From Candidatus Marinacidobacterales bacterium (GTDB taxonomy: Bacteria; Acidobacteriota; Vicinamibacteria; Marinacidobacterales; DATDRI01), in assembly GCA_965226495.1 (NCBI GenBank), contig OZ245365.1, forward strand, positions 4,832,001 through 4,896,000: DNA of 64,000 nucleotides. The letters run 5' to 3'. Position 1 is the first letter of the stretch, and every line of letters starts with the position of its first letter. The position numbers and the translations under genes were made by a program. Under the pieces are notes generated by a model. That model was not told where the DNA came from and made no database searches. It was given only the letters and a program-made list of their open reading frames with translations. Shown piece by piece: positions 1 to 64,000 of the stretch.

Positions 1-773
1 AGTGCTTCCAGAAGACCGTAGTTGAGTGTGCTGGAGCTCGTATGGTGGTATCCCTTATTGGTCCAATACTTGTCCAGAAGCTCGGCATCTAGATACCAGC
101 TTCGCACCGCGTGCTTGCGCTTCGCGAGAGACTCCACGGCTCGAGGGCTGAGCGTGACCGGTGCGAGGCCTGGTGGACTGCCAATGCACTTCTGAGAGCA
201 GCTATACGCCGCGTCGACGCCCCAATCGTCGACTTTGACCTCGACGCCTCCGAGCGAGGTCACTGTATCCAGGAGAATCATCGCGCCGTGTGCCTTCGCC
301 AGGCCGGCAATCTCGTCCACCTGCTGCAGCACGCCGGTGGAGGTCTCGGCATGGACAAGAGTGATAACTTTGAAGGAGCCGGACTTCAAAGCACTCTCGA
401 CGCGTTCGGGGTCGGTGGGCCTCCCCCATTCACTCTCGATGAGCGTGATATCTGCGTCTTGCCGTTCTGCCATCTGGCGAATGCGGTCCCCGAAGTAGCC
501 GTGCACGCAAGCGAGCACCCTATCTCCAGGCTCGAGCAGATTAGCGACGCAGAACTCCATCCCCGACGTGCCGGTTCCCGGTGTGGCGTGGGTTAACCGG
601 TTTTCGGTGTTGAAGACCATCTTCAGCTTGTCCCGGATCGCATCGAGAACCTTCATGTAGGCTGGATCCAAATGTCCGATGACGGGCGAGGCCAACGCTC
701 GGTAAACACGGGGGTGAATATCCAGCGGCCCCGGCCCCATAAGAATCCGTAGGGGGGCATCAGGTCGATTCAT
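1..773 (-). CDS. Class V PLP-dependent aminotransferase (alanine-glyoxylate/serine-pyruvate aminotransferase family), runs off the window edge
   Basis: Not in the ORF track. Manual translation from ATG 773: MNRPDAPLRILMGPGPLDIHPRVYRAL...IGHLDP...GTGTSGME...VHAETSTGV...LDTVTSLGG...YSCSQKCIGSPPG (PLP lysine motif). Confidence 0.9.
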   Translation of the reverse strand, partial: MNRPDAPLRILMGPGPLDIHPRVYRALASPVIGHLDPAYMKVLDAIRDKLKMVFNTENRLTHATPGTGTSGMEFCVANLLEPGDRVLACVHGYFGDRIRQMAERQDADITLIESEWGRPTDPERVESALKSGSFKVITLVHAETSTGVLQQVDEIAGLAKAHGAMILLDTVTSLGGVEVKVDDWGVDAAYSCSQKCIGSPPGLAPVTLSPRAVESLAKRKHAVRSWYLDAELLDKYWTNKGYHHTSSSTLNYGLLEA

Positions 774-825
774 GCAGCGCTCCTTTCTGAACAATAGGGC
801 GCCTGCAACCAGTTCCAGGCGCCAA

Positions 826-2013
826 TCACGATAGCAATCCGCGGCGGCGGCCAACCGCGGCAAAGGCATCGATCGCCCGGTCGAGGTGCTCTCGCTCGTG
901 GGCGGCAGAGATCTGTACGCGGATCCGCGCTTTGCCCTTGGGAACGACCGGATAACTGAAGCCGATCACGTAGATCCCGCCTTCCAGAAGCTCACTCGCC
1001 ATGTCTTGGGCAAGCCGGGCGTCGCCTAGCATGATCGGCACGATGGGATGCGTGCCTTCCTTGATTTGGAACCCTTTCGCCGTCATCGCCTCCCGAAAAT
1101 AGCGGGTGTTCCCTTCGAGTTTTTCTCTCAGCTCGGCACTCGAGCTCAAAAGATCGATAGCCCTCAAGCCGGCCGCGACGACTGCGGGCGCGAGCGTGTT
1201 AGAGAAGAGATAGGGTCGGCTCCGTTGCCGCAAGAGCGCGATGATCTCTTTCCGACCGCTAGTGAACCCACCCGACGCACCACCCAGTGCCTTGCCCAAG
1301 GTGGAGGTGATGACGTCGACCCTCTCGGTGACACCGAAGAGCTCCGGTGTTCCTCGACCCGACTTGCCGACGAAGCCTGTCGCATGAGAGTCGTCCACTA
1401 GCACCAACGCGTCGTAGCGGTCGGCGAGCTCACAGATGGCGTCGAGGGGAGCGAAAGTTCCGTCCATGCTGAAGACGCCGTCGGTGGCGATGAGCCGCAT
1501 CCGGGCCGCCTCGGATCTCTTCAACTTGTCCTCGAGATCCCCCATGTCGGCGTTCTTGTACCGAAATCGCTCCGCCTTACAAAGGCGGACGCCGTCGATG
1601 ATGCTCGCATGATTGAGCTCGTCGCTGATCACAGCGTCTTCTTCCGACAGTAGCGTCTCGAAGAGGCCACCGTTGGCATCGTAGCAAGAACTATAGAGCG
1701 AGGTGTCTTCGGTTCCCAAAAAGCAGGCGATCCGTTCCTCTAGCTCCTTGTGCTTGTCTTGAGTTCCGCAGATGAACCGCACCGAAGAAAGGCCGAAACC
1801 TCGTTCCTCCAGCCCGGCCCGGGCAGCGGCGACGATCTCGGGATGGCTCGAGAGCCCCAGGTAGTTGTTGGCGCAGAAATTCAATACTTCGTTTGTGGCG
1901 ACACGAATGGAGGCACCCTGAGGGGAGGTGAGCACCCGCTCCTCTTTGTAAAGGCCGGCCGCTTGGATCTCCGCTAGGACTCCGTTGACGATCTCGCGCG
2001 CGTTTCCATACAT
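826..2013 (-). CDS. kbl: Glycine C-acetyltransferase (2-amino-3-ketobutyrate CoA ligase)
   Basis: [64 protein letters not shown] motifs; AGGAG RBS. Confidence 0.95.
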
Positions 2014-2152
2014 GCGGTCTCCTTCTTAGCGCCCGGCGCTTGGCCAAGTTCGGTCAAGCAACCCCCTCGTTTGGCGCCCCACGTTATGGCAACACCCCAT
2101 GGCGGCCTGAACGGGGCTCTATTCTATTCGGATGGAGAGGGAGAGGAAACGC

Positions 2153-3277
2153 CTAGAAGGGAGACGGATCCATGGGTGACTGATCCGCCGCTCGTTGGTT
2201 CAAGCTGCTGAATAGGTCTCCCAACAGAAGAAGGAAGGGGTGAACCGGATCTTCCGCCTGGGCTCCTTTTTGGCCTTTCAGCGGTCCGGTAGCCGTGTGG
2301 CGATAAGTCCGTAGGCGTTCAACGAAGCTGCTGAAAAGGATGTGATCGGATTCGCGCATGCCGGCTAAGGCGGGAAACTGCTCCGGGTGGAAGTCTCGGA
2401 GCAAGAACTGGATTCCCTCGAGCTGCTCTGGTCGGCGCTGTTCGTCGTAATCTCGGACTCGAGAAATCAGCTCACCGAACCAGCTCAGGAAGTGATCCAG
2501 GTCGAGATGGTTCTCGAGATCGCGCTTGAAGAGACTTTTCCGCGTCAAGGTTTCGTCGAAAAGGGTCAGTTGCTCGAACATCACGAAAGAAAAACTCTCC
2601 TGCACCTCGTTCAGCCGCAGCGCTAGGTCATCGACTACTGTGGTGATCCGGGCTTCCAACAATTCCCTTCCCTCTTCGCCCTCCGGGAGCTCTCTTTCAA
2701 AAGGTACGAACTTCCGTACCCATCGATCGAGCCCCATACGGAGGAACCTGAGATCGCCGGCGAGATCTCGAACCCGCTGCCCGTAGAGACCGCGGATTTG
2801 CTCCGCGCTTCCAGAAAAGGGGCAACTGGCGAAGAACGCTTCGATCTGCTGTAGCCGTCTCCCGATCGCGAAGAGATATTGCCCCAAGACCTCCACGTGA
2901 GAGTCGTAGACCCGCCGCGCTTCGGAGAGATCTTCACCGGATCGGAACATCAGCGTCTTTAACTCTCTTCGGATGCGCTCGATGCCGATGAAGGCTTCGG
3001 AGGAGAGGAGCGACCCTATCTGCAGCACTCCGTCCAACAAATAGTGGGCGACTTCTTGATCCCGAATCTCACTCAGACAATGATTGATCGTGTCGAAGGA
3101 GGTCTCGCGAAAGAGATATTCGAACGCGGCGTGCTCCCGGCCTTCGCTCAGACGATCGAGCAGAGGTGCACAGATGGGCCCCTTCCCCAAAATGTCTCGC
3201 AGCACCGGGTGGTTGATGCCCGTGCCGTTGCCATTTTGGAGAGAGGGATGTTCTCCCCGCTGCGCCTGAGGTTGCAT
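2153..3277 (-). CDS. Hypothetical soluble, helix-rich protein (374 aa)
   Basis: Long ORF with natural amino-acid composition filling the gap; no recognised motif. Confidence 0.7.
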   Translation of the reverse strand: MQPQAQRGEHPSLQNGNGTGINHPVLRDILGKGPICAPLLDRLSEGREHAAFEYLFRETSFDTINHCLSEIRDQEVAHYLLDGVLQIGSLLSSEAFIGIERIRRELKTLMFRSGEDLSEARRVYDSHVEVLGQYLFAIGRRLQQIEAFFASCPFSGSAEQIRGLYGQRVRDLAGDLRFLRMGLDRWVRKFVPFERELPEGEEGRELLEARITTVVDDLALRLNEVQESFSFVMFEQLTLFDETLTRKSLFKRDLENHLDLDHFLSWFGELISRVRDYDEQRRPEQLEGIQFLLRDFHPEQFPALAGMRESDHILFSSFVERLRTYRHTATGPLKGQKGAQAEDPVHPFLLLLGDLFSSLNQRAADQSPMDPSPF

Positions 3278-3392
3278 GAGCTCGATGATGAATTTGGAGT
3301 TACCAGTGGAACTTAGTCATCCACCGGCATGAAAATCCTGGGGCACAATATAGCAGCGGGCGGGCTCCGTTGTCAACGACGGCCGTCACAGA

Positions 3393-3791
3393 TCAGTACC
3401 GTCTTCCCAGATAATCCGCCAGGATGTCTCCATGGTCGAAGGCAAGCTCGGCGGGAAGGGCGACTCGTGGGAATACCCGCGCCTCCGCGGCGTCGTCGGC
3501 GCCCTTGGGCTCCCCTTCGGCACGGCCAATGAAAACGACCGAAACCGTATGCCCTCGCGGATCCCGGCCCGGATCCGAGTAAACGTGGAATTGGCGAACG
3601 AGCTCCACAGAGAGGCAAGTCTCCTCAAGTACCTCTCGAACCGCAGCTTGCTCCACCGTTTCCCCGGCATCGACGAATCCGCCCGGCAGGGCCCAGCCGG
3701 GCGGAGGACTTTTTCTACGAATCAAAACGAGGTCTTCGCTACCCAGTTCGATGATCACGTCGACTGTAAGGCAAGGCTGGCGATTGGTCAC
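3393..3791 (-). CDS. NUDIX hydrolase (ADP-ribose pyrophosphatase-like)
   Basis: Nudix box [22 protein letters not shown], plus [11 protein letters not shown] and LAFDH. Confidence 0.9.
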
Positions 3792-3918
3792 CCATGGTCT
3801 CCTAAAGCGGTCATCTTGTACCTTTTACAGCAATGTACCAAAAAGTGAACCATGTGGGGGCTAGGAGACGCGACCGCACCGCAATTCCCTCCGCCACTGG
3901 CTGTTTGGGACTCGATTT

Positions 3919-3935
3919 CTGGCACGTGAATTGCT
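3919..3935 (+). promoter_or_regulatory. Sigma54 (-24/-12) promoter
   Basis: CTGGCACGTGAATTGCT matches YTGGCACG-N4-TTGCW with exact GG-N10-GC spacing, 28 bp upstream of ATG 3964. Confidence 0.75.
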
Positions 3936-3963
3936 TTAACAACGGGTTGAGGCGAGGTGGAAC

Positions 3964-4188
3964 ATGTTTCGACAAATCGTCACACGAATCGACGAGCTCA
4001 AGCAGCGGCTATCCTACCTCCGTTGCCAACATAACGATGCCATGACCTTAATCGCCATAGAGGCAGTCGAGCAGGAGCTTGCTCGCACCGCGGCACGATT
4101 GCCTCGAGAATGGGATCTGGTCGCGAACGAGTCGCAAGACGCCGACGTCAACGAAGATGCCCAAGGCGGCTCACGATGGTGGCTTTGA
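3964..4188 (+). CDS. Small hypothetical protein (74 aa)
   Basis: GAGGTGG RBS just before the ATG, sigma54 promoter upstream, amphipathic helical N-terminal half. Confidence 0.6.
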   Translation: MFRQIVTRIDELKQRLSYLRCQHNDAMTLIAIEAVEQELARTAARLPREWDLVANESQDADVNEDAQGGSRWWL

Positions 4189-4393
4189 GTCGCCGAAAGT
4201 CTTGAAGATCTCCGCGCCCCAGCGCGGATAAACTCTCATCGAGCTTGCCCACGAGCTCGGCCAACTCCCTTTGCTCCAACTCCTTACGGGTCTCGAGAAG
4301 CCGGGCCCGAATCTTGCCGACGTCCCCGAGCTCAATGGTATTGAGTGTCGCGATCAAAGAATCCAAGCTCTGCAAACAAGACTCCCCTTTCAT
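4148..4393 (-). CDS. Small hypothetical helical protein (81 aa)
   Basis: Leu/Glu/Arg-rich amphipathic ORF divergent from queG; 41-nt convergent overlap with 3964..4188. Confidence 0.55.
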   Translation of the reverse strand: MKGESCLQSLDSLIATLNTIELGDVGKIRARLLETRKELEQRELAELVGKLDESLSALGRGDLQDFRRLKATIVSRLGHLR

Positions 4394-4480
4394 GGTCTCG
4401 ATGCGCTTGCAACCGATCCTTGCGTCAAGCGAGCGAATCTCGCTATTCTACCTTTGCCGTGCCCTAAACAAGCCCTGGTC

Positions 4481-5659
4481 ATGACCACAACACCTTTGGC
4501 TCATCCGTTGTCGGAAGCCGACAGCCTGGAATTGAGAGAATCCATTCGTGCCAAGGGTCGAGGCATAGGATTCGACAAGGTCGGATTCGCTCCTGCCAAA
4601 CTACCAGAGCAAGAACCGCGGCTCGCGGAATGGCTCGAGCGCGGCTACCACGGTGAGATGCGCTGGATGATGCGCGACCCGGCTCGACGCACTGACGCCA
4701 GCCGAAGTCTCCCGGGAGCGGCGACTCTGGTTTGCTGTGCCCTGAATTACTACCAAGGAGAGCGCCCGCCTACGTCTTCGTTAGAAGGCGTCATCTCGAG
4801 CTATGCGCACGGAGAAGACTACCACCGTGTGCTCGAGGCGAAGCTTCGGACTTTGGCCGATTTCATTTTCGAGAAGTTCGATTTACCGAGCAAAACCTAC
4901 GTCGATACCGGTCCCTTATTGGAAAAAAGCTATGCGGTAGCGGCCGGGCTGGGATGGCTGGGTAAGCACTCCAACTTGATCTCACGCCAGGGCAGCTCTT
5001 GGTTCTTCCTGGGCGAGATACTCCTTCCTATTGCATTGCCAAGCGACCTTTCGGAAAGAGATCATTGTGGCACCTGCAGTCAGTGCATCTCCGCTTGTCC
5101 CACCGGAGCGATCGTCGAGCCCTATGTTGTGGACAGCGAACTCTGCATCTCTTACTTGACGATCGAGCTTCGCGGATTCGTTCCTCGCGAGCTTCGACCT
5201 CTCGTCGGCAACCGCATTTACGGTTGCGACGACTGCCAGGATGTTTGCCCTTGGAATCGCTTCGCCGTTAAAAGTGACGAAGCCGCTTTCTTCCCGAGGG
5301 AACCTCTCGCCTCTATGGATCTCATCGCCATGTTGCGGATGACCCACGAACAGTATCTGGCTGCCACCAAGGGCAGTGCCATACGCCGCGCCCGCTACCC
5401 GGGTCTTCTCCGCAACGTGGCGATCGCTCTCGGCAACTCCGGGGATCCTCGGGCGGTACCCGCCCTAGTGGAAGCGCTCGAACACACCGAAGCGCTGGTG
5501 CGTGGTCATGCCGCGTGGGCGTTAGGAGAACTCGAGCGACCCGAAGCGCTGACGCCGCTTCGCCGCCGTTTGGAACGAGAGGAAGAAAAACAAGTGTGGG
5601 AAGAGATCCGCTGGGCGATTTCCGAGCTGGAAGAATCTAGCGGGGCCGCGCCTCGATGA
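4481..5659 (+). CDS. queG: tRNA epoxyqueuosine(34) reductase with C-terminal HEAT-like repeats
   Basis: YAHGEDYH, YVDTGPLLEK, AGLGWLGKHS, CGTCSQCISACPT, CISYLTIE, YGCDDCQDVCPWN. Start moved to ATG 4481. Confidence 0.95.
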   Translation: MTTTPLAHPLSEADSLELRESIRAKGRGIGFDKVGFAPAKLPEQEPRLAEWLERGYHGEMRWMMRDPARRTDASRSLPGAATLVCCALNYYQGERPPTSSLEGVISSYAHGEDYHRVLEAKLRTLADFIFEKFDLPSKTYVDTGPLLEKSYAVAAGLGWLGKHSNLISRQGSSWFFLGEILLPIALPSDLSERDHCGTCSQCISACPTGAIVEPYVVDSELCISYLTIELRGFVPRELRPLVGNRIYGCDDCQDVCPWNRFAVKSDEAAFFPREPLASMDLIAMLRMTHEQYLAATKGSAIRRARYPGLLRNVAIALGNSGDPRAVPALVEALEHTEALVRGHAAWALGELERPEALTPLRRRLEREEEKQVWEEIRWAISELEESSGAAPR

Positions 5660-7154
5660 CGATCGGATGATAGGGACTTCCTATTTCCCCCCCTTTACCA
5701 CCGTTACTCCTGTTGCTACCGTTCTCCCCCCACCCACCTGTCTCCGCGAAGACGCGATTATCGTAGGTGCGAATCGCCAAGGGCTCGGGGCGGGCGTCGC
5801 GAGAGCCGTATGTTATAGGGGTGATCTCCATGCGGTCGCCCTCGACGCGGACGAGTAGGAAGTGAAGCTTATCCTCGGCATTGGTCGCCTCTATTTTCTC
5901 GCGGCGAAGTAATTGCAGCGAGCCTCTCTTGCGTCCCCCCTCACTCTTTCCACCCGCGCCGGTCACGACGTAGCGAGTCGTCCTCAAGTAGCCTTCGGAC
6001 TCTTGCCGCGTCAGTTGGAAGTTGTGCACGTGTCCGCTGAAGGCGACTCGCACCTCTCCAGATGCGAGCAGGGGCACAAGCTCTCGCTCGAGCTCCATCA
6101 AGTTACGGTCCTTCACCCGAGGGCCGTAGTGGCCCGGCCCGGCGTTGAAGGGAGGGTGATGGAAGTAGGCGATCTTCCAAAGGGTGTCTTTCGCCCGTGC
6201 CAGCTCCGACTCGAGCCAAAGGCGCTGCTCGGAGACCCCTTCCCCACCGTATAGGGGCTGCCACGTAAGGTCGGCTCGGGTCTCTCGGTTTCTCGTCGTA
6301 TCTAGGCTCAGCAACTCGACATCTTTGCCAAAGCGCACGGCATAGAAACGGTCCGCGAAACGCGACGGTGTGCCGTCTGGAAGGATCGCCTCCGGAAGAA
6401 AAAAGTTGTCCCGATAGTGAAAAAGATCTTGCGTCGATTCGCTCTCACTGCCGTCGTGATTCCCTGGGGAGGGGAAGAAAGGAATCCGGCTCACCAGGGA
6501 TTGGTAGGGAACGAAGAATTTTTTGTAGAACTGCTCGTCGTCACTACCGGTAGAAACGAACAAGAAGAAATCGTAAAAGTTGTCACCCGTCGTCAGCACG
6601 AAGCGGACGGGGCTCCCGGCACGCTCACGTTCGTCTACCACCCGGCGCATGGTCTCCGCCAACCGAAACTGCTTCTTGCTCCCGGTACCGAAATCCCCGA
6701 GAACCAGAAACGAAAGAGCCCCCGAGTCCATGTCTGGCCCAGGGAAGCTTCGGAAACGGAGAAGCCCCTCTCGGCGGTAGACGGCATCCCCCCACGGCCT
6801 CCCGTTAACCCTCAGCTCATATCGGTAGTCCGTCGAGGGCTCGGGCAGCGGCACTTCGATCCAATTCCGTTCGCTAGCCGCAAAAGGGGAGCCAAGGATC
6901 GGCTCGCCGCTCTGACGATAGAAAACGTCGAGCTCCGCTGGCCCCAAAGGAAGCGACGACTGGCCGATCGTATTGCTTACGCCGCTGCGGGGACTCCCCC
7001 AAGCAACCACGACGCTTTGGTGGGTCAACCTCTGGAGGTAGATGAACTCGCGGGCGTTTTCCTCACGCGACGCGGTGCCTAAGGACACGACCACAATCGA
7101 CGCGATCGATAAGAACGGGGCGAGCCGGAAGGGATTCTTCACCAAGGCCAGCAC
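5637..7154 (-). CDS. Exported metallophosphoesterase (purple acid phosphatase-like)
   Basis: Signal peptide; GDFG, TGDNFY, PGNHD, FHHP, SGHVH metal-binding motifs. Confidence 0.85.
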   Translation of the reverse strand: MLALVKNPFRLAPFLSIASIVVVSLGTASREENAREFIYLQRLTHQSVVVAWGSPRSGVSNTIGQSSLPLGPAELDVFYRQSGEPILGSPFAASERNWIEVPLPEPSTDYRYELRVNGRPWGDAVYRREGLLRFRSFPGPDMDSGALSFLVLGDFGTGSKKQFRLAETMRRVVDERERAGSPVRFVLTTGDNFYDFFLFVSTGSDDEQFYKKFFVPYQSLVSRIPFFPSPGNHDGSESESTQDLFHYRDNFFLPEAILPDGTPSRFADRFYAVRFGKDVELLSLDTTRNRETRADLTWQPLYGGEGVSEQRLWLESELARAKDTLWKIAYFHHPPFNAGPGHYGPRVKDRNLMELERELVPLLASGEVRVAFSGHVHNFQLTRQESEGYLRTTRYVVTGAGGKSEGGRKRGSLQLLRREKIEATNAEDKLHFLLVRVEGDRMEITPITYGSRDARPEPLAIRTYDNRVFAETGGWGENGSNRSNGGKGGEIGSPYHPIVIEARPR

Positions 7155-7184
7155 GCCAGACCCAAAGAACTGCTACTTGGGGAG

Positions 7185-7610
7185 TTATTCGTTGAGAGGT
7201 TGCACCCCGACCTCGCCGAGCCAATCTAGAATCCTGCGCTCGACGACCTGCTCTTTAAATAGGGACCACTTCTCACGTGTTTCCGGCAGGTTGTCCAGGG
7301 TGTCGTTGAAGCGGGCTCGAGCCTCCTGCTCTTGGAGCGACGTACTGAGGAGCTTCCGGTCCCGACCTTCCAAAGTACCAACAAACTGATGGATTTCGCG
7401 AAACGGTACGAGCCGACGGGATAGAGGGATGGTTACGTACCGTTCCTCGGCAGTGAGCCTTTGCTCGTCTTCTTCCTCTTCCTCGTTCTCGAGATAGGTA
7501 GAGAAGAAGTGGACCTCTCCCGTATCTCGATCGAGATAGTAGCGGTGCTCCCGGGAATCATCCTCGAAAGCGTCCGCCAACTCCGACCAGTCCACTCTCA
7601 GTTGCTTCAT
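7185..7610 (-). CDS. UPF0158-family protein
   Basis: VDWSELADAFED...YYLDRDTGEV...W..F......ILDWL pattern. Confidence 0.75.
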   Translation of the reverse strand: MKQLRVDWSELADAFEDDSREHRYYLDRDTGEVHFFSTYLENEEEEEDEQRLTAEERYVTIPLSRRLVPFREIHQFVGTLEGRDRKLLSTSLQEQEARARFNDTLDNLPETREKWSLFKEQVVERRILDWLGEVGVQPLNE

Positions 7611-7694
7611 ATTTCGACTCTCCCCCGATTTTCGCCCAAAGTGCGCCTTCGATCAAGACCGGCTTCTCGAAATGACGAGAAACAAAGGGCAGTC

Positions 7695-8792
7695 TCACTG
7701 CAGGTAGTCCATCGTACTGATATCCCAGTAGTTACGGAACGCCCCCGAATCGTATAGAGATAGAAACCTAGGGATGCGCTGCAAAACCATCGTGCTTCGG
7801 TGACCGGGCATGGCGGCGGGGTGGTTCAAACCGTAATCGAAGTAGGCTCGAATGAACAAACTGTTTTCGGTCAGCGGAAGAGAGCGCACGTTTTCGACGT
7901 ATTGTCGGAACCCTCCTTCACGAAGGATGTAAAACTCGACGTTCGAGACGTAGAACGCGGAAACTGTCTCTCCTCGTTGCCTCAGAAAGTCTCCGACCGC
8001 GCGGAGAGCGTGACCTCCCGCGAAGTCACCGACCACCGGAACCAGGCGCCCGTCCACAGCCAGCTCCCTCACATAACGGTAGTCTTCGAGCGATCCCAGA
8101 AAACCGCCTTGCAGCCCGGTCGGACCTTCCGCCATCAGCAAGGCTCGGTAGTCGGGATGGTAGGGCATCGGCGGGCGCCCGAAGCTACGGAACCGGATAC
8201 CGAGTTGGTCATCGAAAAACGACCGGTAGACGAAGCGAATGTGTTCTCGATCTTTCTTGGAGAGCGGAACGTTGAGTCGCCCGATATGATCGAAGATGTT
8301 CAGCAAGTTTTCTTCGAATAGCTCCGCGCTGGGTTGGCTCGACTCGAACGCGGCGACGACGTGCTCGAGCCTGGCCGTCGGGGCGGGCTCGTTTTCGCCC
8401 GCCACGGGACGACGCGAAAATAGCCAACACAAGTATTGGTAGGGGGTTTCTGCCCGTGACAGGACCGCGTTCAACAAAAGATGCTGGAGCATATTCTGCC
8501 TCCGAACATCCACGATGAAGGCCCACCGCGGGCGGACGCGCCCGATATAGGTGAAGTTCTGTTCCGGTCCCACACCAACGTAGCCCCCCCCAACCGGCCG
8601 CAGCTGCTCCACCACCTGCATGTAAGACGTCTCGTTGGAGATGATGTTATCGGTATCGAAGAACCCGCCCGGCTCGGACAGCGCTTGGATCAGCGTTGAA
8701 AGTTCGGGAACAGGTTCCTTTTCGGCCGGTCGGCTGCACGCCGTGACCAGTGTTAGAAGAAGAGCAAGGAGTTTCGGGGACAGGTGGTTCAT
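7695..8792 (-). CDS. Conserved hypothetical lipoprotein (LIC_10091-like)
   Basis: Lipobox LVTAC; LSEPGGFFDTDNIISNE, YVGVGPEQNFTY, AFYVSNVEFY motifs. Start moved to ATG 8792. Confidence 0.75.
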   Translation of the reverse strand: MNHLSPKLLALLLTLVTACSRPAEKEPVPELSTLIQALSEPGGFFDTDNIISNETSYMQVVEQLRPVGGGYVGVGPEQNFTYIGRVRPRWAFIVDVRRQNMLQHLLLNAVLSRAETPYQYLCWLFSRRPVAGENEPAPTARLEHVVAAFESSQPSAELFEENLLNIFDHIGRLNVPLSKKDREHIRFVYRSFFDDQLGIRFRSFGRPPMPYHPDYRALLMAEGPTGLQGGFLGSLEDYRYVRELAVDGRLVPVVGDFAGGHALRAVGDFLRQRGETVSAFYVSNVEFYILREGGFRQYVENVRSLPLTENSLFIRAYFDYGLNHPAAMPGHRSTMVLQRIPRFLSLYDSGAFRNYWDISTMDYLQ

Positions 8793-8935
8793 CTTTCCAG
8801 ATCTTGACACAACTGGGCGGGTAAATCGGGAACTGGTGTCCTTTTTCCGCTTAGGTAAATGGCCTGCGTCAGGCGGCTTCCAGTTCATGCTGGCCGTCAA
8901 ACGGTCGAGTTGCTGCTATCAACGAAGCCAGGCGG

Positions 8936-11900
8936 CTACCGGCCACGCTCGAATACCGAGTAGACGACCGGAATGAGGAGGAGTGTCAGCGCGGTAGAAG
9001 TCACGAGTCCGCCGATGACGGTGAGAGCCATGGGCGAGCGAAGCTCACTGCCCTCTCCGAGGCCGAGCGCCATCGGGAAGAGCCCGAGGACTGTAGTAGA
9101 AGTCGTCATCAAGATTGGCCGCAGTCGCGCTTGTCCGGCGTTTCGGAGTGCTTCCAACTTCGACTGCCCCTTCCGCCTCAGACGGTTGGTGTAGTCCACC
9201 AAGATGATGGCGTTGTTCACGACGATGCCCGCCAGCAGGATGACGCCGATGAGCACGACGATGCTGACGGTAACCTGAAAAAGATAGAGCGTTATCAGCA
9301 CTCCTATGAGGGAGAAAGGCACGCTGAACAAAATGACGAATGGATGAAGGAGCGATTCGAACTGCGATGCCATAACCAGGTAAACCATGAAGACCGCCAA
9401 CAAAATGGCAAAACGCATGCTCTGAAAAGACGTCTCCATCTCTTGCTGTTGCCCGCCCATGCGCCAATCGAACCCCGCGGGGAATGTCATCTGGTTGAGC
9501 GCTTGAAGAATTTCTTCCGAAGCCGAGCCCAGGTCGCGCTCCACGAGATTGGCCGTGATCAGCGCTACCCGATCGCCGTCGCCTCGGCGAATCTCCGCCG
9601 GCCCTTCAGCCTCGACGACTTCCGCGACCGCGGACAAAGGGATCGCCGTAGAGCCCGCGTGGGCAATGTTCAAGTTGGACAGATCGACCGTGCTGTCGCG
9701 GAATCGCTCCTCGGAGCGAAGACGAATGTCGATGGTTCGGTCTTCCCGGTTGATGTCCGTGGCAACGACCCCTAGCACCTTGGCGCGCACGATAGCCGCG
9801 ACGTCGCTCACGTTGTAACCGAACGAAGCGAGCCGGTCTCGATTGAACCGGATTTGCAGCTCCGGGTTACCCCCTTCGGTTGACGACTTGACGTCCACCA
9901 GGCCCGGCATGGTTCGCAAGCGCCCCATCAACTGGTCGGCCAAGCGCCCTAGCAACTTCAGGTTGTAGCCACGGATCTCTACCTCGATGGGAGTCTTGAA
10001 GCTAAAGTACGTGGGACGACCAAACCGATAGAGCATCTCCCCGTCCTGATCCAATGCGGAACGGAGTGACTCCATCAGACCGTCTTCCCTTTCTAGAGTC
10101 GCCGCGCCATCGATGGTGAGGGTAAGCTGCCCGATGTTCTCCCTCCTCTCCCCCGCAACGCCGCCCTGCTCGTTCGAGGCGCCGACGATCGCATAGACCG
10201 TACGCACACCTTCCAATTCCTCCGCAACACTCTCCAGATTAGCGAGGCGCCGGGATGTGACATCGAGGTGAGTGCCCGGAGGAAGCTCGGTGTTGACGAA
10301 GAACTCCCCTTGTATCAGCTCCGGAACGAGCTCTCGCCCCAGCTGCCCCAACAAGAACAAGCTGCCTGTGAAGAGCATCAATGTGATCAGGATCGTCGCA
10401 ACGCGGCGCCTCAAAACCACATCGAGAGCCCGAGGGTAGTTGAGAGTCACGAGCCCAAACGCCTTATCGAACCCTTTGGATGGGAGAAAAAGGATTCCGT
10501 AGATCACCGCACTTACGCTACGACCCACGACCTTAACGACCTGCACCAGGACCACTCCGAGGCGAAACGACTTCTCGCTGAGCCAGCGCCGCAATGAAGA
10601 TAGTTCGTGCTGAGACGCATCCTCCGGGACGCTCTGGTTCCATTCCCGCGAGGCCAGCATGGGAATGAGTGTCAAAGCCACGAAAAGCGAGACCCCTAGT
10701 GAGAACGCCACCGTGAGCGCCTGGTCGCCAAAGAGCTGTCCTGCCACACCCTCTACGAAGACGATGGGCACGAACACGCAAATCGTGGTGAGGGTACTGG
10801 CCACCACCGCCTGCCCCACCTCGCCGGCCCCGACCCGAGCCGCCTCCACGGCGTCGAGGCCTTCTTCCCGTTTCCGTTGAATCGATTCCAGAACAACGAT
10901 GGAGTTGTCCACCAGGAGACCAATACCCAGGGTAAGTCCTCCGAGGGACATGATGTTCAGCGATATGCCTGTGACGTACATCAAGAAAAACGTCGCCACC
11001 ACCGAAATGGGTATCGAGACTCCGATGATGGCCGTAGATTGGATGTTCCGAAGGAAAAGGAGGAGGATCAGAATGGCAAGGCTCCCCCCGATGACGGCAG
11101 TCTGCATCACCTCCTGGATCGACTGACGGATGTATCGAGCCTGATCGGTAATGACGGTGAATTGGAGATTTGGATCGAGCTGTGCCAGTTTCTGTCGGAC
11201 TTCCTCGAATCGCTCGGTGACGTCGCTCACCACGGTAACGGAATTCGTCCCACCTTCCTTGTAGACGCCGATCTCGACGCTCTCCCGGCCATTGATTCGA
11301 GTAATGACTTCTCGTTCTTTGTGTCCTTGGTATATACGGGCGATGTCTTCCAGACGTACCATCGCGCCGCCGGAGCTGTCCACGATGATCTGTCTCATGT
11401 CCGATGGGCGCTCGAACTCATTGATGGTGCGAACGAGATACTCGGTTTGGCCATCCTCCAAACGGCCGCCGGTAAGGTTGACGTTCTCTTGTGCCAACCG
11501 CGTGACTACTTCATTGATGCCCAACCCGAGGCCGGCAACGCGACGCTCGTCGATCTCGACATGGATCTCTTCTTCGAGACCGCCATTGACCAAGACCGCG
11601 GCCACGCCCTCCACACGCTCGAGTAAACGCTTCACCTCCTGCTCGGCGACGAGGCGAACCCGGATCAAGTCATCGTCACCGTAGAGACCAATGCGCATCA
11701 CCGGATCCAGAGAAGGATCGTAGCGAAGCAATATCGGCCGATCGGCATCGTCCGGCAGTTCCACCACATCCAACCGCTCGCGGACGTCGAGGGCGGCGAG
11801 ATCCATGTTGGTGTCCCAGCCAAACTCCAGAATGATCTCGCTGACGTTCATCCGCGAACTAGAGGAGACCTTCACCACGTTGTTCACCACGCCCACGGCA

Positions 11901-12106
11901 TTTTCGAGAGGCTTGGTGATCAAAGCCTCCACCTCAGTGGGCGCAACCCCTTCGTACTCGGTCCGCACCGTCAGAGAGGGGTAAGTGATCTCCGGGAGGA
12001 GATCGACCGCCAGATCGTCGAAGGCCACCAGTCCGAAAACCACCGCGGCAGCCGAAAAGACGAACACCGTGACGGGCCGGCGGATGGAGAAGTCGACGAT
12101 TCTCAT
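8936..12106 (-). CDS. RND efflux permease (AcrB/MdtB/SwrC-like)
   Basis: 1056 aa; LVDNSIVVLE, GIVVNNAI, RLRPILMT motifs. Confidence 0.95.
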   Translation of the reverse strand: MRIVDFSIRRPVTVFVFSAAAVVFGLVAFDDLAVDLLPEITYPSLTVRTEYEGVAPTEVEALITKPLENAVGVVNNVVKVSSSSRMNVSEIILEFGWDTNMDLAALDVRERLDVVELPDDADRPILLRYDPSLDPVMRIGLYGDDDLIRVRLVAEQEVKRLLERVEGVAAVLVNGGLEEEIHVEIDERRVAGLGLGINEVVTRLAQENVNLTGGRLEDGQTEYLVRTINEFERPSDMRQIIVDSSGGAMVRLEDIARIYQGHKEREVITRINGRESVEIGVYKEGGTNSVTVVSDVTERFEEVRQKLAQLDPNLQFTVITDQARYIRQSIQEVMQTAVIGGSLAILILLLFLRNIQSTAIIGVSIPISVVATFFLMYVTGISLNIMSLGGLTLGIGLLVDNSIVVLESIQRKREEGLDAVEAARVGAGEVGQAVVASTLTTICVFVPIVFVEGVAGQLFGDQALTVAFSLGVSLFVALTLIPMLASREWNQSVPEDASQHELSSLRRWLSEKSFRLGVVLVQVVKVVGRSVSAVIYGILFLPSKGFDKAFGLVTLNYPRALDVVLRRRVATILITLMLFTGSLFLLGQLGRELVPELIQGEFFVNTELPPGTHLDVTSRRLANLESVAEELEGVRTVYAIVGASNEQGGVAGERRENIGQLTLTIDGAATLEREDGLMESLRSALDQDGEMLYRFGRPTYFSFKTPIEVEIRGYNLKLLGRLADQLMGRLRTMPGLVDVKSSTEGGNPELQIRFNRDRLASFGYNVSDVAAIVRAKVLGVVATDINREDRTIDIRLRSEERFRDSTVDLSNLNIAHAGSTAIPLSAVAEVVEAEGPAEIRRGDGDRVALITANLVERDLGSASEEILQALNQMTFPAGFDWRMGGQQQEMETSFQSMRFAILLAVFMVYLVMASQFESLLHPFVILFSVPFSLIGVLITLYLFQVTVSIVVLIGVILLAGIVVNNAIILVDYTNRLRRKGQSKLEALRNAGQARLRPILMTTSTTVLGLFPMALGLGEGSELRSPMALTVIGGLVTSTALTLLLIPVVYSVFERGR

Positions 12107-12127
12107 AGAGGCGTAAAGGGAGGGGAG

Positions 12128-13483
12128 CTAGGGTTGTGTTTTACCGAGACGCTCGCTCAGCGCCTTTTCGATCTGTTCGGCGCTCATACCGCGTTGGCGC
12201 ATGCGCTCTTTCATTTGCTCCAACTGCTCCGGGGTCATCTTGGAGGGGTCCATTCTCCCCGTGCGCTGGCCGGAGCCCCGCAATTCCGAGTCTCCCCCGG
12301 CACCGGAACTCCCGCCTAGGGCGACAGCTTGTCCCGCGCCGGGCGCCCGGGGAGGGACTGCCGCAAGGGGTTCCGCACCGGGGCCCTTGAGAACGAAGAC
12401 CGGAGTACCGTCGCTCAAACCGTCTTGGCCAACGACCACCACGCGGTCCTCTTCCCCGAGCCCGGAAAGGACTTCAACGAAGTCCGACTCTTCGAACCCG
12501 AGCCCGATGTCCCGCCGTTCCGCCAGCCCCTCGTTGACCACGTAGACGGTGTCGCCGAGGCTTTCAAGGGACAAAGCCGACTTGGGAATGACGAGGGCGT
12601 CGGCATGAAAATCGCGCACCAAATAGACGCTCGCGAACATTCCCGGCGAGAGTTTTCCCCTCGCCTTCACTTGTAGCGTCACCTCGATCGTACCGGTATC
12701 GGCATTCACTACCGGGCGAATCCGTAGCACGCGTGCCGAGAACCGCTCCCCAGGCCAAGCCTCAACAGTGATGTAGGCAGTTTGGGACACCTTCAGGTTC
12801 GACAGCTCCTTCTCCGGAACCTGGATCGGGCAAAGAAGAGGATCGAAGTCCGAGAGACGGAAGAGCTTTTGATGAGTGGTGACGTTCTCCGCGAACTTGA
12901 TGTACCTCTCGATGATGATTCCGGCGAACGGCGCTTCGATTTTCGAGTAGCCGAGTAGAATCTGACTCCCCTCGAGCTGAGCCTCCGCCGACTCCAACCT
13001 GGTCAGTGTCTGGTCGTAGACCTCCTGGCTGATCACGCTCTCCTCGAAGGAGGCCTTGGCGCGTTCGTGGGTGCGCTTTGCCTCCACGACGGCGACTCGG
13101 GCAATGCCGACCTGCGCCTGCAACTCTTCGTCATCGATCCGTGCCAGAAGCTGTCCCTTCTCGACGACCATCCCTTCCTCGACTAGAAGCTCCACCACCG
13201 GCCCCGCGGTCCGGGCAACGATGTCGACCTCGTTTTCGGCTTCCAACGTTCCGTTCGTCTCGATGAAGGAGGATATCGATCGTCGTTCGGGTTGGGCGAC
13301 CTCGATCGGAACGCCCGCGTCGGTCTCCGGGGAACCCTCGCGGTTACCTTCCCTTCCTCCCCCCGGTCCGGAAGCCCCGTGCCCACCCCCTCCGTGCGGG
13401 CTGTCAGATGGCTTGTCGCCGCCGCAGGCGAGTAGGCTCCACACGATTGCGATCGCAGAAATGTACTGGCCGTGTTTCGTCAT
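12128..13483 (-). CDS. RND periplasmic adaptor (membrane fusion protein), lipoprotein
   Basis: Lipobox LLAC; lipoyl/hairpin pattern VEEGMVVEKGQLLARID...IEAPFAG; PGMF; SGL.E.DRVVVVG. Confidence 0.92.
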   Translation of the reverse strand: MTKHGQYISAIAIVWSLLACGGDKPSDSPHGGGGHGASGPGGGREGNREGSPETDAGVPIEVAQPERRSISSFIETNGTLEAENEVDIVARTAGPVVELLVEEGMVVEKGQLLARIDDEELQAQVGIARVAVVEAKRTHERAKASFEESVISQEVYDQTLTRLESAEAQLEGSQILLGYSKIEAPFAGIIIERYIKFAENVTTHQKLFRLSDFDPLLCPIQVPEKELSNLKVSQTAYITVEAWPGERFSARVLRIRPVVNADTGTIEVTLQVKARGKLSPGMFASVYLVRDFHADALVIPKSALSLESLGDTVYVVNEGLAERRDIGLGFEESDFVEVLSGLGEEDRVVVVGQDGLSDGTPVFVLKGPGAEPLAAVPPRAPGAGQAVALGGSSGAGGDSELRGSGQRTGRMDPSKMTPEQLEQMKERMRQRGMSAEQIEKALSERLGKTQP

Positions 13484-13503
13484 TCTTTCTTCTGGGTCCT
13501 CTC

Positions 13504-16500
13504 TCAGGCAGCGCGGATGACGCGTTGCCAATATACGGCGAAATCATCGACCAGCGAATAGATCGTGGGGATAATCACTAGCGTCAGGAAAGTGGAAGTG
13601 GTCAGGCCTCCCAAGATCACGAGACCCACCGGCGCCCAGTTGCCCGCCCAACCTTCCGGGCTCCCTAACCAACTTGGAAAGATCACCGGCGCGACCATCG
13701 GGGTCAGACCGAGAATCGTGGTCAATGCGGTCATTAGAATGGGGCGCAGTCGGTGCCTGCCCCCGGTAACGATGGCCTCGTTGCGGCTCATCCCCTGCCA
13801 ACGAAGATGATTGATGTGGTCGATGAGCACGATTGCGTTGTTCACGACCACCCCGACGAGAATGATCAAACCGAGATTGGTCATGTTATCGAGCGGCTGG
13901 TTCGTCAACTTCAGAATCACACCCACTCCGATGAAGGCGAATGGGATCGAGAACATGATGGTCAGTGGCTGCACGAAACTCTCGAAGAGCGCAGCCATGA
14001 TCAAATAGATCAAAAGCAGCGCGAAGATGATCCCAAACCGAGCACTGCCCATATCCGATTGAGCCCACCGCTCCCACCTCCCGAAGGTCCAGCTATACCC
14101 GGGCGGCAAATTTATCGAATCGGTAATCCCGCGCACCTCTTCCATCATTCGGAAGGAAGTTCCCTGCGAAGTCGTATTAGCGGTAACAGTTATCTTGGGC
14201 CGTCGGTCGACCCGCTCGATCGTTCGTGCGCTTTCTTCGATCCGGAACTCGGCCAACGCATCGATGGGCAGCACCGCTTCCCCTGAGAAGATGGGGGTTT
14301 TCTTGAGCTGGTCCAGCGTCTCCCGATCCTCTTCGCGAAACTGCATCACCACATCGATTTCCCGATCATCGCTTTTCAATCGGGTTACTGGCCGGGACGA
14401 CAGCGCGTTGTTGATAGTGAAAGCGACGGCGCGGGTCGAAAGCCCAGCCTGAAGCGCCCTCTCTCGATCCACCTCGACGCGAATTTCGTCGTCGCCGCTT
14501 TCGAGCGAGGAATCGACATCTCGCACCCAGGGTAGAGCCTCCAACGCCGCGACGACCTTCTCGGAAAGAAGCTCGAGGACCGCCATGTCATCACCCATGA
14601 TCTCCATCGAGATGCCGAACCTGCCGCCGCCGTGGCCGGAGCTACTGGCGATCTTGAAGTTCACTCCGGCCTTGACCGGCATGACGGCCCGGATGCGCTC
14701 CCGGGCTTCGCGGGTCGTGAGCCTGGCCTCTTCCTCCCCAACCAGAAAGATGTCGAATTTCTTGGAACCTCCCCAACCACCCCTCGAACGTCCACCACGG
14801 CGCGAGTACTCATACACGATGTCCGAGATGTCCAGATCTTCTCTTCGCTGGTCGAGGATGTCGGCCACCTCCGCATAGAGAGCCTGCGTTTGCTCGAAGG
14901 CGTAGTGGCGTGGGGTATCGAGATAGATCGTAACCTGCCTTTCCATGCTGCGAGGAGAAAAGGTTCGCTCGATGGTCCCAAACAAAGCCCAGGAGCCATA
15001 GAGCATTGCAACGATGCCAACGATAAAGAAGGTCCGGTGCCGTAGCGAAAAACCAATAATGTAACCGTACCCCCGCGTCATCGACTCCACCATTTGCGAC
15101 CCGCGCGGTGCTTCACCCCGGAGAAGAACCGCGGCCACCATCGGCACCACAGTAAGAGCGACCAAGAGCGAGGACACCATCACAACCACGATGGTGGTCC
15201 CGATGTCGGTCATGAATCGCATGAAGCCGCCACCCAGAGAGCCCAAAAAAATCAACGGAACGAAGACGCAGATGGTGGTCAAGGTGGAGGCCATGATGGG
15301 CATGGCCACCTCGCTGGTGCCCTGCAATGCCGCAGTGCGAGCGTCTTCCCCAAGTTCTTCGTGGTGACGGAAGATTGATTCGATGACTACGATGGAGTTA
15401 TCGACCAGCATCCCGAGAGCCAACATCAACCCCATCAAGCTGATGATGTTGATAGTGATCTCGCTGAACTCGAGCTGGCGCATGAAATACAAGATGACGA
15501 AAGTGAGCACGACGGAGAGAGGAATGGATATAGCTACCAGGAGCGTCGTCCTGAGGCGTCGGAGAAAGACGAAAATAAAAGCGATCGCCAACGCGCCACC
15601 CAGAATCCCGGCATTGCGAAGCTGCCCCAATCCTTTTCGTACATCCACCGACGAATCGCGGTAATAACGGACCGACAGTCCCGCCGCCCGTGGCATCGAC
15701 TTGATCTCTTCCATCTCGACCTTGACCCTATCCACCACCTCCAGCAAATTAGCAGTCGACGCCTTGTAAACACGAGCGGTGAGGGCCTCCCCATCGTTCA
15801 GGAAGTTGAACTCGTCCTGTCGCGGGTAGGTGTATTCCACGTCGGCCACATCACCCAGCCGAACTCCATTGACGGGAAGGTTCCGGACCTCTTTCGCCGT
15901 CTCGAACTCTCCCAGCGAGCGCACCAGGAGCTTGCGCGAGCCTTCCTTGATGAAGCCCCCCGATAGGTTGTAGTTGTTGTTTCGGAGGACGTCCGCCAGG
16001 CCCCGGACGTCCAGGCCGTGCGCGCGCATCCGCGCCGGGTTGATCCGGACTTGGAGCTCTCTCTTCTTCAGGCCCCCAATCTCGATCTGGGCTACCCCTT
16101 CGAGCCGCTCCAAGCGTCGCTGCAGCACGTTCTCGACGAAGTCATGGAGCTGGTCCTTGTCCCAGTCGGCGCTCACGTGAAAACGAAGGACGGGAATATC
16201 CGAACTCTGGAAGCGTCGGATCTCGATCCGCCTCAAGTCGTCGGGGAGCAAGTTTCGGACGCGGTCGATCCGATCGCGAACTTCGACCGCCGCCAAATCC
16301 ATGTCGGTGCCATCCACGAAACTGATGCTCACACTACCTTGATTGGCCGAGGCGGTGGCAGTTAACGTATCGATCCCGTTGACGGTGCCGAGAATGTCCT
16401 CGAGCGGCCTCACGATCAACCGCTCCACTTCATCGGGCGACGAAGACTCATACGGTGCCCGCACCCATATGCTGGAGGAAGCGAAAGCGGGGAGGAACTC

Positions 16501-16611
16501 CAGCGGGAGACGAGTGAGAGAGAGCCAGCCCATCACGATGATACCCATGATCGCCATGCTCATCGTGACGCGCCGCTCTACTGCGAAACGCGCGATTGGA
16601 TTGATCCTCAT
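13504..16611 (-). CDS. Second RND efflux permease
   Basis: 1035 aa; LVDNSIVVIE, GVVVNNAIVL, RLRPILMT motifs. Confidence 0.95.
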   Translation of the reverse strand: MRINPIARFAVERRVTMSMAIMGIIVMGWLSLTRLPLEFLPAFASSSIWVRAPYESSSPDEVERLIVRPLEDILGTVNGIDTLTATASANQGSVSISFVDGTDMDLAAVEVRDRIDRVRNLLPDDLRRIEIRRFQSSDIPVLRFHVSADWDKDQLHDFVENVLQRRLERLEGVAQIEIGGLKKRELQVRINPARMRAHGLDVRGLADVLRNNNYNLSGGFIKEGSRKLLVRSLGEFETAKEVRNLPVNGVRLGDVADVEYTYPRQDEFNFLNDGEALTARVYKASTANLLEVVDRVKVEMEEIKSMPRAAGLSVRYYRDSSVDVRKGLGQLRNAGILGGALAIAFIFVFLRRLRTTLLVAISIPLSVVLTFVILYFMRQLEFSEITINIISLMGLMLALGMLVDNSIVVIESIFRHHEELGEDARTAALQGTSEVAMPIMASTLTTICVFVPLIFLGSLGGGFMRFMTDIGTTIVVVMVSSLLVALTVVPMVAAVLLRGEAPRGSQMVESMTRGYGYIIGFSLRHRTFFIVGIVAMLYGSWALFGTIERTFSPRSMERQVTIYLDTPRHYAFEQTQALYAEVADILDQRREDLDISDIVYEYSRRGGRSRGGWGGSKKFDIFLVGEEEARLTTREARERIRAVMPVKAGVNFKIASSSGHGGGRFGISMEIMGDDMAVLELLSEKVVAALEALPWVRDVDSSLESGDDEIRVEVDRERALQAGLSTRAVAFTINNALSSRPVTRLKSDDREIDVVMQFREEDRETLDQLKKTPIFSGEAVLPIDALAEFRIEESARTIERVDRRPKITVTANTTSQGTSFRMMEEVRGITDSINLPPGYSWTFGRWERWAQSDMGSARFGIIFALLLIYLIMAALFESFVQPLTIMFSIPFAFIGVGVILKLTNQPLDNMTNLGLIILVGVVVNNAIVLIDHINHLRWQGMSRNEAIVTGGRHRLRPILMTALTTILGLTPMVAPVIFPSWLGSPEGWAGNWAPVGLVILGGLTTSTFLTLVIIPTIYSLVDDFAVYWQRVIRAA

Positions 16612-16991
16612 CGTTCCTGATGCCTCTGCTTACGTTTCTCGTCTTCGCGCGCCACCATCTCGTCGAACTTCTCTTTCTGCTCCGGATTCAGTAGCACACG
16701 AATGTCTTGCCTAAACTCCTGTCGCAATGTGTCGAAAGCGGCTCGGGACTCGCTCCAAAACGCGTGGGCACGCTCGCGATTGGACGCGATCGTTTTCTCG
16801 AGTGCGGCCTTCTGCTCCGCATCGAGGTCGAGCTCATGGGTGAGCTTCGCTAAAAGCTTGGCACCCCGCTCCCCATGTCGGTGAGAGCTCTCGCTCTCGA
16901 GCAACAGCCGATCGAGGGCCACTCCCAAACCCATTCCAACGATGAGCGTCAACCCGAGCGCCACCCACATCCATTTACGAGACGATGTCAT
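16608..16991 (-). CDS. Membrane-anchored periplasmic helical protein (Spy/CpxP or heavy-metal-sensor-like)
   Basis: N-terminal TM helix; ELDLDAEQ and LLNPEQKEKF (LTxEQ-like) repeats; ATGA overlap with the permease. Confidence 0.75.
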   Translation of the reverse strand: MTSSRKWMWVALGLTLIVGMGLGVALDRLLLESESSHRHGERGAKLLAKLTHELDLDAEQKAALEKTIASNRERAHAFWSESRAAFDTLRQEFRQDIRVLLNPEQKEKFDEMVAREDEKRKQRHQER

Positions 16992-17021
16992 TTAGATTGC
17001 CTCACTCCGGGCTCGCTCCTT

Positions 17022-17119
17022 CACCCTGCGCGAGGAGCCATCAGCTGTCCCGAAGCCGCTTGCCGGCGAAGGGACGGCGGTGGGGGTGGGGCCCCGCCGC
17101 ACTGATGAAAGGCGCGGTG
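17022..17119 (+). repeat. Structured dispersed repeat, copy 1 (three-way junction)
   Basis: 56/80 ungapped identity (17031-17110) to 23901-23980. Stems CATCAG/CTGATG, TGTCCC/GGGACG, GCCG/CGGC, GCGGTGGGG/CCCCGCCGC. Confidence 0.8.
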
Positions 17120-17136
17120 CATTCTCTCCCCACCTG

Positions 17137-17598
17137 CTAGGGCTCCATTCCCGGGAACGGCTCGAGGGCAATGCTCAGAACCAGATTCTGTAGCGCCGCC
17201 TCCTCGGACACGACGGAAAACCCATTCCCTAGCTCCTGCGCCTCCAGCTCGGTCAAGGCTCCTTCTGTTTCCGAGAGCCATACCGCCGCGATGGCAACCA
17301 GAATGGCGGCCACCGCCAGAGGTACCAGCCGAACCGCCAGCCACTTCCAAAAAAACCTGGGACCCGCAGATCCGAACTCTTCCTCGCGTTTCGCGCCGAA
17401 GCGGGCAATGAATCCTGGATCGGCCTCCGCGGAATCAGCGCCAACCGACAACATCCGGGAGAGGCTTTGCAGCGACTCGAGCTCCTCCTGGCAGGCCGGG
17501 CACGTCTTGATGTGCTCGCGCAACGCCTCACGGTCGTTCGCCGGCAGCTCTCCGTCCAAGAAGGCGGAGTAGAGCGGCTCCCATCGCTCACAGCTCAT
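17137..17598 (-). CDS. Anti-sigma factor with zf-HC2 domain and one TM helix
   Basis: MSCERWEPLYSAFLDGEL...HIKTCPAC (HxxxCxxC); overlaps the 3' end of the ECF gene. Confidence 0.88.
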   Translation of the reverse strand: MSCERWEPLYSAFLDGELPANDREALREHIKTCPACQEELESLQSLSRMLSVGADSAEADPGFIARFGAKREEEFGSAGPRFFWKWLAVRLVPLAVAAILVAIAAVWLSETEGALTELEAQELGNGFSVVSEEAALQNLVLSIALEPFPGMEP

Positions 17599-18181
17599 CG
17601 CTTCCCTCCCTCGCACGCCCAGTCGGTGATCTCAACTCTCGGAGCCGAGACCTGAGCTCCAAGCGGCCCCGGTGCACGCGGATTTGGACCGTTCCCAAGG
17701 GCCACCCGAGAAGCTCCGCAATTTCCCGGTAGGTCATGCCTTCCATTTCTCGCAGTATCAAGGCCGTTCGATACTCCTCACGCATCTCCGAAAGCGCCAT
17801 CGCGACATGCCGTTCCAACTCGTGGGCCGCCGTGAGAGCCTCGGCGGACGTGGTCCGACTCTCATCTAGCTCCAGGCCTCTAATCTCCGCGCTTTCCAGG
17901 GAAATCTCTCCCTTGCGACGAATCCGCCGCAGCTCGTCGTGTGCCCGGTTGATTGCAATCCGGTAGAGCCAAGCCTTGACCGAGGCTCCACCTCGAAACG
18001 TGGCGGCCTTCCGATAGGCTCGCAAGAAAGCATCCTGCGCAACATCCTCGGCTAGCCCCCAATCTCGAACCAAGCCATACGCCAGCTTGCGGAGCGGGGC
18101 TTCGTAGCGCCCGACCAGCGTCTCGAACGCTCGTTCATCACCTGTAAGGAACCGAGAGAGTAATTGCTCGTCCGAATCCAC
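17588..18181 (-). CDS. ECF sigma-70 factor
   Basis: AEDVAQDAF, WLYRIAIN (region 2); YREIAELLGWPLGTVQIRVHRGR (region 4). Confidence 0.93.
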   Translation of the reverse strand: MDSDEQLLSRFLTGDERAFETLVGRYEAPLRKLAYGLVRDWGLAEDVAQDAFLRAYRKAATFRGGASVKAWLYRIAINRAHDELRRIRRKGEISLESAEIRGLELDESRTTSAEALTAAHELERHVAMALSEMREEYRTALILREMEGMTYREIAELLGWPLGTVQIRVHRGRLELRSRLRELRSPTGRAREGSDEL

Positions 18182-18238
18182 GGCCCGCCTCGAGTGTCAA
18201 AACATTGGCGGACTCTGGACATGGCTATCAAAGACAAA

Positions 18239-18265
18239 GACGTCCGCCGTGGCTATTCTATTTCA
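18239..18265 (-). promoter_or_regulatory. Possible ECF autoregulatory promoter
   Basis: Minus strand TGAAAT-N17-CGTC about 60 bp upstream of the ECF start; resembles TGAAAC/CGTC-type ECF promoters. Confidence 0.35.
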
Positions 18266-18281
18266 GGGCAAGTGTGCAGTT

Positions 18282-18326
18282 GCCTGGACGGCCTGGACGG
18301 CCTGCACAGCCTGCACAGCTTGACAG
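18282..18326 (+). repeat. Degenerate 9-bp tandem repeat
   Basis: GCCTGGACG x2, GCCTGCACA x2, GCTTGACAG. Confidence 0.75.
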
Positions 18327-18349
18327 CCCGTAACCCGTCACTATACCGT
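18320..18349 (+). promoter_or_regulatory. Sigma70-like promoter
   Basis: TTGACA-N18-TACCGT upstream of the MaoC gene. Confidence 0.5.
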
Positions 18350-18358
18350 AACTTCCGG

Positions 18359-18383
18359 GCCGCCGCCCGGGCGTGGCTTTTTT
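18359..18383 (+). terminator. Possible intrinsic terminator or attenuator
   Basis: GC hairpin GCCGC...GTGGC followed by T6. Confidence 0.4.
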
Positions 18384-18428
18384 GCGCTCCGGCGTCCAGC
18401 GACCGCCTCTTGATACGAAGGAGTACCC

Positions 18429-18841
18429 TTGGATCTCCGCGTGGTCCAGACCGCCACCCGCAGCATCACCCCCTGACCGAGGAGCACGTGAAGAAGTTCG
18501 CGGAAATCTCGGGCGACTACAATCCCCTCCACTTCAATGAAACCTTCGCCGCTGAGACGAAGTTCGGACGGCTCGTCGTGCAAGGCGGGCTCACAACCGG
18601 GCTGTTGCACGCCCTGGTGGCGATGGACATGCCGGGTCCGGGCACCGTGTTTCTCAGTCAAAACTGGAAGTTCACCGCTCCCGTCTTCATCGGCGACACG
18701 ATTACCGCCGAGGCCGAAGTCACGAGCGTTCACGCATCGAAGCCCGTGACCGGGCTCGCGGTTAAGGTGAGCCGCGCTAATGGGGAGACGGTGCTCGACG
18801 GCGAGGCGTGGTGCTACACCTTTGAGCCGCAGGCCAGGTGA
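18429..18841 (+). pseudogene. MaoC-family (R)-hydratase/dehydratase, frameshifted at a C5 run (18469-18473)
   Basis: AAGGAG RBS + TTG gives MDLRVVQTATRSITP*. The -1 frame continues LTEEHVKKFAEISGDYNPLH...PGPG...FTAPVFIGD. May be a sequencing error. Confidence 0.8.
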
Positions 18842-18900
18842 GTGCTCGGCCGTTACGAGCGCGACATTCCCTTCGTCCGGCTGAAAAGGAAAGCCACCGC

Positions 18901-19662
18901 CTAGGGGTGATTCGAATGAGCACGCTCCGTGCGCGCGTAGAGATCGCGTAACGTCGCGAGCTCCTTCGCCGTCGGTGCCTGCGTTTGTTCGAGCTCGCGC
19001 GACATGCTCAGGCTCCAGCCGGTCCCCTGTTCGACTTGCTCGAAAGTGGTTCCAGGGTGAAGCGAAGTCAAGATCAACTCCTCCCGATCCGCGACACGCT
19101 CCAGAATCCCAAGATCGGTGATGACCCGGGTGACACCCTTCACCTGTCCCTCCGCCAGCGCACTCGAACCTACCGACGTCACGAAATCGAGACGTTCCAC
19201 GAACGTCCTTTTGCTTTGGCGAACAATGACGAAGACTTCGCCGGAGGACGTGGCGATCTCTGAAGCACCACCTGCTCCCGGAAGTCGTACCGTCGGCTTT
19301 CGATAATCACCAATCACCGTCGTGTTGATGTTGCCGAAACGGTCGATCTGAGCCGCACCGAGAAAACCGACGTCGATGCGCCCACCCTGTAGCCAATAGC
19401 GGAAGACTTCGGGAGTCGAGACGACGCTGAATGCGGTCTCCGCCAATTCACCGTCGCCGATCGATAGTGGCAGGACTTCTGGTTGGGCACCAATCGTCCC
19501 CGATTCGTATATCAAGACGACGTCGGGGGCGTGAGTCAACCGCGCCAAGTTTGCTGCAGCGCTGGGCAAACCGATACCGACGAAACAGACGGTGCCATTA
19601 CGAAGAGCGCGCGCCGCCGCCACGGTCATCATCTCTTCGGCGGTGTAAGAGCCGTCAGACAT
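18901..19662 (-). CDS. catJ: CoA-transferase beta subunit (3-oxoadipate/glutaconate CoA-transferase type)
   Basis: FVGIGLP, LIYESGTIG, GFLGAAQIDRFGNINTT, RLPGAGGA. Confidence 0.85.
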   Translation of the reverse strand: MSDGSYTAEEMMTVAAARALRNGTVCFVGIGLPSAAANLARLTHAPDVVLIYESGTIGAQPEVLPLSIGDGELAETAFSVVSTPEVFRYWLQGGRIDVGFLGAAQIDRFGNINTTVIGDYRKPTVRLPGAGGASEIATSSGEVFVIVRQSKRTFVERLDFVTSVGSSALAEGQVKGVTRVITDLGILERVADREELILTSLHPGTTFEQVEQGTGWSLSMSRELEQTQAPTAKELATLRDLYARTERAHSNHP

Positions 19663-20509
19663 CCCTCGGTCTCGCGAGGCTCGTGAGGTAGCCGTCGAAA
19701 TCACCGGTCTCCAAAACGTGCCGTCTCATCCACACTTCGAAAGTCTCTCGATCGCGTGCGATCAAATCCCATTCCTGATAGAAAGTATTGTCCCTCCGAG
19801 TGTAGCCAAGCGCATACGATGGGTGAGCACCACCCGGAGCTTCGCAGACCGCCGTGACCACCCAATGCGGGAGCATGACCGCGTTGGGCCTTGTCTCGAA
19901 GCCGTCGACGATCTCCTCCACGGTAACAATGGATTTCTTCGAAGCCAGCACGGCTTCCCTTTGTACACCCACGATGCCCCAGATCATCACGTTGCCGAGG
20001 CGGTCGGCCTGCTGCGCATGGATGATCGTCACGTCGGGCCGCGTCGCAGGTACGGCGGCGAGCTCCTCCTCGGTGAAAGGACATTGGATGCGCTTGATTC
20101 TCGGGTTGACCTTCGGCAAGTCCGAACCCAAGTAGCCGCGGATCACCGCGAATGGTAGTCCGGCGGCGCCCGCCTCGTAGGCGCTCGCCATGGCTGCATG
20201 GCTGTGCTCCTCGAGCTCGAGCCGACGTGGCCATCCATTCTCGACGGCATCCCGGAATCGATGAAGAGAACCAACGCCTGGATTACCGCCCCAGGAAAAA
20301 ACCAGCCTGCGTGCATATCCCATCCCGATGAGCTGATCATAAATCAGGTCGGGAGTCATCCGGACCAAAGTAAGGTCTCGTTTGCCTTGGCGGATCACCT
20401 CGTGGCCCGCGGCGTGGGGGATCAGATGCGTGAAGCCCTCCATCGCGACCGTTTGCCCGTCGCGAACAAGCTCGGCAATCGCTTCACGGAAACTCGTGAT
20501 CTCGGCCAC
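19655..20509 (-). CDS. catI: CoA-transferase alpha subunit
   Basis: MEGFTHLIP, RMTPDLIYDQ, FSWGGNPGVGSLHR, EEHSH, GGAHPSY. Confidence 0.85.
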   Translation of the reverse strand: MAEITSFREAIAELVRDGQTVAMEGFTHLIPHAAGHEVIRQGKRDLTLVRMTPDLIYDQLIGMGYARRLVFSWGGNPGVGSLHRFRDAVENGWPRRLELEEHSHAAMASAYEAGAAGLPFAVIRGYLGSDLPKVNPRIKRIQCPFTEEELAAVPATRPDVTIIHAQQADRLGNVMIWGIVGVQREAVLASKKSIVTVEEIVDGFETRPNAVMLPHWVVTAVCEAPGGAHPSYALGYTRRDNTFYQEWDLIARDRETFEVWMRRHVLETGDFDGYLTSLARPRDV

Positions 20510-21568
20510 GACACAATATGACGGCAGCGCTTTCGCGTTTGCAAGCCGAGCGACGGCGAAACCGCGCGATCCTATGTTAGCCTTGTCGTGCTACCCGAAT
20601 GATGAGACCCGCTGCCCTTCTCGTTCTTCTTCTCGCGGCGCCTGCCACAGGGCAAGAGAGCTGGCCGCAATGGAGAGGCCCGCATCGCGATGGGGCGTTG
20701 CTCGGCTTTTCCGCTCCAACCAGTTGGCCGGATCGCCTAGAGATGAAATGGAAACAAGAAATTGGCTCGGGCTATGCATCCCCGGTGGTCAGCAATGGGA
20801 GGGTCTATGTGTTCTCCCGCCAGGAAGAACGGGAGCTCATTTCCTGCCTGGAACTCACGAGCGGTAAGATTCTTTGGCAACAAAGCTATCCCGCCCCCTA
20901 TCGTGTAAACCCCGCGGCCGCCTCGCACGGCCCCGGCCCGAAGTCGACGCCCGTGCTAGACGACGGCAAGCTGTGCGTCTTCGGTCTCAGCGGGATTCTT
21001 TCCTGCTATGAAGCGAAGAGTGGGATTCCACTTTGGCGAAAAGGGTTCTCGGATCAGTTTTCCGCCAACGCCCCGGTGTACGGCGCGGCGATGTCGCCTC
21101 TAGTGAGAGACGGCGTGTTGTATCTACACGTCGGAGGAAACGACGACGGTGCGTTCACCGCGTTTTCGATAGGCACTGGAGAAGTCGAGTGGCGATGGGA
21201 CGGAGACGGGCCCGCCTATGCTTCTCCCGTTCTTACCAAGCTCGGAGGCGTCCGACAGATCGTCACGTTCACCGAGGGGGCTCTACTTGGCCTCGACCTA
21301 TCTGGGGGGAAGCTTCTGTGGCGCATCCCCTTCACCACCGCGTGGAATCAAAACTCGGTCACACCCCTAGTTCTCGGAGACACGATCATCTACTCCGGGC
21401 TGGAAAAAGGCATCACCGCGGTCAAAGTCACTCGGAGCGGCGGAAAATGGAACACCGAGACCCTCTGGGAGAATGACGACCTTTCGATGTACATGAGCTC
21501 ACCGGTCGTAGACGGAGATCTCCTATTTGGTCTTTCCCAGTACAAGAAGGGCCAGGTCTTCTGTCTCG

Positions 21569-21779
21569 ACGTACGGACCGGCAAGACGCTTTGGGTTAGT
21601 GAAGATTGACCGAAGCGCCGCATTCGCTTCCAGCGTCGTCGCGTCCACACCCAGTGTCTTGGACGCTAGAATTTCTAGCACCCATCCAAATACAGATTCG
21701 TGAACTTCCAGCGGAAGCTTTGGAATGGTCCGGCGTTCGTCCAACGTACGGACCGGCAAGACGCTTTGGGTTAGTGAAG
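21569..21779. repeat. 36-bp perfect direct repeat (21569-21604 and 21744-21779) flanking a 139-bp insert
   Basis: ACGTACGGACCGGCAAGACGCTTTGGGTTAGTGAAG occurs twice. Confidence 0.95.
21605..21743 (-). mobile_element. Internal fragment of a DDE transposase (IS1182/IS5-like)
   Basis: Minus strand translates to LPLEVHESVFGWVLEILASKTLGVDATTLEANAALRSI, which resembles the segment around the first catalytic Asp (xDATTLEANA) of IS1182-like transposases; recognised from memory. Confidence 0.65.
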
Positions 21780-22007
21780 GCCGTCAAGGAGACAACGCTG
21801 CGATCCTGCGGGGCGGCGGCCTCCTATTCCTCCTGACCGACCAAGCCAAGCTGGTCGTCGCATCCGCGAGTGCGGACGGCTTCGCCCCGATCAGGACCTA
21901 TGAAGTGGCGGAGAGCCCGACGTGGGCTCATCCGGCCATTCTGGGCAACCAGATACTGATCAAAGACAATTCCAGTATCGCTCTATGGACGCTGGAATGA
22001 ATGCGCC

Positions 22008-22835
22008 TTAGAGGTCCTTCGAACCATCTTCTTTGTTACGCTCCTCTTGCTCCAGCTCCTTTTCTAGAGCCTTGAGGCGAGATTCGAGCTCCTCCATTCT
22101 CTTCTGCACGCCATTCCAATCCATGGATTTGATGCGATCCAAACGCTCCTGCCACTCCTCGCTGTCGAAATGCTCCTCGAGACCCTCCATGGCGTGTCCC
22201 AAAGCTTCCGTGATTTCTTCGTCGATCCTGAAATCCTCGTCGTCCCAAGTGAACGAAAACTTCTCGTGAGGCCCATCCAGAACCTTGACGCCGTGGAGCG
22301 GCGATCCGGGACCACCTAGACGCAGAACGCTTCGCTCGCGCTCGGTGATCGTAACGAAGACGGTCTGGGCACTGCCGTCCCTCCAAACGCCCAAGCTCAC
22401 GGTGTCTCCCTCTTCTTTCTCGCGGACATGGCGGGCGAGCGTCCGGGCAGAGTCCACCGTTTCACCATCGACTTCGGTTAGAACGTCTCCCACCCGTACC
22501 CCTGCCTGTTCGGCAGGGCTATTCGCCTCAACCTTGGCCACCATCACGCCGACGTCCTCGGAAAGGCCGAAGTGTATTCGAAGCTCCGGCGTCAAACTCA
22601 TCAGCTGGACGCCGAGAAACCCGCGGCCATGTATGCCTCCGAAGAAGGTATAGTCGTGGCCACCATCGTCGTCGTCTCCGACCCAAACGTACCTCTCCAC
22701 TCTCTTCTCGACGTTTTTCCCGTCTGGCTCCTTCTGCTGGGGCTCACTCTGCGCCAGCATGAAAGGGGTCGAGGCAAGCAACGTCGCGAAAAAAATGGAC
22801 GTCATACTCAGAAGCTTTACTCTAGCGTCGATCAT
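22008..22835 (-). CDS. Exported PDZ-domain protein with C-terminal coiled coil
   Basis: Signal peptide; GFLGVQL...GVMVAKVEANSPAEQAGVRVGDVLTEVDG; no protease domain. Confidence 0.85.
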   Translation of the reverse strand: MIDARVKLLSMTSIFFATLLASTPFMLAQSEPQQKEPDGKNVEKRVERYVWVGDDDDGGHDYTFFGGIHGRGFLGVQLMSLTPELRIHFGLSEDVGVMVAKVEANSPAEQAGVRVGDVLTEVDGETVDSARTLARHVREKEEGDTVSLGVWRDGSAQTVFVTITERERSVLRLGGPGSPLHGVKVLDGPHEKFSFTWDDEDFRIDEEITEALGHAMEGLEEHFDSEEWQERLDRIKSMDWNGVQKRMEELESRLKALEKELEQEERNKEDGSKDL

Positions 22836-22854
22836 GTTGTCTCCTCTTCGGTAA

Positions 22855-23271
22855 TCACTTACGGTAGTTCACGGGGCGTGCCCGGGACTCCTTCGCTTCT
22901 CGCGACAACGCCCTTAGATCCATGAGAACGTCTATCCCATCGGTACCACCGAGACTCAAAACCGGCTGCGACTCGGCGGCGAGTGCCCTGAGCTCTTCCA
23001 ACTCTCTCTGCAGGGACTCGTACTCGTTCCGCAAGGTCTCGACCCGTTGGGCTGCCTCCGCCCGTTCGCTTGCCCCCTGCCAATAGTTCCATGCCGACGA
23101 AGCAGCCAGGATGAACACCGCTGTCGCCGCAACCGCAAACGCCGGCCGCCTCCGGCGGGGGGCGGAGGAAGCGTTTTCCGGCAGCTTCTCCATCAAGTGT
23201 CTCGTAAAATCCGAAGATGCCTTCTGCTTCGGCAGTTTACGTAGCAAGCTCCCGATGTCTTCGTCTTTCAT
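22855..23271 (-). CDS. Probable single-TM anti-sigma factor
   Basis: ATGA-coupled to the ECF stop; LP...AS.DFT..LM.KL followed by a TM helix and coiled coil. Confidence 0.7.
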   Translation of the reverse strand: MKDEDIGSLLRKLPKQKASSDFTRHLMEKLPENASSAPRRRRPAFAVAATAVFILAASSAWNYWQGASERAEAAQRVETLRNEYESLQRELEELRALAAESQPVLSLGGTDGIDVLMDLRALSREAKESRARPVNYRK

Positions 23272-23831
23272 CCCTGCACTCCATTCCAATACGGGCTCAG
23301 GAGATGGCGGAGTCGCTCACGCCCGCGGTTGATCCTCGACTTGACGGTCCCTTCTTGACAGCCAAGAGCGGATGCGATCTCCCGGTACGACCATCCCTCG
23401 ATCTCCCGAAGCGTGATCGGAGACCGGTATTTCAGAGGCAGCTCCGCGAGAGCCCAGGCAACGCGCTCGCACGCCTCCGCCTGAAGCAACTCGGCTTGCG
23501 GAGTAGGTCGCGGATCGTGCCCATTCGAAGAAAACTTCATGGAGAGGATTCGAAAGCGGCGTGCTCGCCTTTCTTCCGACCGCAGCAAGTTGGTAGCGAT
23601 GCGAAAGAGAAACGGTACGAACTGACCCTGTTCTCGGTATCGAGCCAAGGATTGGTAAAGACGTAGGAAAGATTCCTGGGCTAACTCCTCCGCCCGATCC
23701 CGGGAGCGGGTCAGCCCGGTGAGGTAGTTGACCAAGGCATCCTTGTGGCGATCCACGAGTTGTCCAAATGCGTCGCGATCCCCTGACCTCACTCGACTCA
23801 TGAGGGTGGCGTCGTCCATTCCCAGGTTCAT
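23268..23831 (-). CDS. ECF sigma-70 factor
   Basis: AEELAQESF, LFRIATN, SYREIASALGCQEGTVKSRINRGR. GGAG RBS before ATG 23831. Confidence 0.93.
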   Translation of the reverse strand: MNLGMDDATLMSRVRSGDRDAFGQLVDRHKDALVNYLTGLTRSRDRAEELAQESFLRLYQSLARYREQGQFVPFLFRIATNLLRSEERRARRFRILSMKFSSNGHDPRPTPQAELLQAEACERVAWALAELPLKYRSPITLREIEGWSYREIASALGCQEGTVKSRINRGRERLRHLLSPYWNGVQG

Positions 23832-23849
23832 GCCATCTCCATTGGGTAT

Positions 23850-23874
23850 AACGCCCCAAGATAGCAAAAGTTCC
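23850..23874 (-). promoter_or_regulatory. ECF-type promoter, likely autoregulatory
   Basis: Minus strand GGAAC-N16-CGTT, 18 bp upstream of the ECF start codon. Confidence 0.65.
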
Positions 23875-23900
23875 CAATACGGCCCGCAGGGCCGCCCGGC

Positions 23901-23987
23901 CGGAGAGCCCTCAGCCCGCGCGCAGTCGCTTGCCGACCAAGCGCGGGGTCTGGGGGTGGGGCCCCAGACCAATGATGGATGCGCCCC
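23901..23987 (+). repeat. Structured dispersed repeat, copy 2
   Basis: Stems CCGCGC/GCGCGG, GTCG/CGAC, GGTCTGGGG/CCCCAGACC; same loops (CTTGC, GTGGGG) as copy 1. Confidence 0.8.
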
Positions 23988-24213
23988 TTGACCCTTTCTT
24001 TGACTAACCGCCCGACTGGCGGTACCATTATTGACAGTCATTTTCCGGACATAAATAGAGCGTTTCGACCGTCGGACCAACGGGTCTACCCGCTACATGC
24101 CCTTTAATTACTTGGGCTTAGGGGTGGGACCCGGACCGGCCTGAACCACCGCCAAGACTGCCTCCCAACCCAGTCGCGCGGCTCGAGCGGCAGAGCACCG
24201 CGAGATTGGAGCT

Positions 24214-24582
24214 ATGCGACTTTTTGTTTACCTCGTCCTGGCAGTCGGTCTGTCTGCGTGCGGCGCCGAGCAAAGCTCCATGCCCGACAGTTTGCTCGGT
24301 GTCTGGAAAACCAGAACCCGCAAGTACCGAGACCGCTCCTTCGAGCTTCAGCCGGACAAGGTCACCTTTGAAACCGGGGAGGAATCTCCGGATACCAACA
24401 TCGTGCTCGGTGTCGAAGCGCTTGAGGAAAATGGACGTCTCCTCTACGACATCGGTTACTTGAGCCCTGACGGTTTGGAGCACACCTTCTCCTTCTACTA
24501 CGAACCCATGGCTGGCGGCGTTATTGCACTCAAGAACCAAGGTGGGATCGTCTGGAGAAAAGAAAGGCGCAAAAAGGAATGA
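24214..24582 (+). CDS. Hypothetical lipoprotein
   Basis: GGAG RBS, lipobox LSAC, LLGVW motif; ATGA-coupled to the next gene. Confidence 0.75.
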   Translation: MRLFVYLVLAVGLSACGAEQSSMPDSLLGVWKTRTRKYRDRSFELQPDKVTFETGEESPDTNIVLGVEALEENGRLLYDIGYLSPDGLEHTFSFYYEPMAGGVIALKNQGGIVWRKERRKKE

Positions 24583-25232
24583 GGATACTCCGGCGAACGC
24601 GATTCTTGCTCGACGAGTTCCAGTATCGGATCTTGTTCTTGCACGTTCTCTACTTCGTGGCGCTCATCTTGGTCTTTACCTCGGCGATTTTCGTGCCCCT
24701 CATCATGGACCTCCAAAATGGAGTGCTGTCGTTCGCGGAGAGGCACCTGGTGGCGAACCAATTCTTGTCTCTCCACTCGCGTATCTGGCCCGCGGTCTTG
24801 ATCCTGTTCGTGCTGCTGAGCGCCCACTCGGTGTTCGTGTCTCACCGCATCGCCGGCCCTCTCTACCGATTCCGCAAGGTGATGAAGGCGGTGGCGTCCG
24901 GTGATCTCTCCATTCGGTTCACCCTGCGTAAGAAAGATTACTTGGTAAAGGAAGCCGACCTCTTCGCGGAAATGATCGCGGCGCTGCGCCACAAGGTGGG
25001 AAACCTCAAGGATCACTGTTCCGAGCTGGAGGCGCTCGTCGAAGAGCTAAGGATGGCGGCCGACGGCGACTCGGCAGATGAAATCGAGCCAAGGATAGAG
25101 AGGTTACGGGCCGAAATGGCCAAGCTCAAGGCCGCGGCGGACGAGTTTACAACTGATCACGCCTCTCCGCGCGCTGCTACCCAAGAAACGGAAGCGCCCA
25201 TCGGGTCGGCAAGGGTCCCCAACGAGGCGTAG
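24579..25232 (+). CDS. Two-TM HAMP-domain protein (truncated MCP-like)
   Basis: Two TM segments, SHRIAGPLYRF...GDLS...LRKKD HAMP, short coiled coil. Confidence 0.8.
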   Translation: MRILRRTRFLLDEFQYRILFLHVLYFVALILVFTSAIFVPLIMDLQNGVLSFAERHLVANQFLSLHSRIWPAVLILFVLLSAHSVFVSHRIAGPLYRFRKVMKAVASGDLSIRFTLRKKDYLVKEADLFAEMIAALRHKVGNLKDHCSELEALVEELRMAADGDSADEIEPRIERLRAEMAKLKAAADEFTTDHASPRAATQETEAPIGSARVPNEA

Positions 25233-25264
25233 AAACAATGTCTCTCGAACGCTCGGCTCACCCC

Positions 25265-25717
25265 ATGACTCGCGAGGAGAATGGCTTCTCGCTCGTGGAG
25301 CTCCTGATTATCGCGGCCATGCTGGCCACGCTAGTCAGCATCGCGGTGCCCATATACGCTCGCGCTTTGGATAGCGCGAGAATGGCGCATGCCGTCGCCG
25401 AGATTCAAACACTGCAAAAGGAAATCTTCGTCTACGACGTGCAGACCGGAAACCTTCCTCTCACCCTCGAAGACATCGATCGCGAAAGGCTCACCGATCC
25501 ATGGGGAACACCTTACGAGTACCTAAACTTTTCCGGCATCAAAGGGAAAGGCAAGATGCGCAAGGATCGTTTCTTGGTGCCTTTGAATTCCCGTTATGAC
25601 CTTTATAGCAAGGGGCCCGATGGCAAGAGCACCCCACCGTTGACCGCCAAGGCGAGCCGAGACGACATCATCCGCGCCAACGATGGGAGCTTCGTGGGAC
25701 CGGCCTCCGAGTTCTGA
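25265..25717 (+). CDS. Prepilin-type N-methylation protein (GspG-like pseudopilin)
   Basis: GFSLVELL cleavage motif, DPWGTPYEY, YDLYSKGPDG, DDIIRANDG. Confidence 0.9.
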   Translation: MTREENGFSLVELLIIAAMLATLVSIAVPIYARALDSARMAHAVAEIQTLQKEIFVYDVQTGNLPLTLEDIDRERLTDPWGTPYEYLNFSGIKGKGKMRKDRFLVPLNSRYDLYSKGPDGKSTPPLTAKASRDDIIRANDGSFVGPASEF

Positions 25718-25731
25718 TCGGGAACAAGAGA

Positions 25732-27861
25732 ATGAGATTAGACACAACGCTTCTTCGCAGCAAGGTCGGCAAGAGACTCTTTACTCTGTTCATACTCTGC
25801 TCGCTCGCCCCAATCACGGTGCTCGCCATCATCTCCTTTACTCACGTCACCAAGCAGCTGGACGCGCAGAGCCGGAGCCGATTGCACCAAGCGAGTAAAG
25901 CGCTCGGAATGGCTATTTTCGAGCGATTGGCCTTCCTCGAGGCCGGGATGAAGTCGGCCGCCGCGAACCTCAGGCTCGGCGTGGACATCGGAAAGGGTGA
26001 ACATCCGATCGTCGCGGATCTCGGAGAACGATTCGACGCGCTGGGTCTCTTGTCCGTAGGCGGAGATTATACGCATCTAGTGGGAGACCCCCAACGACTG
26101 CCCGAGCTGGAACCGGAACACGAAGAGCATATGGCTGACGGGCGGACGCTGCTGATCCAACGGCGCGCGGTCGGTGTCCTTCCGCGGTTCATGATGATCC
26201 GTATGGTGGACGATGGAGATCCCTCGCGGGGCCTCTTACTAGGAGAGCTGAACACCAGATACCTGTGGGGCGGCGAGTCGACCCTTCCACCGCTCACGGA
26301 TCTTTGCATTCTCAGTGATGTCGACACCATTCTCTTCTGCTCGGGTGAGGTACCGATCTCCGAGAACGTAGGCTGGAAGCTTCGCGAGTCGGCCTCTGGA
26401 CATTTCGAGTGGAGCGGAGAAGGAGAGACTTTCTTGGCGGGGTATTGGTCGATACCTCTTTTCGGCTTCTCGGCGGCACAGTGGACGGTGATCTTGAGCG
26501 AGTCCATTGAAAGTGTCCACGCGCCAATGGCCGATTTCAGAAAGACGTTCCCCCTCGTCATTCTCATGTCCTTGTGGGTCGTCCTCCTCTTGAGCATCAA
26601 TCAAATACGTCGGAGTCTCGTCCCGCTCGAGAACCTTCAGGAGGGAACGCGACGAATCGCAGAAAAAGATTTCGATAGTCGAGTAAGCGTCGACAGTGGG
26701 GACGAGTTCCAGGAGCTCGCCGAATCCTTTAACGGCATGGCGGGTGAATTGGGCAGACAGTTTCACACTCTTGCCACCATGTCCGAGATCGATCGGGCCA
26801 TTCTTTCTGTTTTCGACACCCAGCAAATCGTAAACACACTACTCACAAGAATGCCCGACGTGCTCCCCTGTCGATCAGTCAGTTTGACGATCATTGACAC
26901 CAAGGGTAGCAACCGAGCCGAGACCTATTCGAAAAGCTGCGACCCGGAGGGTGAAACGGTAGTCGAGACCGTCGAGCTCGACCGCAGAGAGCTGGGAGAT
27001 CTTCGAGACAACCCGGAAAGCCTTTGGATCCGAGGAACTCCCCCACCACACTACATCCCTCCTTCGATGCGGCTGCGCGCCGAGTCCTGGCAGGTCTTTC
27101 CGATCTTCTTCAAGGAGCGACTGGCGGGGATCATAACCCTAGGCGATGCGGATGCTACCGCGCATGGTCAAGAGGATTTGCGCCGGGCGCGACAGTTGGT
27201 GGACCAGGTTGCGGTAGCCCTCTCGAACGCTCACCTAGTCGAGCAGCTGGACGAGCTCAACTGGGGAGCGCTCATCGCCCTCGCCCGTACCATCGACGCG
27301 AAATCTCCTTGGACCCTGGGGCACTCCGAGCGGGCGGCTGAAATAGCCATGAAGATTGGCCGGGTTCTGGGCCTAGGTCAGAAAGACCTGGACGACCTAC
27401 ATCGCGGAGCGTTGCTCCACGACATCGGCAAAATCGGAATTCCTCCCACCATCCTGGACAAGCCCGGGAAACTAACTCCCGATGAAATCGAGGTCATGCG
27501 GGAACATCCCCTGATCGGCGAGCGCATCCTCGAACCTATCGCCGCCTATGCCGACGTGATCCCGGTCGTCTCGCAACACCACGAATGGTTCGACGGATCG
27601 GGTTATCCGCGCGGCCTGTCGGGCAACGGGATTCGCTTCATCGCCCGCATCTATGCGGTGGCGGACGTCTTCGACGCCTTGATTGCGGATCGCCCCTACC
27701 GAGCCGGCTTGAGCCTCGAGACGGTGACCGATTACATCAAGGAGAGATCGGGGCGCCAGTTCGACCCCGAGGTCGTCGCCGCCTTCTTAGAGGTTGTGGC
27801 GAACGGCTACCCGAGTGCCAAGGAAGAGGAAGCCGAGCCCAGCTCCGTCACCCAGGCCTAG
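25732..27861 (+). CDS. Membrane sensor HD-GYP phosphodiesterase (periplasmic domain, HAMP, GAF, HD-GYP)
   Basis: Two TM, HAMP (GDEFQELAESFN), GHSER, LLHDIGK, HHEWFDGSGYP, ADVFDAL...RPYR. Confidence 0.92.
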   Translation: MRLDTTLLRSKVGKRLFTLFILCSLAPITVLAIISFTHVTKQLDAQSRSRLHQASKALGMAIFERLAFLEAGMKSAAANLRLGVDIGKGEHPIVADLGERFDALGLLSVGGDYTHLVGDPQRLPELEPEHEEHMADGRTLLIQRRAVGVLPRFMMIRMVDDGDPSRGLLLGELNTRYLWGGESTLPPLTDLCILSDVDTILFCSGEVPISENVGWKLRESASGHFEWSGEGETFLAGYWSIPLFGFSAAQWTVILSESIESVHAPMADFRKTFPLVILMSLWVVLLLSINQIRRSLVPLENLQEGTRRIAEKDFDSRVSVDSGDEFQELAESFNGMAGELGRQFHTLATMSEIDRAILSVFDTQQIVNTLLTRMPDVLPCRSVSLTIIDTKGSNRAETYSKSCDPEGETVVETVELDRRELGDLRDNPESLWIRGTPPPHYIPPSMRLRAESWQVFPIFFKERLAGIITLGDADATAHGQEDLRRARQLVDQVAVALSNAHLVEQLDELNWGALIALARTIDAKSPWTLGHSERAAEIAMKIGRVLGLGQKDLDDLHRGALLHDIGKIGIPPTILDKPGKLTPDEIEVMREHPLIGERILEPIAAYADVIPVVSQHHEWFDGSGYPRGLSGNGIRFIARIYAVADVFDALIADRPYRAGLSLETVTDYIKERSGRQFDPEVVAAFLEVVANGYPSAKEEEAEPSSVTQA

Positions 27862-28022
27862 CCCTCGCCGTCTCGGCGTATCAGAAACCAAACGATAGCG
27901 GCCACGACGAGGACTGCTAGCCGCTGGCGCCAGTCGAAACATTCGCCACCCCATACTCGACATCGTCAAGAGACTGTGTCGTGCTTCGTTGCAACTCAAC
28001 TAACGCGAAGCCTATCATAGCC

Positions 28023-29201
28023 ATGCCTTTAGAGGGATATGAGGGACGAGCGGTGAGGGAACGCGCACAAGGATTCGGATTCCTTACGCTCATGTTGGTA
28101 GCGTTCGCGCCGCCACTCATCGGCGCCTTTGACTCGAAACACCCTCTGGAGTTCGCAGAACCCCACAGAGCTCCCGAAACTGCAGAGTCGCCCGTCTACG
28201 AAGACAAATTCGTGTACCCGCGGCCGTTGACGCGTTTCGCTCACAGTCCCGCTCTCGCGGAGGCGGCCAACGGTCACCTGATGCTTGCGTGGTTCGGCGG
28301 CACCGGAGAAGGTAGTCCGAGCGTGCAGCTCTTCATGTCCACCTATTCACCGGAGCATGAAACCTGGACCAAGCCCCGAGTGGTCATCGATCGAGATCGG
28401 GCTCGCGAGGAAGTAGGGCGTTTCGTCTATACGATCGGCAACCCCGCGCTCTGGACTCAGCCCGACGGCAAACTGTGGCTCTTCTACGTAACTTCGTGGA
28501 TTTCCGGTTGGTCGGGAAGCAGTATCAATCTCAAGATGTCGGTGGACCATGGCGAGACCTGGACACCCACAAAGAGATTGGTGACTAGCCCTTACTTGAA
28601 CAGCGGGACGTTAGTGAGGGCAAGCCCATTTGAATACAGTGACGGAACGATAGGACTCCCCGTCTATCACGAACTCTTGGGAATTTTCCCCGAGATCGTC
28701 CGCTTGGACCCGGACGGCGTCGTCATGGACAAATCACGCATCTACTACGGAAAGAACTCTCTTCAACCTTCTGTTGTTCCTCTGGGCGACACACAGGCCC
28801 TCGCTTTGTTGAGACCGAGACCCCGCGGAAAGGCCGAGGCGAGAGTGCTCCTCTCTCGATCGGAGGATGCCGGACGGCGCTGGTCCACGCCGGTCGCCCT
28901 CGATCTCGCGAACCCCGGCTCATCGGTGGTCGGGCTTCGAGCCTCCGATGATTCGATCCTTTTGGCGTACAACGATTCACCGACCAGCCGGAACGACCTC
29001 TCCCTGGCCCGTTCGGTGGATGGCGGGAAAAGCTGGCAAGTACTCACCACCGTCGAACACAGCAAGCAAGGCAAGCAATTCGCCTACCCGTCGTTCATTC
29101 AAACCAAAGATGGCCAATTCCATTTGATCTATGCTTGGAACTACACGCACATGAAGCATGTGCAATTCAACGCGGCCTGGATCGCGCAAACCGAACGATG
29201 A
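28023..29201 (+). CDS. Sialidase-fold (BNR/Asp-box) protein; start uncertain
   Basis: Asp-boxes SVDHGETW, SEDAGRRW, SVDGGKSW; WFGGTGEG; AYPS. Confidence 0.85.
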   Translation: MPLEGYEGRAVRERAQGFGFLTLMLVAFAPPLIGAFDSKHPLEFAEPHRAPETAESPVYEDKFVYPRPLTRFAHSPALAEAANGHLMLAWFGGTGEGSPSVQLFMSTYSPEHETWTKPRVVIDRDRAREEVGRFVYTIGNPALWTQPDGKLWLFYVTSWISGWSGSSINLKMSVDHGETWTPTKRLVTSPYLNSGTLVRASPFEYSDGTIGLPVYHELLGIFPEIVRLDPDGVVMDKSRIYYGKNSLQPSVVPLGDTQALALLRPRPRGKAEARVLLSRSEDAGRRWSTPVALDLANPGSSVVGLRASDDSILLAYNDSPTSRNDLSLARSVDGGKSWQVLTTVEHSKQGKQFAYPSFIQTKDGQFHLIYAWNYTHMKHVQFNAAWIAQTER

Positions 29202-29803
29202 GCATTCTCGGAACGCTCGGACAGGTACTGCTCACATCCGCTGTCATTCTTTCGCTGTTTCGGGTTGGAAAGTATCCTCCTACCGTCCGTTGGACGGCGC
29301 TGGTGATATCCGCTCTCATCGGCTTCTTCAAGATCGGCGACCTCCGACTCATCGCTTATCCCGGTGGCGTGCTCGGAGACCTCAGCATCACCACCCAGAT
29401 CCTGCTGGCGTCCATCGCCGCAAAACAGGTTCTGCGGATCGATGTGCTCTCGGATCGCGATCGCGCGACGATCTTGTTCGCGGCCGCGGGCGCAGGACTC
29501 TTCCTGTACCCCCTCTCCTCTGGCCTGATGATGCTAGATGTCTATTCGTTGGGGTTCCATTCGACGACCCTCATGCTCGGGCTCGCCGTCCTGGCGGTCA
29601 TCGGCTGGTACGTTCGAACAAGCGCGGCCTTCATCATTCCTCTGGGCGTCATTGCGTTCAACTTCGAACTCCTGGCTTCTAACAACGTCTGGGACTACCT
29701 GCTAGATCCACTGCTGGCACTCTTCGCGTGGGGCTGGGCACTGCTCGTCGTTGTGGGCCGTACATTTGCCACACCGCGTCCGACCGCGGACTCGAACCCA
29801 TGA
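29198..29803 (+). CDS. Multi-pass membrane protein of unknown function
   Basis: Hydrophobic; GDLSIT and SNNVWDYLLDP motifs; ATGA overlaps on both sides. Confidence 0.8.
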   Translation: MSILGTLGQVLLTSAVILSLFRVGKYPPTVRWTALVISALIGFFKIGDLRLIAYPGGVLGDLSITTQILLASIAAKQVLRIDVLSDRDRATILFAAAGAGLFLYPLSSGLMMLDVYSLGFHSTTLMLGLAVLAVIGWYVRTSAAFIIPLGVIAFNFELLASNNVWDYLLDPLLALFAWGWALLVVVGRTFATPRPTADSNP

Positions 29804-30769
29804 GTCGGTATTGGTGGCCCAGCGTCGGCGTCCTCGCCGTCTTCACCTACATCTATTCGCTCGATGGCTTGCACATCCCCCACATCGGAGACGAAGCACC
29901 TTACATCCAAATCGTGAGGCTCACGTCCGAGAGCGGCCAGTGGCTGCCTCTGGAGTCCGCGAGTGGCCTCGAGAACACGAAACCCCCGCTATTGTTTTGG
30001 CTGGGCATCGTCTCCACCGACTGGGCTCGGCACTGGAGCCTTTTTCGCTTACGGTTTCCTATCGTTCTCAGTCTACAGCGTCCCGAGCCAGCGCCAAGAA
30101 AATTACCTCCTGCCGACTGTTCCGGCTCTAGCGGTGCTCCTCGGAGTGGGTTGGAAGGAAATAAAACCTCGCTGGTTCTATTTGTTCAACGTTGCGATCG
30201 TACTCACGCTCGTTCCCCTCGCGGTAGTGATTCACGCCGTCTCCAACGCGCTACCCGCGGGAAGCTACCGCTGGTGGCAGCTTGGCTTACCACTCGTCGC
30301 GATCTTGGTGACGGGCGTGAGTTTGCTCTGGAACCACTCCAGCCCCTACGTCTTTCATTTGCAGGTCTTCCTTGTCGCGGCCACACTCGCCGCCGGCCTA
30401 GCGCCCTTCGAGGGGCCCCTCGGAAGGTATGATCATCAGTCGGTCGAAGCACTAGAGGCAAAAACGGTCTTCGTTCCGTCCAACTTCATTTCCAAGTACG
30501 AGCGCCATCGCTTCATACTCCCCGGGAGTCGGATCGAGGGGTACCATCCGTCCAATACCGAGCGATTGAACCAGCTTCTCCGAAGCGGAGAGATTGTTGC
30601 CCTGGAGCGGGGACTCGGGCAAACTGTGGCCGGCCCCTTCGAGGTCTTTGGCAAGCGACTAACGCTGCGATCGCGGCAACGAGGGGACGAGATCGCGAGA
30701 ATCCTCTTTGAGGGAGAGCTCGATCTCTTGGTTCAACAGGAGATCATCGTTCGGCGTCGCAAGCAATGA
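29800..30769 (+). pseudogene. ArnT/PMT-like (GT-C) glycosyltransferase with internal deletion and frameshift near 30065
   Basis: N-terminal part has GDEAPY...TKPPLLFW...RLRFP, then the frame switches to SVPSQRQENYLLP. The central TM region expected between these motifs is absent. Confidence 0.7.
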
Positions 30770-31974
30770 ATGTCGAGTTCCAACGCAAGGTAGACCGAGT
30801 CGCGGGAACGATCATCTGCAGAACCCTGTCTCTGCTCCCCAGCGCCCGCCGCCAGCCGCCAGCCGACTTGAAGCCGCAGAAGATCCTGGTGATCCTCTTG
30901 TCGGAGATGGGAAGCCTGGTTCTCGCCCAACCGATGTTCGAGCGCATCAAAACCAAGTACCCGACGGCCTCTATTTATGTCCTGTGCTTCCGCCAAAACA
31001 AGGAAGTCCTGGACGTTTTGCGAGTCGTCCCCGAAGCGCACATCCTAACCGTCCGCAATGACTCCATGACCCATTTATCGAAAGACAGTCTTCGTGCCGT
31101 AAAGGAAATGCGCCGGATCGGGATCGACACCGTACTCGATTGCGAGCTCTTCTCCAGAGTGGGAAGCATTTTTTCGTTTCTGAGCGGCGCCAAGATTCGC
31201 GCCGGGTTTCACCCTCACACCCAGGAGGGCCTGTACCGCGGCAACTTTATCAATCGGCCTGTGCTCTACAATCCCTACCAGCACATTGCGCAGCAGTTCC
31301 TTACGCTGGTCGAAGCTCTCGAATCGCAACAAGTCCCCACCGTCAAACGAACGGTCGGCCCCATAGGCCAGGACAATCTAACGATCCCCCCGATGTCGGC
31401 CGAGCCTGACGAGGTGAGCTCGATGGCGAAGCGCTTCCAGGCAGATTTCCCGCAGGTGGCCGGGAAAAAGGTTGTCTTCCTCTCACCTGGCGGCGGTCTG
31501 TTGCCTATTCGGGCTTGGCCGGTTGCTAACTTCTCGCGGGTCGCCGAGGAGCTCATACGACTCGACTACGCAGTGGGGATCATTGGGCTGGAGCGAGACC
31601 GGGACATCGCCCAGGAGATCACATCTCATTGCAAGAGCGCGAATTGCATCGATCTGACTGGATACACCGAAACGGTCCGTGAGCTCATGCTCCTCTTCCA
31701 CACCGCATCACTTCTGATCGCGAACGACGGCGGTCCAGGGCACTTCGCAAGTATGACGCCCATCCCGGCTATTGTCCTCTTTGGACCCGAGAGTCCGGCC
31801 CTGTATGGAAGCCTGGACGACAAATCGGTCAGCCTGTATACGCACCTCTCGTGCTCTCCCTGCCTCACCGCATACAACCACCGCAACTCGCCCTGCGACG
31901 GTGATAACGTTTGCCTGAAGTCCATCGATCCAAAAGACGTTCTGCAAAAGTCGTTCGAGCTCCTCGACCAATAG
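30766..31974 (+). CDS. Glycosyltransferase family 9 (LPS heptosyltransferase-like)
   Basis: SEMGSLVL, IDLTG, LIANDGGPGHFA, LFGP, CSPC...C...C. Confidence 0.9.
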   Translation: MNVEFQRKVDRVAGTIICRTLSLLPSARRQPPADLKPQKILVILLSEMGSLVLAQPMFERIKTKYPTASIYVLCFRQNKEVLDVLRVVPEAHILTVRNDSMTHLSKDSLRAVKEMRRIGIDTVLDCELFSRVGSIFSFLSGAKIRAGFHPHTQEGLYRGNFINRPVLYNPYQHIAQQFLTLVEALESQQVPTVKRTVGPIGQDNLTIPPMSAEPDEVSSMAKRFQADFPQVAGKKVVFLSPGGGLLPIRAWPVANFSRVAEELIRLDYAVGIIGLERDRDIAQEITSHCKSANCIDLTGYTETVRELMLLFHTASLLIANDGGPGHFASMTPIPAIVLFGPESPALYGSLDDKSVSLYTHLSCSPCLTAYNHRNSPCDGDNVCLKSIDPKDVLQKSFELLDQ

Positions 31975-32006
31975 GCTGTACCAACGAAGTTGGTACCACC
32001 TTATTT

Positions 32007-32063
32007 ACCTCTCCCCCGACGACGGGGGAGAGGTCGTCCGCCGAAGGCGGGCGGGTGAGGGGG
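32007..32063. repeat. REP-like palindromic element between convergent genes
   Basis: ACCTCTCCCCCG-ACGA-CGGGGGAGAGGT, then CGTCCGCC-GAA-GGCGGGCG and GGTGAGGGG; a further hairpin GTACCAAC-GAA-GTTGGTAC lies at 31978-31996. Confidence 0.65.
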
Positions 32064-32111
32064 AGGTGGATAGTGTCGATACTCCAGTGTCGATTTCATT
32101 GTTACAGCACG

Positions 32112-32630
32112 TTAGCGCTTCCGTGTGAACTCGAAGGGTTCGTTGAAGGCAACCTCGTTTTCTTCCATGAAAGTCCATGAGGTCTTAAAACGATCTCGCC
32201 CAATGAGCTCTAGCTCGGCTTGATGCATATGACCCTCGCTGGAGCTTTCGAGGTTGGTCGCATCTAGAAACGAAAAGGCGAAACGCGATGGCTCCGAGCT
32301 GTTCCAGGTCGCCACCATTCGCGGCTGGTTCTTGGCAACACAGTAGTGCGTCAACACGAGACGGTCGCCGTCTACATGGTACATGGTAATCATTTCACTC
32401 GCGTGGTCTCCGTCTTCACCAATGAAACGAAACTCCTCCATGAGAACGCTTCCGTTCGCTACCAAGCGGAATGTCGTCTCCGCCTTCCTGCCGTCGGCGC
32501 TTGCACCCTCCCATTCACCGACCAACGTCTGTAGTTTCTGAAACGATCCTTGGACGTCATTGCCTTCGGCACGGTGAACCCACGCCACAACAAGAACCAA
32601 CGCCATTCCAATCAAAGAGAGCCGTTTCAT
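32112..32630 (-). CDS. Exported hypothetical beta-barrel-like protein
   Basis: Signal peptide; LVGEWEG, MITMYH.DG, LTHYC..KNQPRM, GHMH. Confidence 0.8.
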   Translation of the reverse strand: MKRLSLIGMALVLVVAWVHRAEGNDVQGSFQKLQTLVGEWEGASADGRKAETTFRLVANGSVLMEEFRFIGEDGDHASEMITMYHVDGDRLVLTHYCVAKNQPRMVATWNSSEPSRFAFSFLDATNLESSSEGHMHQAELELIGRDRFKTSWTFMEENEVAFNEPFEFTRKR

Positions 32631-32732
32631 GTCTGCCTCCCGATTCCTGCAGGCCCCCATTGGCCTACGTCTACCGGGTAGACGATCGGGGCGAGCCCCG
32701 ATCGACGGGGCGGGAAGATTTATGAAATTCGG

Positions 32733-33512
32733 CTACGAGCCCTTGAGTGCTTCTAATTGCCTTTGGAGGAAGGGCTTTTGAGAATCGGGGGCGAAAGACA
32801 ACGCCTTCTCTAAGGTCTCGATGGCGGCATCTTTGTTGCCGCTTTCCTTGTAGGCTCCTGCCAGAACGAAGTGGGCGTAGAGCGACTCGGGATAGTGCTC
32901 GAGCTCCAAACCGAGAAGCTCGATGGCCTCGGCAAGTTTGCCTTGCTCGGCGAGGGTTTCGGCGACTCTGGTAAGGACGCCCTCGCTGAAGTCGTAGGAG
33001 AAACCTCCATAAAATTCTTCGCGCGCTCGTCGTACTTCTTCTCGGCCGCGTCCATGCCATCTTCGGCGATGACTTCGGCCAGTATGTCTCCCAACATCTG
33101 AGGCTTGGCCAAACCACGGTGGCAGGTGATGCAGCTAACCTGAAGGCGCTCGGACGAGTTCACCCCCAAGTCAGATAGGCCAGTCAGGTGCTTCTCGTTG
33201 ATGGACTTCACCATCGTGAGCATGAGGCGCGCCTTGTGCTTGGCCGGGTTTTCATGCGAAATCAAAGGACATCAGGTCTCCAGGGTTGAATTCCTGCCCC
33301 GCTTTGCCAGCATGGCAATGCTGACAGCGGACGCCGTGCCCCGTTGCGAAACTGCGCATGACCGCACCGAGCTCCCGGCCTTTGACCCCGTCCGGCAATA
33401 CCTTGAGATTCTCCGGCTCCTCCGGCCACTGGAATTTTTGGGACCAGGCTTCCGGGATCGAGAAAGACGATATCAATCCGACCAAGACCAAGATTCGAAT
33501 TGTGATTGGCAA
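32733..33512 (-). pseudogene. Diheme c-type cytochrome (reaction-centre cytochrome c subunit-like) with TPR tail, two frameshifts (about 33255 and 33025)
   Basis: Signal peptide, NLKVLP, CQHCH; second frame ENPAKHKARLM...CITCHRG; third frame FYGGFSYDFSE...TPR-like...LKGS*. Confidence 0.8.
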
Positions 33513-33543
33513 GGCTTGTCTCCTGATCGCCCCTCCAAGGGGC

Positions 33544-33590
33544 GGGGCGCATGTTTACTAATTAGTGGCGCTGGGGCCCCAACGCCACTA
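33544..33590 (-). repeat. Partial third copy of the structured repeat (3' hairpin and tail)
   Basis: Minus strand GGCGTT-GGGGCCCC-AGCGCC-ACTAAT...ATGCGCCCC versus copy 2 GGGGCCCC-AGACC-AATGATGG-ATGCGCCCC. Confidence 0.55.
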
Positions 33591-35573
33591 GATAAGCTCC
33601 GGGTCGGCCAGGATCTCGACCAACGAGGGGCCGTCGTGCTCGAGGGCCGCTTTCAAAGCGTCCTCTAGGTCAGCCTTTGCGGATACTCGGAATCCTTTTG
33701 CCCCACATAGGTTGGCATACTCCGAGAAGTCCGGATTGTGCAGCGAGGTCTGCCAGACCTTCCAATTGCCGGAGCGTTGTTCCTTGCTAATCTTTCCGAG
33801 CTGGTCATTCCGGAGGAGCACGTGCGTAATCTTCATTCCATACTTCACCGCAGTCGTGAGCTCTCCCATGTACTGGCCGAAACCACCGTCACCGGAAACG
33901 GAAACGACGGGGCGTCCCTTGAAGCGAGGGTCATCCTCCTGGGTGGCGGCCCATGCGCCCATCGCGGCGGGAAAAGCGAAGCCGATCGATCCCAAATACC
34001 CCGACATCAAGATCGACTGTCGCGCACATTCGAAATAACGCCCGAACGAATAGGTATTGTTCCCCACGTCGACCGCAATGATGGCGTCGTCGGGAACGAG
34101 GCGGTTCATCGCGGCGAAGATCGATGCCGAATCGAGCCCCTTCCCGCGACCTTCGGTCTCTCGACGGCCCTTCTCCGCTCTCCAGATCGCCCAGCGCTCG
34201 GCGACCTCGGAGCGTTGATCGGTCGCGTCGCAGCCACCGCTGAGTCCGTCCTTGAGCAACGCCGCCGTCACGCCAATTTCGCCCCACACCGGGACGTCGA
34301 CGGCATGGAACTTCCCCAGCATCATTGGATCGAAGTCCACTTGGACTGTCGGTTTCTTAGGCGTGATCCCGGTGTGATCGCTAAAGCTCGCACCCAAAAC
34401 CAGGAGACAGTCGGATTCGTTCATGAACCAACTCGCGATCGGCGTCCCACTACGGCCTAACACACCACACCCCAGCGGGTGCGTATCCGAAACAAGCCCC
34501 TTCCCTTTGAACGTCGTGATCACCGGACTGTGTAATTTCTCCGCAAGCTCCAGGACGCCAGGCATATGGAACCGAGCCCCGTGACCCACGATGATGACCG
34601 GACGCTTCGCCCGACGGAGCATCTCGAGGGCCGCCTCGAGGGAATCTTGGGGCGGCGCGATATCACGTGGTGTGACTCGCCCTTTGGGCCCGCCGGCCTC
34701 CGCACCGTCCGCGGCCGGAAGCACCTGGACCTCGTCCGGAAAGATGAGATGCGAGACGCCGCGGTTGAGGATGGCGCTCTTGCAGGCTAGGTTCACTAGC
34801 TCGACGTGCTTGCTTCCGCGGAGAACCGGCTGCGACCATTGAGCGACCTTACCGAAGGCGGCTTGGAGATCCACCTCTTGAAACGCACCCGGACCTAATA
34901 CCTGCGTATTCACTTGGCCGGTCAAAGCCAGGACCGGTGCCCGATCGACATGGGCGTCCCACAAACCCGTGAGCAAGTTCGTTGCACCGGGGCCAGCGAT
35001 CCCCAAGCAGGCGGCCGGACGTCCGGTGAGCTTTCCGTACGCGGACACCGCAAAGGCCGCCGCCCCTTCGTGCCGGATACCGAAATAGCGGAGCTTCCCG
35101 CGCTCTTCCTGAACACGAAGGGCATCCGCCAACCCCAGATTGGAATGACCTACCATGCCGAATACCTGACGGACTCCCCAAGCGACCATCGTCTCCGCCA
35201 TGACATCGGTGACCGTACGGACGTGAGGTTCTTCTTCGTGGAACGCAACATAGACGCCGTCGTCTCGCACCTCAACCGGATAGGTGGCAACCCCATCGTC
35301 GTAGCCACCGGGCGGCTTCCCGGTCAAGGGCTCGTAGTCCCAGCCGTGCCACGGGCACCGGAGGTAGCCTTTTTCGATGGAGCCTTCACCTAAAGGACCA
35401 CCTTGATGCGGGCACTTGTTGTCGAGCGCCCCGTACTTCCCCTGGTGGTGCGTCATGCACACTGTCTCGAGACCACAGGTCACCGCCTTGACGCGACCTT
35501 CCGGGAGCTCGTCGGGCTCCAAAGCCTTGTACCAAACCTCGCGCGTCGAGCTACTGTTGTCTGAGCTGGCCAT
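33588..35573 (-). CDS. Rieske-domain-fused ThDP-dependent enzyme (pyruvate oxidase/ALS family)
   Basis: CPHQGGPL...CPWHGW (Rieske); RHEGAAAF, GPGATN, GDGGFG...N ThDP motif. Confidence 0.9.
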   Translation of the reverse strand: MASSDNSSSTREVWYKALEPDELPEGRVKAVTCGLETVCMTHHQGKYGALDNKCPHQGGPLGEGSIEKGYLRCPWHGWDYEPLTGKPPGGYDDGVATYPVEVRDDGVYVAFHEEEPHVRTVTDVMAETMVAWGVRQVFGMVGHSNLGLADALRVQEERGKLRYFGIRHEGAAAFAVSAYGKLTGRPAACLGIAGPGATNLLTGLWDAHVDRAPVLALTGQVNTQVLGPGAFQEVDLQAAFGKVAQWSQPVLRGSKHVELVNLACKSAILNRGVSHLIFPDEVQVLPAADGAEAGGPKGRVTPRDIAPPQDSLEAALEMLRRAKRPVIIVGHGARFHMPGVLELAEKLHSPVITTFKGKGLVSDTHPLGCGVLGRSGTPIASWFMNESDCLLVLGASFSDHTGITPKKPTVQVDFDPMMLGKFHAVDVPVWGEIGVTAALLKDGLSGGCDATDQRSEVAERWAIWRAEKGRRETEGRGKGLDSASIFAAMNRLVPDDAIIAVDVGNNTYSFGRYFECARQSILMSGYLGSIGFAFPAAMGAWAATQEDDPRFKGRPVVSVSGDGGFGQYMGELTTAVKYGMKITHVLLRNDQLGKISKEQRSGNWKVWQTSLHNPDFSEYANLCGAKGFRVSAKADLEDALKAALEHDGPSLVEILADPELI

Positions 35574-35603
35574 GGATTCGTCGCTCCTTCCGTCTCGCCC
35601 GAC

Positions 35604-36465
35604 TCACGGGATGAGCCCGCCGAGCGCGGAATCGATGAAGCTCCTAGCGCGATGCTTCTGGGCTTCCGCGGTACCGTCCGCCGTCATTTTTTCACCCAAC
35701 AAGATCGCACCGAAGAAGCCTTCGGTATGCCAATGTCCTCCACCGGCTAGTTCGAACTTGGGAGTATCGTCGGGGCGAGGATAAGGGTTTACGTAGAAAT
35801 AAGGCTGTGGGTAAGTGGCGTCTCCTGGCAACATGCCTACACCGATACTCTTCGCCGTTTCTGGATCCTTTTCCGGCTCGAGCAAAACGAGGAACCCGAT
35901 GTCGAAATGGTGCGGCCAACATCGAACCGCAGTGGTGAACGGTTGATTCGCCGCCACTTCCGTCAATACGAGCTCCGCATTCGCAAACCAGCGGCCCAGC
36001 TCTGCAAAGGCCGCGCGATCGTCACCGGAGAACGCACGTCCTTCTCCGACGGGGGTGACTCGGCATGTCATACTCCGTGGGCTTGTCGAGCGTGACGTGT
36101 TCTTCTTTCGTGACGGAACAGATAGCCGACCTCATCCACTCCAATCCTTCGTCGAGCGTCTTGCCGATCAAGCTTTGCCCGGGTACGGTCTCGGCAAGTC
36201 CCCCCTTCACACTGAGCTCCAAGTCCGTCACGTGAAGTGCCGCTCTCGGATGAGGTGAAGGCGAAATCGAATCGCCCGCCAGGAGCTTCGACGAAGCGAG
36301 GCATTCCATGCTGGCGTGGCTGTCATCTGCCTCGGGCTTGACCAAGGCCCGCCCCACCGCGGCCACGATTTGGGATGCCCAATGGAGTTGAAGTCTCCCC
36401 TCGGTAAGCTCGGTTGGGGGGACACCCCCTAGTCGTTCCCAACTGTGAGCAGAAGTGTCCGTCAC
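35604..36465 (-). pseudogene. DUF5996-like protein, frameshifted at a C5 run near 36053
   Basis: RLQLHWASQIV...DDSH...YDMPSHP, continuing in another frame as VGEGRAF...VRCWPHHFD...PGD..YPQPYFYVNPYP. A single extra C explains the break. Confidence 0.7.
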
Positions 36466-36491
36466 GTCGCCCTCCCTCTCGTCTTCTATTA

Positions 36492-38135
36492 TCAGAGTCC
36501 AACGACGCCAGCGTATGAGACGCCGGTGAGATAGGCAATGTCTCGCTTCCAGGTCGTCAGATCATTCAAAGAGAAATCCTTTAACCGTTCATGTCCACAC
36601 GCGCGCGCCAAGATTTTCATGAGTTCGACGGTGGCTTCCAGATAGTTATTGAGTTGCTTTGCGGATTCGTCCACAACCAGTCGTCGTCGAAGGCTCTCTT
36701 TTTGGGTCGCGATACCCACCGGGCAATTGTTGGTATGACATGCGCGCATTCCGAGACATCCAATCGCCTGAAGGGCGGAGTTCGCAATCGCAACCCCATC
36801 GGCACCCAAGGCCATCGCCTTGACGAAGTCCGATTCGGTTCGCAACCCGCCGGTGGCGATGAGAGTCACGTCCTTCGCTTCGCGCTTGTCGAGATGGACT
36901 CGGGCTCGCGCCAACGCCGCCATCGAGGGCACGGAAATGTTGTTCTTGAAGATCTCCGGAGCGGCACCGGTCGCACCGCCGCGCCCGTCCATGATGATGT
37001 AATCCACTCCGATCTCAAGAGCGAAGTCGATATCCACTTCCACGTGTTGGGCGGAGAGCTTGAAGCCGATTGGTATCCCACCCGCGACCTCGCGCACCTC
37101 GTCGGCGATACCGCGGAAGTCCTGGGGCTTTTCGAGGTCGGGGAAACGCGAGGGACTGATCGCCGATTGACCGGGCTCGAGACCGCGAACCGCCGCGATT
37201 TTCTCCGAGACTTTCTTGCCCGGAAGATGTCCTCCCGTGCCGGTCTTCGCGCCTTGGCCGCCCTTGAAATGAAACGCCTGTACTTTGCGAACCTTGTCCA
37301 GACTCCAGCCGAACCGAGCCGAGGCCAATTCGTAAAAGTAACGACTGTTCGCAGCCTGCTCCTCGGGAAGCATGCCTCCCTCGCCCGAGCAGATGCCGGT
37401 GCCGGCCATCTCCGCACCCTTCGCGAGCGCAGTCTTCGCCTCTTCACTCAAGGCACCGTAGCTCATGTCGCTGACGAACAAAGGAATCTCGAGACGCAAA
37501 GGCTTCTTTGCGTTCGGGCCAATGATGAGCTCAGTGCTTACGGGAACCTCTTCGAGAAGCGGTGGCCGTGCCAGTTGGCCAGTTAGGATTTGAATGTCGG
37601 TCCATCGCGGGAGCTCGGTGAGCGGCACTCCCATTGCCGAAACCGTTCCGTGTTGACCGACGTTCTTGAGCCCGTTCTTCGCCAGCTCTTGAATGGTTCC
37701 GTTATATGGCTCCTCGGGCCCGCCATGGATATCGGCATAAAGACCCAGGTACTCGTCGCGTCGGTAGGGCTGAGGATTTCCATCCTGCCAGGCGGCAATC
37801 TCGTTTTCGTCCACGTTCACGGAGTCATCGTCACGATCTATCCAAGCCTGAAACTTGTGCAGGCTCTCAGCATTGTTGTAATCGCTGACCCCTGTGTCGT
37901 AGCGGTAGTCCCAACCGTGAACGCCGCAGATCAAGTTATCTCGATCTATCGACCCGTCGGCCATGAGGGCGCCGCGGTGTTGACAACGACCGTAGAGAGC
38001 CGAGACGTTGTCGTCGTAGCGAACGATGACCAGGTCGACGTCCAGAACGCGGGCGTAGGTCGGCGTTCGATCCTCGAGAACACTCCACGTGGCCACTTTC
38101 ACCTTCTTGGCCGCTGCGGCTTCTTCTACAGCCAT
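36492..38135 (-). CDS. Rieske-domain-fused FMN-binding glutamate synthase-like protein
   Basis: CQHRG...CGVHGW (Rieske); MSYGALS, SGEGG, GQGAKTGTGGHLP, DGRGGATG, CLGMRACHTNNCPVG ([3Fe-4S]). Confidence 0.9.
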   Translation of the reverse strand: MAVEEAAAAKKVKVATWSVLEDRTPTYARVLDVDLVIVRYDDNVSALYGRCQHRGALMADGSIDRDNLICGVHGWDYRYDTGVSDYNNAESLHKFQAWIDRDDDSVNVDENEIAAWQDGNPQPYRRDEYLGLYADIHGGPEEPYNGTIQELAKNGLKNVGQHGTVSAMGVPLTELPRWTDIQILTGQLARPPLLEEVPVSTELIIGPNAKKPLRLEIPLFVSDMSYGALSEEAKTALAKGAEMAGTGICSGEGGMLPEEQAANSRYFYELASARFGWSLDKVRKVQAFHFKGGQGAKTGTGGHLPGKKVSEKIAAVRGLEPGQSAISPSRFPDLEKPQDFRGIADEVREVAGGIPIGFKLSAQHVEVDIDFALEIGVDYIIMDGRGGATGAAPEIFKNNISVPSMAALARARVHLDKREAKDVTLIATGGLRTESDFVKAMALGADGVAIANSALQAIGCLGMRACHTNNCPVGIATQKESLRRRLVVDESAKQLNNYLEATVELMKILARACGHERLKDFSLNDLTTWKRDIAYLTGVSYAGVVGL

Positions 38136-38374
38136 GCTGACCTCCTCGTCTTTAGATGCCTCGGACGTACCCGAGGTTACTGCCGCAGGATGGAAAGAGC
38201 AAGGATTCGAGATTAAGGACTTGACCTGGGACGAGACTTGGGTGAAAGTAAAAGTCTAAACTCCGCGCAATCTTAGGATGTGCGTGGCGGCTCGGCGCCG
38301 GGTTTGAGCGGCCCCAAGAGCTGGACGGGTTTGGGTCCGTCGTTATTGGTTACGCTCAGAAAGGAGGTGGTCCA

Positions 38375-38416
38375 TTGATTAGTTCTTCAGTTTCCGCGGA
38401 GGTGGCGTCCCCGTAG
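38375..38416 (+). CDS. Possible 13-aa peptide MISSSVSAEVASP
   Basis: TTG directly after AGAAAGGAGGTGGTCCA; TAG falls in a hairpin loop. Confidence 0.35.
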   Translation: MISSSVSAEVASP

Positions 38417-38504
38417 GGGGTGCATAGAAGCCTTCTTTCTGTTCGCAAAGGCAACGGCGCTCCCTCGATAGAAGGGGGTCCCAGCGCCACCAACGCGAAG
38501 CTAC

Positions 38505-38552
38505 AAAAAGCCCCGGTCTCGTCCATTGCGGCGGGCCGGGGCTTTCGCTTTT
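38505..38552. terminator. Bidirectional intrinsic terminator
   Basis: AAAAAGCCCCGGTCTCGTCC...GGCGGGCCGGGGCTTTCGCTTTT; A-tract before and T-tract after the stem. Confidence 0.8.
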
Positions 38553-38561
38553 CGCGCTACC

Positions 38562-40283
38562 TCAGTCGCCGGTGGAGCCTGGGCTGGAAGCACTTTGCAA
38601 TCTTTCTTCCCCCCGCATTTCGATATCACGCCGAGGAACGGGGTGTCGGATTCCCTCCTGGTCGAAGCGATCCTTAACCGCACGGGTGAGATCCCAGTAG
38701 ACGGCGAAGTAGTCCTCGGTCCGGACCCAGGGCCGGACGATGAAATCTACCGACCACTCGCTGAGCTCGTGGACCTTGATCGCAGTCGCGGGTTCCTTCA
38801 GAACGCGCTCGTCGCTTTGGACAACCTCCCACAGAATGCGTTCGGCCCGGGCGATGTCTTCGGAATGACTAACGCGAAACACGAGATCCACCCGCCGGGT
38901 GGGCTCGGCCGACTTGTTCCGGATGACGCTGCCCCAAATCTTTCCGTTGGGAACGATGAGCACCTGATTGTCGAACGTGGTTATGGACGTCGTCACGAGG
39001 CTCATCTTGGCGACTTTGCCCGACACGCCCGCCGCCTCAATGACGTGTCCTACATCAAAGGGTTGGTACACGAGGATCATCACACCTGCAGCGAAATTGG
39101 AAAGTGTGTCCTGTAGCGCAAACCCGACGATGAACCCAGCGATACCGAGACCGGCAAGCAGAGGTCCGAGCTCGATGCCAATCTGGGCCAACGCGATGAG
39201 AAAGCCGACAAGGAGAACCGCCCTCGAGGACATCGACACCGCAATATCGCGGAGAAGCATCGGTACCTTCTGCGAGGGGCTGGCGACACTTCTGGCCACG
39301 ATGCGTTGGACGATGTTGGCGAGCACCTTGGCGATCCCGACGATGATCAGGAACAGGAACATTTTAAGGATGAGGGAGACCCCATTGGCCTGGAGCCAAT
39401 CCACGAAACGATTCCAGCCTTGGTCCAAGAGCCCGAAAGCCACTCGCGAGTCGAAGATGTCGGAGGTCACGTTCCCGGTGGTCCGAATTAGGAGCTGCCG
39501 GTACTCGGTGGTGTCGAGCCCCCGCGAGTCCATGAGATCCACAACGCTCGTAAGACTGTTGCTCGCCGTGTGAACTCGCTGCTCCAATGCCCGTTGCTCG
39601 GCTCGGAGCTGGACCGCCGCGCTGCCCTCCACACCTTTCACGCTTTCCCGGACCACCGCGAGGCGATCTTGTGCGACTCCAATATGGGCATCCAGAGATG
39701 CCGCGTGATCGAGGAGGAGCCGGTCCAGGAACACTAGTTGCTCGCTCGCATCGATGCCAAGGTTCAGCGCGAACGTGCAGTACTTCAGGTAGCCCGACAT
39801 GAGCATATCCAACGCGAGAACCTCTTGAGCGATCTCTTGCTCGATGGCCAAATGCTCCTCTGGAGAGAGCTCGCTCCGTCGGCGCAGAAACTCGCTGACC
39901 AGCTCTCCTCGCCTGTCGATATCTTCCCGCAGCAGCGGGAAAGCGATGTCGAGGATCTCTTCCGCAACAGCTAGCGGTCGGTCCACCGGTTGAGCAGTGG
40001 CACGAAGCTGGTCGATGTTCTCAATGAGTTTCTCGAGCTTGTCGCGGATCTCATCCCCGCGTCGGCCGAGGCGCGCCCACAGGGCCACTCGATCGTCTCC
40101 GGTGGTTTCGACATAGCGAGCGTAGAGCTCCACCGCGTCGTCCTTGAGAGCATCGAGCTCGTCGGCGAGCTGCCCGGTCTCCGCGAGGAGAGATGGCTCC
40201 TGCGCGCTTGCTCCGGCGGCAAAAAGCCACCCCGCCAGCAATGCCAGGGCGCAGCCGTTCCTGGTTCTCATGCCAATTCTCAT
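38562..40283 (-). CDS. MscS-family mechanosensitive channel with large periplasmic helical domain
   Basis: GLGIAGFIVGFALQDTLSNFAAG, PFDVG, VPNGKIWG; N-terminal signal peptide. Confidence 0.92.
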   Translation of the reverse strand: MRIGMRTRNGCALALLAGWLFAAGASAQEPSLLAETGQLADELDALKDDAVELYARYVETTGDDRVALWARLGRRGDEIRDKLEKLIENIDQLRATAQPVDRPLAVAEEILDIAFPLLREDIDRRGELVSEFLRRRSELSPEEHLAIEQEIAQEVLALDMLMSGYLKYCTFALNLGIDASEQLVFLDRLLLDHAASLDAHIGVAQDRLAVVRESVKGVEGSAAVQLRAEQRALEQRVHTASNSLTSVVDLMDSRGLDTTEYRQLLIRTTGNVTSDIFDSRVAFGLLDQGWNRFVDWLQANGVSLILKMFLFLIIVGIAKVLANIVQRIVARSVASPSQKVPMLLRDIAVSMSSRAVLLVGFLIALAQIGIELGPLLAGLGIAGFIVGFALQDTLSNFAAGVMILVYQPFDVGHVIEAAGVSGKVAKMSLVTTSITTFDNQVLIVPNGKIWGSVIRNKSAEPTRRVDLVFRVSHSEDIARAERILWEVVQSDERVLKEPATAIKVHELSEWSVDFIVRPWVRTEDYFAVYWDLTRAVKDRFDQEGIRHPVPRRDIEMRGEERLQSASSPGSTGD

Positions 40284-40354
40284 AGCGGAGACCGAGTCTA
40301 CCGTCGCCCCTTGCGCTCGCGCAAGCGAAGTGGGCCGCCTTCTGACATGAGCGC

Positions 40355-40368
40355 TTGACTCGAGTCAT
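40355..40368. promoter_or_regulatory. FNR/FixK/Dnr-like box upstream of the oxidase operon
   Basis: TTGAC-TCGA-GTCAT resembles TTGAY-N4-RTCAA with one mismatch. Confidence 0.4.
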
Positions 40369-40424
40369 TGCTAGCACTTAACCTTGCTGTGCTCGTCAAG
40401 CGGCCGGCCAGAAGTTGATCAGCG

Positions 40425-40552
40425 ATGGACGAAGAAGAGCTAAAGGACGTCGAGCATCCCAAGGGCACGCTCGCCATCGTACTGATCTACGCCACCTTGT
40501 TCATCCTGGGTTGTTAGTCTTGTACTACGGCGAGTTCCTACCCCGTGGCTAA
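40425..40552 (+). pseudogene. cbaD: ba3-type cytochrome c oxidase subunit IIa, one base missing near 40513
   Basis: MDEEELKDVEHPKGTLAIVLIYATLFILG[W]LVLYYGEFLPRG*; the PKG...W...Y...F..RG pattern is typical of subunit IIa. Confidence 0.7.
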
Positions 40553-40585
40553 TCCGATGCATCCCCGACCATTCAGATCATAAAG

Positions 40586-41058
40586 ATGAAAGTTGATCTC
40601 TTTGAAAGGATTTGGATGGGGGCGGCGACCTTCATGCTGGTGGCTTTCGTCATTGCCATCATCGTTTCCGCCACCGTTTCCGCTGTTCACCCGCCTAGCC
40701 ACATCGAGACCATCGACCCTGCCCGGGTGCGCACGGAGGCCGAGTTCGCTAGCCCCGCGTCAATGAGGATGACAGTGGCATTACCGTCGTTGTATTGACC
40801 GAGCTCTACCGTTTCACTCCCTCGATCATTCGGGTCCCCGCCGGCAAACCCATCCGGTTTCGACTCACCAGCCCGTACGTACTCCACGGGTTCCAGATCG
40901 TCGGCACCAATGCCAACGTGGTCGTGGCTCCCGGCTACGTGAGTGAGCTGGTGACGTCGTTTCCGAAGGCAGGCAAGTATCTCATCGTGTGCAACGAGTA
41001 TTGCGGACTATCGCACCATTTGATGCAGGCAACACTCATCGTGGAGCAAACACCGTGA
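40586..41058 (+). pseudogene. cbaB: ba3-type cytochrome c oxidase subunit II, frameshift near 40757
   Basis: MKVDLFERIW...ETIDP..V, then a second frame F.P..IRVPAG...HGF...CNEYCGLSHHLM (CuA site). Confidence 0.85.
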
Positions 41059-41156
41059 TTCCCGGACGGCGTCTGACGCTGGCGAATTTTTGGGTCGCGG
41101 TCGGTGCGTTTGGACTGGGTGCAGCGATGGCGGTCATGCAGGCGCTGGCACGCGCA
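41055..41156 (+). pseudogene. cbaA: 5' stub of ba3-type oxidase subunit I
   Basis: GTGA-coupled start MIPGRRLTLANFWVAVGAFGLGAAMAVMQALARA (first TM helix), then the sequence switches abruptly to the opposite-strand gene. Confidence 0.65.
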
Positions 41157-41730
41157 CCTCTTTGCCTTGGCGACGCTCGGTTTCGTAGTAGTAGGTGCCC
41201 TTCTGCCCGTCGTATTCGGTGGTGGTTTCGGCATCGTACGTCCAGTACGGAAGGTAGACTCCATCCAAACCATCCTTGCGGGTTCGCCTCACCAAGTCGC
41301 CAGGGGCGAACCATCGACTCTTTACCCACTTCGTGAATACCTCCTGCGCCTGCCTTCGATTCAGTACAAAAGGCAGGACACTTTCCGGCACGATGACGTC
41401 TTCACTTGCCTCCTCCAAAACGACCGGCGAATCGCAGAACGGGCAACGTGTCGATTGCTCGGTGACGATCGTAACGGCGCCGCATCCGCTGCATCGAAGC
41501 TCCTTCGCGTTGTCTGCAAAAGCGCGCAACGGAACGGCATCCCGACCAGCAAGCGCTTCTTCGAGAAAATACTCTTCGATGGCGACGGGCTCGCCAACTT
41601 CGATCTTCTGCTTCCCCCCACAGTAAGGACAGACGAGACTCAGGGTTCCCGGTTTGAACTCGAGCGCAGCCCCACAGCCCCCGCAGGGAAACTCGTGCTT
41701 CGAGGCCGTGTCAGTTTGCTCGGACTTCAT
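41134..41730 (-). pseudogene. Double Zn-ribbon protein, 3'-truncated
   Basis: FPCGGCG...CPYCG...CSGCGA...CPFCD, WFAP, GVYLPYWTYD; ends abruptly at the cbaA junction. Confidence 0.7.
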
Positions 41731-41882
41731 GAGCTCCGCATCGCATCTGTCAACACAAGGACCCGTCGCGTTCGGGTAAAACTTCACTACGATAGGGGAA
41801 GGGATTAACTATTTTATTTTACAACCGCTGCAGGCCACTCTGCCAATGGGGCGGCCCCCCGGCTGTCCAAACGAACCTACAA

Positions 41883-42908
41883 TCACTCTACCGGAACAGG
41901 TATCAGCGTCATAACCGAAAGGGCAATTACGAGACCGACGAACTCGACAAAGGCTATCCTGTCTCCCTCTTCATCCTTGCTTCCCGTCCAGGTGCGCCAG
42001 CCAGCAGCCACGAGAAGAAGAAGGAGCAGCCCTTCAGCCGTGAAAAACCAGGCGACTCCGATGACGATGGTCACCCAAAAGCGCTGGTGACGAGAAAGTG
42101 CTCGAAAGCCTCGACTCCCATCGAGCTGCCAAACGGGAAAGAGGTTGAACAAGTTGATCCACGCACCGATTCGGGCGACGGCGGCCCAGATGGGTCCGCC
42201 GCCGACCAGAAAAACGAGATAAGCCCCGACGGCAGCTCCTAAACCCCAGAGCGGTCCTGCCAGCCCCACGCGCGCGTCCTCACGTGCGTCAACGGGGTAT
42301 TGATTGAGCCGAACGAAGGCACCAAGACCGGGAATGAACATCGGAGCCGACGCCGCGATCCCGAATCGACGAAGGGCCGCTACATGTCCCATCTCGTGGA
42401 TATAGATAGAGACGACCAGACCCAAACCGAACTTCCAGCCAAAGGCAGCCCAATAGACGCCCAGGGATAGAAACATTGAGAAGAACGTTCCCGACTTGGT
42501 AAGACCCGCTAAAAGGAACTTGGCCTTCGTAGCCACGAAGGCGGCGACGGTCTTCAGCTTCCAAAGCAGTAGGAGAATTCCACCAAGACCCCACCAGCCC
42601 CGACTCTTCGGACGCGAACCGAGTTGTTCCTCCGAGGCGGCAGGCGTATCGGCGGCGGGCGCCTGGTCCAATAAACGACTGAGCGCACTGGCTTTTTTAG
42701 AGACGGATTGATGCTGACCCGAGCCGGGAGGCAGGAGATCGAGGACCTGGCGCCACGCCTCTAGCTCGCCCAATGTGTCCTGTTTTTTGGAGCGAGCCGC
42801 GGCCACTCCTGCGAGACGCTCCAGCTCCTCTTTGTGAACGAGTTGATGACAGACAGGACAGCTAAGGCGATTCTCGGACAGTTCGGTGCCGCAACCTTGA
42901 CACGCCAT
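41883..42908 (-). CDS. Site-2 (M50) intramembrane protease with N-terminal Zn ribbon
   Basis: CQGC...CPVC; HEMGH, LAGP, NLFPVWQLDG. Confidence 0.88.
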   Translation of the reverse strand: MACQGCGTELSENRLSCPVCHQLVHKEELERLAGVAAARSKKQDTLGELEAWRQVLDLLPPGSGQHQSVSKKASALSRLLDQAPAADTPAASEEQLGSRPKSRGWWGLGGILLLLWKLKTVAAFVATKAKFLLAGLTKSGTFFSMFLSLGVYWAAFGWKFGLGLVVSIYIHEMGHVAALRRFGIAASAPMFIPGLGAFVRLNQYPVDAREDARVGLAGPLWGLGAAVGAYLVFLVGGGPIWAAVARIGAWINLFNLFPVWQLDGSRGFRALSRHQRFWVTIVIGVAWFFTAEGLLLLLLVAAGWRTWTGSKDEEGDRIAFVEFVGLVIALSVMTLIPVPVE

Positions 42909-43717
42909 CAGCCGAGACTTGAGACTTTGGGCGACGACCCGGCGGGCCCACTCTCACCAACCTTGAAAGGCCCGACCACTCCAAACGGCTGGTACTCATT
43001 CAACTTCCACGCCTGGTAAAGTGCGAACCCGATGATCAAGATTCCGATGACGTTCTCGAACCCAGCGAGAAACGGGCTTGCCAAAACGAACAAGGCGAAG
43101 AGCGCGAGTGCAAAGACCGCATCCGAAGTCGAGAGCTCCTCCGCGATCACGCCGTTCGATTTTTCCTGCCCAGCACCGTTTTCAGGCGAGGCCCCGGTTG
43201 ATAGTTCGTCATTCGCTTCGGGAACCACCTCGCTTTCCCCATCCGAAATCGGCGACTCCGCCTGCTCCATCTCACCCATTCCCTCGATGATAAACGGGAC
43301 ATAGGTACTGACGATGGCGATGTAAGTGATGGCTACCGCGAGCGCTTGATACGCCCTTCCTCCAGCGCCTCCGGAGCCCCATCGCACTGCGACGCCAACG
43401 ATATAGCCGACGACGATCGCAACCAGACCGATCTCGTATCCGGTCAGGGCGACAACGGCGTAGTAGATTCCGGCACCGATCGCGCCTGCAAAGCCGCCCG
43501 CCAAAACGGAGCGTAGCAGGCGACCGAACGAAGAACCCCTCGCCCGCTCATTCTCCACCTCGTAGCGACACGCCTCACAGGTGGTTTGGCCGTTGATATC
43601 GAAATACGCGTCGTAGATAGGCTGGTTGCAACGCGCGCAGCTCAGCGAGGGTTCGTCACTCCCGAAATCCGCCTTGTCGAAGTCCATCTTGCCTTCGCGT
43701 TCCGGGTTTTCATCCAC
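42908..43717 (-). CDS. Membrane protein with N-terminal CxxC...CxxC
   Basis: CARC...CEAC then about 5 TM helices; 1-nt overlap with the M50 gene. Confidence 0.78.
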   Translation of the reverse strand: MDENPEREGKMDFDKADFGSDEPSLSCARCNQPIYDAYFDINGQTTCEACRYEVENERARGSSFGRLLRSVLAGGFAGAIGAGIYYAVVALTGYEIGLVAIVVGYIVGVAVRWGSGGAGGRAYQALAVAITYIAIVSTYVPFIIEGMGEMEQAESPISDGESEVVPEANDELSTGASPENGAGQEKSNGVIAEELSTSDAVFALALFALFVLASPFLAGFENVIGILIIGFALYQAWKLNEYQPFGVVGPFKVGESGPAGSSPKVSSLG

Positions 43718-43751
43718 GGTTGCCCCCCTTACGGGAGATTTGTCAACGTCA

Positions 43752-45056
43752 CTACCACGCGTTCAACAGTTGCTCCCAACCGCTGCGCTCCAGAGCAGAA
43801 ACCTCGCGCCGGAGCTCTTCCAGAGAGCGGGACGCGACGGAAGCCCGTGGGCTGCAGGTTCCAGTCCGCAGGAAGTCGAGCGCCTCGGCCAGAGAAGCCT
43901 CTTCCGGGTCGCCCAAGGCGTTGTCGAGATCGTCGGCGGCGGCGCAGTCGGCCCGAAGCCCCGAGAAGAAGTCTCCCTCACCCGAGGCATTGCGTGTCTC
44001 GAAGGATACGGGGAACAAGACCTTGTCGCAGAAGTTGAACCCGTACTGGCCGACCGGTTTGCCGAACGTCCTGCCCCCCACGATCGTCACCGGCAGGAAC
44101 GGCCTCAGTCCATTTATCAGCGTCTCGCTTGCCGAAGCGGAGGCTCGAGTAGTGATCACGACGAGGCGAGGCACGTCGACCGCTCGCGCCGGATCTTCGA
44201 GGCGGAGCACCTGATTCCGGGATGTGTTCTTATCGTTGTGGAAGAATTCCACGAAAACCTGCGTATTGGTTCGCACGCCACCGACGAGCCCCGCCAAGTG
44301 TTGACTGACGCTCACCAGACCTCCCCCGTTGTAACGCAGATCGAGGATCACATCCGTCACGCCCGCGGCCTTGAATTTCCGGAAGGCGCGATTGAGAGCG
44401 TTGATAGAGGGCTCAACGAAGTTTCGGAAATGGAGGTAGCCCACCGGCAAACCGTCGACGTCGAATACCTTCGTGTCGGAAACAGTAGGGATGGTGACCG
44501 CGCGCTTGGTAACCACCTCGCTGCGCGTCTCTCCTCGGACGGTACGCCACGTGAGCTCTCTACTCACGCCGATCGTGCTCGGACCGAGTGCCGAGCCGAA
44601 CTCGCCCGCATCTAAGAGCTCCGACACTGACCGTCCATCGATCGCCAGAAGGAATGCGCCTCGATTCAAGCCCGCCTCCGAAGCCGGGCTTTTCCCGAAC
44701 ACCTGTGTCAACCGGATCTCTCGCCGAGCCGTCTGCTCGGTACTAAAACCAAATCCAACAAATTGGCTCTCTGAGAAGAAGGCGTCCGTCTCGGCGCGGG
44801 AGGAGATGCCGCTGAAGCTTCTGTCGAGCGGGCGGAAACGAACCGCCTCGAGGTAGGCCTCGGGCGAGTCGAAGAGCGCCGGGTTCGTGTCGGGTAGCTC
44901 CCGATACCAAAAATAGATGTCGAAGAGAATGTCGCGAACGAAGTTGTTCTGCCCGAGTACCGAGCAGTCTGTCTGCGCGAGCGTGGGCCCGCCGGCGCCC
45001 ACGAACAGAACCACTACAAAGAAAACCCGGAGGGTTCTTGTCAGGGGGTGTAGCAC
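43752..45056 (-). CDS. S41-family (carboxy-terminal) peptidase with PDZ
   Basis: YFWY, SPASEAGL.RG, LDLRYNGGG, ASASASE, TFGKPVG. Confidence 0.92.
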   Translation of the reverse strand: MLHPLTRTLRVFFVVVLFVGAGGPTLAQTDCSVLGQNNFVRDILFDIYFWYRELPDTNPALFDSPEAYLEAVRFRPLDRSFSGISSRAETDAFFSESQFVGFGFSTEQTARREIRLTQVFGKSPASEAGLNRGAFLLAIDGRSVSELLDAGEFGSALGPSTIGVSRELTWRTVRGETRSEVVTKRAVTIPTVSDTKVFDVDGLPVGYLHFRNFVEPSINALNRAFRKFKAAGVTDVILDLRYNGGGLVSVSQHLAGLVGGVRTNTQVFVEFFHNDKNTSRNQVLRLEDPARAVDVPRLVVITTRASASASETLINGLRPFLPVTIVGGRTFGKPVGQYGFNFCDKVLFPVSFETRNASGEGDFFSGLRADCAAADDLDNALGDPEEASLAEALDFLRTGTCSPRASVASRSLEELRREVSALERSGWEQLLNAW

Positions 45057-45158
45057 GTTGATGGTCCTCCTAGAAGATGTCGCCCCTTATTGTACCAACT
45101 CCAAGACCTTTTCTCAGATTCGCCTCGCGACGACGGCAAGCTAATCAAGCTAGTCAGG

Positions 45159-45542
45159 CTATTCAGGGATTTCCACTTTAATCCACTCAGCGCCGAGTTT
45201 CGGGTCGTTGTCCTTGAACTTTACCTCCACCATCCGACCCGCCGCGAGATCCGAGAAGCCGCCTACTTGGTTGGTCGATTTCATTTTGCTCTTGTCCAAC
45301 CAAATGCTGCAGCCCTCTGCCACTTGAATCGTGTAACTCCCCGCCGCGTCCGACATCGTGACTGTCTGATCCGTAGCGTTTAGTGCTTCGATCTTTCCCA
45401 TCTTCGTGTACTCACCCGACAAGCCCGGTGACTTCCCGATGGGAATAAATATTTCCGTCGTTTTCTGTACGCTCGCGTTGGGCAGGGCACCCATCGCTGC
45501 GAGAGCGATGCCAATGACTATCACGTATCTCAACATGTCCAT
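45159..45542 (-). CDS. Small exported OB-fold-like hypothetical protein
   Basis: AGGAG RBS, signal peptide, SDLAAGRMVEVKF; 6 bp downstream of the cytochrome gene. Confidence 0.75.
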   Translation of the reverse strand: MDMLRYVIVIGIALAAMGALPNASVQKTTEIFIPIGKSPGLSGEYTKMGKIEALNATDQTVTMSDAAGSYTIQVAEGCSIWLDKSKMKSTNQVGGFSDLAAGRMVEVKFKDNDPKLGAEWIKVEIPE

Positions 45543-45548
45543 GTCTCC

Positions 45549-46919
45549 TTAGGATTCGACCAATTCGTCTCGCGCTTTAACCAACTCGGCAATGGCCTCT
45601 CGAGCCCGTGTTTCACTCGAGGACCCTCCTGCGTTCGCTTCCTCAGTAAGCCTGCGGGCCTCCCTCAGATGAGCCACCGCGGCTGCATGGAGACCACCGC
45701 TCGCCAGTACCTGGAGGCCATCATCGGTTTCCTGAATCGCCCGCGCGAGCAACCGTTCGAACTCCTCGTTTCCCAAGAACTTCCTATTGGCGAATGAATT
45801 CAAGAACTCGATGCTTTGCCTAATGTTCTCCAATGTATTGACGACCCTGAGAAACGCCGCCACTGCGACGACCTGAGTCGCATCGAGATTGATACCGCTT
45901 CCGGTGGCGCCCACAAGAAGTTGACCGGCCGGCGAGTTGTTGAAGGCGTCACCGTTGTAGAAGGCAACAGCTCCCTCGATCGTCTCCACCGAGTTGTTGT
46001 GAAAGAAAGGGCCGGTGTCCGCGGCCTCGACTAAGGATGGAGTATTGAACTCGCCGTTGCCCGGCGTCCCAAAACCATCGTCGGGTGGATTCAATTCATC
46101 GGTCAAGTCAGCCGGCTGATCCGGCAAATCCTCGACACCGGTATTGAAGTTGAGATTGCCCGCGCCTGCACCAAAGATATTCGGGTCCCCGTTGGCCCCC
46201 GCGTTCGAGTGGCACGCGAAACACTTGCCCAGGGTAGCGTCATTGAAGATCTCCTGACCTCGCGCCGCGACCAGCCCTTTGAGAGGAAGAGGCAGGGTCA
46301 GCTCTTGCTGGCGCCCGAGAGACAGTTGGAAGGCCGCCATAGCATTCAACTCCTCGTCGGTGGGCAGACGAAAATCGACGCCGGGTACACGGTCGACCGT
46401 CTTCGTGAAATGCTGAATCACCGCACCCGTGGCGAAGGAACGAAGCGACCCGTCACCCGGTGCTCCATCACCAGACCAACCGGTGCGAGGCCCGTCACGG
46501 CTGTCGATGGAGACTGGAAGTCCAAGCGTATGAGGAACGCCCCGCATGTTGAAGTTGCTCTCCAGATCGTCGAAACCGTCTTGATTCTCCAAGATCAATC
46601 CAAACTCCCGCATCAATGTTGGATTCTCGAAGTTTTCGGCGAGGTCGGGGTTGAATTCCGCAACGAAAAGCGGATCGTCGTCGGGAAGCGTCGCTATAAA
46701 CGCGGGGTCGATGGCGAAGTTGTTGGATGCCGGATGGCAGCTCCCACACGTTCTGCCGTTACCGCCGAATGTTTCGTCAAAGAAAAGAGCTCGACCTCGA
46801 GCAATCAGTGCATCGTCTGGATTCGGAATGGGCGGGGGCTTACAAGCCCCGAGACCGACAATAAGAACTGAAAGTAGTATGCGACTTCCAGAATTGGCAG
46901 GAATTGCAGGACAATTCAT
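45549..46919 (-). CDS. Diheme cytochrome c peroxidase/MauG-superfamily lipoprotein
   Basis: Lipobox LGAC; GRALFF...NGRTCGSCH, RGQEIF...CFACH, FNTPSL...TGPFFHN. Confidence 0.85.
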   Translation of the reverse strand: MNCPAIPANSGSRILLSVLIVGLGACKPPPIPNPDDALIARGRALFFDETFGGNGRTCGSCHPASNNFAIDPAFIATLPDDDPLFVAEFNPDLAENFENPTLMREFGLILENQDGFDDLESNFNMRGVPHTLGLPVSIDSRDGPRTGWSGDGAPGDGSLRSFATGAVIQHFTKTVDRVPGVDFRLPTDEELNAMAAFQLSLGRQQELTLPLPLKGLVAARGQEIFNDATLGKCFACHSNAGANGDPNIFGAGAGNLNFNTGVEDLPDQPADLTDELNPPDDGFGTPGNGEFNTPSLVEAADTGPFFHNNSVETIEGAVAFYNGDAFNNSPAGQLLVGATGSGINLDATQVVAVAAFLRVVNTLENIRQSIEFLNSFANRKFLGNEEFERLLARAIQETDDGLQVLASGGLHAAAVAHLREARRLTEEANAGGSSSETRAREAIAELVKARDELVES

Positions 46920-47002
46920 CTTCCTTACTCCTCCTTCCGCTTTCACGGGTCACAAGCAACCTCATCGGCGCGCACTGGAAATTGTTCGGAGGTGAAAAAA
47001 TC

Positions 47003-47024
47003 AACGTGAGCAATGTCACACTTT
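47003..47024. promoter_or_regulatory. CRP-family binding site
   Basis: AACGTGA-GCAATG-TCACACTT versus consensus TGTGA-N6-TCACA, in an AT-rich divergent intergenic region. Confidence 0.55.
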
Positions 47025-47409
47025 TTGTCCAACTTGCTGGAGATCTGTCCCCATCTTTCCAAGGCAAGCCATGCGTGTCAAATCAATCGACGCCGACCGT
47101 ACTGGAAACCACAGAGCGCAAGATATGCCGCGGCGCACGTACTCTATCTGGACCGTGTCACGGACCCAGACGCCATATTGGGTTATTGACAAAAACCATC
47201 GAAATAGTCAAGGTGCAGCCTAGGAGACATTAGTCTCCTCTGGCTTGATGTCAGCTGCGGGGGCCAGCAGACTTCCGCAAGTTTGCACTCTTCATTTTCA
47301 GAAGACCGGACACGTCATGTCGGCGGTCGCGAGCTACGTTTTCTCACGCCTTAGCGCCTTTTCTTCGTACGCGGTCAGAGCTCAACCTCGCCGAAAGGAG
47401 GATTACCCG

Positions 47410-48173
47410 GTGCAATCCATGTGGAACGTAAACATGACAGGTGCCGTCGCCGCGTTTCTTGTGTCGGTGGCTGTCGTCGCCACGGGCCAGTTGCCTGACC
47501 CTGGCATGACCATCGACCCTGAAAACACCGCACTCGTTGTCACAGATCCCCAGATTGACTTCTTGAGCCCCAAAGGGGTGACGTGGGCGATGGTCGGAAA
47601 GAACGTCACCGAAGTAAACACCGTCGAAAACCTCGAGACGCTATTCAAGTCGTCCAAGGCCAACGGTATCCAGGTGTTCATCTCGCCCCCCACTACTACT
47701 TCCCGACCGATCATGGTTGGAAGTTCGAGGGTGCGCTCGAAAAAGTCATGCACGACCTGGGCATGTTCGACCGGAGGGGTCCCTTGAGTGTGGAAGACTT
47801 CGAGGGCTCGGGTGCGGATTGGATGGAGATCTATAAGCCGTACATCAACGACGGCGAGACCGTTGTGGTGAGTCCCCACAAGATTTACGGCCCGGAACAG
47901 AACGATCTCGTACTTCAGTTGCGTAAGCGCGGCATGGATCGCATCATTCTCGCCAGCATGTCCGCCAACCTATGCGTCGAGAGCCACTTGAGAGAGCTTT
48001 TGGAACAAGGCTTCGAAGTTGCGGTGGTCAAGGACGCGACGGCGGCGGCTCAAATACCCGACGGCGACGGGTACGCAGCGGCGCTCGTGAATTTCCGTTT
48101 CATCGCCAACTCGGTCTGGACCACCGCGGAGACCAAGAAGATGATCGAGGGAGCTAAAAAAGCGAGTGAATAG
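47410..48173 (+). pseudogene. Exported cysteine hydrolase (isochorismatase family), frameshift at a C6 run near 47688
   Basis: GGAGGA RBS + GTG; TALVVTDPQIDFLS...VFISP, then HYYFPTD...SPHK..GP...MSANLCVESH. One extra C explains the break. Confidence 0.85.
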
Positions 48174-48175
48174 GA

Positions 48176-48670
48176 GGACCCAAAAATGATGCTCTCTCGT
48201 TCCCAGAAGAGTACTTCGACGCGTTGTTTTGTATGACCTCGATCCACTACTTCGGCCTCGAGCCCGAGTTCCTAAAGCACGTTCTGCGGTACTTGAAGAG
48301 AGGCGGGCGATTTTCAGTGGGCAACACCTGTTTCGATCGAGAGATCCCCCCCGAGCGCGTACCGGACATCTATCGGACCACCCCGCCGGGGGCAATAATG
48401 GACGGCTGGGAAAATGAATGCTCGAGGTATCACTCGCCGGAGTGGTGGCGGCGCCTCTTCGAACAATCTGCGCTCGTGGAAGTGATCGAATGCGTGGAGC
48501 TGGAGGATGACCCCGCCATGTGGGAGGACAAGTTGGCTTACGACTTGGAGAAGTCTGGCTGGAAGGAAGAGAAAGTCGAAGATCTAAGGTGGAAGATCGA
48601 TCAGATTCTTCACCGGGAGGACGATACACCGCACTTCACTTTTTTTGTCGCCGCGGTGGAGAAACGATGA
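48176..48670 (+). pseudogene. C-terminal fragment of a class I SAM methyltransferase
   Basis: DALSFPEEYFDALFC..S.HYFG...LKRGGRF; motif I and a proper start are missing. Confidence 0.65.
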
Positions 48671-48694
48671 TTTCACCGATAGGAGGGGGGCACG

Positions 48695-50353
48695 ATGAAC
48701 CATAGCAAGAGGCAGCAATTACTCAGCCAAAAGCAAGACCGAGACCCGTCCGGCGGATCGCTGCGTCGATTCGTTTTGACGTTGTCCGTTTGCTTGACGG
48801 CGACCGCGGGTTGTCAGCGGGAAGCGGATCCTCTCCAAAGCGCCTTCGACGCGATGGGTGGAAAGGATGCCCTTCTGGAGCTCAGAGGCTTCAGCTACGA
48901 GTCGTCCGGCGAGCGTTTCGAGCCCGCCCAGGTTCTGATCCCCGAGGGCGACCCCATCAACGCGAGCTCCTTTAGCCTGTCTCTTCTCTCCGACGTCGAG
49001 AAGGACCGGTTGAGCTTCGACTGGCAGCGGCAGATCCTTGATCCGCTCAGAGGAGAGCTCTCCTATAAGGACGTCCTCGACGGAGCGGTTGGGTACCAGA
49101 CCGGGAATGATTCCCTCTTCAACCCACCGGACACGGCGTCAGATCGTGCACTCACTTCCGAACGCATGGGCGCGCTCCGACGGGAATTCCGACTCCTCAA
49201 TCCGCAGCTCTATCTCCGCGCACTTGCCCGGGACGAGAGCGCGGGCACGATGAAGGCAGATGTCGAGCTCGACGGGCGCACTCATCACGTCATTGAGGTG
49301 TCCGATGACGTGCTGCCAGTAGAGCTTTTCGTCGACGCGGCAAGCGGCCGCCTGTCGAAGCTCCGGACTCCTCAGAATGATCATATCTGGGGGGACGTCT
49401 CAACCGAGGTCACCTATAGCGACTGGTCCGCGCCCGAAGGCAGCGGCTTGTTGTTTCCGCACCGAGTGGAGATGGCGATTGCCGGTAAGACGCTTCGCAC
49501 GGCCACGCGCACCGATGTGGTCATCAATCCCAATTTCCCCGCCGACGCCTTTGCTCTTCCCGATGAGCCAAAGACCGAGGTCGACGAAGCGGCTGCGAAA
49601 CGAGGTGGAGTGAGCTCACAGTATGTCACGCGGTGGAACGCCCTCGGCCTGCCTTTGGGTGACCAGGATCAAACCTCGGTTATCGCTACAGCGGTGGCTG
49701 ACGACAAGAACGTCCAGTATCTGACCGGAGGCACGCACCACTCGCTGGCGATAAGGCTCGGTGAGGGGATCGTCGTGGTGGAGCCTCCCCTCAACGAAGC
49801 CCGCTCGAGGGCCGTGCTGAAGGAGCTCGACGAGCTCTGGCCGGGGGTACCTGTCAGCCATCTGATTCTCACCCATCATCATTTTGATCACATGGGCGGA
49901 ATCCGGACCTACGCTGCAGCTGGCACCACCATTGTCACGAGTGAGCTCAACAGCTCCTACGTGGAGGAAGCGCTCCGTTCATCCCACACCTTGGTTCCCG
50001 ACGAACTTGCGGCGCTAACCAGCCCTGAATGGACGATCGAAGCCGTCCCGGCAGATGGCGAGTTCAGCCTGGAGAAGGACGGGCGAAGCGTGAAGGCGCG
50101 GCACATCCCGTCGGTTCACAACGAGGACATGCTGGTCGTCTACCTGCCAGAGAACCAACTCCTCTTCGAGAGTGACATCTACATCATGCCTGGCGTTTTT
50201 CCAGCGCACCAGCCACTGCCGGCGCCCTTCGCAGATTGGGCCCGGGGACTTCGGGATGGGCTCGCGGCGCTGGATTGGGAAATCGAGTGGATCGCCGGCG
50301 GCCACGGCGGCGTTGCCCCGTTCGCTGACCTGCTCTCCCACTTCGGGACCTGA
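48695..50353 (+). CDS. MBL-fold metallo-hydrolase lipoprotein
   Basis: TAGC lipobox; THHHFDHMGG, H.E.ML, ESD, GGHG. Confidence 0.88.
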   Translation: MNHSKRQQLLSQKQDRDPSGGSLRRFVLTLSVCLTATAGCQREADPLQSAFDAMGGKDALLELRGFSYESSGERFEPAQVLIPEGDPINASSFSLSLLSDVEKDRLSFDWQRQILDPLRGELSYKDVLDGAVGYQTGNDSLFNPPDTASDRALTSERMGALRREFRLLNPQLYLRALARDESAGTMKADVELDGRTHHVIEVSDDVLPVELFVDAASGRLSKLRTPQNDHIWGDVSTEVTYSDWSAPEGSGLLFPHRVEMAIAGKTLRTATRTDVVINPNFPADAFALPDEPKTEVDEAAAKRGGVSSQYVTRWNALGLPLGDQDQTSVIATAVADDKNVQYLTGGTHHSLAIRLGEGIVVVEPPLNEARSRAVLKELDELWPGVPVSHLILTHHHFDHMGGIRTYAAAGTTIVTSELNSSYVEEALRSSHTLVPDELAALTSPEWTIEAVPADGEFSLEKDGRSVKARHIPSVHNEDMLVVYLPENQLLFESDIYIMPGVFPAHQPLPAPFADWARGLRDGLAALDWEIEWIAGGHGGVAPFADLLSHFGT

Positions 50354-50359
50354 GGCTAA

Positions 50360-51343
50360 ATGGATCGACAAACGATGCGAGCGGTGGTGATCGAAGAAGC
50401 TGGTGGACCGGAGGCGCTCAAGCTCCAGGAGCGGCCGGTTCCGAAGCCCGAGCCCGGGTGGATTCTGATCCGGGTCAAGGCCTTCGGGATCAACCGCTCT
50501 GAGCTCTTCACGCGCCAGGGGCACTCGCCCTCGGTACGTTTTCCCCGGGTCTTGGGCATCGAAGCAGTCGGCCAGGTTGCCGAGGCGCCGGGTGGCGAAT
50601 TCCCCGAGGGCCAGACCGTGGCCACGGCGATGGGCGGAATGGGCCGTCAGTTTAACGGCTCTTATGCTGAGTACACCTGCGTGCCCGCCTCCCAGGTCCA
50701 AGCTCTCGAAACGAAGCTTGATTGGCGTACATTAGCCGCGCTCCCGGAGATGCTGCAGACCGCGTGGGGCTCGCTGCATACCGCTCTCGAGATCGAGAAG
50801 GGTCATGCGCTCCTGATTCGTGGCGGTACCACTTCCGTTGGGCTCGCCGCCGCAGTTCTGGCCAAAAAACATGGGGCGACGGTCGCGGCAACAACCCGTC
50901 GCCCAGAGCGCGAAGCGATGCTTCGCGAGAACGGAGCCGACCGAGTATTCGTCGATGACGGCAAACTGGCCGACGTGGTTCGTCAGGCGTGTGACGGCGG
51001 AGTCGATCGTGTGCTTGAACTGGTCGGAACGACGACTCTCCTCGATTCGCTGAAAGCGGCGGCCCGCCATGGGATCGTGTGTATGACCGGAATGGTCGGC
51101 AGCAAATGGGACTTCGAGAGGTTCGCCCCTATGGACGCGATTCCCACATCGGTCAAGCTCACGACCTATGCCGGAGAGGCGCACGATTTCATGAGAACAC
51201 CGCTCCAGGACTTCATTCGAGAAATCGAGGATGGACGCACCGCAGTTCGTATCGGGAAGGCGTTTCAGCTCGACGAGATTGTCGAAGCGCATCGTTGCAT
51301 GGAAGAGAACCAGGCGCAGGGCAAGATCGTCGTACTTACTTGA
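50360..51343 (+). CDS. MDR-family NADPH:quinone oxidoreductase-like protein
   Basis: [35 protein letters not shown]. Confidence 0.9.
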
Positions 51344-51446
51344 AGCGGTGGCACTTTCGTTCTCTGGCGAGGGGCGTGAGCTTGGAGTTTAGATTTGCGC
51401 GCATCACGGGCGCCGTAGACCGCCGAGGGACAGGAGGTGGGTCGTC

Positions 51447-53450
51447 ATGAAAACGTTGGCCGGAGCTCTAGTTCTCTTTTGCACGCCCGGCTGTAGCGTC
51501 GCACCGCACGATATCGACATCGAACCACTGAAAGAAGAGGAACGCCCGGACGAGCGCAAGGTTGAGACCGGCCTGGTCGAGTCGCTAGGAATGGCGCCCG
51601 GATTCGAGGACTTCGACCTCGAAAAAAACCGGGATCGAAGCTACCACCCCAACCTGGAGCTTTTGAAAGTGCTGGTGTCTTATGGTCCGAGCGAAGATCC
51701 GCGCGTCGTATTCTTGCTCGTCTCGTTCTATTTGAGCGCGAATCAGCAGGAAGACGGTATCGCCTACTTCGAGACGTTTCTCGAGCGGTACGCGAACCAA
51801 CTTTCTGGCACTGTGAAGGCCCACCACCTCACGGCCTACGCCATCCTGCGGGCGACGTTCGCCGAACGGGTTCCACTGTGGAAGCGTATCGGCTGGGTCA
51901 ACGATACCAGTAGGATACTCGACGAGGCCGACCAGCTGACCGAAGGCCGCGACTTCCTCGTCCATTGGGCCACCGGGGTTATCTTTGCGGAGTACCCACG
52001 CTTTTTCGGCAAAACCGGCCAAGCGTTGGAGCACCTGAACTGGACGTTGGAGCATCCTGAGCTCGAGCCCGCCGTCGGGTTCTACCGAGAGGTCCACCGG
52101 CACCTGTCCGCGTTACAGGAACGGGCCGGCGACAAGGAGGCAGCTAGCAGGCACCTGGCGCTGAGCGGCTATACCGACTCGAGTAGCAAGTCGCTGATGA
52201 TGGGACCGTTCATGACCACCAGAGAAGACGGCACCATCATGCACGCAACCCGGAAGGTCGTGGAGATCGTTCCGGGCTCGGTCTACGTCGTTCGGGGCTT
52301 TGGTTTCTCGGACTTGAGCTTCGTGATCTCGCAGGACGGAAACGAGCTCATCGCGATCGACGCGGGCACGCAGCCTTTCAGCACCAAGGCGGCCTACGAG
52401 CTGTTCGAGCGGAAGTATCCCCAACATCCGCCACTCACGACGGTATTGGTGACTCATGCGCACTGGGACCACATCGGTGGGCACACGTTCTTCCGAGGGC
52501 TGAATCCTGACGTCCAGTTCTACGGGCGTGGGAATTACGGCAGAGTCCTCGAAGACGTCCAGCGACGCCACTCGTTCGTGCAGTTCCGGAGTGGGCGCTT
52601 CGAAAATGCGTGGGTCGAGGGCTACGCCCCGGACGTCATTATTAGTGGGGACGCCCCGAACCGAATGACCATCGACGGGAGCGGCGTCGAGCCAATTCCC
52701 ATCGGTGGAGGGGAGACCGAGGATGCCCTGGCGTTCTTCTTTCCGGAGCTCTCGGCGATCTTCGTGGGCGATTTCATGATGCCGTACTACGGCGAGCCGT
52801 GGGTCGAAGAAGGCTCGGTCGAGGAACTGCTAGACGCCATGACCGCGGTGGTCGAGCGGGATCCGAAGTTCGTGCTCCATGGGCACTTCCCTCTCACGTG
52901 GCTCTACCAGGCTCGGGAGATCGAACTTCTTCAACCCGACCTCCAGTGGCTCGCGAGCGCCGTGCTGGAGCACGTCCGCCGTGGTTATTCGAGAGTCGAC
53001 ATCGAGCGATTGAACCTGATCCCTCCGGGCATTCAGGATCGCCCCCAGACGTTCCTCGGCTATACGAACGCGCGGCAGCACCTCCCCGGACGCCTGCACG
53101 ATCAGGCGGTGGGAATTTGGGAAGAAGACATCACCGGCACGGACTTGAAGGGTTTGGACTCGCTGAGCCATGTCGAATACGGGAGGCTTCTCGGGCGCTA
53201 TCTGGAACTTTCCGTCGGTGACGTTGCGAAGGGGCTTCGTCGCATGATCGACCACGGTGACAACGAGCTTGCTTTGAAAATGGCCTTGGCCGCTGAACGC
53301 TACTACGGGGACAACGCCCGAATTCGAGAGCTCAAGATCGAGGCCGCCGACCAATTGCGGAGCGAGAACCAATTCATTAACCCATTCAAGTACACGGTCT
53401 ACTCGGAGATCATCGGCAAAGAGGAACGCCACGTGTCGGGCCCCAAGTGA
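51447..53450 (+). CDS. MBL-fold hydrolase with N-terminal TPR-like region (alkyl sulfatase-like)
   Basis: IDAG, THAHWDHIGG, GGETED, VGD, LHGH. Confidence 0.85.
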   Translation: MKTLAGALVLFCTPGCSVAPHDIDIEPLKEEERPDERKVETGLVESLGMAPGFEDFDLEKNRDRSYHPNLELLKVLVSYGPSEDPRVVFLLVSFYLSANQQEDGIAYFETFLERYANQLSGTVKAHHLTAYAILRATFAERVPLWKRIGWVNDTSRILDEADQLTEGRDFLVHWATGVIFAEYPRFFGKTGQALEHLNWTLEHPELEPAVGFYREVHRHLSALQERAGDKEAASRHLALSGYTDSSSKSLMMGPFMTTREDGTIMHATRKVVEIVPGSVYVVRGFGFSDLSFVISQDGNELIAIDAGTQPFSTKAAYELFERKYPQHPPLTTVLVTHAHWDHIGGHTFFRGLNPDVQFYGRGNYGRVLEDVQRRHSFVQFRSGRFENAWVEGYAPDVIISGDAPNRMTIDGSGVEPIPIGGGETEDALAFFFPELSAIFVGDFMMPYYGEPWVEEGSVEELLDAMTAVVERDPKFVLHGHFPLTWLYQAREIELLQPDLQWLASAVLEHVRRGYSRVDIERLNLIPPGIQDRPQTFLGYTNARQHLPGRLHDQAVGIWEEDITGTDLKGLDSLSHVEYGRLLGRYLELSVGDVAKGLRRMIDHGDNELALKMALAAERYYGDNARIRELKIEAADQLRSENQFINPFKYTVYSEIIGKEERHVSGPK

Positions 53451-53524
53451 ACGGAGAGTCGAACTGAACATGGGCGACGCGCCTTGCCGTCAGAAAAGGC
53501 CGTGGACTAAATAGCGGAGGGGAC

Positions 53525-54489
53525 ATGACGGAAACGTGGGCAGTGATCCTAGCTGGCTTGATGCTGGCCCTCGTTGGGACTGTACTTCTCTCATATCTCA
53601 TTGAGGCCTTCCGTGCGGCGCCCGAGACACCGACGCAGCTCGAGTGGGATCCCCAGATCCCGATCCGATACGTGGAAGTCAATGGCATCAAGCTCCGCTA
53701 CATCACGGTCGGGAAAGGACCGCCGTTGCTGTTGGCACATACACTTCGGACGCAGCTGGATCTTTTTCAGAAGGTAATCCCACGACTATCCCAACACTTC
53801 ACGGTCTATGCCTTCGATTACCCAGGGCATGGATTCTCCGACATCCCTAAAGTCGAGTACACGCCGGTTTTTTTGCGGAGTCCCTGAGTAAGTTTCTGGA
53901 AGCGATGGATGTCAGGGATGCCATTGTGGTGGGAGAGTCCATCGGTGGCACACTCTCGCTGCTGCTCGCCGCGAAACAAAACCCGCGGGTCAAGAAGGCC
54001 ATCGCCATAAACCCCTACGACTACGACAAGGGTCGGGGAATCATGAGAGGCTCCTGGGTCTCGAAGTTACTCTTTTCGTTGAACAATGTTCCCGTCGTCG
54101 GGGCGACCAACTGGCGCCTTCGTTCGCTGATCGTGTTTCGGATGATCATGCAAAGTGGCGTGTACCACGATGACGCGCTGCCAACCGCACTGTTAAAGGA
54201 AATGAATGGCGTTGGCAACCGCCCGCATCACTATCAGGCCTTCATGTCGCTGGTGCGTCATTTTCCTGAGTGGGAAGAAGCCCGCGCAGATTACGGGAAC
54301 GTGAAGATCCCTGTGCTCTTGATCTATGGCGACCATGATTGGTCGCGGCCGGGAGAGCGCGAAGCCAATCACGAAGCGATCCGCGGGGCAAAAATGACGA
54401 TGATCAAAAATGCAGGTCACTTTCTATCCGTGGATGTCCCCGACGAGACGGTCCGGCGAATCCTAGATTTCGGTGAGGAAGACGCCTAA
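53525..54489 (+). pseudogene. Alpha/beta hydrolase with N-terminal TM, frameshift at a T7 run (53868-53874)
   Basis: G.GPPLLL.H...DYPGHGFS, then GESIGG nucleophile elbow, GDHD, AGHF. One missing T explains the break. Confidence 0.85.
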
Positions 54490-54547
54490 CGCGTAAAATT
54501 GGCGCCCACGAAGCGAAAATCGACCCGCAGGGAAATTGGAGGATTAA

Positions 54548-55000
54548 ATGGCAACGGTCACCGCTAGTCTTCGTTCTGGCACACGAGCAACCATCACCGC
54601 GCGGCAATTCGTCTGGGTGGGGGACGAACCCCCTGGCGCTGGCGGGACCGACAAGGGACCCAACCCCTACGAAATCCTGCTGGGAGCCCTGGCCGCCTGC
54701 ATCGCGATCACCCTACGGGTGTACGCAGACTACAAGGGGATCTCGCTCGAGGGCGTGGATGTGGCTCTGGAGTACGACCGCGTGCACGCGGACGATTGCG
54801 CTGAATGCATGGAACCAAAGAGCGGAATGCTCGAGGTCATCAGGTCTCAGGTAAAGATCCACGGTTCGTTCAACGACGCGCAGCGAAAGCGTCTCGCCCA
54901 GGTCGCCGAGAGATGCCCGGTACACAAGACGCTCACCAACGGAGTCCAGATTCTGGACACCGTGACCTTTGAAGACAATGGGGAAGAACCTACCCCATGA
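54548..55000 (+). CDS. OsmC/YhfA-family protein
   Basis: DEP...GGTDKGPNPYE.LL.ALAAC, RCPVHKTL. Confidence 0.92.
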   Translation: MATVTASLRSGTRATITARQFVWVGDEPPGAGGTDKGPNPYEILLGALAACIAITLRVYADYKGISLEGVDVALEYDRVHADDCAECMEPKSGMLEVIRSQVKIHGSFNDAQRKRLAQVAERCPVHKTLTNGVQILDTVTFEDNGEEPTP

Positions 55001-55033
55001 ATGTTTAGGGCGGCGCCAAAAGGAGAATAACCC

Positions 55034-56164
55034 ATGTCCATCAAACCGAGAATCCTCGTCACATCCGCAGCCGGACACACTGGAGCGGCGGCAGTCACCG
55101 ATCTATTGAAGAAGGGCTTTCGCGTGCGTGCCTTCGTTCGTCGGGAAGACGCGCGCTCGGATCGGCTACGACAGGCCGGCGCCGAGATCTTTGTTGGCGA
55201 TCTGTACGATATGGGCGACATCCGTCGGTCGCTGGTCGACGTGCAGCGCGCCTATCACGTTCCGCCCTTCGCGCCCAATTTGCTGCATGGGACCATGTTG
55301 TTTGCGCTGGCGGCGGAAGAGGCCAGGCTCGAGACCCTGGCGTTGATGAGTGAATGGAACCCGCACCCGAGCCATCCAGCCCCGCTGACCCGCGAGCACT
55401 GGATCGCCAACAACATCGTCCGCTGGATGCCGACCGTCGACGTGACCTACGTCAACCCGGGAATCTTCGCCTTCTTGTACTTCCTCGGGCTGCCGGCAAT
55501 GAAGCACCTCGGGCTGCTCGCGCTGCCGTACGGCGACGGTCTGAACGCTCCGCCGTCCAACGAGGACATCGGGGCGGTTGCCGCGGGTGTGTTGGCCGAG
55601 CCCGCGAAACACATCGGCAAGACCTATCGCCCCACCGGGCCCCAGCTGATTTCCCCTGAGGACTGCGCAGAGATTTTCACGCGCGTGCTCGGTAGGAAGG
55701 TTCGCTACCGCGACATCTCGACGAACATGTTCGTGAAGGCCGCCATTGCTCAGGGAATCAGTCCCTTCGAGGTGTCGCAGATGCGCCAGTTCGTAGAAGA
55801 GTTTCGGCGCGGCGTGTTCGCGGTGGGCGCGCCCACGAACCATGTCGAGGAGGTCACCGGCCGTCCGGCGGAGGATTTCGAGTCGATCGCGCGCCGCTAC
55901 GTGAACAACCCCGGGTTGATCTTACACGGCTACTCCGCCGGGACAAAGCTGGGCGCCATCGTCGGCATGGTGAAGATGATGCTGACCCCTCTGCCCGACT
56001 TCGACCGCTGGGAATCTGAGCGTGGGCACCCGATGCTCGCCGAACCGAAGTTCGCGATCGACAACCCGGAATGGATGGTGTCCGCAGAGCAGCAGAAGCT
56101 GGCGCTGCTGAATCCGAGCACCAGCTCGGAGCAGACCGCACCGCGCCGAGTGAAATCCGTCTGA
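55034..56164 (+). CDS. NmrA-family NAD(P)-binding protein
   Basis: ILVTSAAGHTG, VRAFVRR, GKTYRPTGP. Confidence 0.88.
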   Translation: MSIKPRILVTSAAGHTGAAAVTDLLKKGFRVRAFVRREDARSDRLRQAGAEIFVGDLYDMGDIRRSLVDVQRAYHVPPFAPNLLHGTMLFALAAEEARLETLALMSEWNPHPSHPAPLTREHWIANNIVRWMPTVDVTYVNPGIFAFLYFLGLPAMKHLGLLALPYGDGLNAPPSNEDIGAVAAGVLAEPAKHIGKTYRPTGPQLISPEDCAEIFTRVLGRKVRYRDISTNMFVKAAIAQGISPFEVSQMRQFVEEFRRGVFAVGAPTNHVEEVTGRPAEDFESIARRYVNNPGLILHGYSAGTKLGAIVGMVKMMLTPLPDFDRWESERGHPMLAEPKFAIDNPEWMVSAEQQKLALLNPSTSSEQTAPRRVKSV

Positions 56165-56213
56165 GGACAGGAAGCGATAGAGCCGTAGCCTCCCCGAGCA
56201 CCAAACGGGACGC

Positions 56214-56528
56214 CTATTCTTCGGCGGTTTCTCGAGCAGCGAGGATGGCACGAACTAGATCTTCGGGGACTTCTTCAGGAACCTGCTCGTCCGAATGCCG
56301 AAAGACCGCCTTGCCGAGCGCGATCGCTTGGGTGTACGAGGCGAGATAGTCCCGACACTCCCGGCAAACGAGGAGATGCAGCTTGAACACGAATCGCTGC
56401 CGCGAAGGAAGCGTGCCGTCGAGGTAGCCGACGACGAACTCCTCGAGCGCCCGGCAGGTGATCATCAAAGGGACATTTTGTTGCAGGAACCCGCGGAGCT
56501 TGCGCGTCAATGTCAATGGCACACTCAT
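56214..56528 (-). CDS. Soluble zf-HC2 (ZAS) anti-sigma factor
   Basis: ITC.....YLDG.L...HLLVCREC; no TM helix; ATGA-coupled to the ECF. Confidence 0.85.
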   Translation of the reverse strand: MSVPLTLTRKLRGFLQQNVPLMITCRALEEFVVGYLDGTLPSRQRFVFKLHLLVCRECRDYLASYTQAIALGKAVFRHSDEQVPEEVPEDLVRAILAARETAEE

Positions 56529-57139
56529 AACGATCCTCTAGGAATGACGGTTTCGAGCAGCTTCTTGAGGGCCGCCCGAGCTCGGTGCAGCCTGGTCTTT
56601 ACCGCGCCTGGATTGATTTGCAGAATCTCCGCGGTCTCTTGGGTGTCGAGCTCTTCGATATCTCGGAGCAGCAGTACGGCGCGGTAATCGTCCGGAAGCG
56701 TGTCGATCGCCTTCCTGACTGCATCTCGAGTCTCTTTATCGCTTACCAATGTCTCTACGGATTCTCGTGAGTGATGACCTCTTGTCTCGATACGGCATTG
56801 ATAGTCGTCGAACTCGGGCATGAACTCGTCCAGCGAGCCTTCGGGCCGATGGCGCCGCGACCGGAGCTTCAAAAAGGCACTGTTGACGACGATGCGGTGG
56901 AGCCACGTCCAGACTGTGGAGCGCCCCTCGAAGCGCTCGATGTTCCTGAAAGCCTGAAGAAAAGCCTCTTGCACGCAGTCGCGTGCGTCTTCGGGGTCGC
57001 CCATAATACGGGTCGCGACACTGAGCATCTTGCCGCCGTAGCGACGGACAAGCTCCTCGTAGCTTCTGTCGTCACCGGCCCGGAGTCCCTTTAGCAGCTC
57101 CGGCGGCTCTGTTCGCGGTTTATCGGCTATCGAACCCAT
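56525..57139 (-). CDS. ECF sigma-70 factor
   Basis: DARDCVQEAF, TWLHRIVVN, ETAEILQINPGAVKTRLHRAR. Start placed at ATG 57139. Confidence 0.92.
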   Translation of the reverse strand: MGSIADKPRTEPPELLKGLRAGDDRSYEELVRRYGGKMLSVATRIMGDPEDARDCVQEAFLQAFRNIERFEGRSTVWTWLHRIVVNSAFLKLRSRRHRPEGSLDEFMPEFDDYQCRIETRGHHSRESVETLVSDKETRDAVRKAIDTLPDDYRAVLLLRDIEELDTQETAEILQINPGAVKTRLHRARAALKKLLETVIPRGSL

Positions 57140-57349
57140 CGTTTTGGACGCTGGCTGGTCGGTTATGGCAACCCGTTTCCGCCTTGCGGTATCAGAAGAG
57201 ATGGCGGCGGAAGGCCGGATGAAACTCCGAAGTCTGGCGGCAATTGTAGCTCGTCGGCGTCTTCCGCTGCCACCAACGAATTCCGCCACGAAGGAGGATC
57301 TTTGGCACGACGTGCGAAACCTCTAAGACAGGCCGCTCCGGCTACCGGC

Positions 57350-59320
57350 ATGCCAATGCTGAGGTTGGGCCGTTCCGCGTGCGGGAACCTTGACGTCAGC
57401 CACCGCCGCGAATGGCTTGTCACGAACGGAATCGGTGGCTATGCCTCAGGTACGGTAGCAAGTCTCAACACGCGTCGCTATCACGGTGTCCTGGTGGCTG
57501 CGCTTCGCCCCCCGGTAGGCCGCACCGTCTTGGTTTCCAAGCTCGATGCCACCGTCTCATATCGCGGAGAGACCTACCCCCTCTTTGGCAACGAGTTCGC
57601 CGACGGCACCGTCGACCCTCACGGCTACAAGCACATCGAGACCTTCGAGCTCGAAGGCTTGATTCCTGTTTGGCGCTACGCATTTTCTGATGCGCTCCTC
57701 GAGCTTCGATTGTGGATGGCGTATGGTCGGAACACGACCTACGTCACCTACTCCCGCACGCGAGGTAGCGCCCCTATGGAGCTCTCCATTTCACCGCTGT
57801 GTACGTACCGGGACTTTCACGGCCACAGCCAGGGAGGTTGGGAGCCTGGGCTGCGCACCAGCGGTGGTGGGTTCGAGCTCACCGCGTTCGACGGTGCTCA
57901 GCCTTATCGGGTCGTTGCCCACCGCGCCGACTTCGAGGAACGTCGAGATTGGCACTGGCAGTTCAAACATCGTCTGGAGACCTATCGGGGCCTCGATGAC
58001 ACGGAAGACCTTTTTCGGCCGGGCGAGTTTCATACCCAGCTCGGCGAGGGGGATTCCGTCACCCTGGTTTGCTCCGCGGAGACGGCAAAGCCTGCAAGTG
58101 GAAAGGCTGCGCTCTCGGCCGAGCGAGCGCGGCAGCAAGCGCTTCTCCGAGGCTGTCCGACAGATGATCCCGTTCGAAGGCGCTTGACTCTTGCCGCAGA
58201 CCAGTTCGTGGTTCGTCGCTCTCGGGGCCAGGACGTAGGTGCGACCATCATCGCAGGATATCCCTGGTTTGGAGATTGGGGTCGGGACACGATGATCGCC
58301 TTACAGGGGCTGACGCTCTCGAGCGGTCGCGCGACGCTTGCCGCCGAGATCCTGAAGACCTTCGCCGCACACGTCAGCGAGGGCATGTTGCCCAACCGCT
58401 TTCCGGAAGTGGGAGAACAGCCCGAGTACAACACCGTCGATGCGACGCTTTGGTATTTCGTCGCCGTTTATGAGCATCTGCTCTCGACGGATGACCTCGG
58501 TCTTGCGAAAGAGCTATTCCCCGTCCTGGCCGAGATCGTCGAAGCGCATCGTCGCGGGACGCGCTACGAGATTCACGTCGATCCCGACGACGATCTTCTT
58601 TACGCGGGGGAGTCTGGAGTTCAGCTCACATGGATGGACGCCAAGGTAGGTGATTGGGTGGTCACCCCTCGAATTGGCAAGCCGGTCGAAATCAACGCTC
58701 TCTGGTACAACGCTCTACGCATCGTGGCCGAGCTCGCGCGCCGCCTGCGGAAGCACAAAGTCGCTCGAGAGTATGGGGCAGCAGCAGAACGCGTGCGAGG
58801 CTCCTTCGAGAAGCGTTTCTGGTACCAAGAGAAAGGATACTTGTACGATGTCGTGGATGGACCCGATGGCGACGATGCATCGCTTAGGCCTAACCAGATT
58901 TTCGCGCTCTCGCTTCCTTTCCCGCTCGTCAGTCCCAATGGCGAGAAAGCGCGGTCGGTGGTGGATGCCTGTGGTCGGGAGCTCTATACGCCCCACGGCC
59001 TAAGGACCCTCGCCCCGAGCGATTCGAGCTACGTCGGCGTTTACAGAGGGGGTCCGCGGGAACGTGACGGAGCCTATCATCAAGGAACGGCGTGGCCGTG
59101 GCTTCTCGGCCCTTTCGCGACCGCCCACCACAGAGCCTATGGCGATGCCGAGCTCGCGCGCTCTTTCCTCGCATCCATGGAGACGCATCTACTCGAGGCC
59201 GGGATTGGTTCGATCAGCGAAATCTTTGACGGTGATCCCCCGCAGGATGCGCGGGGGTGTTACGCCCAAGCCTGGAGTATTGCCGAAGTACTCCGCGCCT
59301 GGATCGATCTAGACCAGTGA
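57350..59320 (+). CDS. Amylo-alpha-1,6-glucosidase (archaeal-type glycogen debranching enzyme)
   Basis: REWLVTNGIGGYA, AGYPWFGDWGRDTMI, LTWMDAK, RPNQ, YHQGT, QAWS.AE. Confidence 0.92.
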   Translation: MPMLRLGRSACGNLDVSHRREWLVTNGIGGYASGTVASLNTRRYHGVLVAALRPPVGRTVLVSKLDATVSYRGETYPLFGNEFADGTVDPHGYKHIETFELEGLIPVWRYAFSDALLELRLWMAYGRNTTYVTYSRTRGSAPMELSISPLCTYRDFHGHSQGGWEPGLRTSGGGFELTAFDGAQPYRVVAHRADFEERRDWHWQFKHRLETYRGLDDTEDLFRPGEFHTQLGEGDSVTLVCSAETAKPASGKAALSAERARQQALLRGCPTDDPVRRRLTLAADQFVVRRSRGQDVGATIIAGYPWFGDWGRDTMIALQGLTLSSGRATLAAEILKTFAAHVSEGMLPNRFPEVGEQPEYNTVDATLWYFVAVYEHLLSTDDLGLAKELFPVLAEIVEAHRRGTRYEIHVDPDDDLLYAGESGVQLTWMDAKVGDWVVTPRIGKPVEINALWYNALRIVAELARRLRKHKVAREYGAAAERVRGSFEKRFWYQEKGYLYDVVDGPDGDDASLRPNQIFALSLPFPLVSPNGEKARSVVDACGRELYTPHGLRTLAPSDSSYVGVYRGGPRERDGAYHQGTAWPWLLGPFATAHHRAYGDAELARSFLASMETHLLEAGIGSISEIFDGDPPQDARGCYAQAWSIAEVLRAWIDLDQ

Positions 59321-59328
59321 GGATCTGA

Positions 59329-62019
<2,691 letters not shown>

Positions 62020-62149
62020 ATGGCACGTTCTATATTCGACCGCAGCTCGTACAACCGCGCAGGCGTCGAGAGGGTGATGGGATTTGCCACCAAAAAGGAG
62101 ACCCACGTGCGATCTCTCAAGACTGATCAGACCATGGTCAAGGATTAGT

Positions 62150-63001
62150 ATGCCTGACGCGAGCCTTCTCCAATTCTGGTGGGTTTTTCCGGCCGCCGTC
62201 GTGTTCTCGACCATCGCCATCGGTTCTGGTGTCTCCGGTGCTTTGTTCTTCAGCCCCTTCTTTATGCTGGCCGTAGGATTGAACCCGGCGCAGGCCGTAG
62301 GAGCAGGTCTTCTCACCGAGGTCTTTGGCATGGGAAACGGGCTTCGGGCCTACGTCAGCGCCAAGCTCGTCGACTACGCGACAGCCAAGTGGCTCTTGTT
62401 TGGTGCCATACCCGGCGTCATTGCGGGCTCGATCGCCGCGGATGCGGTCCCGAGCAACGTTCTCAAATTGATCTTCGGTACAGGCTTGCTCGTTCTAGCG
62501 GGCTTTCTCATCTTGGTACGGACACCGGAGGAGTGTGAGCCCGGTGATCGGCGGTCGGAGTTGATCGAACAGAAATCCAAGGGGAAAGGAACCACCATCA
62601 TCCGCGCCACGGACGGATCCGTTTATGAATACCCGACCTGCTGGAGGCCGCCAGGCGTCACGCTGGCCGCCCTCGGCGGGGTTCTTACCGGAATGATCAG
62701 CGCCGGTCTTCCCGAAATCTCGACCACCCAGCTCGTTGCCCGCTGCGGAGTGCCTCCCCGCGTTGCCATCGCGACGAGCGTCTTCACCCTCGCGATCGTT
62801 GCGGCCTTGGGCGCGGCAGTCCACGCGCTTCACGCTCAGCCCGTCTGGCACGTGGTCGCCTGGAGCATACCGGGGGTTCTTCTAGGAAGCACGATCGGCA
62901 GTCGTGTTGGCAAGCACCTTCCCGCCAAGGCGATGGAGAAGGCTCTCGGCGCCGTATTCGCCTTCGTCGGGCTCTTGGTGCTCGTTCTAGCGTTTTACTA
63001 G
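62150..63001 (+). CDS. TauE/SafE-family sulfite exporter-like membrane protein
   Basis: About 8 TM helices, GSGVSGA.FF.P, AIATS, GS.IG.R. Confidence 0.85.
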   Translation: MPDASLLQFWWVFPAAVVFSTIAIGSGVSGALFFSPFFMLAVGLNPAQAVGAGLLTEVFGMGNGLRAYVSAKLVDYATAKWLLFGAIPGVIAGSIAADAVPSNVLKLIFGTGLLVLAGFLILVRTPEECEPGDRRSELIEQKSKGKGTTIIRATDGSVYEYPTCWRPPGVTLAALGGVLTGMISAGLPEISTTQLVARCGVPPRVAIATSVFTLAIVAALGAAVHALHAQPVWHVVAWSIPGVLLGSTIGSRVGKHLPAKAMEKALGAVFAFVGLLVLVLAFY

Positions 63002-63010
63002 TCCATCAGT

Positions 63011-63027
63011 GGGCAAGGGACTTGCCC
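63011..63027 (+). terminator. Hairpin downstream of TauE
   Basis: GGGCAAG-GGA-CTTGCCC; weak T tail. Confidence 0.35.
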
Positions 63028-63109
63028 CTGTAACCTTTCTTGCCATTACGGCATACACTACTCGCGCAGCGCGGGCGTCCCTTTCCCGGCAAGTCGGAGG
63101 AAATACCCA

Positions 63110-64000
63110 ATGACGGAGAGCCTTCTAGAAAAACCCCAACCCTCGTTCACTATCGAGCCCTGGGACGAGCACAACCGGGTCACCGCCGAGAACGTCCATC
63201 CTAGCGATTGGGTAAATCCCAAACCCGAGGGACGCTACAACCTCGTCGTTGTCGGTGCCGGCACAGCGGGTCTGGTCTCCGCAATCGGGGCCGCCGGTCT
63301 CGGCGCGAAGGTGGCTCTCGTCGAGAAACACCTTATGGGGGGCGACTGTCTGAACGTGGGTTGTGTTCCGTCCAAGGCACTCATCCGCGCGGCCCGGGTG
63401 GCCGCCGACTCGCGTCGCGGAGCGGAGTTCGGGGTTCGAATCGGTGGGGTCGAGGTCGATTTCCCGCTCGTCATGGAGAGAATGAGAAAGCTGAGGGCGC
63501 GCATCAGCGCCAACGACTCGGTTCGGCGGTACACAAAGGCGGGAGTCGATGTTTTCATCGGCGCCGGAAAGTTCACGGGACGTGACAGCATACAGGTCGG
63601 TAGCGACACGCTACGTTTCTCACGAGCCGTCATCGCGACGGGTGCACGTGCGGTAGCCCCTCCTATCGAAGGGCTCGAGGAGGCCGGGTACCTTACGAAC
63701 GAGACCGTATTCTCTCTTACCGAGCTGCCGCGGCGGCTCATCGTCATCGGCGCGGGTCCCATCGGCGTGGAGCTCTCCCAGGCTTTTGCGCGATTCGGAT
63801 CGGAGGTGCATCTTCTGGAGGCGGCCGGCCAGATACTCACTCGGGAAGATCGCGACGCCGCCGAGCGCGTCGAGGCCGCCCTAAAGGCCGATGGCGTTCG
63901 GATCGTTTCCGGCTGCGGCATCAAGAGAGTAACCACGACGGAGGCCGGTAAGGTGGTGGAGCTCGATGGCAAGGGCGAATGCCAAAGCATTCTTGCCGAC
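63110..64000 (+). CDS. Flavin-dependent disulfide oxidoreductase (mercuric reductase/Lpd-like), runs off the window edge
   Basis: Not in the ORF track. GGAGG RBS; MTESLLEK...VHPSDWVNPKP..RYNLVVVGAGTAG...GGDCLNVGCVPSK, IATG, IGAGPIG.E. Confidence 0.9.
   Translation, partial: MTESLLEKPQPSFTIEPWDEHNRVTAENVHPSDWVNPKPEGRYNLVVVGAGTAGLVSAIGAAGLGAKVALVEKHLMGGDCLNVGCVPSKALIRAARVAADSRRGAEFGVRIGGVEVDFPLVMERMRKLRARISANDSVRRYTKAGVDVFIGAGKFTGRDSIQVGSDTLRFSRAVIATGARAVAPPIEGLEEAGYLTNETVFSLTELPRRLIVIGAGPIGVELSQAFARFGSEVHLLEAAGQILTREDRDAAERVEAALKADGVRIVSGCGIKRVTTTEAGKVVELDGKGECQSILAD

Follow-up and report, generated by a model that had tools for sequence, protein, structure and literature searches.

A structured small RNA family in Acidobacteriota with a long 16S tail-complementary tract and a conserved mini-ORF

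In leaders of the trpL, tnaC and ermCL type, a very short translated ORF remodels downstream RNA pairing and a terminator follows. They also have a downstream gene under their control, a choice between terminator and antiterminator, and either regulatory codons or a conserved arrest peptide. At the prfB frameshift site, an internal SD-like sequence is located at a fixed short distance before an in-frame stop and the anti-SD re-pairs near termination; the spacing there amounts to 3 nt, with UGA as stop codon and a slippery CUU, and coding carries on in the +1 frame. Dual-function sRNAs of the SgrS/SgrT, RNAIII and SR1 types are translated small RNAs whose peptides are conserved as peptides. In the STAB-SD of Bacillus thuringiensis cry3A, as presented in the passages of PMC4113751 that concern it, a 30S subunit binds an SD-like tract complementary to the 16S 3' end without initiation and acts on the RNA itself, not on protein output. 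The Caulobacter sRNA CC2171 (RF01867) is present in Caulobacter and other Alphaproteobacteria; the passages of bioRxiv 10.1101/2022.01.24.477521 that deal with it report expression confirmed by Northern blot and no known function.

Here we describe a ~270-nt element on the + strand of a 64,000-nt stretch of DNA (the window). CC2171 is the closest known RNA. Like the element it is a stand-alone sRNA. Its Rfam consensus has GAAAGGAGGUGAUCCA with GUG immediately after it, and a GC-rich terminator closes the RNA, but the common features are limited to the 16S-complementary tract, GUG and terminator. CC2171 has no counterpart of the 5' pseudoknot domain, the internal SD-like sequence (SD2) or the CCCA-CGCCACC strand of the element and belongs to a different phylum. 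Among Rfam families, it alone gives recurrent hits on the element, with 19.3-29.2 bits in 9 of 20 related loci and 17.3 bits in the window (permissive scan of 38050-38650, E<=10) against a gathering score of 75. The alignments agree only over the 16S-complementary tract (SD1) with GUG and over the terminator hairpin, separated by many non-standard pairs and long unaligned insertions. Membership in CC2171 was rejected on account of scores far below 75 bits and consensus helices between SD plus GUG and terminator that are not kept.

No Rfam 15 family matches the element and none is matched at gathering score across the whole window. A link to Acido-1 (RF01686), raised for the 3' hairpins in the preliminary description, or to Acido-Lenti-1 (RF01687; both accessions from PMC2864571 Table 1) was not borne out: neither matches at E<=10 in 38050-38650 or at gathering score in the window, and the single weak Acido-1 match in 20 related loci (23 bits, cut-off 50; L202:2300-2357) lies away from the element. 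Identity with tmRNA (RF00023) or 6S RNA (RF00013) was likewise rejected; a canonical tmRNA (174 bits) and a 6S RNA (107.6 bits) are found elsewhere in the genome. A tmRNA combines a tRNA-like domain with a tag ORF lacking both SD and start codon, whereas the element has the two. Full-text searches of main texts returned no description of the family.

Compared to the other systems, the element shares with trpL-, tnaC- and ermCL-type leaders a very short ORF, whose translation is suggested by frame conservation, and a terminator, but we found no regulatory codons, arrest peptide or regulated downstream gene, and no terminator/antiterminator alternative in the consensus folds. SD2 recalls prfB in that an in-frame stop follows it at a short and constant distance. 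In contrast to prfB, the spacing amounts to 8 nt, 45 of 46 sequences stop with UAG or UAA, and there is neither a conserved slippery site nor a downstream frame. The ORF appears to be kept for translation as in dual-function sRNAs, but its peptide is variable except where RNA pairing fixes the codons. SD1 resembles the STAB-SD tract in its complementarity to the 16S 3' end. The STAB-SD resides in the 5' UTR of a long mRNA and does not initiate, whereas the element has a start codon 7-8 nt downstream, a conserved frame and no long gene of its own.

A single-copy RNA gene in changing neighborhoods

Judged by comparative sequence evidence, the element is a genuine single-copy, highly structured small RNA gene kept across many Acidobacteriota and a member of an RNA family spread over several Acidobacteriota classes. 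Its features are collected in Table 1. BLAST searches in 41 relatives returned 22 matches, extending over window positions ~38281-38552. A covariance model (R1) comprising 144 positions, the 5' two-thirds of the 265-position alignment, found carriers among 151 genomes of the class (28) and 151 of the phylum (24), always with a single hit in each. By family, carriers fall in f1, f2, f6, f16, f17, f18, f36, f58, f65 and f76, while the genomes searched in f3, f7, f9, f34, f41, f43 and f44 yielded none. A strict pattern scan of species-representative genomes gave at least 119 records, and among the matches listed almost all are labelled Acidobacteriota; these counts overstate independence because the sequences are mutually related.

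Table 1. Features of the element and adjoining genes (window coordinates).
Feature	Position	Strand	Sequence	Remarks
Element	38284-38552	+		Stand-alone gene with own terminator
Rieske/GltS-like gene	36492-38135	-		Element lies directly upstream of it
MscS-like gene	38562-40283	-		Convergent to element; Pfam
Putative extra 5' hairpin	38263-38287	+	CCGCGCA / TGCGTGG	Read from sequence
Helix Pa	38289-38322	+	GGCTC 38289-38293 / GAGCT 38318-38322	Encloses hairpin Pb
Hairpin Pb		+	GGT 38301-38303 / GCC 38311-38313	Inside Pa
Pseudoknot helix P1	38305-38358	+	TGAGCG 38305-38310 (Pb loop) / CGCTCA 38353-38358	Crosses Pa and Pb
Hairpin P2	38324-38341	+	GACGGG 38324-38329 / TCCGTC 38336-38341	Covariation; conserved loop TTTGGG 38330-38335
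SD1	38358-38374	+	AGAAAGGAGGTGGTCCA	17-nt complement of 16S 3' tail; single-stranded between P1 and start codon
Mini-ORF	38375-38416	+	MISSSVSAEVASP	13 codons; TTG start, TAG stop 38414-38416; frame-preserving length changes, no in-frame stops, fixed stop position
P3b 5' strand	38389-38397	+	AGTTTC-C-GC	Partner 38495-38502
SD2	38398-38407	+	GGAGGTGGCG	Inside mini-ORF; includes second GGAGGTGG at 38398-38405
P3a 5' strand	38401-38407	+	GGTGGCG	Inside SD2; partner CGCCACC 38485-38491
Stop hairpin	38407-38423	+	GTAG 38413-38416 (loop)	Small; stop codon in loop; comparison with shuffles
16S-tail look-alike	38431-38441	+	CCTTCTTTCTG	Can pair with CAGAAAGGAGG of SD1; some lineages only
Hairpin P5	38460-38478	+	CTCCCT 38460-38465 / AGGGGG 38473-38478	C-rich/G-rich hairpin at same place in relatives examined
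CCCA-CGCCACC strand	38480-38491	+	CCCA-G-CGCCACC	CCCA complementary to P2 loop (candidate pseudoknot PK2); CGCCACC 38485-38491 is P3a 3' strand
P3b 3' strand	38495-38502	+	GCGAAGCT	Covariation
Intrinsic terminator	38510-38552	both	GCCCCGG 38510-38516 / CCGGGGC 38536-38542	Bidirectional; T-runs on both strands

The + strand of the element folds better than its own shuffles (z -3.25, with none of 200 shuffles as good) while the - strand does not (z -0.64). The bidirectional terminator proposed earlier is upheld: it is common to the element and the convergent MscS-like gene, which it also ends, and in 19 sequences its stem is kept with compensatory changes. TTCCGCG...CGCGG-like stretches, comparable to the putative extra 5' hairpin of the window, are also located upstream of the element in f6 and f16 relatives.

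The location directly upstream of the minus-strand Rieske/GltS-like gene would suit the absence of any independent element, with the region representing the 5' UTR or promoter of that gene, the RBS of a decayed gene or a 16S fragment. This is extremely improbable. The BLAST, covariance-model, gene-call and covariation results contradict it. The element is conserved with differing neighbors; the helices are rich in G-U pairs that work on the + strand only, the fold of the - strand is no better than shuffles and 16S similarity is confined to the 17-nt complement. The earlier proposal of a stand-alone structured RNA gene is thus supported: the gene is conserved as a single copy in each genome, ends in a terminator that belongs to it and has varying surroundings.

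Across relatives, the element occurs in changing gene neighborhoods. A rough GC3-based gene call at 128 loci assigned a co-directional downstream gene to 82, a convergent one to 37 and none to 9. The co-directional cases would agree with a cis-acting leader or attenuator in which mini-ORF translation controls terminator read-through into the downstream gene, as would the cupin gene that begins 20-30 nt past the terminator in genus g9 and its neighbors and the type III polyketide synthase gene found directly after the 43-nt variant at all three loci examined. A co-orientation of ~64% is, however, ordinary for neighboring bacterial genes and counts against this reading, which we consider improbable. 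The downstream gene is convergent at 37 loci including the window with its MscS-like gene, no co-directional regulated gene is present downstream in the window and the functions encoded across loci are unrelated (Mo-hydroxylase, histidine kinase, TetR, thiolase, cupin, DUF4159 and others). Consensus folds contain no antiterminator pairing and the terminator itself is conserved. The type III polyketide synthase neighbor of the 43-nt variant gives no clue regarding translation.

The pseudoknotted 5' domain and the 16S-complementary tract

Sequence comparison shows a family architecture of three parts: a pseudoknotted 5' domain (Pa, Pb, P1 and P2), an exposed and very long SD1 with a GUG or UUG start, and the mini-ORF. 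Among 70 sequences, compensatory changes are present in all five pairs of Pa (94.6% of cells paired) and all three pairs of Pb (92.9%). P2 is 95.5% paired with compensatory changes in 6/6 pairs and P1 is 93.1% paired with such changes in 3/6 pairs, the window's element carrying an A-U variant of a G-C pair in P1. Over the whole domain, 94.1% of cells are paired and 17 of 20 pairs show compensatory changes; none of 500 shuffles was as good and slid controls reached at most 51% paired. The long 5' hairpin with its inner GACGG(G)/(T)CCGTC stem, noticed in the preliminary description, is present and supported by covariation. Absent from that description were the pseudoknotted arrangement of the domain, the pairing of the 3' half of the ORF with CGCCACC and the constant distance from the second GGAGG to the stop.

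The 5' domain ends 3-4 nt upstream of SD1. The host genome contains a single 16S gene with the 3' end ...CTGGATCACCTCCTTTCTaagg, and all 17 positions of SD1 pair with this tail through 16 Watson-Crick pairs and one G-U pair, exactly as proposed from the canonical 16S end. Allowing at most one mismatch, the 15-mer core of SD1 occurs at three sites in the 6.3-Mb genome, namely the element, the rDNA and a site with 1 mismatch in a coding region; the pattern in reverse, used as a control, gave 0 sites in the same genome. The 16S tail is identical across the 6 genomes examined. In the 46 sequences retrieved by BLAST or the covariance model, we counted by eye 44 cells of the 11-nt SD1 core that differ from the perfect complement. 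43 of these are A>G opposite U or C>T opposite G and retain the pair, one is T>C opposite A with loss of the pair and none is G>A opposite C. Changes in SD1 thus appear nearly all wobble-compatible with a constant 16S tail, and the complementarity is conserved in relatives. Trans-covariation between SD1 and 16S was looked for, but the tail is the same in lineages with variant SD1 and, because it is constant where SD1 varies, wobble compatibility is all that can be demonstrated.

A nested, pseudoknotted and strongly covarying domain with an aptamer-like fold immediately ahead of SD1 could represent an aptamer or protein site that gates translation of the mini-ORF from SD1, in some lineages through pairing of the P1 3' strand and SD1 with the downstream 16S-tail look-alike. 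In the window's element, this alternative duplex has a predicted energy of -21.1 kcal/mol compared to -14.9 for shuffles. For 17 of 46 sequences, the window's 38431-38441 included, the duplex of SD1 with the post-stop region is favored over shuffles by 3 kcal/mol or more, and its flank seems by eye to change in step (GCUCG/CGAGC, GCUCA/UGAGC, GCUCGG/CCGAGC). In the remaining 29 of 46 sequences, however, the pairing is at chance level. The element resembles no Rfam riboswitch and has no consistent downstream gene; with no regulated gene there is no hint of a ligand. A ligand- or protein-responsive RNA is in our view quite unlikely as a full account, and such sensing could instead be the input of the ribosome-actuated switch discussed below.

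The mini-ORF and the long-range helix P3

The preliminary description had read the mini-ORF, the second GGAGGTGG within it and the stop codon in a hairpin loop, and all three are as it stated (Table 1). Conservation of the reading frame indicates that this 13-16-codon ORF is almost certainly translated. Its length in the family changes only in steps of three. Among 123 unique sequences derived from a pattern that permitted any SD1-to-SD2 span, the span is 45, 48, 51 or 54 nt in 27, 90, 5 and 1 sequences, respectively, and stops between start and SD2 number 0 in frame and 131 and 92 in the other two frames. The short ORF is therefore kept as a reading frame in relatives. The 46-sequence set, which is independent of the ORF-span pattern, contains ORFs of 13-15 codons with GTG (41) or TTG (5) as start codon and no ATG. 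In all 46 sequences, the stop follows the second GGAGGTGG at a distance of exactly 16 nt. In the window's element, the GGAGG of SD2 ends 8 nt ahead of the last sense codon. The first two bases of SD2 deviate in four of the 46 (CG, GA, TA, TG) and the full GGAGG is not universal. Mini-ORFs in this set end with TAG in 37, TAA in 8 and TGA in 1 case, compared to 243 TGA, 141 TAG and 42 TAA in 426 long ORFs of the same loci. In 40 of 46 sequences the stop falls within a hairpin loop no longer than 8 nt, versus 335 of 920 shuffles.

The peptide seems to be conserved only at residues whose codons are constrained by RNA pairing. A conserved ORF behind a very strong ribosome-binding site, with a nearly invariant C-terminal E-V-A-(S/A/T)-x, would be expected if the 13-16-residue peptide were the functional product and RNA structure merely tuned its expression. 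Yet residues 2-8 vary freely (IEGKH, EYCRC, SNSS, DDYGS and others) and no conserved modification or export genes are found among the neighbors. The invariant residues are encoded by GGAGGTGGCG, which does not vary at third codon positions either and takes part in the pairing of P3a, indicating that the constraint acts on the RNA. A functional micropeptide, suggested earlier, is accordingly disfavored and very improbable.

Alignments suggest that the second half of the ORF, including the second GGAGGUGG (SD2), forms the 5' strand of a long-range helix, P3, part of which is supported by covariation. P3b is 77.6% paired with compensatory changes in 6/6 pairs. P3a is 100% paired, and the alignment of 59 sequences contains no double compensatory change in it; at five f36 loci (L206, L208, L211, L214, L217), GGTGGCA is matched by TGCCACC (TGTCACC in two). 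The fixed distance between SD2 and stop could reflect the stop hairpin abutting P3a and not ribosome geometry.

In the candidate pseudoknot PK2, the GGG:CCC pairs are nearly invariant (51, 59 and 58 of 59 sequences) and no covariation is seen in the same alignment. A fifth pair read as covarying was rejected. Because it is unpaired in 47 of 59 sequences, PK2 amounts to conserved GGG:CCC complementarity plus a U-A pair. P4, a candidate helix of CCUCC with a downstream GGAGG, is ~66% paired and located in a gappy region. Pairing of SD2 with the post-stop CCUCC was also rejected, being 64.7% paired in both the sequences and the shuffled or slid controls. As for the 3' hairpins described earlier, the CTCCCT/AGGGGG part is real (P5), but the outer GGCGCT/AGCGCC stem skips six bases (GGTCCC), and AGCGCC belongs in the family to CCCAGCGCCACC, whose partner lies elsewhere. 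The CTGTT/AACGG hairpin falls in a region without conservation.

Possible roles of ribosome engagement

These features are consistent with a ribosome-actuated RNA switch or ribosome-engaging RNA, our favored reading, whose mechanism we infer and to which we assign slightly less than an even chance. A 30S subunit would dock on SD1 via its anti-SD tail and the ribosome would translate the mini-ORF, unzipping P3. At the stop, SD2 would be 8 nt from the P-site codon, the same geometry as between SD1 and the start (7-8 nt). Because these spacings are equal, a terminating ribosome could re-pair its anti-SD with SD2 and dwell. During the dwell, P3 would be held open, freeing the CCCA-CGCCACC strand together with the remainder of the 3' domain. 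The conformation of the RNA, and whatever its structured domains bind or do, would depend on ribosomes loading and terminating, and the switch would report translation capacity. No target, partner or antiterminator was identified as the output of this proposed switch.

Alternatively, the RNA could be a 30S or ribosome sponge, or an RNA hibernation or protection factor, that holds the 16S 3' tail in a 13-17-bp duplex and thereby parks idle 30S subunits or shields the tail from 3' exonucleases, with the mini-ORF only allowing ribosomes to clear or recycle. SD1 is far longer than an ordinary SD and has stayed able to pair with a 16S tail that does not vary, ATG never serves as start codon (0 of 46) and the gene is single-copy, housekeeping-like and independent of its neighbors. 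The STAB-SD (PMC4113751) offers a precedent for 30S binding to an SD-like tract without initiation, and a paper on 30S degradation by RNase R (PMC10901742) also counts toward this reading. We nevertheless regard it as unlikely: a pure sponge has no need of the strong selection on reading frame and stop position, which indicates a role for elongation and termination. Each RNA would hold a single subunit, so that such a function would call for many copies, and the 5' and 3' domains, elaborate as they are, would be left unexplained.

More tentatively than the switch, we consider it possible, if doubtful, that the element is a phylum-wide housekeeping RNA with the ribosome as its ligand. Its 13-17-bp anti-SD duplex would capture 30S, one short round of translation would lead to a second anti-SD docking site at the stop, and the RNA would park and protect ribosomes or report free translation capacity to a partner; CC2171 might be a convergent or distant analogue. 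If true, the element would do as an RNA what hibernation or ribosome-sensing factors do as proteins.

Soils and sediments are rich in Acidobacteriota, whose RNA biology is, to our knowledge, almost unexplored. One copy per genome, cross-class conservation, a covariation-backed pseudoknot and neighbor independence are traits of a core cellular RNA. At the center of this one are a mini-ORF that is almost certainly translated but indifferent to its peptide, and a match to the 16S tail that is exceptionally long and has been maintained in evolution. Even with another function, the alignments and covariance model give Rfam-type annotation a new RNA family, and they mark CC2171 as a possibly related puzzle. 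Should the ribosome-actuated reading be true, translation would act on an RNA device as a mechanical input, in a context other than that of classical leader peptides, and the element would offer a handle on ribosome monitoring or storage in slow-growing oligotrophs.

Genomic setting and distribution of the element

By comparison of genomes, the element is a conserved, stand-alone gene, in line with the preliminary description, which had placed a free-standing transcript unit between two minus-strand genes. A BLAST search with the 426-nt spacer matched 22 of 41 related genomes (family f1 5/7, f2 16/17, f3 0/16), a tally that includes a weak 24-nt match in one genome (G007) not taken as an instance of the element. 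The conserved stretch spans query positions ~146-417 (window ~38281-38552). A strict pattern of two motifs, scanned against prokaryotic genomes at one per species, gave at least 119 records, nearly all labelled Acidobacteriota among the matches listed (Thermoanaerobaculia, Vicinamibacteria, Holophagales, Ca. Multivoradales / Multivorans and Ca. Marinacidobacterales), together with a few MAGs labelled Gemmatimonadota or Eisenbacteria. R1, a covariance model built on the 5' two-thirds of the element, found it in 28/151 genomes of the class and 24/151 of a phylum sample, with exactly one match in every positive genome. Presence by family is all-or-nothing (e.g. f2 17/18, f18 5/5, f36 6/6, f3 0/27, f7 0/39), where absence from f3 and f7 means not found in those searched because R1 ran with Infernal's stricter filters, and these counts are not independent since the genomes are related. 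The contrast between f3, a family of the same order with small genomes (2.7-4.2 Mb), and its sister family f2 points to a loss, which might be linked to gene content.

Features of the element and its surroundings (window positions)
Feature	Position	Strand	Remark
SD1, complement of the 16S 3' tail	38358-38374	+	AGAAAGGAGGTGGTCCA
Mini-ORF	start TTG 38375, stop TAG 38414-38416	+	13 codons, encodes MISSSVSAEVASP
SD2, second GGAGGTGG	38398-38405	+	inside mini-ORF
16S-tail look-alike	38431-38441	+	CCTTCTTTCTG, just 3' of the stop hairpin
Possible additional hairpin	38263-38287		
Rieske fused to thiamine-pyrophosphate enzyme	33588-35573	-	
Rieske + glutamate-synthase-domain protein	36492-38135	-	flanking gene
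MscS-like channel	38562-40283	-	flanking gene

A terminator follows the element in 19/19 aligned members of the order. That the sequence is not an independent element is hardly credible given this terminator and its conservation beside differing neighbours. Using a rough GC3-based heuristic for neighbouring genes, the downstream gene was called co-directional in 82, convergent in 37 and left uncalled in 9 of 128 loci. The 67 co-directional genes scanned represent unrelated Pfam families (Mo-hydroxylase in 22, from one clade, histidine kinases, TetR, thiolase, chalcone synthase, cupin, DUF4159 and others). Both the convergent loci and this variety argue against a cis-acting attenuator, which we consider distinctly improbable. 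In the window, both of the neighbouring enzymes at 33588-38135 have a Rieske [2Fe-2S] domain at the N-terminus, fused in the second to a glutamate-synthase central domain; between them are two small ORFs without a Pfam match. One f6 genome has a tRNA gene ~30 nt past the terminator, on the opposite strand (L193:62-135).

RNA structure and pairing with the 16S tail

The + strand of the element folds better than shuffles (z -3.25), the - strand no better than shuffles (z -0.64), and the many G-U pairs in its helices fix the strand as +. Four 5'-domain helices were tested in alignment A3 (70 sequences, <85% identity): Pa, Pb (a hairpin enclosed by Pa), P1 and the hairpin P2. P1 joins the Pb loop to the strand after P2, crossing Pa and Pb and thus creating a pseudoknot. 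Overall, 94.1% of cells are paired and 17/20 pairs show compensatory changes, with 103 compensatory cells compared to 25 in shuffles. None of 500 shuffles matches the observed values, and sliding partners by 1-3 columns leaves ≤51% paired. The previously noted hairpin strands TGAGCG/CGCTCA and GACGG/CCGTC correspond to P1 and P2, respectively, and are backed by this covariation. A 5' domain gated by a ligand or protein is an unlikely explanation of the element, and would be compatible with the ribosome-actuated switch discussed below, as its input.

In alignment A4 (59 full-length sequences), used for P3 and the candidate pseudoknot PK2, the 3' half of the ORF pairs with the strand immediately 5' of the terminator. 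P3a, in which GGUGGCG pairs with CGCCACC, has 100% of its cells paired and shows one-sided changes only; P3b has 77.6% paired, with compensatory changes in 6/6 pairs. Five f36 loci (L206, L208, L211, L214, L217), found independently of the two-motif pattern, combine GGTGGCA with TGCCACC (TGTCACC in L211 and L214), representing a compensatory change in P3a. An invariant CCCA preceding CGCCACC contains a CCC complementary to GGG of the P2 loop; as these bases barely vary, covariation neither supports nor contradicts PK2.

The single 16S gene of the genome terminates in ...CTGGATCACCTCCTTTCT, so that SD1 pairs at 17/17 positions (16 Watson-Crick and 1 G-U), confirming against the organism's own tail the complementarity first noticed. 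Allowing ≤1 mismatch, the 15-nt core occurs at three sites in the 6.3-Mb genome (the element, rDNA and one coding-region site) and a reversed control pattern at none. This genome and five carriers of variant SD1 share one and the same 16S tail, GGATCACCTCCTTTCT. Counted by eye in 46 sequences, the 11-nt SD1 core takes the forms GGAGGTGGTCC (18), GGAGGTGATCC, the perfect complement (9), GGAGGTGATCT (6), GGAGGTGGTCT (4), GGGGGTGATCC (4), GGAGGTGATTC (2), GGAGGTGATTT (2) and GGAGGCGATTC (1). Pairing is kept by 43 of the 44 cells changed from the perfect complement (A>G opposite U or C>T opposite G), the remaining one being T>C opposite A, and G>A opposite C is absent among the 44. Such changes would be expected of an SD1 that has to pair with a partner that stays constant. 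To a 30S sponge or protector we would give a rather low chance.

In 17/46 sequences, the 16S-tail look-alike is able to form a duplex with SD1 together with the 3' strand of P1, which hints at an OFF state in some lineages, not a general one. The CCUUCUUUCU-type stretch is seen in the window and in L206, L208, L211, L213, L214 and L217, and its flank, judged by eye, changes in step between lineages. In most Thermoanaerobaculia-type members it is absent or much shorter, with CCUCC(A) there instead.

Reading frame of the mini-ORF and stop codon geometry

Loci listed by the pattern scan and earlier searches contain 149 elements, of which 143 (123 unique) were kept after excluding L135, a chance match inside a long ORF, and five 43-nt-variant members. 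The SD1-to-SD2 span, on which the pattern set no limit, is 45 (27), 48 (90), 51 (5) or 54 nt (1) among the unique sequences, and between start codon and SD2 there are 0 stops in frame compared to 131 and 92 in the other frames. Since this set is biased by the pattern, the test was redone on 46 sequences from BLAST or the covariance model. These start with GTG (41) or TTG (5), never ATG, contain 13-15 codons and have a stop starting exactly 16 nt past the SD2 start in 46/46. Peptide residues 2-8 vary freely (SNSS, IEGKH, EYCRC, DDYGS, others). The stretch G-GAG-GUG-GCG, which codes for the constant E-V-A, is invariant at third codon positions as well and forms P3a; the codons before it, G-(L/S/F) or V-S, form P3b. 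With the frame kept, residues 2-8 free and the constant codons serving as P3 strands, selection, as read from these comparisons, is on translation of the frame and not on the peptide. The 13-codon ORF with its second GGAGGTGG is present as first described, and the suggested comparison of peptide with nucleotide and structure conservation favors the RNA-paired stretch over the dual-function micropeptide envisaged there; a micropeptide gene seems very unlikely.

The SD1 GGAGG ends 7 nt (42/46) or 8 nt (4/46) before the start codon, and for the SD2 GGAGG the distance to the last sense codon is 8 nt in 46/46. For a ribosome whose A site holds the stop, SD2 consequently occupies the place of an SD at initiation. 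The stop lies within a small hairpin loop in 40/46 sequences compared to 335/920 shuffles, with stems varying by lineage (CCCC/GGGG, CCUC/GAGG, CCCU/AGGG, CCCG/CGGG). Stop usage is TAG 37, TAA 8 and TGA 1, versus TGA 243, TAG 141 and TAA 42 among 426 long ORFs from these loci, a bias with two possible explanations, a loop-sequence constraint or a presumed preference for RF1-read stops.

A minimal variant (L117, L118, L142, L155, L162) has a 43-nt SD1-to-SD2 span, an ORF MHK(L/I/N)GLSGGGGS in a different frame relative to SD2 and 7 nt from the SD2 GGAGG to the last sense codon. It has no 5' pseudoknot domain, carries a TTGAC-type promoter box just upstream and retains CCCAAC-CGCCA(A/T)CC and the terminator. 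A type III polyketide synthase gene directly follows in 3/3 loci tested. Among the pattern-scan matches listed, L117 and L118 are labelled Acidobacteriota and Eisenbacteria.

Relation to known RNAs and possible mechanism

Rfam 15 yielded no family at its threshold over the whole window. The element has no match to Acido-1, to which the 3' hairpins had been tentatively related, nor to Acido-Lenti-1. The genome's tmRNA and 6S RNA were located at other places, ruling out both identities. The sole recurrent weak match is CC2171 (17-29 bits versus a gathering score of 75; the window and 9/20 related loci), with alignments agreeing only over GAAAGGAGGUG(A/G)UCCA plus GUG and the terminator. CC2171 is the closest known analogue, and the element lies outside its family. 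CC2171 is described as an expressed sRNA whose function is not known (bioRxiv 10.1101/2022.01.24.477521). The consensus of this alphaproteobacterial family (RF01867) has the same 16-nt 16S-tail complement followed by GUG and an in-frame UAA ~22 codons later, in a helix region. CC2171 may likewise be a mini-ORF-bearing RNA, a lead only, given that a consensus does not stand for any actual sequence. A literature search of article full texts found no description of the element family.

Comparative sequence evidence shows a structured RNA that exposes a 16S-pairing tract, has an almost certainly translated frame, embeds a helix strand in its ORF and keeps its stop at a fixed place. We infer, tentatively and at somewhat less than even chances, that the element is a ribosome-actuated switch. 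A 30S subunit would dock onto SD1 and translation of the mini-ORF would unzip P3. The terminating ribosome would then re-pair with SD2 and keep the RNA open, which would set free the CCCA-CGCCACC strand along with the remainder of the 3' domain.
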